In this document: one piece after another, positions 1-8,113 of the stretch
Layout: each line of letters starts with the position of its first letter
Position numbering within the stretch: position 1 is the stretch's first letter
Source of the DNA: a virus
Lineage: Duplodnaviria > Heunggongvirae > Uroviricota > Caudoviricetes
DNA length: 8,113 nt
Virus record (IMG/VR): IMGVR_UViG_2693429779_000008
Direction: 5' to 3' (one strand)
The notes under the pieces: generated by a model
Told to the model about the DNA's origin: nothing
Databases searched by the model: none
The model's input: the letters and a program-made list of their open reading frames with translations, nothing else
Made by a program: the position numbers and the translations under genes

Positions 1-419
1 TCCAGTATCCGGATGGTAAGCCGCCGGTATGGGCAAAGTGTACGAAAGGTGTGTATCCGTCTTACTGGGAAGAATGGAAAAAAGTCAGGGAGGTGGTAAA
101 AGTTGCCTGTCCGGAGTGTGGCGGAAAGGGTGAGGTTTCCACCGCCTGTAAGGATTGCCGTGGGCGTGGTGTCGCCATTCATCGTGAAGAGTCGGTAAAA
201 CGTGGTATGCCTGTTATCAGAGACTGCCAGCGTTGTGGTGGTCGTGGCTATGAAAGACTACCATCAACGGAGGCATTTAATGCTATATGCGAGGTGACAA
301 ACCAGATAACACGCGCGTCATGGGAAAAAACAGTTAAGAAATTCTATGATGCGCTGGTGACCCGGTTTGATATTGAAGAAGCATGGGCTGAGCGGCAGTT
401 AAAAAAGGTAACTAGGTAA
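1..419 (+). CDS. Q-like late-gene antiterminator candidate, 5' partial, with three DnaJ-type CxxCxGxG zinc-finger repeats
   Basis: The reading frame is open from the window start (codons phased from position 3) to TAA at 417-419; the ORF track's start at 51 is only the first in-frame start codon (GTG). Three CxxCxGxG motifs are visible (CPECGGKG, CKDCRGRG, CQRCGGRG). The gene sits immediately upstream of a pR'-like promoter and terminator, as Q does in lambdoid phages. Family assignment is from context and motif, not a search. Confidence 0.5.
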   Translation, partial: QYPDGKPPVWAKCTKGVYPSYWEEWKKVREVVKVACPECGGKGEVSTACKDCRGRGVAIHREESVKRGMPVIRDCQRCGGRGYERLPSTEAFNAICEVTNQITRASWEKTVKKFYDALVTRFDIEEAWAERQLKKVTR

Positions 420-424
420 CAAGG

Positions 425-452
425 TTGATTTTTCCGGAATCTGTGGTAAATT
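425..452 (+). promoter_or_regulatory. pR'-like late promoter candidate (TTGATT, 16-bp spacer, TAAATT)
   Basis: TTGATT at 425-430 and TAAATT at 447-452 with a 16-bp spacer, directly downstream of the Q-like stop codon. Lambda pR' also uses a TAAATT -10 element. Pattern match only. Confidence 0.3.
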
Positions 453-500
453 CGTCATAACGATGGGCGTTTTATGCCTGACGTTAGAAGAGTTTCTACA

Positions 501-523
501 ACCCGCCGCCGAGCGGGTTTTTT
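501..523 (+). terminator. Rho-independent terminator (tR'-like, type 1)
   Basis: 6-bp GC-rich stem ACCCGC/GCGGGT with loop CGCCGA, followed by a T-run (518-523). The same element with its upstream 14 nt recurs at 2579-2601. Confidence 0.6.
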
Positions 524-643
524 ATGACTGAAATCGCGTCAGTACAGTAAACGCGCTGGTGGCGGTGAATACCTGTCTTTCAGCTTGCTGGCTTTTTCGA
601 CAAGAGTTATTGGTGTGTCACGTTAACCGGAAAAGGAAAAGAC

Positions 644-841
644 ATGCTAAAACAGCAGGATATGACAGAAACCGCCAGAGTGGTGTTTAATGAATTAAGC
701 GTTACCGAACCGGCGACAGTCGGGGAGATAGCGCAGAATACTTACCTTTCACGCGAACGCTGCCAGTTAATACTGACCCAGCTGGTTATGGCGGGTCTGG
801 CAGACTATCAGTTCGGTTGTTACAGACGCCTTCCGCAGTGA
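644..841 (+). CDS. Small helix-turn-helix (winged-helix-like) protein, 65 aa, function unknown
   Basis: ATG at 644 is preceded by AGGAAA at about -12 to -7. The segment TVGEIAQNTYLSRERCQLILTQLVMAGL has typical HTH character. The stop codon lies inside a terminator hairpin (828-851). Confidence 0.6.
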   Translation: MLKQQDMTETARVVFNELSVTEPATVGEIAQNTYLSRERCQLILTQLVMAGLADYQFGCYRRLPQ

Positions 842-851
842 AGGCTTTTTT
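828..851 (+). terminator. Rho-independent terminator overlapping the stop of the HTH gene
   Basis: Stem GCCTTC (828-833) / GAAGGC (840-845), 6-nt loop, then TTTTTT (846-851). Confidence 0.5.
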
Positions 852-991
852 ATTTGTGGTAAATGGGCGGCTGGTGGGTGTTAGGGGCACCCACCAGCCA
901 TCTGCTCATGCGTTGGGTTCACAAGCAAACCTCAGGCCCACTGCTTTGCGCAAAAGCAGAATGAGCCTATCAGAGACAGGCTTAATGATCC

Positions 992-2050
992 ATGCTTAAT
1001 GCTGTAAAAATATCCAGTTGTGAGTTAATCAACGCCGACTGCCTGGAATTTATCCGGTCGTTACCCGAAAATTCTGTTGACCTGATAGTCACGGACCCGC
1101 CGTACTTTAAAGTGAAGCCTGAGGGCTGGGATAACCAGTGGAAGGGCGACGATGATTACCTGAAGTGGCTGGACCAGTGTCTGGCGCAGTTCTGGCGGGT
1201 GCTGAAACCTGCCGGAAGTCTTTACCTGTTCTGTGGTCATCGCCTGGCATCTGATATCGAAATCATGATGCGTGAACGCTTCAGTGTGCTGAACCATATT
1301 ATCTGGGCGAAGCCGTCCGGACGCTGGAACGGATGCAACAAGGAAAGCCTGCGGGCGTATTTCCCCGCCACAGAGCGCATTCTGTTCGCGGAACATTATC
1401 AGGGGCCGTATCGTCCGAAAGATGCCGGGTATGCGGCGAAGGGCAGTGCACTGAAACAGCATGTGATGGCCCCGCTGATTTCTTACTTTCGTGATGCGCG
1501 AGCTGCCCTGGGGATAACGGCAAAACAGATTGCAGATGCCACAGGAAAGAAAAACATGGTGTCGCACTGGTTCAGTGCCGGTCAGTGGCAGTTGCCGAAT
1601 GAAAGCGATTATCTGAAATTACAGGCGCTGTTTGCCCGGGTGGCAGAAGAGAAGCATCGGCGTGGTGAACTGGAAAAGCTCCACCACCAGCTGGTGGATA
1701 CGTATACCTCACTGAACCGGCAGTATGCGGAGCTGCTGAGTGAATATAAACATCTGCGGCGGTATTTTGGCGTGACGGTGCAGGTGCCGTATACCGATGT
1801 GTGGACGCATAAACCGGTGCAGTTCTATCCCGGGAAACATCCGTGCGAAAAACCGGCAGAAATGCTGCAGCAGATAATCAGCGCTAGCAGTCGTCCGGGT
1901 GACCTGATTGCAGATTTTTTCATGGGGTTGGGTTCGACAGTGAAAGCGGCACTGGCGCTCGGGCGTCGTGCAATTGGCGTTGAGCTGGAGACTGAACGTT
2001 TTGAGCAGACGGTTCGGGAAGTACAGGATTTAGTCAGCCAGAACGGATGA
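992..2050 (+). CDS. Orphan DNA methyltransferase, beta-class N6-adenine/N4-cytosine type (352 aa)
   Basis: Catalytic motif IV DPPY (VTDPPYF) lies near the N-terminus and the AdoMet-binding motif I (FFMGLGST...LGRRAIGVELE) near the C-terminus. This IV-before-I order is typical of beta-class amino-MTases common in phages. No adjacent restriction endonuclease gene is visible. Target specificity cannot be read from the sequence. Confidence 0.9.
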   Translation: MLNAVKISSCELINADCLEFIRSLPENSVDLIVTDPPYFKVKPEGWDNQWKGDDDYLKWLDQCLAQFWRVLKPAGSLYLFCGHRLASDIEIMMRERFSVLNHIIWAKPSGRWNGCNKESLRAYFPATERILFAEHYQGPYRPKDAGYAAKGSALKQHVMAPLISYFRDARAALGITAKQIADATGKKNMVSHWFSAGQWQLPNESDYLKLQALFARVAEEKHRRGELEKLHHQLVDTYTSLNRQYAELLSEYKHLRRYFGVTVQVPYTDVWTHKPVQFYPGKHPCEKPAEMLQQIISASSRPGDLIADFFMGLGSTVKAALALGRRAIGVELETERFEQTVREVQDLVSQNG

Positions 2051-2090
2051 TATTGAAGAATTAATTACGCGTCGTTATTATGCGGCTCCC

Positions 2091-2166
2091 GGCCCTTTAG
2101 CTCAGTGGTGAGAGCGAGCGACTCATAATCGCCAGGTCGCTGGTTCAAATCCAGCAAGGGCCACCA
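2091..2166 (+). tRNA. ileZ: tRNA with CAT anticodon, ileX/ileZ-like (tRNA-Ile2 read via lysidine, or Met), 76 nt with encoded CCA
   Basis: Hand-folded cloverleaf: acceptor GGCCCTT/AAGGGCC, D-stem GCTC/GAGC, anticodon loop CTCATAA, T-loop TTCAAAT, encoded CCA. Closely resembles E. coli ileX as recalled. The symbol is by analogy to Stx-phage tRNA clusters. Confidence 0.85.
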
Positions 2167-2173
2167 TCACATA

Positions 2174-2250
2174 CCGCCATTAGCTCATCAGGAAAGAGCG
2201 CCAGCCTTCGAAGCTGGCTGCGCGGGGTTCAAGTCCCCGATGGCGGTCCA
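2174..2250 (+). tRNA. argN: tRNA-Arg, anticodon TCG (reads CGA), 77 nt with encoded CCA
   Basis: Hand-folded: acceptor CCGCCAT/ATGGCGG (unusual C1-G72), D-loop ATCAGGAAA, anticodon stem CCAGC/GCTGG with loop CTTCGAA, T-loop TTCAAGT. The symbol is by positional analogy to the ileZ-argN-argO cluster of Stx phages and is not verified. Confidence 0.7.
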
Positions 2251-2263
2251 TTATCTGCATCAT

Positions 2264-2340
2264 GCGTTGTTAGCTCAGCCGGACAGAGCAATTGCCTTCT
2301 AAGCAATCGGTCACTGGTTCGAATCCAGTACAACGCGCCA
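2264..2340 (+). tRNA. argO: tRNA-Arg, anticodon TCT (reads AGA), 77 nt with encoded CCA
   Basis: Hand-folded: acceptor GCGTTGT/ACAACGC, anticodon stem ATTGC/GCAAT with loop CTTCTAA, T-loop TTCGAAT. Symbol by positional analogy. Confidence 0.85.
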
Positions 2341-2354
2341 CACTTATTTTCCCT

Positions 2355-2380
2355 GGCTCGCTTTTGCGGGCCTTTTTTTT
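2355..2380 (+). terminator. Rho-independent terminator after tRNA triplet 1
   Basis: 7-bp stem GGCTCGC/GCGGGCC (one G-U pair) with TTTT loop, followed by eight T residues (2373-2380). Confidence 0.6.
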
Positions 2381-2566
2381 AAATGTCTCACAATTCAGAC
2401 GGTTGACAGTTGTCTGTTTTGCGGGGAGTTTGTTAAAAGAAACTGGCATGGTGAATCCCCCTGTGCGGAGGGGCAATCAGCGAGTAGGTATATGGGATAA
2501 TCGCGGATTCAGGTGCTGGTACTGAATTCACCGGGAGGCACCCGGCATCATGCAATGGCACATAGC
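2381..2566 (+). repeat. Module copy A: TTGACA hexamer, conserved hairpins, ends ...CACATAGC; candidate promoter/leader or structured-RNA unit
   Basis: Near-identical to 3554-3739 and 4501-4686; a diverged homolog lies at 4961-5184. Contains TTGACA (2403-2408), hairpin CCCCT-GTGCGG-AGGGG, and hairpin CCGGG-AGGCA-CCCGG. Followed by the type-1 terminator. Confidence 0.8.
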
Positions 2567-2578
2567 AGAGTTTCTACA

Positions 2579-2601
2579 ACCCGCCGCCGAGCGGGTTTTT
2601 T
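2579..2601 (+). terminator. Rho-independent terminator (second copy of type 1)
   Basis: Same ACCCGC-CGCCGA-GCGGGT hairpin plus T-run as 501-523, including the AGAGTTTCTACA lead-in. Confidence 0.6.
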
Positions 2602-2640
2602 ATTGCGGAATTAATTACGGACCGTTATTATTCTGCTCCC

Positions 2641-2716
2641 GGCCCTTTAGCTCAGTGGTGAGAGCGAGCGACTCATAATCGCCAGGTCGCTGGTTCAAAT
2701 CCAGCAAGGGCCACCA
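2641..2716 (+). tRNA. ileZ: tRNA with CAT anticodon (second copy, identical to 2091-2166)
   Basis: 76 nt identical to the first copy. The upstream spacer GAATTAATTACG...CTCCC is also duplicated with a few substitutions. Confidence 0.85.
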
Positions 2717-2723
2717 TCACAAA

Positions 2724-2803
2724 CCGCCATTAGCTTATCAGGAAGAGCAGACGACATGATAACAGGGTTGTTGGTGCGGGGGCGGGTCCCCGATGGCGGT
2801 CCA
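2724..2803 (+). pseudogene. Degenerate tRNA-like element (paralog of tRNA-Arg TCG with rewritten anticodon and T arms)
   Basis: Acceptor stem CCGCCAT/ATGGCGG and D-arm are retained, but the anticodon region is replaced by about 28 nt that do not form a canonical 5-bp stem with 7-nt loop, and the T-loop is GCGGGT instead of TTCAAGT. Probably non-functional, or a tRNA-derived element. Confidence 0.5.
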
Positions 2804-2816
2804 TTATCGGTATTCA

Positions 2817-2893
2817 GCGTTGTTAGCTCAGCCGGACAGAGCAATTGCCTTCTAAGCAATCGGTCACTGGTTCGAATCCAGTACAGCGCGCCA
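2817..2893 (+). tRNA. argO: tRNA-Arg, anticodon TCT (second copy, one acceptor-stem substitution giving a G-U pair)
   Basis: Same cloverleaf as 2264-2340. The 3' acceptor strand is ACAGCGC rather than ACAACGC. Confidence 0.8.
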
Positions 2894-3003
2894 TATTCAT
2901 TCTTCCAGATTCCTTCCGGCAGAGCCTTATACTGAAATATACCTGGCTCAGGATATTGTTGAAAATATTTTATGTTTGTCAAAAATAAAAGTTCTGTTAA
3001 GTA

Positions 3004-3357
3004 TTGATTGAGTGTTTGTTATACGGTCTAATGGTTTTTTCAGCATTAAATATTTATCATTCATATGGTGTGGGTAGAGTGAATATTGATGAGGCGTCGG
3101 GGTGTTTCATCCTTAGGCAGCGTATTGATATAGTCAATGCAGCACGAGCAAAGGCCTTCAGCCGTTTGACAGTTTTGTTCTGTACTCCTGATCGTCTTTC
3201 GGGAAGAGACGTTATTATTCTGAATAGTGATGCTATACAGAGGGTTTGCGATGAGTTCATGGTTGCTAATTCAGAATTATTTGCTCTTGTTCAGGAGTAC
3301 AACAGAATAGCCAGGACCTGTGGTATGGATGAACTTCGGATTACTCATCTGGGGTAG
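3004..3357 (+). CDS. Hypothetical protein, no recognisable family; start codon uncertain
   Basis: Open frame from TTG at 3004 to TAG at 3355-3357; alternative in-frame starts are ATG 3031 and GTG 3070/3079, none with a convincing Shine-Dalgarno. Preceded by an AT-rich promoter-like stretch (2940-3003). Coding status is unproven. Confidence 0.3.
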   Translation: MIECLLYGLMVFSALNIYHSYGVGRVNIDEASGCFILRQRIDIVNAARAKAFSRLTVLFCTPDRLSGRDVIILNSDAIQRVCDEFMVANSELFALVQEYNRIARTCGMDELRITHLG

Positions 3358-3553
3358 ATACATATCTGGATTATCACCTGTTACGGTAAAAAGTGATTGC
3401 TTACTGTTTTTGTGAATGGCATTGCAGCAGCCGGATAATGTCAGTGCTGGCTGACGGTGTGCTGGTGGCGGGTGTGGTGGTTGTTGCTTTCCCGTTGCTG
3501 AAAAAGAAAACGCCAGACTGTTAGCCGGGTATCAGTTAGCGGGAGAAATTTTT

Positions 3554-3739
3554 AAATACTTCACAATTCAGGCGGTTGACTGTTGTCTGGTTTGCGGGGA
3601 GTTTGTTAAAAGAAACTGGCATGGTGAATCCCCCTGTGCGGAGGGGCAATCAGCGAGTAGGTATATGGGATAATCGCGGATTCAGGTGCTGGTACTGAAT
3701 TCACCGGGAGGCACCCGGCACCATGCAATGGCACATAGC
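3554..3739 (+). repeat. Module copy B (hexamer is TTGACT in this copy)
   Basis: Aligns base-for-base with copy A apart from a few substitutions near the 5' end. Followed by the type-2 terminator. Confidence 0.8.
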
Positions 3740-3749
3740 GCCACTCTCC

Positions 3750-3774
3750 AGCCCCTCTCCGGAGGGGCTGTTTA
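3750..3774 (+). terminator. Rho-independent terminator (type 2)
   Basis: 8-bp stem AGCCCCTC/GAGGGGCT with TCCG loop, then GTTTATATT. Confidence 0.6.
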
Positions 3775-3804
3775 TATTGATTTTGTCAGATGTGAGTAAA
3801 CTCC

Positions 3805-4140
3805 TTATGGACTTTGTTGTTTTAGTCCATAAGGACATATTTGCAGAGTGCAACGGTTATTAAAGCATTCATTCAATACGTTATCTGTATTTGTAGGGCA
3901 TTCCTGGCTATTTTTGATTGAATTCCAGAATGTTTTATTGAATGGTACTACGTTGTAAATGGTTACAGGTAGCACTTTGTTATTGAGCATGATGCCTGTG
4001 TGAGTCAGTGTAAATATACTTTCAGGAGGTAAGAAAGCATCCGATTGATACCAGATTATTAATTTTATTTTACTCCATATGACTGAAAAAGATATTCCGC
4101 ATGATGGCTGGATAACTGTATCAATCACAATCCACTTCAT
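3805..4140 (-). CDS. Hypothetical protein, 111 aa, with four cysteines in the C-terminal part, encoded antisense to the late operon in an AT-rich island
   Basis: On the minus strand the ATG at 4140-4138 is preceded by AAGGAAACTAA (good Shine-Dalgarno spacing). Composition is visibly AT-rich compared with flanking phage DNA. A perfect 12-bp inverted repeat (3802-3813 / 3824-3835) overlaps the stop codon. No family recognised. Confidence 0.45.
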
Positions 4141-4400
4141 TTAGTTTCCTTGTTTATGCCTTGCTGGTGATGTTCTGAAAAGTATAAATGATATTTTTGA
4201 ATGTAAACCATAGAGCAGAATTATTTTTCTGATGTTGTTTATTGTTTATTTAAATGCAGGGTGGTTTATATCTCGTCTTGTAGTTTATCCATGCATATCT
4301 GCTTGATAATCAGGTTTTTATTTAAGGTATGGTTTTGTGTTTTTTCTGTATTACATGTCAGGTATTTTAAAGAATTATTTTTCAGATGGTGGAAAGAACC

Positions 4401-4502
4401 ATGGCATTTAAACACTATGATGTTGTCAGGGCGGCGCCGCCGTCAGATCTTGCGGAAAAGCTGACACATAAACTGAAAGAGGGCTGGCAGCCATTTTTTT
4501 AA
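4401..4502 (+). pseudogene. Truncated paralog of the nanS-p 5' end (first 33 codons of the DUF1737-type N-terminus, then stop)
   Basis: Encodes MAFKHYDVVRAAPPSDLAEKLTHKLKEGWQPFF-stop; the full gene at 5436 begins MAFKHYDVVRAASPSDLAKRLTQKLKEGWQPFG. That is 5 differences in 33 residues. The frame ends where module copy C begins (stop TAA at 4500-4502 made by the junction). Confidence 0.65.
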
Positions 4503-4686
4503 ATGTCTCACAATTCAGACGGTTGACAGTTGTCTGTTTTGCGGGGAGTTTGTTAAAAGAAACTGGCATGGTGAATCCCCCTGTGCGGAGGGGCAATCAG
4601 CGAGTAGGTATATGGGATAATCGCGGATTCAGGTGCTGGTACTGAATTCACCGGGAGGCACCCGGCATCATGCAATGGCACATAGC
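4501..4686 (+). repeat. Module copy C
   Basis: Near-identical to copy A (TTGACA at 4523-4528, same hairpins). Followed by the type-2 terminator. Confidence 0.8.
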
Positions 4687-4696
4687 GCCACTCTCC

Positions 4697-4720
4697 AGCC
4701 CTCTCCGGAGGGGCTTTTCT
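4697..4720 (+). terminator. Rho-independent terminator (type 2, one-base deletion variant)
   Basis: AGCCCTC-TCCG-GAGGGGCT followed by TTTTCT. Confidence 0.5.
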
Positions 4721-4909
4721 GTGCCGGATACATCACAGTTTCTGGAACCTTAGGTACTACAGTATCAGTCAGGGTGCTATATTTTCAGATGTGATGAAAG
4801 CCTGTCAGCAGGCAGGGCGTATCGGAAATGACCCAGTAGAGAAAACGTTGACTCAGATACCGGTGCTGAGTTACCGGGAAACCGGCATCACATGACCGCT
4901 ATCCTTCCA

Positions 4910-4936
4910 GGCCCATCCGCTCCGGTGGGCCTTTTT
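4910..4936 (+). terminator. Rho-independent terminator
   Basis: 8-bp stem GGCCCATC/GGTGGGCC (one G-U pair) with 6-nt loop, then TTTTT (4932-4936). Confidence 0.55.
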
Positions 4937-4960
4937 ACTGCAGAAAACAGGTTCCCCGTT

Positions 4961-5184
4961 AAATGCTATGTTGCTCACAATTCAGTAAGTTGACAGTTGC
5001 CTGTCAGACTGGGCATTTGTTAAAAAAATTTCGCATGGTGAATCCCCCTGAGCGGAGGGGCGACTGGTGACGGTATAATCTCTGATTATCAAAACGAGAA
5101 TGACGCGGGTTTAGTGGCACCGGGCTGAACTCACCGGGAGGCACCCGGCACCATGTGCATGATGATACAGATACGCGGCTTTAG
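4961..5184 (+). repeat. Module copy D (diverged homolog of A/B/C)
   Basis: Shares CTCACAATTCAG, TTGACAGTTG, TTTGTTAAAA, CATGGTGAATCCCCCTG-GCGGAGGGG, a TATAAT at the position of TATATG in A-C, and CTCACCGGGAGGCACCCGGCA. Intervening segments differ and include insertions. Confidence 0.7.
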
Positions 5185-5204
5185 CCCCTCTCCGGAGGGG
5201 TTTT
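5185..5204 (+). terminator. Rho-independent terminator (type 2 variant) closing copy D
   Basis: Stem CCCCTC/GAGGGG with TCCG loop, then TTTTCTTGTG. An A7 run plus the GCCCGCG/CGCGGGC hairpin immediately downstream (5214-5242) would act as a terminator for the opposite strand. Confidence 0.55.
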
Positions 5205-5435
5205 CTTGTGGGCAAAAAAAGCCCGCGCTGGGAGACGCGGGCGGCAAGGAATAAACAATAAAACGTGAAGTAATATTTCAGCTGGCGAATAATACCCCAT
5301 AGTAATCACTCTGCGCAACTGCGCGGTCTTTTTCGAATTGCGGGCTGTCGTCTCTCTTCTGCCATTGTCCTGTAACTTCCGGACTTCAGCCCGCTCCTTA
5401 TTTTACTCACAATATTATCCCGGCCGGGAGGATTC

Positions 5436-7289
5436 ATGGCATTTAAACACTATGACGTGGTCAGGGCGGCATCGCCGTCAGACCTTGCGAAACGACTGAC
5501 ACAAAAACTGAAGGAGGGCTGGCAGCCGTTTGGTAGTCCGGTGGCCATAACCCCTTATACCCTGATGCAGGCGATTGCAGCAGAAGGTGATGTGGTCGTC
5601 AGTGGTGCAACTGAGCCGGAGTGGTACTACGTCATCGTACTGGCCGGGCAATCCAATGCCATGGCTTACGGTGAAGGTCTTCCGCTTCCGGATTCATACG
5701 ATGCGCCCCATCCGCGCATTAAGCAACTGGCCCGTCGTAACACAGTGACTCCCGGTGGTGAAGTATGCGTATTTAACGACATCATTCCTGCTGACCATTG
5801 TCTGCATGATGTTCAGGATATGAGTACGATTAACCATCCCCGGGCTGACCTGAGCAAAGGGCAGTACGGCTGTGTCGGACAGGGCTTACATATTGCCAAA
5901 AAACTGCTTCCGTATATCCCTAATAATGCGGGGATCCTGCTGGTACCATGCTGTTGTGGTGGTTCGGCATTCACCCAGGGCACGGAGGGGACATTCAGCG
6001 AGTCCACGGGGGCCAGTCAGGATTCGGCTCGCTGGGGAGTGGGTAAGCCGTTATATCAGGATCTGCTTTTCCGCACGAAGGCAGCATTGCAGAAAAACCC
6101 GAAAAACGTTTTGCTGGCGATATGCTGGATGCAGGGGGAATTCGATATGACGAATGCCAGTTACGCCCAGCAGCCAGCAGCATTTCTTGCAATGGTACAG
6201 CAGTTCCGTGCTGACCTTGCCGGGCTGGCGGCGCAGTGTCACGGTGGAAGTCCGGCATCAGTCCCCTGGATTTGTGGCGACACGACATACGCGTGGAAAC
6301 AAGAACACGGTACGCAATATGAAGTGGTATATGGTGCATATAAAGGTAAAGAATCCCAGCAGATTTATTTTGTTCCCTTTATGACCGATGGTAGCGGAGT
6401 TAATACACCGACAAACAACCCGTCAGAAGATCCTGATATTGCCGGGTCTGGTTATTACGGTTCGGCATCCCGAACGAACAAAAACTGGGTATCATCAAAT
6501 CGCCCGACGCATTTCAGCTCATGGGCGCGTCGTGGCATTATTCCCGATCGTATGGCAACTGCTATTCTGAACGTAGCCGGTCGCACCTTAGCCTTCATTA
6601 GTGGTAAGGCACCGGAAATCAAACCCTCGCCCGGCGGCGACACGCCATCGGGGCCGTCTGAAGATGCATCCATACGCACAATCTCCCTGTTGCCGACAGC
6701 CGGAGACGCTGCTGCGCAGGGCTGGAGCATTAAGAATGGCGGAGTTCAGTTGTCAGATGGTGTATTTAAGATCACCAAGCAGAGCAATAAAGCCTGGTCC
6801 CTGACGCGCCCGGTGGATGACGCAGTCTCCCTGCTGACACGGGGTGGCAGACTGAGCTGTAAGTTTCGACTGTCAGGCGCACTGACCAACAACCAGTTCG
6901 GTCTGGGAATTTATCTGTATACCGATGTAGCGTTACCTGACGTCGTGGCGATGACCGGGACTGGTAACCCGTTCCTGATGTCGTTCTTCACCCAGACCAC
7001 AGACGGCAAACTGAATCTGATGCATCACAAGAAAGCAGGAAACACAAAGTTGGGCGAGTTCGGGAATTACAGTAACGACTGGCTGACGCTGGAGCTGGTG
7101 TTCACCGCCGGCAGTGCCACGGTTACTCCGAAACTGAATGGAGTGGCTGGCCCGGCATTCCAGGTCATAAAAGACAGTCTGACACTGGGGCTGAATGCGC
7201 TGACGCTGACGGATATTACCAAAAATGCAGCGTATGGCGTTGAGATAGAAAGTCTGGTGCTGGAGATAAATGCACCGGCATCATCATAA
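5436..7289 (+). CDS. nanS-p: Prophage NanS-p-type sialate O-acetylesterase (DUF1737 N-terminus, SGNH/SASA esterase core, C-terminal domain of unknown function), 617 aa
   Basis: ATG at 5436 is preceded by GGGAGG. The GQSNA motif carries the SGNH-family catalytic serine. The N-terminus matches the DUF1737 pattern of Stx-prophage esterases that normally lie between the stx/tRNA region and the lysis genes. Recognition-based; no search was run. Confidence 0.9.
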   Translation: MAFKHYDVVRAASPSDLAKRLTQKLKEGWQPFGSPVAITPYTLMQAIAAEGDVVVSGATEPEWYYVIVLAGQSNAMAYGEGLPLPDSYDAPHPRIKQLARRNTVTPGGEVCVFNDIIPADHCLHDVQDMSTINHPRADLSKGQYGCVGQGLHIAKKLLPYIPNNAGILLVPCCCGGSAFTQGTEGTFSESTGASQDSARWGVGKPLYQDLLFRTKAALQKNPKNVLLAICWMQGEFDMTNASYAQQPAAFLAMVQQFRADLAGLAAQCHGGSPASVPWICGDTTYAWKQEHGTQYEVVYGAYKGKESQQIYFVPFMTDGSGVNTPTNNPSEDPDIAGSGYYGSASRTNKNWVSSNRPTHFSSWARRGIIPDRMATAILNVAGRTLAFISGKAPEIKPSPGGDTPSGPSEDASIRTISLLPTAGDAAAQGWSIKNGGVQLSDGVFKITKQSNKAWSLTRPVDDAVSLLTRGGRLSCKFRLSGALTNNQFGLGIYLYTDVALPDVVAMTGTGNPFLMSFFTQTTDGKLNLMHHKKAGNTKLGEFGNYSNDWLTLELVFTAGSATVTPKLNGVAGPAFQVIKDSLTLGLNALTLTDITKNAAYGVEIESLVLEINAPASS

Positions 7290-7374
7290 AAAGTGAGCCA
7301 GCCAAATGGAAGGTATCGTTAAACTCACCGGTAGTGTCAGTGGGTCGTCTGAGATGCCTGCATGAGTTATCAGA

Positions 7375-7404
7375 GCCATCAGTACTTAACTGGTGGCTTT
7401 TTTT
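7375..7404 (+). terminator. Rho-independent terminator downstream of nanS-p
   Basis: Stem GCCATCAG/CTGGTGGC (one G-U pair) with loop TACTTAA, then TTTTTTT (7398-7404). Confidence 0.6.
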
Positions 7405-7439
7405 ATTGTTGTCAGCTTCCGGATAACGGGAGACGGGGT

Positions 7440-7655
7440 ATGTACCAGATGGAAAAAATCACAACAGGTGTGTCATACACCACGTCAGCGGTGGGAACGG
7501 GCTACTGGTTCCTGCAGTTGCTGGACAGGGTTTCCCCGTCTCAGTGGGCGGCAATAGGCGTGCTGGGGAGTCTGCTGTTTGGGCTGCTGACATATCTGAC
7601 TAACCTGTATTTCAAAATCAGAGAGGACCGTCGTAAGGCTGCACGGGGAGAGTAA
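7440..7655 (+). CDS. S: Class II pinholin, phage 21 S-type, with dual start motif (MYQM...)
   Basis: GGAGACGGGG Shine-Dalgarno precedes ATG 7440, with a second in-frame ATG at 7449, matching the antiholin/holin dual start of S21. The sequence ...[51 protein letters not shown] matches S21 as recalled. The ORF track's longer ORF from 7362 runs through the upstream terminator and is unlikely to be translated. Confidence 0.85.
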
Positions 7656-7659
7656 TTCA

Positions 7660-7974
7660 ATGACTCAAAACTATGAACTGATTGTGAAAGGGATCCGCAA
7701 TTTTGAGAATAAAGTTACGGTAACTTTAGCGTTACGGGACAAAAAACGCTTTGACGGTGAAATTTTTGACCTGGACATCTCGCTGGACCGTGTTGAAGGT
7801 GCCGCGCTGGAGTTTTATGAGGCAGCAGCCAGAAGGAGCATCAGACAGGTCTTCTTGGATGTTGCTGCCGGGTTATGTGAAGGGGACGAGCTGTTGCCAG
7901 AAACGCGCCCCTGTTCAGAGGCGCGGTATACCATAAAAATTAACAGTTCTGATAACTCGATTACGGGTTGTTAG
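7660..7974 (+). CDS. Hypothetical lysis-cassette protein (104 aa) between holin and endolysin
   Basis: ATG at 7660 is preceded by GGGGAGAG that overlaps the holin stop. Acidic, soluble-looking sequence. I recall similar small ORFs (possibly DUF1327) in this position in E. coli prophages, but cannot verify. Confidence 0.55.
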   Translation: MTQNYELIVKGIRNFENKVTVTLALRDKKRFDGEIFDLDISLDRVEGAALEFYEAAARRSIRQVFLDVAAGLCEGDELLPETRPCSEARYTIKINSSDNSITGC

Positions 7975-8029
7975 CTTTTTGCAGTTGGCTTTCCAGTATC
8001 TTTCATTGGTAGCATCCTGATAAATATCC

Positions 8030-8113
8030 ATGAGCGCAAAAATCAAATACGGCCTGTCAGCTGCTGTTCTGGCGCTGATTGCAAAATGGCATCTGAATCG
8101 ATCGCAGTTTGGC
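8030..8113 (+). CDS. Probable endolysin (signal-anchor-release type) N-terminus, 3' partial
   Basis: ATG at 8030 opens MSAKIKYGLSAAVLALIA..., an Ala/Gly/Leu-rich weakly hydrophobic N-terminus typical of SAR endolysins that partner with pinholins. Only 28 codons lie inside the window and the Shine-Dalgarno is weak. Confidence 0.4.
   Translation, partial: MSAKIKYGLSAAVLALIAKWHLNRSQFG

Follow-up and report, generated by a model that had tools for sequence, protein, structure and literature searches.

Probable unit-end terminators between a lambda-type Q cassette and the lysis genes of a Stx-phage-like prophage

Introduction

What does a series of transcription terminators do between the late promoter of a prophage and its lysis genes? 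The window analysed here, an 8,113-nucleotide stretch of viral DNA (IMG/VR record IMGVR_UViG_2693429779_000008), covers the moron interval from Q to lysis in a lambdoid prophage that is Stx-phage-like but has no stx. It was originally predicted that at least nine hairpin-plus-T-run terminators gate the methyltransferase, tRNAs, moron ORFs and nanS-p until antiterminator Q carries polymerase through, and that repeated TTGACA modules could offer Q-independent entry points. Juhala et al. reportedly described the morons of lambdoid phages in 2000. Morons bear their own promoter and terminator (PMC8065619), and Q-loaded complexes ignore terminators across thousands of base pairs (PMC9388147).

Results

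Terminators in the Q-to-holin interval

A consensus scan recovered all nine predicted hairpin-plus-T-run sites on the plus strand at matching coordinates, with stems at 500-519, 828-845, 2355-2372, 2578-2597, 3749-3770, 4697-4715, 4909-4932, 5183-5202 and 7372-7400. Across the whole window and both strands, the scan found 24 terminator-like sites versus 8.4±2.7 in shuffles. We re-implemented the scan, reproducing the output of the original tool, for the interval between the Q stop and the holin start (420-7439), and called a site strong if its stem has at least 6 bp and at least 4 G-C pairs. The plus strand of this interval holds 12 non-overlapping sites, 10 of them strong; 200 dinucleotide shuffles of the same interval gave 4.08±2.04 sites overall and 0.94±0.90 strong ones (maximum 3). 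The minus strand has only 4 sites, and the strong sites favor the plus strand 10:3. Each of the 10 strong plus-strand sites occupies an intergenic spot or a gene 3' end, and two weak matches at 353 and 3193 fall within ORFs and look like chance. Terminators 501 and 2579 are duplicates (48 nt at 92% identity), and another three, 3750, 4697 and 5185, are paralogues of one another; the sites are therefore not independent and represent about seven distinct sequence types.

The nine hairpins fold cleanly (-9.6 to -20.3 kcal/mol). Strong T-tracts of T5-T8 follow terminators 501, 828, 2355, 2579, 4910 and 7375, and the tract is interrupted or shorter at 3750 (TGTTTATATT), 4697 (TTTTCTGTG) and 5185 (TTTTCTTGTG), three small-RNA terminators that may be leaky. 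By role, four of the nine form the 3' ends of STnc100 small-RNA units, one ends a diverged STnc100 paralogue, and the remaining four are tR' and the hairpins that close a tRNA cluster, terminate a 65-aa ORF, and separate nanS-p from the holin gene. This last pre-lysis terminator (7372-7407, plus strand; 12-bp stem and T7) begins 83 nt past the nanS-p stop and ends 33 nt ahead of the holin start; it is kept in L001, L005 and L006, and in EPEC PP2 its place is taken by another hairpin.

Three sites are absent from the original prediction: plus-strand 5311-5334, a hairpin plus T-run at 7949-7982, and a strong minus-strand site at 5242-5221. The first is the tenth strong plus-strand terminator (6-bp stem, 5 G-C pairs, TCTTTTTC tail); it overlaps the promoter of a minus-strand small RNA and has a stronger homologue in Sakai (L003 6706-6729).

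The Q cassette at the head of the array

The window opens within Q, the late antiterminator gene, and has its 3' part (3..419, plus strand; Pfam PF03589 Antiterm, E=9.5e-32), covering the C-terminal 138 aa of a lambda-Q family protein with a DnaJ-type zinc-finger insertion that lambda Q lacks. A full-length homologue in L006 matches the Q-lambda chains 7UBM_Q (E=2e-38, phmmer against PDB) and 4MO1, and the Q of L001 is frameshifted. Directly downstream lies PR' with a sigma-dependent pause element (425..467, plus strand): a -35 TTGATT at 425-430, a 16-nt spacer, and a -10 TAAATT at 447-452 preceded by TGg, followed by the pause element AACGAT at 459-464 and then GGG. By analogy with lambda, transcription probably starts at A459. 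The arrangement TTGATT-N16-TAAATT-N6-AACGATGGG compares with TTGACT-N17-TAAATT-N6-AACGATGGG in lambda PR' (L008 754-797), so that the -10 hexamer, the 6-nt gap and the pause element AACGATGGG are shared exactly. The -35/-10 spacer, where a Q-binding element would lie, is unlike lambda's and conserved in relatives with the same Q; no such element was recognizable from the sequence. The PR' region is invariant across five related prophages despite a variable Q end.

The first terminator, tR' (500..524, plus strand), has a 7-bp stem with 5 G-C pairs and T6; its stem is conserved in relatives and its loop is variable. The PR'-tR' leader RNA would be about 65 nt long, as the tR' end lies at about +65 here versus +194 in lambda. 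To judge by sequence, the head of the array is thus a lambda-type Q cassette of Q, PR' with its pause element, and tR', and the array does lie, as had been proposed, between a PR'-like promoter and the lysis genes. Holin gene S would therefore be reachable by Q-loaded polymerase only through all of the terminators. The lambda late cassette (Q, PR' with pause element, tR', S-R-Rz) likewise places a terminator and then the lysis genes downstream, but its PR'-to-S distance is 0.7 kb with one terminator, whereas about 7 kb of morons and at least ten terminators intervene here. A PR'-tR' leader acts as a small RNA in the case of StxS (PMC7547250), and by analogy the constitutive PR' followed by tR' would yield an abundant short leader here in lysogens. 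StxS belongs to another Q/PR' type, however, and is 258 nt long, processed to 74 nt; a blastn comparison of window 420-530 with L003 for StxS homology gave no match.

tRNA and protein-coding units

Past tR', a 65-aa ORF (644-841) and its terminator (828-851) form a unit at 644..851 on the plus strand, with the stop codon within the hairpin; L001, L002 and L006 have this hypothetical protein and its terminator at the equivalent place. A DNA methyltransferase gene follows (992..2050, plus strand; PF01555, E=7.9e-42), preceded by two terminators and with no promoter-like site upstream in our promoter scan.

tRNA unit A (2053..2380, plus strand) comprises a promoter-like TTGAAG-N17-TATTAT at 2053-2081, tRNA-Ile2/Met(CAT) at 2091-2166, tRNA-Arg(TCG) at 2174-2250, tRNA-Arg(TCT) at 2264-2340, and a terminator at 2355-2380 that begins 15 nt after the last tRNA. 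In Sakai Sp5, a matching TTGCAG-N17-TATTAT site and the same terminator lie directly upstream of stx2A. Unit B (2641..2893, plus strand), which is 99% identical to the ST131 prophage L001, holds tRNA(CAT) at 2641-2716, a decayed tRNA-Arg(TCG) remnant and tRNA-Arg(TCT) at 2817-2893, again downstream of a promoter-like site (TTGCGG-N17-TATTAT). The TTGnnG-N17-TATTAT site is conserved about 10 nt upstream of the tRNA clusters, which speaks against the tRNAs as Q-gated cargo; it is a consensus match, and the whole window has 9 promoter-like sites versus 9.9±2.9 by chance.

Two low-GC plus-strand moron ORFs (GC about 0.40) follow: the first has 117 aa and no assigned family (3004-3357), and the second encodes a DUF3927 protein (3393-3524). 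The anti-adapter moron iraM (3805..4140; NCBIfam NF007393, E=4.7e-48; GC 0.31-0.34), also supported by the PGAP annotation of L001, is on the minus strand, and these terminators therefore cannot gate it; the small ORFs of the plus strand are probably gated as proposed. GC is 0.31-0.41 across 2800-4400, the ORF117/iraM block only, versus 0.50-0.55 elsewhere. An orphan 5' fragment of nanS-p encoding a DUF1737 N-terminus (4391..4496, plus strand) forms an 85% direct repeat with 5426-5531 and is joined at 4496 to the T8 run preceding STnc100 copy 3.

A convergent small-RNA gene occupies 5214..5318 on the minus strand, with a -35 TTGCGC at 5318-5313, a -10 TATTAT at 5294-5289, and a terminator at 5242-5221 (8-bp stem, 7 G-C pairs, T7); from these we infer a start at about 5282 and a length of about 70 nt. 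Over its 3' part it is nearly the same as E2348C_1409.E2348C_1408.IGR, a small-RNA candidate from RIL-seq in EPEC. Its convergent position and promoter layout are those of AsxR in Sakai, but the RNA body differs; the AsxR/AgvB models (RF02703/RF02702) have no window match at E<=1, and AsxR scores 88 bits in Sakai, so we rejected that identity.

The intact nanS-p sialate O-acetylesterase gene (5436..7289, plus strand; DUF1737, SASA and DUF6645) has no promoter-like site upstream on the plus strand in the promoter scan. In related Stx2a strains nanS-p rises 1-2.4 logs with mitomycin C (PMC10462455), and by analogy its induction coupling is very likely here; that of the methyltransferase is probable. 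The start of the lysis cassette spans 7440..8113 on the plus strand, with a class II holin (7440-7655; PF04971, E=9e-33), DUF1327/YdfR (7660-7974; PF07041, E=5.1e-39), which has the hairpin plus T-run at its end, and an endolysin start near 8031 according to the L001 annotation.

STnc100 small-RNA units

The Rfam covariance model RF02076 (STnc100; gathering threshold 47 bits) gives four matches in the window, of 119-161 bits, which span the whole model including the terminator and each end in one of the predicted hairpins. Copy 1 (2387..2608, plus strand; 119 bits, 2417-2608) is a chimera in which an STnc100 body meets a second version of the tR' hairpin (2579-2601) at the 2562/2563 junction, with a 92% direct repeat between 485-532 and 2563-2610. 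The other plus-strand copies are copy 2 (3560..3779; 132.4 bits, 3590-3779; terminator 3749-3774), copy 3 (4507..4726; 123.6 bits, 4537-4726; terminator 4697-4720) and copy 4 (4974..5213; 161 bits, 5004-5213; terminator 5183-5206). Copy 4 is nearest to the Sakai EcOnc27 copy and shares 87% identity with the copy 3' of stx2B in L002. A diverged STnc100/PasD-like paralogue at 4765..4938 (plus strand; terminator 4909-4936) scores 30.1 bits (E=0.0014), under the gathering threshold, but has aligned blocks in common with the other copies and is found at the equivalent place in type A prophages. The 5' domain of STnc100 is large and strongly conserved and the tail is variable, with three different 3' tails; all copies seen sit on the late-transcript strand in the Q-S interval.

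STnc100 (RF02076) is EcOnc27, also called sRNA103, and is related to PasD1/PasD2; the Sakai STnc100 scores 207.7 bits, and the northern probe used for EcOnc27 lies within it. EcOnc27 (about 235/247 nt) binds Hfq, and its gene converges on that of AsxR at a moron site downstream of PR' (PMC4104026). Both EcOnc27 and PasD are abundant and Hfq-bound in cultures without deliberate induction, and regulate in trans (PMC4104026, PMC8550237), and RpoD gives a ChIP-exo signal at Salmonella STnc100 promoters (PMC10794520). By analogy, the STnc100 units here are probably autonomous small-RNA genes with putative promoters rather than passive cargo.

Two promoter candidates were considered, neither of them listed by the promoter scan of the window: a -10-like hexamer 4-11 nt upstream of CACAATTC, and TTGTCT/TTGCCT-N18-(TGt)TAAAAG/A, homologous to the PasD2 promoter (TTGACT-N18-TAAAAA, with a RIL-seq 5' end 7-8 nt past that -10). 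They conflict on the start: the Sakai northern bands of 235/247 nt place it upstream of CACAATTCAG, and PasD2 homology places it at GCAUGGUG, for an RNA of about 175 nt. The TTGACA hexamers fall in the conserved 5' portions of STnc100 units. The promoter scan paired none of them with a -10 hexamer at 16-18 nt, and each module runs into its own terminator after 160-230 nt and thus cannot feed downstream genes, barring leak. As far as sequence can tell, the TTGACA modules are small-RNA units rather than bypass promoters for cargo, contrary to their proposed role as entry points.

Related prophages

In seven other Q-S intervals, strong plus-strand terminators number 0.74-1.78 per kb, or 8-9 per interval in type A prophages, 5 in Stx2a phages and 3 in EPEC PP2, and the strong sites are conserved in position. 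Stx2 phages (933W, Sakai Sp5, Stx2_EH1910) have the order Q-PR'-tR'-(methylase)-tRNAs-stx2AB-STnc100/AsxR-(iraM)-nanS-p-S, and their late regions show about 90% DNA identity over roughly half of the window. The window shares their gene order, tRNA trio, post-tRNA and pre-holin terminators, and STnc100 with a convergent minus-strand small RNA upstream of nanS-p. It differs in lacking stx, in its duplicated tRNA cluster, in a minus-strand small RNA other than AsxR, and in having four full STnc100 copies and one diverged copy versus one in Stx2 phages; Sp5 also has a different Q/PR' and a 258-nt leader. STnc100 sits where known copies do, between the stx site on its 5' side and nanS-p on its 3' side. 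A 220-nt copy 2 query matched 274 records of a phage collection at 275 places, and therefore one STnc100 copy per sequenced phage genome, compared with four full copies here, one of them with a swapped-in tR' terminator.

The window resembles the lambdoid morons in its extra units between late genes, several with a promoter-like site and a terminator, and in the foreign composition of the iraM/ORF117 block (GC 0.31-0.41 versus about 0.52). Unlike lambdoid morons, most of its units encode RNAs, not proteins, and their promoters are predicted at consensus level only (tRNA 2053-2081, the minus-strand small RNA and the iraM region), with terminators present. Type A (L006) is colinear with the window over 1-2566 and 4494-7911, and L001/L007 match 2602-4496 at 99% identity; the unusually high terminator count probably stems from recombination between two late-region types, which left duplicated cassettes in the window.

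Discussion

We consider it likely that the array consists of a Q cassette followed by stacked self-contained units whose ends are marked by terminators, and that Q reads through them on induction. The proposal that the terminators silence all cargo until Q acts, with TTGACA modules as extra Q-independent promoters, is improbable in that pure form. In its favor, a genuine Q/PR' cassette and the lysis genes do flank the array, relatives couple nanS-p and stx to induction, and methyltransferase and nanS-p lack an upstream plus-strand promoter-like site; the proposal thus has partial support. Yet five of the nine supposed gates end STnc100-family units with homologues expressed without deliberate induction, a promoter-like site is conserved ahead of the tRNA clusters, iraM is encoded on the minus strand, and the TTGACA modules have neither a -10 partner nor an open end. 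Even less probable is that the STnc100 modules serve mainly in cis, as structured elements within the late transcript (for processing, stability or termination control), with their hairpins as regulatory parts. Their strand and location in the Q-S interval, their large conserved 5' domain with a variable tail and their ambiguous promoter assignment would fit such a role, but EcOnc27 and PasD exist as separate RNAs that bind Hfq and have targets in trans, Salmonella STnc100 promoters are bound by RpoD, and no cis effect is evident here.

The terminator count could also be an artifact. That two co-resident prophages were mis-joined during assembly, the true locus having fewer terminators, is improbable; the suspect duplicates would be copy 1 with tRNA set B, and the nanS-p fragment with copy 3. 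Two known late-region types are patched together in the window, a search of 5,426 complete E. coli genomes gave no contiguous match to the junctions at 2562/2563 and 4496, and the copy 1::tR' junction was not found in GTDB species representatives or IMG/VR. However, both junctions are non-homologous, with 3-4 nt of microhomology, and lie outside the shared repeats where assemblers switch paths, and type A prophages, which are real and common (about 351 genomes), themselves have 8-9 strong terminators and 2+1 copies of STnc100. That the hairpins are chance matches or generic repeats has next to no probability: consensus scans do yield false positives, as the two ORF-internal matches illustrate, but the shuffle comparison and the placement at unit 3' ends effectively refute it, and the strand bias and the positions kept in relatives also oppose it.

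The terminator stack is the ordinary layout of Shiga-toxin-type prophages and is known already; earlier publications likewise cover STnc100, self-contained morons, and the control of stx and nanS-p by Q. For the preferred reading of stacked units, we infer the start sites, termination efficiencies and Q dependence at this locus. The inserts in the late operon are the 65-aa ORF, the tRNA cluster (twice), four STnc100 copies and one diverged copy, the convergent minus-strand small RNA, minus-strand iraM, and nanS-p. In the lysogen, the small RNAs and tRNA transcripts would get their 3' ends and U-tails from the terminators. These would also insulate neighboring units from one another, and their chief role would be to bar the constitutive PR' and moron promoters from the holin and endolysin genes. 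On induction, Q would load onto polymerase paused at about +16 of PR' and make it resistant to hairpin-dependent termination, as is established for Q-lambda. Only transcription initiated at PR' would then cross all of the at least ten terminators, and the promoterless methyltransferase, nanS-p and probably the small ORFs would be switched on along with lysis.

Gene content of the window

The window comes from a lambdoid prophage, near kin of Stx-converting phages and without stx, and covers its late-regulatory and moron interval. E. coli chromosomal prophages match it at ~97% identity over up to 88% of its length, and about half of it is ~90% identical to the late regions of Stx2a phages. The + strand carries the 3' part of Q (3-419; PF03589), a 65-aa ORF (644-841), a DNA methyltransferase gene (992-2050), three tRNAs (set A, 2091-2340), a second, partly decayed tRNA set (set B, 2641-2893), a 117-aa ORF and a DUF3927 ORF between set B and iraM, nanS-p (5436-7289), a class II holin gene (7440-7655) and, 3' of the holin, DUF1327/YdfR followed by the start of the endolysin gene; iraM itself (3805-4140) lies on the - strand. 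The 117-aa ORF is without a match in Pfam or NCBIfam and falls, together with DUF3927 and iraM, in an island of low GC (2800-4400; 0.31-0.41 vs ~0.52), in keeping with a moron block of foreign origin. In set B, the middle tRNA-Arg(TCG) (2717-2816) is decayed and receives no ARAGORN call; ST131 prophages carry the same decayed form. The tRNAs at 2091-2166 and 2641-2716 are called tRNA-Met(CAT) by ARAGORN and tRNA-Ile (ileZ, anticodon CAT) in RefSeq homologues, and are presumably of the lysidine-modified Ile2 type.

A row of terminators behind a lambda-type Q cassette

The original prediction described at least nine hairpin-plus-T-run sites in series on the + strand, and a consensus terminator scan recovered all nine that it listed, at the predicted places. 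Each folds into a clean hairpin (-9.6 to -20.3 kcal/mol), and the whole window holds 24 sites vs 8.4±2.7 in shuffles. We re-implemented the scan rule and limited it to the interval from Q stop to holin start (the Q-S interval, 420-7439), using 200 shuffles. The + strand of this interval has 12 non-overlapping sites (4.08±2.04 expected), of which 10 are strong, with a stem of at least 6 bp and at least 4 G-C pairs (0.94±0.90 expected, maximum 3 in 200); the minus strand has just 4 sites. All ten strong sites are intergenic or at gene 3' ends. The sites are not independent of each other: 501 and 2579 form a duplicate pair, and 3750, 4697 and 5185 a paralogous group. Our strict perfect-stem scan misses lambda tR', which has a long loop, and at loops of up to 8 nt also the 9-nt loop of Sakai tR', so the counts err on the low side. 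The row of terminators is confirmed as real and is statistically solid. Further sites, absent from the original prediction, are a tenth + strand terminator (5311-5334), a strong minus-strand terminator (5242-5221), and an 11-bp hairpin with T-run (7949-7982) that overlaps the last DUF1327/YdfR codons in the holin-endolysin gap and adds a terminator-like site in the lysis cassette for Q-loaded polymerase to pass.

The head of the array is of the lambda type. A full-length homologue of the window's Q, from a type A prophage (L006 3224-4045), matches the Q-lambda chains 7UBM_Q (E=2e-38) and 4MO1. Q carries a ~70-aa insert, a DnaJ-type zinc-finger segment with CxxCxGxG repeats, between segments matching lambda Q residues 1-113 and 80-170. 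Six bases 3' of the Q stop lies PR', TTGATT-N16-TAAATT-cgtcat-AACGATGGG; compared with lambda PR' (TTGACT-N17-TAAATT-tgactc-AACGATGGG), the -10 hexamer, the 6-nt length of the following gap and nine bases from +1 are identical. AACGAT at +1 to +6 is the sigma-70-dependent pause element of lambda. PR' is invariant in five related prophages, and the adjoining Q end varies. With a start at A459, as predicted by analogy with lambda, and tR' (500-524), the leader would be ~65 nt long. Q, PR', pause element, terminator and downstream genes are the parts of a Q cassette as defined in PMC9388147, so the premise of the original prediction is sound and well established.

The leader was rejected as a StxS homologue. 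In Sakai Sp5, a strong hairpin with a T7 run (L003 4369-4390) resembles the window's tR' in sequence and lies ~25-50 nt 3' of the published PR' start, as placed after allowing for an offset of ~140 nt (the AsxR position puts the offset between Sakai genome versions at ~+135-142 nt). The reported primary StxS transcript, of 258 nt, ends past this hairpin, at a terminator further on (~4577-4603).

Most terminators close small-RNA and tRNA units

The key result on what the terminators end came from an Rfam search. Four full-length + strand matches to STnc100 (RF02076, gathering 47 bits) occur at 2417-2608 (copy 1, 119 bits), 3590-3779 (copy 2, 132 bits), 4537-4726 (copy 3, 124 bits) and 5004-5213 (copy 4, 161 bits), and a diverged + strand paralogue at 4765-4938 scores below threshold (30 bits, E=0.0014). 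The 3' helix of RF02076 coincides with the terminators at 2579, 3750, 4697 and 5185, and in the diverged copy with that at 4910. The remaining four of the nine sites are tR' (501), the first in the array; the terminator of the 65-aa ORF (828), whose stem contains the stop codon; a post-tRNA terminator (2355), 15 nt past the last tRNA of set A; and the last terminator before lysis (7372-7407), 3' of the nanS-p stop and 33 nt 5' of the holin start. Most terminators of the array are ends of sRNA and tRNA units. Other Rfam matches in the window (Trp_leader at 420-526, OmrA-B at 5214-5302, P26 and Plastid-ycf2) all scored below gathering and were treated as chance.

Three STnc100 terminators (3753-3768, 4699-4713 and 5186-5201), all with interrupted U-tracts, share the near-perfect palindrome CCCCTCTCCGGAGGGG. 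Over the four copies, the tails between conserved core and terminator are of three sequence types, perhaps different seed regions. STnc100 is an sRNA already known to be expressed on its own. In Sakai Sp5, STnc100 (207.7 bits) lies just 3' of stx2B, convergent with AsxR. The northern probe for EcOnc27, an Hfq-bound RNA of ~235/247 nt (Tree et al. 2014, PMC4104026), falls inside Sakai STnc100; EcOnc27 and STnc100 are therefore one gene, as noted too in PMC12711010. STnc100 has been linked, in a 2026 preprint, to PasD1/PasD2, which in EPEC are abundant sRNAs that depend on Hfq, and in Salmonella LT2 RpoD ChIP-exo signal is reported at the promoters of its multiple STnc100 copies (PMC10794520). 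PGAP leaves the STnc100 modules blank or overlays them with spurious small ORFs; the right label for each is STnc100-family sRNA gene.

The original prediction also proposed that repeated TTGACA modules supply Q-independent entry to the cargo. These hexamers (2403, 3576 as TTGACT, 4523 and 4990) lie within the conserved 5' block of the STnc100 module. No -10 partner occurs at 16-18 nt from the hexamer in any of the four modules, nor does the promoter scan report one, and in an alignment with PasD2 the experimentally supported -35 of PasD2 falls on TTGTCT/TTGCCT, 7 nt downstream; TTGACA was therefore rejected as a -35. Two placements of the STnc100 start fit better. The first pairs TTGTCT/TTGCCT with a -10 of (TGt)TAAAAG/A 18 nt on, in alignment with the PasD2 promoter (TTGACT-N18-TAAAAA, with a RIL-seq 5' end 7-8 nt after its -10). 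The second places the start just 5' of CACAATTCAG, as the 235/247-nt Sakai sizes imply, so that TTGACA itself would be transcribed; a -10-like hexamer lies just 5' of CACAATTCAG in every copy, differing from copy to copy. Under either option the unit meets its own terminator 160-230 nt later. With no -10 partners and each unit closed by its own terminator, the idea of bypass promoters for the cargo genes falls away: the TTGACA modules are sRNA units.

Both tRNA sets have a TTGnnG-N17-TATTAT site ~10 nt 5' of the first tRNA, and Sakai has the same site. On the minus strand, a candidate sRNA gene of ~70 nt (5214-5318) is convergent with STnc100 copy 4; it has a start near 5282, a terminator at 5242-5221 and a promoter layout that mirrors AsxR. 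In its 3' half it is almost the same sequence as the EPEC RIL-seq candidate E2348C_1409.E2348C_1408.IGR; identity with AsxR/AgvB was rejected for want of an Rfam match. EPEC carries PasA on the - strand, in the gap from nanS-p to the holin gene; the window has no PasA-like element in that gap, and a PasA/PasC sRNA at its last terminator was rejected accordingly.

Comparison with related prophages

Q-S intervals of this kind regularly carry + strand terminators in series. Type A prophages (L006, L005) have 8-9 strong + strand terminators in 4.9-5.7 kb, with two STnc100/PasD cores and a diverged copy. Stx2a EH1910 and Sakai Sp5 have five each, the ST131 prophage four and EPEC PP2 three, every one with a single core. 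The window has 1.42 strong + strand terminators per kb, against 0.74-1.78 per kb for the compared loci. Stx2 phages have stx2A immediately 3' of the post-tRNA terminator, and STnc100 immediately 3' of stx2B. A search with 220 nt of copy 2 gave 275 match positions in 274 phage records, which means a single STnc100 per sequenced phage genome. The site 3' of the Q-antiterminated PR' is known to tolerate morons, and convergent sRNA genes occupy it in eight Sakai prophages (Tree et al. 2014, PMC4104026).

Mosaic origin of the array

Type A prophages are colinear with the window over 1-2566 and 4494-7911 (~94.5%), 2602-4496 is 99.0% identical to the ST131 prophage, as is 5435-7911, and 2563-2773 is 99.1% identical to a further related prophage (L007) in which tR' directly precedes a tRNA. 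From these matches, a stretch that starts at tR' and ends 100 nt into nanS-p sits inside a type A STnc100. This arrangement accounts for a truncated STnc100 joined to a tR' hairpin (copy 1), the second tRNA set and an orphan nanS-p fragment. Copy 1 (2387-2608) is a chimera in which, from 2562/2563, the normal tail and terminator are replaced by a duplicate of the PR' leader end with the tR' hairpin (485-532 vs 2563-2610, 92%). The orphan nanS-p 5' fragment (4391-4496, DUF1737 N-terminus; 85% to 5426-5531) joins the T8 run before STnc100 copy 3 through 3-4 nt of microhomology.

The junctions at 2562/2563 and 4496 have no contiguous match among 5,426 complete E. coli genomes, and an exact match to the copy 1::tR' junction sequence is absent from both GTDB representatives and IMG/VR. 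The array could in part be an assembly chimera of two co-resident prophages; we consider this improbable, and favour real recombination, because the junctions lie at microhomologies and outside shared repeats. A broader reading, which we hold only tentatively and think rather unlikely, is that the Q-S interval is a growing array of STnc100/PasD-family sRNA genes, multiplied, and given other 3' tails and terminators, as co-resident prophages recombine at microhomologies and at the conserved 5' domain. If the array does grow in this way, several paralogues with different seed tails would share one late operon, and each extra terminator would tighten the lysis lock as a by-product.

Proposed mechanism and implications

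In Stx phages, constitutive transcription from PR' halts at tR' (PMC7547250). By analogy, the window's PR' would fire constitutively in the lysogen and stop at tR', while the tRNA, STnc100 and minus-strand sRNA units would use their own promoters and terminators. These terminators would give the unit RNAs defined U-tailed 3' ends and insulate neighbouring units, above all the holin and endolysin genes. Upon induction, Q would load at the PR' pause, and PR'-initiated polymerase alone would pass ten or more terminators; such read-through is established for Q-lambda (PMC9388147). The promoterless methyltransferase and nanS-p genes would then be switched on together with lysis. Q-modified polymerase is also resistant to Rho, which would matter over the largely untranslated ~3.4 kb at 2051-5435.

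The prediction that the cargo is gated by Q thus holds in part. It suits the promoterless genes: in relatives, nanS-p shows 1-2.4 log induction (PMC10462455), and coupling to induction through Q read-through is very likely for nanS-p and probable for the methyltransferase. Against it, most of the gates end RNA genes that are probably autonomous. Induction coupling is not expected for the sRNAs, nor for the tRNAs, which have their own conserved promoter-like site, and iraM, on the opposite strand, cannot be gated by + strand terminators. Q read-through is nonetheless required past the array.

The components are all published, and Q gating is textbook, already shown for stx and nanS-p; only two points are modestly new, that a single late region holds this many STnc100 paralogues and that one copy is an STnc100::tR' chimera. 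In summary, the window is a clean worked example of the Stx-type moron site, with one lambda-type Q switch and ten or more terminators downstream, and its four-plus-one STnc100 copies and chimeric copy could serve to examine whether recombination diversifies the sRNA seeds of prophages.

Follow-up and report, generated by a model that had tools for sequence, protein, structure and literature searches.

The stretch of DNA analysed here (8,113 nucleotides, hereafter the window) belongs to a virus of the Caudoviricetes (IMG/VR record IMGVR_UViG_2693429779_000008). It runs from the antiterminator gene Q to the start of the lysis cassette, with the following features in between.

1..419, plus strand: 3' part of the antiterminator Q gene (Pfam PF03589, E = 6.5e-32; 99.2% identity to the E. 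coli 042 Q region).
425..526, plus strand: true late promoter pR'-tR' by sequence inspection (TTGATT 425-430, TAAATT 447-452), with an AACGAT -10-like element at 459-464 and, by terminator scan, the tR' hairpin at 500-519 followed by a T-run.
2091..2340, plus strand: tRNA triplet 1, ileZ-like CAT, Arg-TCG and Arg-TCT (ARAGORN, Rfam tRNA).
2355-2372, plus strand: terminator after tRNA triplet 1 (terminator scan).
2410..2601, plus strand: sRNA gene A (RF02076; -35 TTGTCT 2410-2415, extended -10 TGtTAAAAG 2431-2439, predicted +1 G2446, terminator 2578-2597).
2563..2610, plus strand: second copy of the 3' half of the pR' leader with tR' (repeat D7, 92%), at the left end of the proposed 042-type insert.
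2641..2893, plus strand: tRNA triplet 2, its middle member (~2724-2810) degenerate; ARAGORN calls only two tRNAs.
3393..3524, plus strand: DUF3927 small ORF, directly upstream of B (Pfam PF13064, E = 1.7e-27).
3583..3774, plus strand: sRNA gene B (RF02076; -35 3583-3588, -10 3607-3612, predicted +1 G3619, terminator 3749-3770).
3805..4140, minus strand: iraM-like anti-adaptor gene, convergent with B (NCBIfam NF007393, 162 bits against a cut-off of 121).
4391..4496, plus strand: 5' fragment of a second nanS-p allele (repeat D5, 85% to 5426-5531; 99% to the ST131 nanS-p 5' end).
4530..4721, plus strand: sRNA gene C, core identical to A (RF02076; predicted +1 G4566, terminator 4697-4715 with a 1-nt deletion).
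4775..4938, plus strand: family member X, all helices kept (extended -10 TGcTATATT 4775-4783, predicted +1 near 4790, terminator 4909-4932).
4997..5206, plus strand: sRNA gene D (-35 TTGCCT 4997-5002, extended -10 TGtTAAAAA 5018-5026, predicted +1 G5033, terminator 5183-5202).
5214..5267, minus strand: convergent small-RNA-like gene forming a dyad with D (minus-strand terminator 5242-5221).
5436..7289, plus strand: nanS-p (DUF1737, SASA esterase and DUF6645; Pfam), conserved downstream of the moron site.
7440..7655, plus strand: P21-type holin, start of the lysis cassette (Pfam PF04971, E = 9e-33).

The pR'-tR' stretch at 425-526, which we take to be the counterpart of lambda pR', is found directly 3' of Q also in phages mEp460 and vB_EcoS-640R1, and a hairpin homologous to its tR' carries the annotation 'terminator' in SfV. 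At the equivalent of tRNA triplet 2 in 042 and ST131, PGAP too annotates two tRNAs. The DUF3927 ORF also precedes PasD1 and PasD2 in E2348/69, gene D has 86% identity to the copy behind stx2cB in phage 2851, and X is conserved in E. albertii locus L018 and in the IMG/VR loci L209 and L221 that carry this variant.

A preliminary description of this DNA had recognised a module of promoter, hairpins and terminator in four copies, of which three (A, 2381-2566; B, 3554-3739; C, 4501-4686) were said to be near-identical and one (D, 4961-5184) to be diverged with all its blocks kept. This is borne out by the alignments: A and C are the same at 186/186 positions, A/B and B/C share 96.2% and D has ~66% identity to A-C in a global alignment. 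A repeat finder run on the window returned three 206-nt copies at 91-97% identity and matched D to the others over the 5' 88 nt (82%) and over the CCGGG hairpin block of 31 nt (97%). The TTGACA hexamer, the CCCCT-N6-AGGGG and CCGGG-AGGCA-CCCGG hairpins and a terminator were found in 4/4 copies A-D, although the terminator stems of A-C fall just outside the module boundaries first drawn (2578-2597, 3749-3770 and 4697-4715). The repeated module is therefore real, but the family has five members here and not four. A fifth, diverged relative (X, at 4765-4938) occupies the 240 bp between C and D that had been left unassigned, and C, X and D are three consecutive sRNA genes with no protein gene in between. 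That a different cargo lies behind each copy is correct as adjacency and nothing beyond it; the island after B contains iraM, on the opposite strand.

The module, not recognised at first as a named element, already has a name. In the Rfam/Infernal search A-D were identified as RF02076 STnc100, with full-length model alignments scoring 119 (A), 132.4 (B), 123.6 (C) and 161 bits (D), all above the curated gathering score of 47 bits. Chance is excluded as the source of the repeat, since each copy A-D matches this one covariance model with E = 1e-26 to 1e-37. X aligned to the whole STnc100 model at 30.1 bits (E = 4.5e-5), below the gathering score. STnc100 overlaps EcOnc27/sRNA103 and is a sister group of PasD1/PasD2. 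With a curated Rfam entry and a family under discussion since 2014, the element as such brings little that is new; it is an ordinary known element in an unusual arrangement. We consider it likely that every module works as an autonomous gene, encoding a structured STnc100 sRNA of ~155-175 nt, and that the array is a product of recombination and not of a mobile mechanism.

The gene body has ~60 invariant nucleotides, and the RNA would fold with a closing helix GCAUGGUG/CACCAUGC around the invariant CCCCU/AGGGG hairpin, a variable arm, a covarying 8-bp helix and the invariant CCGGG-AGGCA-CCCGG hairpin. In the consensus fold of 36 pairs, 97.2% of cells are paired, and the covariation test supports it, with compensatory changes in 15/36 pairs against 5.9±1.5 in shuffles (0/500) and at most 8 in slid controls. 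This consensus recurs in the minimum free energy (MFE) folds of A, B, C and X, while the MFE of D is an alternative fold; the MFE z-scores are -3.6 for B and -2.6 for X and weak, -0.4 to -1.2, for A, C and D. The embedded ORF does have 25 codons in A-C and 11 in D, and the earlier suggestion that conservation lies at the level of RNA and not of peptide holds among homologues, where the ORF spans from 8 to >52 codons and in one case has ATA for ATG.

Upstream of this body lies a putative sigma-70 promoter, made up of a -35 TTGYCT, an 18-nt spacer and an extended -10 TGnTAAAAR. The TTGACA hexamer is kept in all four copies, as had been noted, but judging by sequence the real -35 is probably not this one but TTGTCT/TTGCCT, 7 nt downstream, which aligns with the PasD promoter; across 32 representatives there is little or no variation in the TTG of this second hexamer or in the TG-n-TAAAA motif. 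The PasD2 5' end is the G of GCAUGGUG (Table S6, PMC8550237), and by homology to this mapped end transcription would start at the same G in the window; the promoter register and +1 of gene A were set by the PasD2 alignment. The Rfam model begins ~30 nt upstream of the proposed +1, and the true STnc100 5' end may differ. For the LT2 copies of STnc100, promoter regions have been depicted with an RpoD and RpoN ChIP-exo binding pattern. At the other end, a variable single-stranded linker would lead to an intrinsic terminator with a U-tail, the usual Hfq-binding 3' end. Terminators have been exchanged among copies with the unit intact, being of tR' type in A and of CCCCTCTCCGGAGGGG type in B-D; the hybrid terminator of A at 2578-2597 is a copy of tR' (repeat D7, common to 485-532).

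Among the closest known systems is EcOnc27, the Hfq-binding STnc100 RNA encoded directly 3' of stx2B in Sp5/933W. A-D share its fold and invariant hairpins, they likewise sit between moron cargo and nanS-p, and D is paired with a convergent gene on the minus strand, just as EcOnc27 is with AsxR, which in 933W occupies the same place as 5214..5267 does here. However, the norm for STnc100 is one gene per prophage, against five paralogues in 2.8 kb here. Copy A has a foreign (tR') terminator, the stx genes are absent, and the 933W copy has other central and linker segments. PasD1 and PasD2 of EPEC E2348/69 (Pearl Mizrahi 2021; Zhu, Shabalina and Storz 2026 preprint) have in common with the modules the 5' end GCAUGGUGAAUCC, the architecture, the promoter geometry, the DUF3927 upstream neighbour and a site upstream of nanS-p. 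They score 38-41 bits, under the STnc100 threshold, their second hairpin differs, and only the 5' block, together with the general architecture, aligns as homologous. None of the window copies has the seed UGUGAG proposed for PasD or its linker, and CCTTGTGAGTTCTGG found no match there with up to 3 mismatches. Convergent sRNA dyads downstream of pR' have been described before (EcOnc27/AsxR and EcOnc06/AgvB; Tree et al. 2014), and D (+) with 5267-5214 (-) looks alike. D alone forms such a convergent pair between cargo and a conserved downstream ORF, with transcription being predicted, whereas A, B and C are without a minus-strand partner. The partner of D matches neither the AsxR nor the AgvB model of Rfam but an uncharacterised EPEC RIL-seq candidate (E2348C_1409.E2348C_1408.IGR, 48/52 identical). 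Like morons (Juhala et al. 2000), the module is a self-contained unit of promoter, gene and terminator between conserved late genes, of the kind expressed from the prophage; it differs in that its product is an RNA and that the unit is a conserved landmark of the site and not the variable cargo.

Relatives of these genes are expressed. In EDL933 there are 11 annotated copies with RNA-seq reads (RPKM ~100-1,900), one of them northern-positive (PMC5331693), and the sRNA EcOnc27 has been detected both by Hfq-CRAC and by northern blot (PMC7873438, PMC4104026). PasD1 and PasD2 of EPEC have been validated by northern blot and are found in Hfq RIL-seq, in a study that reports Hfq-dependent stability for the Pas sRNAs. 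The +1 positions, expression and Hfq binding that we propose for the window are all drawn from such homologues. By the same analogy, the RNAs would be made constitutively in lysogens and may use their variable regions to act in trans with Hfq; during lytic growth, as suggested by established lambda biology, Q-modified polymerase coming from pR' would read through all the module terminators.

How five such genes came together can be read from two other loci. One of them (L193) matches window positions 1-2566 (99.92%) and 4490-8113 (99.89%) contiguously, and window 2563-4496 has 99.5% identity to positions 4001-5934 of the E. coli 042 locus L003. The recipient would have been a late region of L193 type, with the order tRNAs, module, X, D and nanS-p, and the insert a 1.92-kb piece of a 042-type late region carrying the 3' half of tR', tRNAs, DUF3927, module B, iraM and nanS-p up to about codon 35. 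The insert would have been fused to the recipient at two illegitimate joints, the left at 2566/2567 and the right near 4489-4496, which have microhomologies of 3 nt (TAG and GCC), so that duplicates of the resident module of 197 bp, A and C, would now stand at its two ends. Of the eight module junctions, six recur elsewhere at 98-100% identity and two are unique to the window. Ordinary homologous and illegitimate recombination accounts for the layout.

A different origin had been envisaged in the preliminary description, a mobile regulatory or small-RNA cassette. The small-RNA cassette with its own promoter and terminator, in the part of the late operon that tolerates morons, has stood; the vehicle for mobile delivery has not. 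It is true that the neighbours differ at each window copy and that flanks reassort freely, 105 modules falling into 19 left-flank and 12 right-flank clusters in 35 combinations with 20 four-gamete quartets. However, a MITE-like or integron-like cassette that brings morons into the late operon is very improbable in view of what the DNA lacks: only internal hairpins, and no terminal inverted repeats, were found in three modules scanned with their flanks, no target-site duplications were seen at the module flanks, and no associated recombinase was found in the window. Neither of the two new joints is within the module, both being in unrelated sequence that shares no more than a 3-nt microhomology, and all the 'collapsed' variants of the window repeats occur in complete genomes, as homologous recombination predicts. 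These joints were not found in 5,426 complete E. coli genomes, IMG/VR or JGI metagenomes, so the five-copy arrangement of the window rests on one assembly. This absence, the identity of A and C over 197 bp and the fact that both parental types are common would also suit a chimera in which the assembly joined two prophages of a single genome, which we consider quite unlikely. The joints lie in unique sequence where the parents share only 3 nt (TAG; GCC), and a repeat-collapse misjoin is unable to create them, so that they must exist in the reads. Moreover, complete genomes hold comparable or larger arrays: the three-gene M-X-D run is present in 522 (~10%) and a five-copy array in 89 (1.6%) of the 5,426 E. 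coli genomes.

Recombination into an array of sRNA genes has also to be set against other functions for the module itself. Stacked pR'/qut leaders from phages with different Q alleles had been proposed. As lambda 6S-like RNAs they would suit the position in the late operon downstream of Q and the promoter-like site and terminator of each module, and copy A has the tR' hairpin itself, duplicated, at its end (repeat D7). This hairpin in A is the product of a recombination joint and not of the family design. Directly after Q the window already contains a pR'-tR', with a genuine 6S/StxS-type unit at 459-526 whose terminator was copied onto gene A, while the modules are 2.0-4.6 kb away. Homologues are not directly 3' of Q but 1-2 kb from it, after stxB (933W, 2851) or DUF3927 (042, E2348/69); in 933W the annotated pR', qut and terminators adjoin Q and the module lies ~2 kb further on, after stxB. 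Lambda pR' has a -10-like pause-inducing element in its initial transcribed region. No such element was found in the initial transcribed sequence GCATGGTGAATCCCCC of the modules, while the true pR' of the window has AACGAT at 459-464. With lambda 6S RNA and StxS (the pR' leader ended at tR') the modules share a short terminated late-region transcript, but sequence and fold are unrelated, and we regard the leader origin as exceedingly improbable. The same can be said of a small protein starting MVNPPVRRG. Its ATG is present in 30/31 homologues, its first nine codons are conserved, and some EDL933 copies carry ribosome footprints with a ribosomal coverage value (RCV) of up to 3.2. Yet past codon 9 frame, length and sequence diverge, the conserved codons overlap the invariant hairpin, a +1 at the G two bases before the ATG would leave no Shine-Dalgarno, and RCV ranges from 0 to 3.2 across near-identical copies. 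Finally, the main role might be in cis, as an insulator made up of promoter and terminator: in lysogens it would divide the late operon and keep transcription from running on into nanS-p and the lysis genes, with the RNA as a by-product. There are 24 intrinsic-terminator-like sites in the window against 8.4±2.7 expected, nine of them on the plus strand between pR' and the holin, and terminators are swapped without loss of the unit. We think this unlikely, because a terminator alone would suffice, leaving unexplained the invariant nucleotides and covarying internal helices as well as the Hfq binding and abundant stable RNA in relatives.

Three by-products of the analysis, on annotation gaps, arrays and mosaicism, may be of help to those who work on prophage sRNAs. 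In NCBI PGAP annotation STnc100 genes are either missing or overlain by a spurious antisense pseudogene, and arrays of three to five paralogues, which are common, complicate copy-specific probes, qPCR and machine-learning features built on the region. Among 32 representatives we found at least 16 central and at least 13 linker alleles, with four-gamete evidence of exchange; no description of arrays or intragenic mosaicism of STnc100 genes was found in the accessible literature. Tentatively, STnc100 may be a combinatorial sRNA platform in which invariant hairpins bracket hypervariable cassettes that reassort, the arrays acting as a battery of seeds and the scaffold as a crossover point for moron cargo. 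If this were true, a late region could carry up to five differently 'loaded' paralogues, with distinct seeds for one prophage. The gene is a hub of late-region mosaicism and itself mosaic, which bears on why sRNA "dyads" mark the moron site.

The repeated modules of this window are genes of a known small RNA family, STnc100 (Rfam RF02076), standing in a known place and multiplied by ordinary phage recombination. A repeat search of the window returned three copies of 206 nt (91-97% identity) and a fourth one, similar at 82% over its 5' 88 nt and at 97% over the CCGGG hairpin block, so that the repeats claimed in the preliminary description (A to D in the list) are real and lie where they had been placed. 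Within those boundaries A does not differ from C (186/186), B has 96.2% identity with either and D reaches ca. 66% by global alignment; the terminators of A-C fall just 3' of them.

Features of the window (positions in nucleotides)
Left end: 3' part of Q (PF03589)
425-430, 447-452 and 459-464: lambda-like late promoter (TTGATT, TAAATT and AACGAT)
500-519: tR' hairpin of the late promoter
Between tR' and the tRNA triplet: small ORF and N6/N4 DNA methylase
3' of the methylase and 5' of the repeat-bearing stretch: tRNA triplet
2381-2566: copy A
3554-3739: copy B
4501-4686: copy C
4765-4938 (+): X, a fifth, diverged module
4961-5184: copy D
3' of the repeat-bearing stretch: nanS-p (DUF1737, SASA and DUF6645)
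3' of nanS-p: P21-type holin and DUF1327

The whole window belongs to the late genes of a lambdoid prophage, and some other features of it deserve mention. In the second triplet the tRNA in the middle (2724-2810, +) is degenerate, with the anticodon-arm region replaced and the acceptor and T arms kept, and it was called neither by ARAGORN in the window nor by PGAP in the loci of 042 and ST131. An iraM-like anti-adaptor gene carried by the prophage (3805-4140, -; NF007393, 162 bits) lies on the opposite strand within the late operon, between small RNA gene B and a nanS-p fragment, and is also found in the ST131 and 042 prophages. Just 5' of the holin there is a strong intrinsic terminator with a 12-bp stem (7372-7400, +), 93% identical to the stretch preceding S in 933W, perhaps marking where another small transcript ends.

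The module had been presented as an element without a recognised name, a view corrected by the Rfam search, in which A-D all match STnc100 along the full model with 119-161 bits (gathering score 47). X, located in the hitherto unassigned segment between C and D, likewise covers the entire model (30.1 bits, E = 4.5e-5), which gives the window five members of the family; its score is below the threshold and routine annotation would therefore miss it. X keeps every helix through compensatory substitutions, has its own extended -10 (TGcTATATT, 4775-4783) and its own terminator (4909-4932), and is kept in Escherichia albertii (locus L018) and in two IMG/VR loci (L209 and L221) carrying the same variant. 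We also scanned 298 Gb of genome contigs with the 16-base pattern GCATGGTGAATCCNCCT, too short for such a volume, and nearly all of the 120 matches were due to chance; the only useful loci were those of E. albertii (L018 and L019).

The structure was examined in an alignment of 31 sequences (<93% identity) from the window copies, complete genomes, IMG/VR loci and PasD1/2, two related small RNAs of EPEC E2348/69. The consensus fold has six helices, with standard pairs in 97.2% of the cells and compensatory changes at 15 pairs vs. 5.9±1.5 in shuffles, none of which (0/500) reached the observed value; control structures slid by 1-3 columns gave at most eight. The two hairpins originally described are unvarying throughout the STnc100 group, loops included, and strong covariation is found in the 8-bp helix between them and in the terminator. 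When A, B, C and X are folded singly (ViennaRNA), the MFE structure of each agrees with the consensus; D favours an alternative fold, and the thermodynamic z-scores, between -0.4 and -3.6, are modest. Hairpin 1 is complementary to the CCCCTCTCCGGAGGGG terminator (3631-3647/3751-3767 and 5040-5061/5184-5205; 17-22 nt, 73-76%), a possible long-range pairing that is used in the MFE fold of D and is absent from copies with other terminators (A, 933W).

As to coding potential, the reported shrinkage of the embedded ORF from 25 codons in A-C to 11 in D is borne out. The ORF is conserved only in its first nine codons, coinciding with the invariant hairpin; past this point its length ranges from 8 to >52 codons, and in one homologue the ATG is replaced by ATA. 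With neither length nor sequence kept past codon 9 a small protein was discarded, and the covarying helices sustain the proposal that conservation acts at the RNA rather than the peptide level. A 42-codon antisense ORF (-; 2433-2561, 3606-3734 and 4553-4681), which PGAP lists in 042, ST131 and others as a pseudogene (partial "hypothetical protein"), is probably an annotation artefact over the small RNA gene.

A consensus promoter scan of the window did not call the module promoters, as their -10 lacks the final T, and their assignment rests on the alignment to PasD. PasD2 (NC_011601, 741157-741328) has its mapped 5' end at the G of GCAUGGUGAAUCC, and the PasD -35 (TTGACT) aligns with TTGTCT/TTGCCT, not with the TTGACA found 7 nt upstream. 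Among 32 representatives the TTG of this hexamer and the extended -10 (TG-n-TAAAA) are invariant or nearly so. By the alignment the two hexamers are 18 nt apart, and transcription is predicted to start at G2446, G3619, G4566 and G5033, and at ca. 4790 for X. The 12-nt CTCACAATTCAG and a TTAAAT 5' of the promoter are nearly invariant in the window copies and 28 homologues.

What is known of the family is in line with the small RNA cassette that had been among the initial suggestions, which proved right. EDL933 has 11 annotated copies scattered over its genome, all with RNA-seq reads and one verified on a northern blot (PMC5331693). EcOnc27/sRNA103, a small RNA positive in both Hfq-CRAC and northern blots (PMC7873438, PMC4104026), overlaps the copy 3' of stx2B and forms a convergent dyad with AsxR. 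Its overexpression raises fimZ and espA transcripts and HUS-predictive SNPs fall in it (PMC12711010); it is also present in STEC outer membrane vesicles (PMC12370729). For the promoter regions of the LT2 copies an RpoD and RpoN ChIP-exo binding pattern has been published (PMC10794520), and the northern-validated EPEC RIL-seq small RNAs PasD1 and PasD2 are structural homologues of STnc100 (2026 preprint). A link to EcOnc13 has a table note (PMC8550237) as its sole support, and a literature search for this name gave no match.

Convergent with D there is a small-RNA-like gene (5214-5267, -; terminator 5242-5221) with a GU-rich 5' part (CACGUUUUAUUGUUUAUUCCUUG). It shares 48/52 positions with E2348C_1409.E2348C_1408.IGR, a RIL-seq candidate from EPEC, and matched no Rfam model; AsxR occupies the equivalent position in 933W.

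Other interpretations of the module have been considered. Stacked pR'/qut leaders were one of the original readings. The pR'-tR' stretch of the window comes right after Q in several phages, and SfV has a terminator annotation at its hairpin. The pR', qut and terminators annotated in 933W border directly on Q, and the module is ca. 2 kb beyond, 46 nt after stxB; phage 2851 has the same arrangement, and in 042, ST131 and E2348/69 the module comes after DUF3927, at >1 kb from Q. The module thus stands apart from Q in all of these genomes, and the leader reading was abandoned. A tR' copy stands as terminator in copy A only (a repeat shared with the tR' leader, 485-532), the result of a recombination joint. 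An antiterminator RNA of the HK022 put type was dropped, since the relatives accumulate as discrete terminated small RNAs.

The other proposal, a mobile vehicle delivering morons, fares no better, nor does a MITE-like element: a scan of three modules and their flanks revealed no terminal inverted repeats, and no target duplications were found. The flanks reassort, with 19 left and 12 right clusters in 35 combinations (20 quartets), and in 32 representatives there are at least 16 central and at least 13 linker alleles, for which the four-gamete test gives evidence that they have been exchanged across the invariant core. Homologous exchange at a conserved landmark, rather than transposition, matches this pattern.

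Exchange between prophages is also visible in the history of the array. Local BLAST against the fetched loci found, for each repeat pair of the window, a complete genome in which it is "collapsed": E. coli 042 (L003) is without 526-2562, ST131 (L006) is without tRNA triplet 1 and A and without 4497-5434, and two other loci have B and C (L007) or A and C (L008) fused. The parental-type prophage L193 matches 1-2566 (99.92%) and 4490-8113 (99.89%), contiguous in L193, and 042 is 99.5% identical over 2563-4496, so that a 1.92-kb insert of the 042 type interrupts what is otherwise a late region of the L193 type, and the resident 197-bp module is duplicated at the ends of this insert (2370-2566 = 4490-4686). 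The left joint is CACATAGC|AGAGTTTC, with TAG common to the parents, and the right one GGCAGCC|ATTTTTTT, with GCC in common. Both lie in otherwise unrelated sequence; they are therefore illegitimate and cannot be an artefact of repeat collapse. Of the eight junctions of the modules, six are found in other loci at 98-100% identity. Neither of the two new joints occurs in 5,426 complete E. coli genomes (non-collinear matches only) or, by exact-string scan, in IMG/VR or the JGI metagenomes.

A search of sequenced phages with D hit 359 places spread over 353 records, or roughly one copy for each phage, and an nhmmer scan of 120 IMG/VR and 12 reference loci found one copy in 112, two in 18 and five in one. 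The run of a module, X and D is contiguous in ca. 522 of the 5,426 genomes, and the five-copy array of locus L182 is intact in 89, e.g., O91:H21 FWSEC0008. In this array four STnc100 genes stand head-to-tail (L182 6913-7936; L250 4501-5619 in FWSEC0008), differing in their central and linker segments, with the fifth copy 2 kb upstream; PGAP annotates nothing over it. Arrays of STnc100 are thus recurrent, and the particular layout of the window is unique. In the window copies and 28 homologues, invariant blocks of ca. 29 and ca. 33 nt separate hypervariable central and linker segments that reassort (four-gamete quartets). What novelty remains is to be sought in these arrays and in the way the STnc100 gene itself is a cassette-like mosaic.

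Follow-up and report, generated by a model that had tools for sequence, protein, structure and literature searches.

What occupies the middle position of a repeated tRNA triplet in an Escherichia coli-type lambdoid prophage, and how did it get there? The window analyzed here, i.e. the whole stretch of 8,113 nucleotides (nt) from IMG/VR virus record IMGVR_UViG_2693429779_000008, represents the late regulatory region of such a prophage, and 88% of it can be aligned, at approximately 97% identity, with the nearest complete E. coli genomes. Rfam distinguished four STnc100 sRNA units in the window. The triplet ileZ(CAU)-argN(UCG)-argO(UCU), located at 2051–2353, is repeated at 2601–2906, downstream of the gene for the Q antiterminator, a position in which lambdoid prophages carry an ileZ-X-argO mini-operon. 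A preliminary description of this DNA had proposed that the middle member of the second triplet is either a decaying pseudogene or a tRNA-derived element with a new role. Features of the window are summarized in Table 1.

Table 1. Features of the analyzed window (positions in nt; basis of each assignment where reported).
Feature	Position	Strand	Basis and remarks
Antiterminator Q, C-terminus	51–419		
DNA methylase	992–2050		
Sigma-70-like promoter, TTGAAG-17 nt-TATTAT	2053–2081	+	Consensus scan; just 5′ of triplet 1
ileZ copy 1, CAU anticodon	2091–2166	+	ARAGORN Met/Ile(CAT); Rfam 72.5 bits; homologues are tRNA-Ile in PGAP
argN, intact tRNA-Arg(UCG), canonical middle-slot occupant	2174–2250	+	ARAGORN; Rfam 58.0 bits; clean cloverleaf, z = −2.85
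argO copy 1, tRNA-Arg(UCU)	2264–2340	+	ARAGORN; Rfam 70.1 bits
Intrinsic-terminator-like hairpin and T run	2355–2380	+	Scan; 3′ of triplet 1
STnc100-family sRNA unit	2417–2608	+	Rfam 119 bits; own terminator at 2578–2597; between the two triplets
Promoter-like leader of triplet 2, TTGCGG-17 nt-TATTAT	2603–2631	+	Homologous to 2053–2081 by alignment; putative promoter role
ileZ copy 2	2641–2716	+	ARAGORN CAT; Rfam 72.5 bits; identical to copy 1
Variant middle element, 80 nt, putative tRNA pseudogene with Lys(UUU)-like arm on argN-type acceptor stem	2724–2803	+	
Extra 8 nt, AGACGACA, between D stem and arm	2749–2756	+	Fold; alignment with the paralogue lineage
Arm (C/T)GATAAC-AGG-GTTGTTG, hairpin with 3-nt loop	2757–2773	+	Descended from the Lys(UUU)-like paralogues of the slot
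T arm: stem CGGGG 2777–2781/CCCCG 2788–2792, loop 2782–2787	2777–2792	+	
3′ acceptor strand ATGGCGG, discriminator T, encoded CCA	2793–2803	+	Identical to argN
argO copy 2, tRNA-Arg(UCU)	2817–2893	+	ARAGORN; Rfam 68.0 bits
SASA/DUF1737 esterase	5436–7289		
P21-type holin	7362–7655		
DUF1327	7660–7974		

The repetition of the triplet and the conservation of its flanking tRNAs, both reported in the preliminary description, were confirmed by alignment. Two blocks of similarity were found (2051–2194 versus 2601–2744, with 94% identity, and 2233–2353 versus 2786–2906, with 91% identity). The members of the first pair lie 550 nt apart and those of the second 553 nt, and therefore the 3-nt length difference lies within the middle gene. 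The two ileZ copies do not differ at all, while the argO copies are distinguished by a single acceptor position, at which an A-U pair is replaced by a wobble-compatible G·U pair. The middle element is separated from ileZ by 7 nt and from argO by 13 nt. The promoter-like leader preceding the second triplet was not flagged by the promoter scan because of its weak −35 hexamer, and nothing was flagged by the promoter and terminator scan within the element itself. An ORF of 59 codons (2756–2935) passes through argO. Its ATG codon is created by a C-to-T change at position 2757, which is private to the window (all other copies have C), and the ORF has no Pfam match.

The middle element shares with argN the position within the array, the CCGCCAT/ATGGCGG acceptor stem and the TCCA tail; the UCG arm of argN (GCCAGC/GCUGGC) is missing. 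The block that truly differs between the two extends approximately from 2745 to 2787, and the sequence from the D stem to the T stem of the variant is AGACGACATGATAACAGGGTTGTTGGTG. RNAfold yields a cloverleaf with a 7-bp acceptor stem, a 4-bp D stem, a 6-bp stem (GACGAC/GUUGUU) closing an 11-nt loop, and a 5-bp T stem. The first two stems are those that had already been described as retained. In the 6-bp stem the extra 8 nt, acting as a second 5′ strand, pair with GTTGTT (2767–2772). AGACGAC and CGATAAC thus compete as 5′ strands for a single 3′ strand, GTTGTT, and the alternative hairpin CGAUAAC-AGG-GUUGUUG has nearly the same energy as the cloverleaf arm, so that the most stable fold differs by allele. 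The energy of the cloverleaf of the variant is indistinguishable from that of shuffled sequence (z = −0.97, compared with −2.85 for intact argN). No direct or inverted repeat of the remodelled segment was found elsewhere in the window.

While the acceptor, D and T stems can pair and CCA is encoded, neither of the loops that characterize a functional tRNA is present. The anticodon loop, for which we required 7 nt with U33 and a purine at position 37, has 11 nt (AUGAUAACAGG) in the cloverleaf and 3 nt (AGG) in the hairpin. The T loop, for which the 7-nt pattern T54-Ψ55-C56…A58 served as a reference, is the 6-nt GCGGGT; it replaces TTCAAGT, lacks the TTCRA consensus and lies within a G run that varies between copies.

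None of the detection tools recognized the element. ARAGORN, which the preliminary description had put forward as a check on both triplets, called the first triplet completely and left the middle of the second one uncalled; the 13 variant alleles likewise went uncalled. The Rfam tRNA model (RF00005, gathering threshold 29 bits) gave no match to 2700–2830 even at E ≤ 10, while the neighbouring tRNAs scored 58–72.5 bits. A permissive scan against any Rfam family returned only chance-level matches to unrelated eukaryotic families (E of approximately 3). ARAGORN and Rfam also rule out that the element is a normal tRNA whose long variable arm had been folded incorrectly. PGAP, whose tRNA calls are taken from tRNAscan-SE, places no feature under the element among the matches listed in the search that retrieved 1231 genomes (see below) or in the two annotated loci that were read: in E. 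coli 042 and isolate AF39 a tRNA-Ile and a tRNA-Arg are annotated with a gap between them. The record of phage phiP27 likewise annotates ileZ and argO only, and that of Yersinia phage YeP1 labels its homologue tRNA-Pseudo-TTG. Wherever it was checked, i.e. among the matches listed and in the loci read, the variant element is an unannotated tRNA relic.

According to the preliminary description, the anticodon and T arms had been replaced by unrelated sequence. This could not be upheld. The T stem is kept, the T loop departs from a normal one by point changes whose intermediate forms occur in other arrays, and the replacing sequence is homologous to the arm of a paralogue that occupies the same slot. 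Other occupants of the slot were sought in IMG/VR and in metagenomes, and a paralogue lineage was distinguished with the scaffold CCGCCAY…RTGGCGG and an arm composed of CGATAAC, a loop and GTTGTA, followed by GGTG. In the IMG metagenome loci L295–L300 the arm is CGATAACCATTTAAGTTGTAGGTG with the loop CAUUUAA, called Lys-UUU by ARAGORN and scored at 32.5 bits by Rfam. Loci L265 and L290 carry the arm CGATAACCTGAGGTTGTAGGTG with the loop CUGAG (Rfam 33.4 bits), L292 has the loop CUUGAG, and phage YeP1 has the arm CGATAACCATTGCCGTTGTAGGTG with the loop CAUUGCC. The arm strands CGATAAC/GTTGT and the GGTG variable region of the variant are those of this lineage (alignment A2). Its D loop of 8 nt is also found there, but only in L295–L300; the loop-damaged relatives L265, L290 and L292 and phage YeP1 have 9 nt. 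The paralogues possess a single 5′ strand, loops of 5–7 nt and a normal T loop, and score 32–33 bits in Rfam, whereas the variant has the additional 8 nt upstream of the arm, a loop of 3 or 11 nt in place of the 7-nt UUU loop, now reduced to AGG, and no Rfam score.

In an alignment of 16 sequences of this family, the acceptor, anticodon and T stems are paired in 94% of the cells, changes on both sides were found in all three helices, and the 6-bp stem of the variant stands in the register of the anticodon stem. Only about 0.2% of shuffled sequences give such a stem, and it therefore descends from a true anticodon stem and did not form anew. Only five of eight positions agree between the 5′ strands AGACGACA and CGATAACA, and the extra 8 nt may have arisen by tandem duplication or by recombination between alleles. 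A segment similar to AGACGACA was found in locus L046 (AGGCAGCA), which has the first strand only. Locus L106, with a TTGCTT/AAGTAA stem and a loop containing ACAGG, was rejected as evidence of covariation: its homology with the arm of the variant is unconvincing, ARAGORN folds it otherwise and it lies below the Rfam threshold.

The remodelled segment is widespread. A 60-mer covering it was found by megablast in 1231 of the 5426 complete E. coli genomes (approximately 23%), at 1363 places, and the variant is about as common as intact argN, which was detected in at least 1001 genomes by the same method. The triplet containing the variant follows Q in E. coli 042 and a methylase gene in isolate AF39. 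Phage mEp460 has a 99% identical copy, and the Stx2e phage phiP27 (AJ298298) has a 91% identical form with the remodelled arm AGACGACACGATAACAGGGTTGTTGGTG. The presence of the variant in other prophages, which had been named earlier as a point to be checked, is thereby established, and phiP27 supplies what appears to be an earlier state. In a scan of one genome per species five arrays were found, and the variant occurred only in the E. coli representative; its absence from the other species is weak evidence, because only arrays with exact ileZ and argO anchors could be recovered.

The spacers TCACAAA and TTATCGGTATTCA go together with the variant, and it is exactly by these spacers that the two copies in the window differ. 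In most other prophages the variant triplet is preceded by STnc100 sequence, and in about 70 of the 120 sampled arrays the 50 nt upstream of it are the STnc100 terminator sequence. Both alleles also occur on two further IMG/VR contigs, 1.5 kb apart in L091 and 3 kb apart in L101, while the colinear 550-nt tandem arrangement was found in none of the complete E. coli genomes. The variant circulates as an allele among prophages and was not made by remodelling within this genome, and the tandem in the window appears to reflect recombination that joined two alternative modules, methylase-triplet and STnc100-triplet.

This leaves little of the earlier proposal that the triplet was duplicated locally and one copy then remodelled, since the variant triplet with its linked spacers already occurs singly in 1231 genomes and in isolated phages. 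It is highly improbable that the second triplet results from a recent duplication within this genome followed by local remodelling, or from an assembly artefact joining two prophages, even though the lack of a colinear counterpart of the tandem among complete genomes speaks in favour of such an event. Besides the single occurrences, the two copies in the window differ in spacers and flanks exactly as the circulating alleles do, and both alleles also meet on L091 and L101. Origin by remodelling in this genome can be regarded as already refuted. That both reader and software mis-folded a tRNA which truly decodes through an expanded anticodon loop is extremely improbable. A cloverleaf with four stems can be drawn, and ARAGORN does call relatives with odd loops (L046, L106, L084 and L265), but the loop of 11 or 3 nt provides no U33-NNN-R37, the 6-nt T loop has no TTCRA, Rfam and ARAGORN remain silent as described above, and the three loop positions on which decoding would depend are polymorphic (ACG, ACC, GCG, ATG). 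A decoding role is therefore essentially refuted.

Variation among copies is informative with respect to the remaining explanations. We sampled 120 copies of the variant using a 5′ anchor only (some other samples were anchored inside the element), and these represent 13 haplotypes. The G run varies from +1 to +6. Besides these length changes, the common polymorphisms are ACG, ACC or GCG at three adjacent loop positions, where ATG was also seen, and replacement of G by C or T in the T loop. Alleles that break the acceptor, T or arm stem are rare: ATGACGG (n = 3), ATGGCGA (n = 5), CCCC to CCC by a deletion in the T stem (n = 1) and GGGTTGTT to GGGGTGTT (n = 1). No compensatory change was seen in the variant among the 120 copies; in the same arrays ileZ is almost invariant and argO has a compensatory T-stem allele. 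More than 90% of the copies have unbroken acceptor, D and T stems, and all polymorphisms of intermediate frequency fall in loops. Allele counts are not counts of independent events, because the copies are related and recombine. The four stem events compared with approximately eight loop events show no significant departure from neutral expectation at this low divergence and with non-independent copies, and the excess of loop over stem changes is not statistically decisive because divergence is low. Relaxed constraint is suggested by the uncompensated stem breaks, the slipping G run and the decay of the slot in other arrays, although most copies keep their stems. Selection for an RNA that folds and can be processed could also leave such a pattern of intact stems and variable loops.

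The state of the slot was also compared among arrays. Among 177 of them, argN is intact in 38% and damaged in 25%, and the variant arm is present in 37%. A 66-nt derivative without an anticodon arm was found in a further 30 arrays, and the middle slot is empty in one; clean deletion is rare in the sample. The middle slot turns over unusually fast, being damaged, deleted or empty in most of the sampled arrays, in which ileZ and argO are intact. The variant arm is combined with the T loop TTCGAGT in phiP27 and L141, and the reverse combination, i.e. an intact UCG arm with the loop GGCGGGT, occurs in L030. Among the arrays the T loops form the series TTCAAGT, TTCGAGT, TTCGGGT, GTCGGGT and GGCGGGT.

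The best explanation of these observations, to which we assign a probability of roughly 0.7, is that the element at 2724–2803 is a non-decoding tRNA pseudogene hitch-hiking between two retained tRNAs. Clear descent from a tRNA is combined in it with the loss of decoding features, the combination that defines a pseudogene. The earlier view of a decaying pseudogene thus gains support from the lack of a usable anticodon loop and of the T-loop consensus, from the failure of all detectors tried, from the length changes in the poly-G run, from the uncompensated stem-breaking alleles and from the poor state of this slot in most related prophage arrays. The element would be a mosaic, with the acceptor stem, the encoded CCA and the flanking spacers derived from an argN-type slot, and the 8-nt D loop, the strands of the anticodon arm and the GGTG variable region derived from a tRNA-Lys(UUU)-like paralogue. 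Decay may have proceeded in two steps, their order being read from the alleles: the anticodon arm would have been wrecked first, leaving a normal T loop, a state seen in phiP27 and L141, and subsequent decay of the T loop, which lies in an unstable G run, to GCGGGT would have produced the common E. coli allele, which is also that of the window. Co-transcription with ileZ and argO is probable, either from the promoter-like leader or as part of Q-antiterminated late transcription. The element may be excised by RNase P and 3′ trimming, because it has kept the acceptor/T-stem helix and CCA; the excised RNA would then presumably be neither charged nor able to decode. Its persistence could be explained by its size (80 nt only), its position wedged between two tRNAs kept by the phage, and its spread by module recombination among prophages.

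Two other readings grant the element a function of its own. It is unlikely that it is a selected non-decoding processing module, a folded unit that lets RNase P, cutting at the 5′ end of the element, and then exonuclease trimming release mature ileZ and argO from a polycistronic precursor. An acceptor/T-stem minihelix is a sufficient substrate for RNase P, and this enzyme cuts apart the products of some E. coli tRNA operons. The 7-bp acceptor stem, the 5-bp T stem and CCA are intact in the window as well as in over 90% of the copies, with freely varying loops; the spacers are very short, and empty slots are rare. However, the 66-nt derivative of the 30 arrays, with neither an anticodon arm nor an undamaged T arm, lies beside intact ileZ and argO, and in L289 ileZ is followed by the next tRNA after 1 nt with no middle element. 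The stem-breaking alleles are uncompensated, and RNase P recognizes argO directly. Less probable still is a tRNA-like RNA with a new function, e.g. a decoy or sponge for a tRNA-targeting defence nuclease, a toxin or a tRNA-binding enzyme, which would exploit the tRNA body and have no use in translation. The element is very widespread, and its slot holds tRNAs of anti-defence type, namely Lys(UUU)-like genes without U33, with Thr(UGU) genes adjoining in related arrays. Phage tRNA-Lys(UUU) of the T5 type rescues cells from PARIS AriB, and tRNA-Thr(UGU) of the lambdoid phage 21 rescues them from P2-OLD (PMC12445682); rescue from tRNA nucleases by phage tRNAs is also described in a further source (PMC10264068). 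On the other hand, the T loop, needed for the L-shape that most tRNA-binding proteins read, is decayed and variable in length, the alleles have no single stable fold, the variant lineage shows no covariation, no Rfam tRNA-like family matches, and no complementary partner is present in the window.

The array can be compared with known systems. Clusters of ileZ-argN-argO are known from Stx and other lambdoid phages (argN is annotated in Stx2a phages), where they are situated downstream of Q or a methylase gene and upstream of lysis or stx genes, as in the window. Their ileZ and argO are identical or nearly identical to those of the window, and their middle gene has the acceptor stem and encoded CCA found in the window, whereas the second triplet of the window lacks the UCG anticodon arm and a functional T loop. 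The form present in phiP27 differs from that of the window in its canonical TTCGAGT T loop, its GCTC D stem and one T-stem mismatch, and it seems to represent an earlier or recombinant state. A limited literature search on ileZ, argN and argO yielded nothing useful. Naming the relic in annotations would prevent it from being described repeatedly as a novel tRNA-like element and would avoid spurious ORF calls. The array constitutes a clean natural case of unequal selection on neighbouring phage tRNAs, with ileZ and argO held and the middle gene swapped, damaged, deleted and lost repeatedly.

Like the Y-RNA-like YrlA, mascRNA and viral tRNA-like structures, the element has a tRNA-derived body in which a module foreign to tRNAs takes the place of the anticodon arm, but it matches none of these Rfam families. 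A weak YrlA match in L290 (24.7 bits, threshold 69) spans two adjacent tRNAs. Anti-defence tRNAs of phages provide another parallel. They are borne on arrays and their anticodon arms have diverged from those of the host, and the same anticodons occur in or next to the slot in related arrays; these tRNAs decode, whereas the element of the window cannot. This parallel suggests that the turnover of the slot may come about because its occupants help only against certain defences of the host. It is rather unlikely, though, that the slot is a fast-turnover cassette of anti-defence tRNAs (Arg(UCG), Arg(UCU) and Lys(UUU)-like without U33) in which the variant is kept as a decoy or processing scaffold. 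Loops without U33 could evade anticodon nucleases, and the Lys(UUU)-like occupants with A33 or C33 are better candidates for nuclease-resistant tRNAs than the variant element.

Four full-length units of the STnc100 sRNA family (Rfam) are located in a 2.8-kb part of the window. In front of every unit lies a conserved leader (repeat families D1, D2 and D8), approximately 40 nt long, with the sequence TTGACA, and every unit ends with its own terminator. Within L106, another locus with a related tRNA array, six STnc100 matches occupy 1.5 kb, and the clusters at both sites look like tandem amplifications of late-promoter/sRNA units. Downstream of the tRNA array of a further locus, L258, an STnc100 unit (2620-2809) is directly adjoined on the opposite strand by a match to the AgvB (anti-GcvB) sRNA (2558-2619).

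Features distinguished within the window
Feature	Coordinates	Strand	Remarks
ORF of 59 codons	2756-2935	+	ATG start arising from a C-to-T substitution at 2757
STnc100 unit	2417-2608		full-length (Rfam)
STnc100 unit	3590-3779		full-length (Rfam)
STnc100 unit	4537-4726		full-length (Rfam)
STnc100 unit	5004-5213		full-length (Rfam)
Terminator hairpin, two copies	485-532 and 2563-2610		92% identity
Direct repeat, two copies	4391-4496 and 5426-5531		85% identity

One copy of the terminator hairpin lies just 3′ of the antiterminator gene Q and the other at the 3′ terminus of the first STnc100 unit, an arrangement that fits recombination of a Q-STnc100-triplet module with a methylase-triplet module. 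The SASA/DUF1737 esterase ORF begins within the direct repeat, in its second copy; the first copy, about 1 kb upstream, points to a truncated, additional 5′ end of the esterase gene.

The short ORF beginning in the probable tRNA pseudogene of the second ileZ-X-argO triplet is almost certainly spurious, since it reads through the second copy of argO [tRNA-Arg(UCU)] and has no match in Pfam. Its start codon is private to the window, as all other copies of the pseudogene carry ACG, ACC or GCG at this position.

Variation was also observed in the flanking tRNA genes. Among approximately 110 copies of argO scored in IMG/VR arrays linked to the variant pseudogene, the encoded 3′ CCA is changed to CTA in 19. 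A further allele, represented by 17 copies, has a compensatory change in the T-stem (CACTGG/CCAGT to CAGTGG/CCACT). A heavily diverged ileZ-like gene, not called by ARAGORN, is present approximately 80 nt upstream of the middle element in loci L046 and L196; in some lineages, therefore, decay extends beyond the middle slot.

The slot between ileZ and argO has other occupants. A second, independent class of pseudogene was found in 30 IMG/VR loci, among them L258. This derivative measures 66 nt; its anticodon arm is missing entirely, and its acceptor stem, CCGCCAC/GTGGCGG, is kept. The scaffold of argN, the middle gene of the first triplet, underlies tRNA-Lys(UUU)-like genes in L295-L300 (e.g. 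L297, 5396-5472) and L294 (601-674). Their anticodon loops, CAUUUAA (A33; Rfam 32.5 bits) and CCUUUAA (C33; 44.4 bits), lack the near-universal U33, and these genes may encode decoders resistant to anticodon nucleases.

Follow-up and report, generated by a model that had tools for sequence, protein, structure and literature searches.

A probable 92-codon accessory gene of the phrog_2873/phrog_4827 family in the late operon of a lambdoid prophage

Introduction

In the late-regulatory region of a lambdoid prophage, an open reading frame of 117 codons lies between a set of phage tRNA genes and a repeated RNA module. Is this frame a gene, where would its translation begin, and what could its product do? 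The DNA analyzed here, referred to as the window, is the whole stretch of 8,113 nt from the IMG/VR record IMGVR_UViG_2693429779_000008. An earlier note, drawn from its letters alone, had assigned the frame to 3004-3357 and to the position that stx occupies in Stx phages. It had left undecided whether the DNA is non-coding, a pseudogene or a gene that starts at a non-canonical codon. The frame is indeed present in the ORF listing, on the plus strand, with 117 aa and a TTG start. We conclude with good confidence that a shorter part of it, 3079-3357, is a real late-operon accessory gene of 92 aa belonging to the phrog_2873/phrog_4827 family.

Results

Organization of the window

The window has an overall GC content of 0.49 and contains the following features around the locus:

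51-419: Q antiterminator, C-terminal part (Pfam Antiterm, E = 6.5e-32)
992-2050: DNA methylase
2417-2608, plus strand: STnc100 copy A (Rfam RF02076, 119 bits)
2641-2716, plus strand: tRNA(CAT) (ARAGORN, Rfam), labelled tRNA-Ile by PGAP at homologous loci
2817-2893, plus strand: tRNA-Arg(tct) (ARAGORN, Rfam)
2930-3003: AT-rich spacer from the tRNAs to the gene, GC 0.26
3079-3357, plus strand: probable 92-aa gene with a putative GTG start and a TAG stop, phrog_2873 family
3393-3524, plus strand: DUF3927 (TciB-like) small hydrophobic protein of 43 aa, N-terminally short (Pfam PF13064, E = 1.7e-27; phrog_1470)
3590-3779, plus strand: STnc100 copy B (Rfam RF02076, 132 bits), the module copy B of the earlier note
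5436-7289: sialate-esterase-type gene (nanS-p) with SASA, DUF1737 and DUF6645 domains
7362-7655: P21-type holin

The 92-aa gene is located after Q, the methylase, the tRNAs and STnc100, and before the nanS-p esterase and the holin. A DUF1327 gene also lies within the window. The interval between methylase and esterase holds two tRNA sets, the second of which (2641-2893, plus strand) is found directly 5' of the gene on the same strand. The earlier note had placed the frame between a second tRNA triplet and module copy B. The location is right but the triplet is not, since the two intact tRNAs flank a decayed tRNA-Arg(tcg) copy, which became apparent by alignment to the first tRNA set. The DUF3927 gene, called 'DUF3927 family protein' by PGAP at homologous loci, begins 35 nt past the stop codon of the 92-aa gene; the yardstick for the length of its product was the 54-aa TciB of phage JLK-2012.

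The repeated module corresponds to STnc100 (RF02076), of which Rfam identified four full copies (copies A and B, 4537-4726 and 5004-5213) and one weak copy (4765-4938). A terminator scan placed a terminator-like hairpin at 2578-2597, within copy A, and a terminator at 3749-3770 in copy B, which marks the downstream bound of the pair formed by the 92-aa gene and the DUF3927 gene. From their location after Q, we take these copies to be a repeated module of late-promoter leader and terminator. A preprint on the Pas/STnc100 sRNAs bears on the repeated module only and not on the 92-aa protein.

Coding potential of the open reading frame

The length of the frame proves nothing and is not above chance, because spurious antisense ORFs of 168 and 114 aa arise inside real genes of the same window. 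That the 117-codon ORF is more than a chance event follows from its conservation. We compared three diverged E. coli alleles, that of the window and those of the loci L003 (NZ_AP027432) and L004 (NZ_AP027246), which share 67-72% DNA identity. A GTG-initiated ORF of 92 codons is present in the same frame at 3032-3310 in L003 and at 3071-3349 in L004. The three-allele DNA alignment contains not a single indel over these 92 codons, the stop codons coincide, and the similarity decays 3' of the stop. The start region GTGAATATTGATGA is identical in all three alleles. The dN/dS ratios (Nei-Gojobori) were 0.256, 0.263 and 0.266 at a dS of 0.95-1.19, and the differences were distributed over the three codon positions as ~19/19/40. 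Four of the five alternative frames showed a dN/dS of ~1 and carried 2-13 stops. Near-identical copies from IMG/VR and from genomes were all intact (82 of 82), and their core (3079-3357) contained 6 synonymous and 5 non-synonymous polymorphic sites, corresponding to a pN/pS of ~0.24. Taken together, these allele comparisons show purifying selection on the 92-aa gene, and it is only the last 92 codons of the ORF, from GTG 3079 to TAG 3357, that behave as a gene. Conservation and dN/dS across homologues, which the earlier note had named as a check, support coding in that the frame is kept. The frameshifts or stops that, according to the note, would speak against a protein-coding role do not occur in the divergent orthologues.

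The opposite view, that the ORF is no gene but a pseudogene, a spacer without coding function or a frame that is open by chance, can draw on the weak Shine-Dalgarno (SD) sequence and the non-ATG start, on the spurious ORFs of like length elsewhere in the window and on the public annotation: PGAP made no gene call in RefSeq for any of the sampled copies with at least 99% identity, including those of CFT073, ST131 and Shiga-toxin-producing strains. Against it stand three diverged alleles free of indels and stops with a dN/dS of 0.26 at a dS of ~1, the integrity of every close copy, full-length homologues in seven other genera that have ATG starts and good SD sequences, and the fact that the L003 allele is annotated by PGAP itself (WP_001017777.1). 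We therefore regard this view as highly improbable, and the pseudogene and non-coding options of the earlier note fall with it.

Least credible of all is a gene on the opposite strand, either the 67-aa ORF at 3057-3260 (minus strand) or the equivalent, at window 2948-3064, of a minus-strand 'hypothetical protein' that the mEp460 record has at the 5' edge: an antisense frame is open and reaches 95 aa in L003, and the antisense frame that shares third positions also has a low dN/dS, but the latter frame carries stops in two of the three alleles (2 in the window and 2 in L004), a gene on the plus strand is expected to lend it such a low dN/dS, and the homologues of other genera are called on the plus strand, matching the late operon.

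Start codon and 5' leader

The ORF offers four in-frame start candidates, TTG 3004, ATG 3031, GTG 3070 and GTG 3079, and the earlier note rightly called the choice ambiguous from the window sequence alone. It was equally correct about the weak SD sequence: the only such element ahead of the conserved GTG 3079 is the weak, G-rich stretch GGTGTGGGT at 3067-3075 (plus strand). An SD-like motif is found 5' of the start in each lineage, namely AGGAG in L003, GGTG in L004 and the window, and AAGGA or GGGAG before an ATG elsewhere. From conservation, we infer a putative translation start at GTG 3079 behind this weak SD sequence.

In an alignment of 21 family members from eight genera, the N-termini coincide at this codon (MNIDEASGC... 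versus M(SE)INFEALGRC...), and the residues that 3004-3078 would encode have no counterpart in the distant relatives of this 21-sequence alignment. An in-frame TGA is located 8 codons 5' of the GTG in L003, and an in-frame TAA 6 codons 5' of it in L004. The region 3004-3078 of the window can be aligned with L004, but with indels of 2, 2 and 3 nt. Over these 75 nt, the 82 close copies show 5 non-synonymous changes, 1 synonymous change and one 1-nt deletion; the core stays intact in the copy with the deletion. Judged by these comparisons, 3004-3078 (plus strand), the first 25 codons of the ORF, is most likely an untranslated 5' leader that is open and in frame by coincidence. Both longer forms, that of 108 aa used by gene callers and in the phrog_2873 profile and that of 117 aa, have probably been extended too far. 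These data favor the first option of the earlier note, a gene that starts non-canonically, but GTG 3079 (92 aa) replaces TTG 3004 (117 aa) as its putative start.

If a longer product were real, it would comprise 117 aa (from TTG 3004) or 108 aa (from ATG 3031) and carry the hydrophobic N-terminal segment MIECLLYGLMVFSAL... as a possible membrane anchor. Most close copies keep the frame open from 3004 onward, the phrog_2873 profile has 108 positions and its match begins at residue 10 of the 117-aa form, and the relative P0021 likewise has a 24-residue extension. Nevertheless, we consider a longer product unlikely, given the stops within the equivalent of 3004-3078 in L003 and L004, the indels between window and L004, the absence of these N-terminal residues from distant relatives, and a density of non-synonymous changes ~3.6-fold that of the core, together with a frameshifted copy whose core is intact.

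Protein family and distribution

The earlier note stated that the ORF matches nothing its author recognised. This is fair as far as function is concerned, but the family is already catalogued in PHROGs: phrog_2873 (unknown function) matches residues 1-92 at E = 5.6e-58, and phrog_4827 matches residues 8-88 at E = 2.2e-5. Since the relatives from Serratia and Morganella match both, the two PHROGs represent one family. Its members have a length of 91-110 aa, are all named 'hypothetical' and are devoid of Pfam domains; scans of nine members against Pfam gave scattered single matches only. The 92-aa protein had no matches in NCBIfam or PADLOC (E <= 1), and Pfam gave only a sub-threshold RHIM match (E = 0.093) on the 117-aa form, which we dismissed as chance. 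Nothing on the 92-aa protein was found in the literature on DUF3927, tciA/tciB, ST64B sb55 and late-operon morons. The family is catalogued but uncharacterised, and the 92-aa gene is a conserved hypothetical.

The protein resembles phrog_2873/phrog_4827, of which ST64B Sb55 is a member, in its full-length match, its size (91-110 aa in the family) and its predicted two-helix architecture. It differs in the start, as phrog_2873 members are called from an upstream ATG (108 aa), compared with the 92-aa GTG form favored here. The full-length profile match coincides in the 92-aa protein with a predicted helix-loop-helix that contains the invariant residues of the family, and with a late-operon location near the lysis cassette.

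When 1.84 billion representative proteins were searched exhaustively with an HMM, only 21 matched; iterating the profile twice over 5.8 billion clusters brought in members from Citrobacter, Salmonella, Serratia, Morganella, Xenorhabdus and Yersinia. A genome scan covering 185,579 species with one genome each yielded three loci, in E. coli, in Citrobacter braakii and in one metagenome bin. Among 50,697 phage records, the family occurs only in Escherichia phage mEp460, Salmonella phage ST64B (sb55) and two ST64B relatives; mEp460 is the only match at the DNA level. These searches show a family confined to prophages and temperate phages of the Enterobacterales. The locus is present in 1,314 of 5,426 complete E. 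coli genomes (24%), with roughly 1,500 copies in all, mostly at an identity of at least 99%, with 128 copies at 60-80%.

Predicted structure of the protein

The 92-aa product has a calculated mass of 10.4 kDa and a pI of 5.7; most relatives have a pI of 5-7. With the 21-sequence alignment as input, AlphaFold2 returned five concordant models (mean pLDDT 84.9-87.7) of an antiparallel two-helix hairpin, in which the predicted helices 3-33 and 50-81 are joined by a 16-residue loop with a conserved (Y/F)xxPD motif. A three-sequence AlphaFold run gave the same fold. Conserved hydrophobic residues follow a 3-4 heptad spacing both in helix 1 (positions 9, 12, 16, 19, 26/27, 30 and 34, with R23 in the series) and in helix 2 (53, 57, 60, 67, 71, 74, 78 and 81, with N64 in the series). 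Three residues, Arg23, Asn64 and Asn75 (numbering of the window protein), are invariant in the 21-sequence alignment. The heptad spacing of the conserved hydrophobics puts Arg23 and Asn64 in core register, and in the predicted model the two would form a buried polar layer, which typically sets coiled-coil register or partner specificity.

The predicted protein has no membrane segment (maximum Kyte-Doolittle value 0.94), no catalytic motif and no basic surface. Structure searches retrieved generic helical hairpins only, none of them significant. The product is thus predicted to be a soluble, near-neutral antiparallel two-helix coiled-coil hairpin. The earlier note had proposed profile search and structure prediction; they have yielded the phrog_2873 match and this predicted hairpin.

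Genomic position across lineages

In eight lineages, the family gene is located on the late-operon strand, with Q (often followed by phage tRNAs) before it and a lysis cassette after it. The gene orders are as follows:

Common E. coli order: Q, methylase, tRNA-Ile, tRNA-Arg, 92-aa gene, DUF3927, IraM (other strand), esterase, holin
E. coli L003: methylase, family gene, holin
Citrobacter: family gene, TerB-like gene, DUF3927, holins, endolysin
Serratia marcescens: Q, tRNAs, family gene, holin, lysozyme
Morganella: Q, methylase, family gene, holin, lysozyme
Yersinia and Serratia fonticola: Q, family gene, holin, endolysin

There are three exceptions. The ST64B homologue is located between the lysis genes, which it follows, and the HNH and terminase genes; the Xenorhabdus copy adjoins an insertion sequence; and a 91-aa E. 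coli relative is carried by plasmid-like contigs that lack lysis genes, with a K88-like fimbrial operon next to it and a tRNA upstream.

The neighbors themselves change from lineage to lineage. Adjacent Q proteins are of the Antiterm or of the Phage_antitermQ/DUF1133 type, and the adjacent holins belong to four families, including the P21 S type (window, Morganella), Phage_holin_8 plus 3_7 (Citrobacter, S. fonticola) and phrog_20 (S. marcescens). DUF3927 is absent beside the L003, L004, Serratia, Morganella and Yersinia homologues. The upstream tRNAs are Ile2/Arg, Thr, Met/Gly, Asn or none, and a link to a particular tRNA was rejected for this reason. The conserved feature is the place in the late transcript and no particular neighbor. 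Since this place is retained at 21-40% protein identity and next to differing Q and holin families, late expression is indicated. The stx position ascribed to the gene in the earlier note is borne out as a position: in other genera, too, the homologues follow Q and tRNAs and precede the lysis genes.

Transcription signals and proposed expression

An AT-rich, promoter-like stretch had been described upstream of the ORF in the earlier note. The AT-richness is real, with a GC content of 0.26 in 2930-3003 and 0.31 in 2894-3078 against 0.49 for the whole window, but the promoter is not supported. The spacer holds one weak sigma-70-like match (TTGAAA-16-AAAAAT, 9 of 12, 2959-2986), and the promoter scan gave 6 sites where 4.5 +/- 2.0 are expected from shuffles, which is no enrichment. 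The terminator scan detected no terminator-like site between 3357 and 3590, RNA folding of 2894-3100 was no better than that of shuffles (z = 0.13), and no Rfam family overlaps 2894-3560. A terminator-like hairpin at 3193-3211 was rejected as an RNA element; it falls within the coding sequence, its stem is weak with 3 G-C pairs, and L003 does not conserve it.

In lambdoid and Stx phages, transcripts from the late promoter end at the leader terminator unless Q has modified the polymerase. By analogy with these phages, and on account of its location downstream of Q, STnc100 copy A is likely the late leader RNA (pR'-tR') and would serve as the Q-dependent entry of transcription for the tRNAs and the 92-aa gene. 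Late transcripts would stop at the terminator at 2578-2597, and a Q-modified RNA polymerase would read through into the tRNAs and the gene. Since the gene is located behind the late-leader terminator and neither a promoter nor a terminator of its own is supported, it would most likely be silent in the lysogen and expressed upon induction together with the late genes, as stx is at this site. Its anatomy makes a Q-antiterminated late transcript the most likely source of expression, and a weak promoter of its own may be present in the AT-rich spacer.

Discussion

What, then, could a small conserved protein do at the head of the late operon? Its predicted fold is devoid of enzymatic features, so it would act stoichiometrically, by self-association or by binding a partner protein late in infection. 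As the likeliest role of such a binder we tentatively propose a dispensable modulator of the late or lysis phase, a suggestion that carries well below even confidence. No co-variation with a candidate partner was seen among the lineages, where the adjoining holin and Q families differ. T4 RIII is a small cytoplasmic antiholin and offers a possible analogy: it is small, soluble and helical and is expressed with the lysis genes, as is predicted for the 92-aa protein, and the Morganella, Yersinia and S. fonticola homologues are encoded directly 5' of the holin. Unlike the case of T4 RIII, however, the neighboring holins belong to unrelated families, the ST64B gene follows the lysis cassette, and the gene of the window is 4 kb away from the holin. 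The linkage to, and co-variation with, a particular holin that would characterize an antiholin or lysis-timing protein was not found.

Somewhat less probable, and to be read as speculation, is an unrecognised late-phase effector of temperate Enterobacterales phages, in which the hairpin would bind a conserved host or phage target, for example to adjust lysis timing or to counter a late-acting host defence.

A third proposal, which we hold to be about as doubtful as the effector, is a lysogenic-conversion moron that is expressed from its own promoter in the lysogen and serves the host, for instance in defence or by excluding phages, perhaps jointly with the DUF3927 (TciB-like) peptide. A moron is an independently expressed insert in a phage operon (PMC2629481). 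The gene occupies the site of stx and other cargo, the AT-rich spacer upstream contains one promoter-like match, and the presence of the gene at a fixed place in the operon is patchy (24% of the complete E. coli genomes, with mEp460 as the only phage matching at the DNA level), as in a moron. TerB-like and DUF3927 genes follow in Citrobacter and DUF3927 in the window, and one copy persists on plasmid-like contigs. On the other hand, the promoter-like sites do not exceed those in shuffles, no terminator is found 3' of the gene, PADLOC gives no match, and DUF3927 is missing beside the homologues of five lineages or loci named above. In addition, a late-operon place that is kept at 21-40% identity amid varied Q and holin types points to late expression.

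The comparison with stx itself is instructive on both sides. In Stx phages, stx is found at the position between Q and holin and depends on Q read-through. The 92-aa gene shares this site with stx and other cargo of Stx and lambdoid phages, after Q, the late leader and phage tRNAs and before nanS-p and the holin, and by analogy it would share the dependence on Q read-through. In contrast to stx, its product has no signal peptide, enzyme domain or toxin similarity, and unlike sporadic cargo, the family gene keeps its position across genera at such low protein identity.

A distant GapR/UPF0335-like DNA-binding protein is very unlikely. GapR chains are the best matches of the family profile among PDB sequences (E = 0.054-0.25, over helix 1), the proteins are similar in length (89 vs 92 aa), and the weak similarity extends over the first helix and the next turn into a ...VY-x7-G-x-DVKV... 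continuation. This similarity is non-significant, however: the hhalign probability for GapR/UPF0335 (DUF2312) was 23.7%, no Pfam DUF2312 match was obtained for the 92-aa protein or the family members scanned, the protein is acidic to neutral where GapR is basic, and the predicted fold differs. We therefore rejected this candidate.

An identity with TciA was rejected as well. TciA of JLK-2012 is an unrelated, separate protein of 143 aa, and the 92-aa protein has no TerB domain in Pfam. The Citrobacter counterpart of TciA is a 141-aa TerB-like gene beside DUF3927 (locus L087; phrog_632 'tellurite resistance', with a faint Pfam TerB match), and the Citrobacter family gene is located upstream of this separate gene.

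The significance of these results is modest. They contain no pointer to a new mechanism; their value lies in the correction of an annotation and in a tractable conserved hypothetical gene. The correction closes a gap at a locus that 1,314 of 5,426 complete E. coli genomes carry and for which a start codon is now defined by conservation and two PHROGs are joined. A small protein whose place at the beginning of the late operon is the same from genus to genus, while the Q and holin types beside it are unrelated, can reasonably be suspected of a dispensable late-phase function, and the viable phage mEp460 provides a cheap test system for the 92-aa gene. If the reading as a late-phase effector were true, such an effector would be present in about a quarter of E. 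coli genomes while being unannotated in all sampled RefSeq copies with at least 99% identity.

Start-codon region of the 92-aa gene in alleles and relatives

The first 25 codons of the 117-codon open reading frame (window 3004-3078) lie ahead of the GTG (3079) at which the 92-aa gene (3079-3357, +) starts, and are fused to this gene in frame. We compared them with their counterpart in the diverged E. coli allele L004 (2999-3073). There, the DNA encodes a separate upstream ORF of 23 codons (MIDCIRYSLNVFS...), the TGA of which overlaps the GTG start of the gene (GTGA). The DNA of the two segments can be aligned, but their reading frame cannot. In the subfamily from Serratia, Morganella, and Xenorhabdus, the true start is ambiguous too, because the ATG downstream of the Shine-Dalgarno sequence is preceded by a conserved in-frame extension of 11 codons, MS[IV]QY[IV]L+GYS (4968-5000 in both locus L095 and locus L102; proteins P0033, P0036, P0042, and P0043).

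STnc100 modules and neighboring genes

STnc100 (RF02076) was found five times in the window, all inside 2.8 kb; four of these copies are full, and the fifth is weak.

Features of the window
2417-2608, STnc100 (RF02076), full copy
2717-2816, degenerate tRNA-Arg(tcg) copy
3393-3524, DUF3927 (TciB-like) gene, product of 43 aa
3590-3779, STnc100 (RF02076), full copy
3805-4140, minus strand, 111-aa ORF between STnc100 copies B and C
4537-4726, STnc100 (RF02076), full copy
4765-4938, STnc100 (RF02076), weak copy
5004-5213, STnc100 (RF02076), full copy

We read the STnc100 copies as modules consisting of a late-promoter leader and a terminator; the cargo that follows differs from copy to copy. Locus L004 carries five copies. 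The intact arrangement of the whole window was present in none of the 5,426 complete E. coli genomes searched, the closest match covering 88% of it with fewer modules. A direct repeat of 48 nt (485-532 and 2563-2610, 92% identity) was also observed, both arms of which carry the same terminator hairpin, one right after the Q gene and the other where STnc100 copy A ends.

The degenerate tRNA-Arg(tcg) is the middle member of the second tRNA set. Its flanks agree with the first set, its anticodon and T-arm region are scrambled, and neither ARAGORN nor Rfam called a tRNA at this position.

The DUF3927 product is shorter than its counterparts in phage JLK-2012 and Citrobacter (50-54 aa), where, in contrast to the window locus, a TerB-like tciA gene precedes it. 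The missing tciA suggests that a deletion placed the 92-aa gene beside a shortened DUF3927.

The 111-aa ORF had no Pfam match. It is the counterpart of the gene annotated by PGAP as 'anti-adapter protein IraM' in homologous loci, and thus a host-regulator-like gene embedded antisense within the late region.

Family members in unusual settings

Among the lineages seen, the gene lies downstream of the lysis cassette only in Salmonella phage ST64B. This member, Sb55 (L106, 39326-39628), follows the holin, endolysin, Rz, and putative regulator Sb54 genes and precedes the HNH and terminase genes. Another relative, P0034 (91 aa, 34% identity), is encoded on plasmid-like contigs (L098-L101, 5001-5276). 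On one side lies a K88-like fimbrial operon, with PapB, usher, and chaperone genes; on the other, a Rep3 replicon. A tRNA-Thr is located ∼580 nt upstream of the gene. This locus looks like a captured piece of a prophage late region.

Follow-up and report, generated by a model that had tools for sequence, protein, structure and literature searches.

An AT-rich island in a lambdoid prophage carries iraL, encoding an anti-adaptor predicted to protect RpoS

We analysed an 8,113-nucleotide stretch of viral DNA (hereafter the window; Caudoviricetes, IMG/VR record IMGVR_UViG_2693429779_000008) and conclude that its AT-rich island is almost certainly the iraL cassette of a lambdoid prophage, the product of which would shield RpoS by sequestering RssB. 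Judged by its sequence, the minus-strand gene of the island is iraL, a prophage gene that is already named, mapped and functionally characterised, and this copy adds no new biology. The sole point that goes beyond the literature we searched is the conservation of a cysteine-containing tail at the C-terminus of the protein.

Identity of the antisense gene

The gene spans 3805-4140 of the minus strand, with 111 codons and a stop. It starts with ATG, and an AAGGA Shine-Dalgarno sequence (4151-4147) lies 6 nt ahead of the start. The protein has cysteines at positions 81, 92, 97 and 102, plus one at position 14. The first-pass annotation, made from the letters alone, had placed the open reading frame, its Shine-Dalgarno sequence and the four C-terminal cysteines just where we find them. 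It had not recognised the protein, which is in fact IraL, an RssB anti-adaptor of the IraM family that is 99% identical to the CFT073 protein.

This assignment is supported by several searches. Against the NCBIfam model for the IraM family (NF007393, PRK09919) the ORF scores 162 bits versus a cutoff of 121, with residues 1-110 aligned to positions 1-113 of the 114-position model. A search of PDB sequences matched IraM (8twd_A, E 6e-31). The local copy of Pfam yielded no match to the ORF, whether at E 0.01 or with the threshold relaxed to E 10. PDB matches to the zinc-binding proteins DPH3/Kti11 were discarded: they are insignificant (E 0.24-0.8) and align residues 9-47, away from the cysteine tail.

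Compared with IraL of CFT073 (WP_000871291.1), the window protein is identical at 110 of 111 positions, the sole change being L74S. At the nucleotide level the coding sequence matches at 334 of 336 positions (99.4%), where the iraL subtype has been defined by at least 95% identity over the whole CDS (PMC4045071). The subtype definition further asks that the promoter and the DNA upstream be at least 96% identical to CFT073 and include the mapped transcription start sequence; here 131 of 133 positions agree over 4141-4273, and the only differences in the promoter and untranslated region are at 4143 and 4174. Agreement with the CFT073 iraL locus extends over the island as a whole (605 of 611 positions identical) and over the longer stretch 3560-4494 (928 of 935). 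The gene is not a K-12-type iraM, for which 95% or more identity to the K-12 gene and PhoP-dependent upstream DNA of the K-12 type are required: its protein is 61% identical to K-12 IraM, and the upstream DNA cannot be aligned.

Codon 74 (window position 3920) encodes Ser in the window allele and Leu or Ile in every other aligned member of the family, and it stands beside RssB-contact residue 75. The S74 form is the common one in Shigella: the exact window protein is recorded as a multispecies protein of that genus on no fewer than 999 contigs. On sequence grounds, we infer that the S74 allele and its promoter would behave like the CFT073 version.

Naming of the family is inconsistent among resources. 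PGAP and NCBIfam label IraL as "anti-adapter protein IraM," PHROGs lists phrog_4407 as having unknown function, and none of the models in the local Pfam picks up the protein.

Promoter, untranslated region and 3' end

The published 5'RACE sequence of iraL, ACATCACCAGCAAGGCATAAACAAGGAAAC, maps to the minus strand of the window at 4173-4144 with no mismatch over 30 nt (PMC4045071). The transcription start taken from that experiment, position 4173, gives a 5' untranslated region of 33 nt (4141-4173, minus strand). Positioned relative to this mapped start is a sigma-70 promoter at 4181-4207 (minus strand), with a -10 element TATACT at 4186-4181 and a -35-like element TTTACA at 4207-4202. Both hexamers are unchanged relative to CFT073. 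The JJ1886 copy has a 1-nt deletion at 4203, inside the -35-like element.

A candidate promoter had earlier been proposed on the plus strand, in the form of TTGCTG and TATAAA separated by 16 bp (4161-4188). The string is present, and it is probably no promoter. Its two halves match 3 of 6 and 5 of 6 consensus positions and fail a consensus scan; across 3500-4600 we counted two promoter-like sites versus 3.1 expected from shuffled sequence, so the proposal is without statistical support. The string also overlaps the 5' untranslated region and the -10 element of iraL. As a promoter for iraL itself it was rejected, because the mapped start lies on the minus strand and the motif is no better than chance.

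A related possibility is that 4141-4400 is a divergent promoter region, which also holds a rightward promoter from which nanS-p would be expressed without Q antitermination. The GC content of the region is 30%, near-consensus hexamers are numerous in it, and in strain AF39 the same 260 bp lie directly upstream of an intact nanS-p. We nonetheless consider a rightward promoter unlikely. The TTGCTG/TATAAA pair fails the scan, promoter-like sites are not enriched over shuffles, and no mapped transcription start supports transcription in this direction. In the window, moreover, the downstream gene is a stump of 33 codons, and a promoter reading into it would serve no purpose.

We also searched for the PhoP box (KGTTTA-N5-KGTTTA, up to two mismatches) as a sign that iraL might be under PhoP control like iraM. 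Counts were at or below shuffle expectation in the window and at the K-12 iraM locus alike, and the search is therefore uninformative. One PhoP-box-like repeat, TGTTTA-TTGTT-TATTTA, occurs on the plus strand at 4236-4252 with one mismatch, 63-79 nt upstream of the iraL transcription start; it is not above chance.

At the other end of the gene, the perfect 12-bp inverted repeat reported over the stop codon is indeed there. On the minus strand it forms a stem with a 10-nt loop (3802-3835) that overlaps the last codons and the stop of iraL, its arms TCCTTATGGACT (3802-3813) and AGTCCATAAGGA (3824-3835) pairing perfectly. The RNA is predicted to fold at -17.5 kcal/mol (z = -4.1), which none of 200 shuffled sequences equalled, and a perfect 12-nt inverted repeat appeared in none of 100 shuffles matched to local composition. 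No U-tract follows the hairpin. Its role may be to stabilise the 3' end of iraL or to serve as a weak terminator.

The hairpin is identical in the three aligned iraL loci (window, CFT073 and JJ1886), and its second arm encodes QQSP, a C-terminal extension specific to IraL. As a conserved structure it was rejected: in the 75%-identical homologue of Stx prophages three of the 12 pairs are broken and none is compensated, and it is absent from E. albertii and from K-12 iraM. By these sequence comparisons, the hairpin is not a feature of the family.

Predicted structure and function

The iraL gene of CFT073 lies on the potB prophage and was described as a paralogue of iraM (Hryckowian et al. 2014, mBio, PMC4045071). 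In that study IraL copurified with RssB, and sigma-S had a half-life of about 5 min in log-phase CFT073 versus about 2.5 min in an iraL deletion (PMC4045071). A Shigella sonnei iraL deletion mutant likewise had lower sigma-S in log phase (PMC4045071).

We modelled the window protein with AlphaFold2 (AF2) from an alignment of 44 sequences; an earlier model from 16 close sequences was poor (pLDDT 59.9). In the 44-sequence model the core, residues 1-78, has pLDDT values of 83-96, and the tail has values of 47-56. Foldseek superimposed the model on IraM (8twd_A) with a target TM-score of 0.90 and an rmsd of 1.3 A over 78 columns (E 1e-8). The residues through which IraM contacts RssB (PMC10844676) are identical in IraL in 10 of 14 cases, and the other four are conservative changes. 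In cluster I, I4, I6, W22, K26 and I42 are all identical. In cluster II, C14, F18 and W30 are identical and the changes are T13S and L75I; in cluster III, I61 and Y62 are identical and the changes are H63N and I64V.

We infer from these comparisons that the geometry of IraL-RssB binding resembles that in the IraM-RssB crystal structure. [quoted passage not shown]

The proposed mechanism is as follows. In a lysogen, iraL would be transcribed leftward from its own sigma-70 promoter (start at 4173), independently of the late operon that it opposes. The PmrD-like core of the protein, a beta-barrel plus helix formed by residues 1-78, would bind RssB, a response-regulator-like adaptor. RssB held by IraL would not deliver sigma-S (RpoS) to ClpXP. 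RpoS would then last longer, and the general stress regulon would be raised even in growing cells. A prophage gene may in this way raise the general stress response of its host during growth, a capacity that has been connected with niche adaptation in uropathogenic E. coli and in Shigella.

The resemblance of the core to PmrD raises the question of whether the protein could instead be a PmrD-like connector acting on another response regulator (e.g., PmrA/BasR), and not a stabiliser of RpoS. After IraM, the next-best superpositions of the model are on PmrD structures (4hn7, 2jso and 2rqx; TM 0.70-0.73). A profile-profile comparison with K-12 PmrD using hhalign returned a probability of 89% (E 2e-6), and precomputed Pfam labels from a later model version assign homologues to PF11183 (PmrD). 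Even so, this alternative is very improbable. Identity to PmrD is only about 14%, and the local Pfam PmrD model does not match the ORF even at E 10, while it gives K-12 PmrD 159 bits. IraL itself, with which the window protein shares 99% identity, copurifies with RssB and affects the stability of RpoS, and the window protein conserves the RssB-contact residues of IraM.

Still less probable is a toxin, a superinfection-exclusion factor or an anti-phage factor, for which the first-pass annotation had suggested toxicity and phage-exclusion assays: the prophage moron slot, expression independent of phage genes and the listing of phrog_4407 as a family of unknown function would fit it, but the IraL family has a defined biochemical partner, the published deletion and complementation phenotypes concern RpoS stability only, nothing in that work points to toxicity or exclusion, and no link to toxins or defence was found in NCBIfam, Pfam, PDB, Foldseek or literature searches. 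Anti-adaptor activity toward RssB is the function that we predict for the protein.

Conservation of the cysteine tail

The tail of IraL follows the pattern C-P-x9-C-x4-5-C-x4-C-P-x-G, with its cysteines at C81, C92, C97 and C102 (codons 81-111; window 3808-3900). Among 16 close relatives, C81, P82, C92, C97, C102, P103 and G105 are invariant, in contrast to the freely varying residues between them.

Searching 1.84 billion representatives with a profile returned 97 relatives, 48 of them at E <= 1e-10. When 54 sequences in the full-length range were compared, 13 columns were conserved in at least 80% of them, the four cysteines included. Sequences without the four cysteines mostly diverge wholesale at the C-terminus, in a manner resembling a frameshift. 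Comparison of 44 intact members, some as little as 20% identical, left just four columns without any variation (M1, C81, C97 and C102); in the same IraM/IraL alignment P12, W30, W72, C92 and P103 are at least 90% conserved. Across the family, the tail cysteines are better conserved than the residues that contact RssB, and no other feature of the protein is conserved as well as the tail.

In structural work on IraM, residues 79-107 were removed and the tail was described as less conserved and flexible (PMC10844676). Neither that paper, nor its preprint, nor the other RssB papers that we searched discuss the cysteines of IraM or zinc. The AF2 model made with 44 sequences keeps the tail at low confidence, and an ordered cysteine module is neither supported nor refuted by it. 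Tentatively, and from conservation in the sequences, the tail (C81, C92, C97 and C102, with P82 and P103) might form a small Zn(Cys)4 or redox-sensitive module that sets the stability or activity of the anti-adaptor. If so, there would be a metal or oxidative input to the RssB/RpoS pathway, as yet undescribed.

The AT-rich island and its flanks

We delimited the iraL cassette at 3780-4390, between the end of an STnc100 element and the conserved start region of nanS-p. The left edge is set by the end of the Rfam STnc100 match (3779) and the right edge by the start of a repeat, D5, of which 4391-4465 matches 5426-5500. No Rfam family matched inside 3780-4400. The high AT content first noticed by eye was borne out, the cassette having a GC content of 0.322 (about 0.32 versus about 0.51 in the flanks). 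Broken down, the values are 0.345 for the coding sequence, 0.296 for the intergenic DNA at 4141-4400, 0.504 for the left flank and 0.516 for the right. Of all 611-nt segments of the sequence, the one beginning at 3771 is lowest in GC; outside the island GC reaches no lower than 0.401.

Of 5426 complete E. coli genomes, 1446 (about a quarter) contain a match of at least 90% identity to the 626-bp stretch that includes the cassette, and among the matches listed the gene is annotated as "anti-adapter protein IraM." As AT-rich prophage cargo that runs against the late operon and has its own promoter, the island fits the earlier suggestion of a horizontally acquired moron with its own regulation. 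The accompanying idea of insulation by terminators holds on one side. To the left, an STnc100 copy on the plus strand (3590-3779; RF02076, 132 bits versus a gathering score of 47) ends in an intrinsic terminator, a hairpin plus T-run that a terminator scan placed at 3749-3770 (plus strand); the same scan, run over 3500-4600, detected none on the right side of the gene.

Copies of STnc100, a prophage sRNA described as related to PasD sRNAs (2026 preprint), recur through the window. Four copies are strong (2417-2608, 3590-3779, 4537-4726 and 5004-5213; RF02076, 119-161 bits) and a fifth is weak (4765-4938), and three of the copies fall in a family of 206-nt direct repeats. The cassettes that they bracket are, in succession, tRNAs; the phrog_2873 gene and DUF3927; iraL with a stump of nanS-p; and nanS-p.

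The nanS-p relic previously proposed to the right of iraL was confirmed. It is a truncated gene on the plus strand (4401-4502) that retains the DUF1737 N-terminus, with 33 codons and then a stop (translation MAFKHYDVVRAAPPSDLAEKLTHKLKEGWQPFF, then stop), and its sequence can be aligned with the beginning of the intact gene at 5436. The truncation point coincides with the boundary with another STnc100 repeat unit, beyond which the second, intact nanS-p follows. Because the gene is cut at a repeat boundary, recombination between STnc100 copies is suggested. Elsewhere the cassette has different neighbours: in strain AF39 it adjoins an intact gene for a 617-aa esterase (nanS-p), and in CFT073 and JJ1886 it adjoins a DUF1737 pseudogene.

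Prophage context

The window represents the late-regulatory region of a lambdoid prophage. Its first features are the C-terminal part of the antiterminator Q (51-419) and a DNA methyltransferase gene (992-2050). Two tRNA blocks come next, followed by the several STnc100 copies, an intact nanS-p sialate O-acetylesterase gene (5436-7289), and genes for a holin and for a DUF1327 protein. When the whole window was compared with E. coli, even the best match spanned no more than 88% of its length. Together with the S74 allele, this makes Shigella a likely source of the window.

The gene order Q, tRNAs, DUF3927, STnc100, iraL (minus strand), nanS-p/DUF1737 and holin is common to CFT073, JJ1886, AF39 and phage vB_EcoS-640R1. 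At all the lambdoid prophage loci examined for placement (these four, two Stx prophages and E. albertii), the family gene has Q on one side and nanS-p with the lysis genes on the other, and it is oriented against late transcription. The E. albertii homologue, a protein that is 65% identical, shares this placement between Q and lysis.

Two Stx prophages of a single genome (GCA_039832115.1) encode a 75%-identical, 111-aa IraL-like protein antisense between stxB (87 aa) and nanS-p. The ORFs lie directly downstream of stxB, at 3206-3541 in one locus (L006) and 3173-3508 in the other (L007). In those prophages, a homologue of an RpoS stabiliser is thus immediately beside the Shiga toxin genes.

Other features of the region deserve mention. 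Part of the tRNA block recurs about 550 nt downstream: the first block (2091-2340) has an Ile2-type CAT tRNA, Arg-TCG and Arg-TCT, the second (2641-2893) has CAT and Arg-TCT only, and the repeats flanking the blocks are 91-94% identical. A second AT-rich patch (GC 0.39; 3004-3357, plus strand) holds an ORF of 117 aa that matches phrog_2873, of unknown function, from residue 10 (E 4e-70); PGAP annotates no gene at the matching position in CFT073 or AF39. The 43-aa ORF at 3393-3524 (plus strand) is the counterpart of a DUF3927 family protein annotated in CFT073; its match in PHROGs, phrog_1470, carries the description TciB-like inhibition of cell division or colicin resistance.

Comparison with known systems

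The closest known system is IraL of CFT073. It has the same promoter, transcription start region and 3' hairpin, and its place in the prophage is the same, with Q, tRNAs and STnc100 preceding it and DUF1737/nanS-p and the lysis genes following it. The window copy differs from it by L74S and by the single-base changes at 4143 and 4174. In the window, nanS-p has in addition been cut to 33 codons by an STnc100 repeat unit, and the prophage also carries the DNA methyltransferase and the duplicated tRNA block.

IraM (YcgW/ElbA) of K-12 is the RssB anti-adaptor of Mg2+ starvation, and its production depends on PhoP. It is homologous to the window protein (61%) and has the same fold; the RssB contacts are largely kept and the four-cysteine tail is shared. 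The DNA upstream of K-12 iraM is, however, unrelated to that of iraL, and K-12 IraM lacks both the four-residue QQSP extension and the 3' hairpin. In contrast to IraM, IraL acts in log phase (PMC4045071). The K-12 gene has been described as located on e14 (PMC4045071). In the MG1655 locus examined (L002, 6414-7004) we place iraM (1211680-1212003) just outside the RefSeq e14 boundary at 1211412, beyond the icdC pseudogene.

Homologues named IraM in Citrobacter, Salmonella, Enterobacter, Cronobacter, Kosakonia and others belong to the same family, are 20-54% identical and keep the cysteine tail. RssC of Salmonella is also of the IraL family, and its name did not appear among the relatives returned by the profile search.

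More distantly, PmrD is a PhoP-induced connector protein that protects phospho-PmrA. It shares the small beta-barrel-plus-helix fold with IraL at a remote sequence relationship, and both proteins bind the receiver domain of a response regulator. PmrD differs in its length (88 aa), in having no cysteine tail and in its target, PmrA, and it is encoded by a chromosomal gene, whereas IraL is prophage cargo.

Follow-up and report, generated by a model that had tools for sequence, protein, structure and literature searches.

NanS-p (YjhS) proteins of lambdoid and Stx phages carry a DUF1737, a SASA and a DUF6645 domain, and sequence variants of NanS-p DUF1737 have been described (PMC10462455). Small RNAs of the STnc100/PasD family lie beside sialic acid esterase genes, and the family is linked with esterase, holin and lysozyme genes in a preprint (bioRxiv 10.64898/2026.05.13.724894). 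Three further systems resemble the locus described here, namely the nanS-p remnant truncated by an insertion sequence (IS) beside iraM in Shigella sonnei, the chimeric contigs that repeats induce in draft assemblies, and the products of microhomology-mediated template switching.

The window, by which we mean the whole of the 8,113-nt stretch analysed, is the entire contig CXBH01000176.1 of the draft S. sonnei assembly GCA_001253915.1 and represents a lambdoid prophage late-regulatory region (Table 1). At 4401-4502 a 5′ relic of nanS-p is fused to a copy of STnc100 (copy C, or module C). Comparison of the window with finished genomes suggests, with a probability of roughly 80%, that this fusion is an assembly misjoin joining two S. 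sonnei loci with common repeats, named P1 and P2 below, and that software rather than the cell made the join. The alignments and searches themselves show which parent every segment comes from, that finished genomes have the two loci apart, that the junctions are unique and where the breakpoints lie in repeats.

Table 1. Features of the 8,113-nt window, in order of position. J1 and J2 are the junctions between segments of P1 and P2 origin.
Feature	Position	Strand	Basis or remarks
Antiterminator Q gene, 3′ part	to 419		
PR′/tR′-like promoter-terminator region	about 430-530		
65-aa ORF	644-841		
DNA methylase	992-2050		
tRNA-Met(cat), tRNA-Arg(tcg), tRNA-Arg(tct)	2091-2340		
Intrinsic-terminator-like hairpin 2355-2372 and T8	2355-2380	+	Terminator scan; downstream of tRNA-Arg(tct)
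First 193-nt P1 segment, copy A	2374-2566	+	T-run and module A
STnc100 copy A	2417-2608	+	Rfam; tR′ hairpin borrowed as terminator
Junction J1	2566-2567		STnc100 body (...TAGC) against P2 tR′ terminator region (AGAGTTTCTACAACCCGCC...)
P2 block	2567-4492	+	tR′ terminator, tRNA-Met(cat), decayed tRNA, tRNA-Arg(tct), 117-aa ORF, DUF3927, STnc100 copy B, iraM, nanS-p nt 1-92
Second tRNA set (P2 type)	2641-2893		Partly decayed
117-aa ORF	3004-3357		
DUF3927 ORF	3393-3524		
STnc100 copy B, P2 type	3590-3779	+	Rfam, 132.4 bits
iraM, anti-adapter IraM homologue, 111 aa	3805-4140	-	RefSeq annotation of matching loci; exact protein named IraM [Shigella sonnei]
Relic ORF, 33 codons	4401-4502	+	First 31 codons of nanS-p (YjhS/SASA esterase), then Phe-Phe-stop off the T-run
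Junction J2, orphan A	4493		Matches neither parent (G in P2, T in P1)
Second 193-nt P1 segment, copy C	4494-4686	+	T7 and 5′ two-thirds of STnc100
STnc100 copy C (module C)	4537-4726	+	Rfam, 123.6 bits, model positions 1-206
STnc100 copy D	5004-5213	+	Rfam, 161 bits; directly 5′ of intact nanS-p
Intact P1 nanS-p, 617 aa	5436-7289	+	Pfam; DUF1737, SASA, DUF6645
P21-type holin and DUF1327/YdfR gene	3′ of nanS-p		

The nanS-p fragment

The relic ORF begins with ATG at 4401, ends with the TAA stop codon at 4500-4502 and has the translation MAFKHYDVVRAAPPSDLAEKLTHKLKEGWQPFF. It forms part of a direct repeat of 106 nt (4391-4496 and 5426-5531) with 85% identity. Relative to the intact downstream nanS-p, 12 of 96 nucleotides and 5 of 33 residues differed, and six of the 12 nucleotide differences were synonymous single-site changes, so that the divergence given in the preliminary description was reproduced; the fifth residue difference is a product of the junction itself. 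The likeness of the peptide to Pfam DUF1737 (PF08410) was above chance level, with a score of 43.6 bits (E=2.8e-11; the cut-off is 24) over profile positions 1-30 of 53 only. The ATG of the relic corresponded to the annotated start of the full-length SASA esterases of E. coli YJ4 and AF39. The preliminary description had reported a 33-codon relic of the nanS-p 5′ end, and such a relic is indeed present, its start and the sequence before it being those native to a real gene.

The relic and NanS-p (YjhS) thus have in common the start codon, the region upstream of it and the 31 initial codons. Unlike NanS-p, it comprises 31 of 617 codons without the SASA catalytic domain and therefore cannot be an esterase; no SASA domain (PF03629) followed DUF1737 in the Pfam analysis of the ORF, which stops at 33 codons. 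The native start and the ribosome-binding region are retained, so that any transcription of the region could lead to a short peptide. Having 31 residues of a 53-residue domain and no catalytic part, such a peptide would have no plausible activity. The 33-aa product nevertheless holds protein accessions of its own (CSO55859.1 and WP_252857448.1), with the source name "YjhS [Shigella sonnei]".

Two parent loci and the block between J1 and J2

The segments of the window were found at two separate loci, P1 and P2, lying about 0.8 Mb apart in finished Shigella chromosomes. P2 is located near 1.31 Mb and P1 at 2.09-2.11 Mb in S. sonnei 53G, which we take to be record HE616528.1. The order at P1 is Q, PR′/tR′, the 65-aa ORF, the methylase, three tRNAs, a terminator, STnc100, a weak STnc100-like element, a further STnc100, nanS-p and holin. 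P2, a degraded second prophage, has the order Q, tR′, tRNAs, DUF3927, STnc100, iraM and the 5′ end of nanS-p. Both types of late region occur in E. coli, the P1 type for example in strain H3 (L005), with the terminator and T8 before STnc100, and the P2 type in strain 042 (L006) and in YJ4 and AF39 (L001 and L003), the last two with the methylase.

The P1 locus was examined in nine other contigs carrying the exact nanS-p, four of them of chromosome length (including HE616528.1) and five of 10-134 kb (L133-L137). P1 was unbroken in all nine, with 1,265-1,266 nt between the end of the methylase and the start of nanS-p versus 3,385 nt in the window, and none of the nine contained iraM, J1 or J2 at this locus. 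The exact intact nanS-p protein is present on 499 contigs, named YjhS or SASA esterase [Shigella sonnei].

The P2 locus was examined in ten chromosome-length records with the exact IraM at a locus other than P1. The relic in these records continues as ...GCCGTTTGGTAG... to about nt 129, where an IS3-family element begins; its normal continuation is also represented by ...GGCTGGCAGCCGTTTGGTAGTCCGG... and GGCTGGCAGCCGTTTGGTAGTCC. The nanS-p remnant of P2 forms an ORF of 57 or 62 aa in finished genomes and is a non-functional scar of IS insertion in a decaying prophage. Over nt 1-92 the window relic was identical (92/92) to its P2 counterpart in ten chromosomes, 53G among them, including the codon for Pro13, and the context of iraM, STnc100 and DUF3927 was the same. 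The Ser13Pro substitution of the relic is accordingly the native Shigella allele. The two differ at the 3′ side, the P2 remnant running to about nt 129 and the IS3-family element whereas the relic of the window ends at nt 92 against the P1 T-run. The iraM-linked nanS-p allele of E. coli YJ4 and AF39 matched the relic at 94 of 96 nucleotides, and iraM travels with this allele; the exact IraM protein of the window was present on about 1,000 S. sonnei contigs.

These alignments indicate that the relic is a real but ordinary pseudogene remnant. Together with its upstream spacer, it represents the beginning of the nanS-p allele that is linked to iraM in a second prophage lineage. Because the relic matches that allele, its divergence from the intact nanS-p is allelic, between two prophage lineages. 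The fragment had been described as an old paralog of the downstream gene; the comparison contradicts this, as the relic did not diverge in place but is the allele of the other prophage. Much of what the preliminary description had itself set against its mechanism was thus observed, the junction being missing from finished genomes of the species and the fragment being identical to the nanS-p 5′ end of another prophage, in other isolates rather than in the source isolate.

The window as a whole is composed of P1 sequence (1-2566), P2 sequence (2567-4492) and P1 sequence again (4494-8113). The P2 block was identical to P2 of 53G at 1926 of 1926 positions and had 99.5% identity with E. coli 042. 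When the comparison with 53G P2 was extended to 2563-4496, the junction bases C2566 and A4493 were the only mismatches. Against P1 of 53G, positions 1-2566 had two mismatches and positions 4490-8113 had one (A4493), and these two parts of the window overlap by 197 nt on the 53G sequence. A segment of 193 nt occurs twice, 4494-4686 being identical to 2374-2566, and both copies map to a single 53G segment (L129, 7059-7251).

At J2 the sequence reads GGCTGGCAGCC-A-TTTTTTT-AAATG. The sequences spanning the junctions are GGCTGGCAGCCATTTTTTTAAATGTCTC for J2 and GGCACATAGCAGAGTTTCTACAACC for J1, while the normal P1 continuation is CACATAGCGCCACTCTCC, preceded by the P1-specific GGCATCATG. A4493 is the one mismatched position of an imperfect overlap of 7 nt, GCC-G-TTT in P2 and GCC-T-TTT in P1. 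The parents share no long k-mer at J1 or J2, where the microhomologies are TAG and GCC/TTT, respectively. Three of the four breakpoints lie inside exact stretches shared by P1 and P2, of 33, 63 and 52 nt.

Several features of the window lie outside the question of the join. The second tRNA set retains tRNA-Met(cat) and tRNA-Arg(tct) of the set at 2091-2340, and its middle tRNA-Arg(tcg) is decayed, no tRNA being detected at about 2717-2816 by ARAGORN or Rfam; the tRNA with the cat anticodon in the second set is annotated as tRNA-Ile in RefSeq. The IraM homologue (3805-4140) had no Pfam match at E<=0.01, and a precomputed index lists PF11183 (PmrD) for the identical protein. A hairpin with a T-run is present at about 7370-7405 in the spacer between nanS-p and holin (7290-7440) and had no Rfam match; in related prophages this spacer is the site of the PasA/PasC sRNA genes, according to the preprint (bioRxiv 10.64898/2026.05.13.724894).

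The lysozyme gene that begins at 8031 extends for only about 50 nt before it is broken by a mobile element end (8081-8113) with repeats of about 23 nt containing TTTGGCAT, and the window stops 33 nt inside this element. At the equivalent position in 53G (L129, 10645-10929), IS3-family and IS21-family transposases follow the element end. The same element end cuts the relic at nt 69 in another Shigella draft contig (FTVJ01000050.1; L132, 1-8000), in which the unit iraM, relic, IS end, methylase, tRNAs and STnc100 occurs twice in tandem; this tandem unit is either an IS-mediated rearrangement or a graph cycle traversed twice. The contig was considered as a second relic misjoin and rejected, its break at nt 69 being an IS end.

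Origin of the join

Searches for the junctions elsewhere were negative. None of 5,426 complete E. coli genomes and none of 50,697 phage records matched J2 contiguously, and its exact pattern was absent from genome, metagenome and viral contig collections. No contiguous match to J1 was found in the 5,426 complete E. coli genomes, the sole collection searched for it. BLAST of short junction windows against E. coli genomes returned only two-piece pseudo-matches, in which a nearby module and the start of nanS-p were joined. By exact look-up in an index of 153 billion genes, the 33-aa product occurred on a single contig, CXBH01000176.1. Hundreds of other S. sonnei draft contigs stop at nt 90-125 of the relic because the sequence turns repetitive there. 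Alignment with related prophages, which had been suggested as a means of finding the unbroken arrangement, revealed P1 and P2 as separate loci in all finished chromosomes examined; the genomes compared are those of other isolates of a clonal species and not of the source isolate.

The arrangement therefore resembles a repeat-induced chimeric contig, in which a block from another locus stands between identical repeat copies, the breakpoints lie in exact shared repeats, offsets are k-mer-like, and the junctions are absent from finished genomes that hold both flanks as separate loci. In the predicted course of events, the STnc100 repeat was the point at which the P2-specific stretch 2567-4492 entered the P1 path, and the 193-nt P1 repeat was therefore written twice, as copies A and C. 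Such a splice would yield two artificial junctions, J1 (2566/2567) and J2 (4492-4494), and the relic ORF with its Phe-Phe-stop ending would be a by-product of the join, with no need for a special recombination at T-runs. The P2 block is indeed the P2 stretch between two flanks that are near-identical to P1. One exact stretch shared by P1 and P2 ends 37 nt beyond the start of the block and another ends 38 nt beyond its stop, and the first base of the window is the first base after a P1/P2 SNP. The offsets of 37 and 38 nt resemble a k-mer regularity, but differ by one; a k-mer block with k of about 38-39 may have been written by its first bases and then concatenated to a node that was not truly next.

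The likeness to a repeat-induced chimera has a limit in that the joins of the window are without a common k-mer. With no long k-mer in common, J1 and J2 cannot be products of a plain de Bruijn chimera, and concatenation in a scaffolding or gap-closing step must be assumed. P1 and P2 alone do not account for the points at which copy A ends (P1 7251) and copy C starts (P1 7059); these would need a third identical STnc100 copy or noise in the length of the T-run. It had been asserted that the fragment was not an assembly duplication. That assertion stands insofar as the relic is no duplicate of the downstream gene, but the junction itself bears the hallmarks of a misjoin.

A real rearrangement private to the isolate appears unlikely, but is the alternative that best survives the evidence from sequence. 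It would consist of a 1.9-kb copy of P2 inserted into P1 with a 193-nt duplication, produced either by two microhomology-guided template switches (P1 to P2 to P1) or by two successive illegitimate crossovers, and the relic ORF would then be a true fusion scar. The lack of a k-mer common to the parents at either junction speaks against the simplest graph chimera and to that extent for a real event, as does the microhomology at both joins (TAG at J1, GCC-N-TTT at J2), which is also expected from real illegitimate recombination. Copies A and C are identical, as if one P1 template had been copied twice, and the segments are otherwise clean and free of Ns. Template switching in particular would match a path that leaves P1 for P2 and re-enters P1 upstream of where it left, with microhomologies of 3 nt and one untemplated base; the positions of the breakpoints relative to the repeats are, however, better explained by assembly.

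Other observations count against a real event. The junction is a singleton in the gene index, and P1 and P2 are separate in all finished chromosomes examined. Chance alone would have to place both ends of the block at 37 and 38 nt from where short exact P1/P2 repeats end. The orphan A4493 fits neither template, whereas G or T would be the expected base there in a biological join at the GCC[G/T]TTT microhomology. Homologous recombination across the long shared flanks would be far likelier than two illegitimate joins, and the arrangement offers no selective rationale. If it were nonetheless real, replication would have left P1 for a prophage remnant at a distance of 0.8 Mb and then returned, at microhomologies of 3 nt beside two intrinsic terminators, and iraM, two tRNAs and two extra STnc100 genes would have been added to an otherwise intact late operon. 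This would be a tidy microhomology-mediated exchange between prophages, yet ordinary lambdoid mosaicism.

STnc100 copies, T-runs and nanS-p alleles

Modules A-D are four full matches to the STnc100 sRNA of Rfam (RF02076), with scores of 119-161 bits against a gathering score of 47, and belong to the sRNA family found beside sialic acid esterase genes. The window differs in number, with four full copies in 3 kb compared with two at the finished P1 locus. The two extra copies are A or C, from the P1 segment written twice, and copy B of P2. Copy A is cut off at ...CACATAGC, short of its own terminator, and Rfam scores it as full-length because the second tR′ copy (2567-2603) replaces the missing terminator. 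The tR′-type terminator downstream of Q (AGAGTTTCTACAACCCGCCGCCGAGCGGGTTTTTTAT) is present twice in the window, at 485-525 and 2567-2603.

A sub-threshold STnc100-like element was also observed at 4765-4938, between copies C and D, with a score of 30 bits against the gathering score of 47 and a terminator-like hairpin of its own at 4909-4932. The element is possibly a diverged relative, for example PasD, whose relation to STnc100 is described in the preprint (bioRxiv 10.64898/2026.05.13.724894).

The hairpin at 2355-2372 is the true context of the T-run that is repeated at 4494-4500. The same succession of hairpin, T8 and STnc100 was found in E. coli H3, in S. sonnei 53G and in about 100 of 120 viral contigs. 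The terminator scan reported no stem before copy C, where there is only T7, preceded by nanS-p coding sequence. The preliminary description had likened the junction before copy C to that before copy A. The two do have the T-run in common, but they are the same P1 segment used twice, and the hairpin is missing before C.

From that likeness the preliminary description had developed a model in which the paralog diverged in place and STnc100 modules were spread by recombination at terminator T-runs, and this we consider very improbable. The model can draw on the T-run common to copies A and C and on the two alternative left flanks in phage populations, both of which meet the module near TTTAAAT, forming a mosaic boundary. 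Against it, the relic is identical, without drift, to a widespread allele of the other prophage, copies A and C, T-run included, are one and the same P1 segment, and copy B has no terminator T-run in front. The left flank of the module was of two types only in 120 viral contigs, a tRNA terminator in about 100 and the end of the DUF3927 gene in about 17, and in none of the 120 was a fragment of nanS-p or of another gene fused to the left edge of the module. The module edge is thus a mosaic boundary of the kind usual in lambdoid phages, and the insertion of modules at T-runs found no evidence.

Mosaicism was likewise seen in the nanS-p alleles themselves. Comparison of 5436-5531 with the alleles of YJ4 and AF39 (L001 and L003) revealed a sharp boundary, with ten differences in nt 1-78 and almost none in the following 1.1 kb or so; the ten differences are linked to the upstream context, either iraM or STnc100 copy D. 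In the L001 allele the sequence diverges a second time, at about nt 1200-1400. The iraM-linked nanS-p of E. coli 042 (L006, 5839-6185) carries a different lesion, having lost about 1.5 kb internally, so that only a DUF1737 fragment and a C-terminal fragment remain, and varied nanS-p remnants are therefore common in resident prophages.

The least credible proposal is that the order of the window is ancestral and that a deletion between its two 5′ repeats gave rise to the common order of iraM and full-length nanS-p. It is consistent with allele types that differ at ten sites in nt 1-78 and are then near-identical for more than 1 kb, since crossing over near nt 79-96 would yield the common allele again. 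It was rejected because no other genome contained the supposed ancestor, whereas the derived form occurs in hundreds, because the lack of informative sites after nt 78 gives the coincidence with the end of the relic little weight, and because copies A and C are 100% identical, which implies a very recent or artificial origin.

Under the assembly misjoin favored here, the window serves as a caution. Draft assemblies of Shigella and E. coli strains with multiple prophages can string segments of different prophages into one contig, and the "fusions", extra sRNA copies and small ORFs of such contigs invite mechanistic stories.
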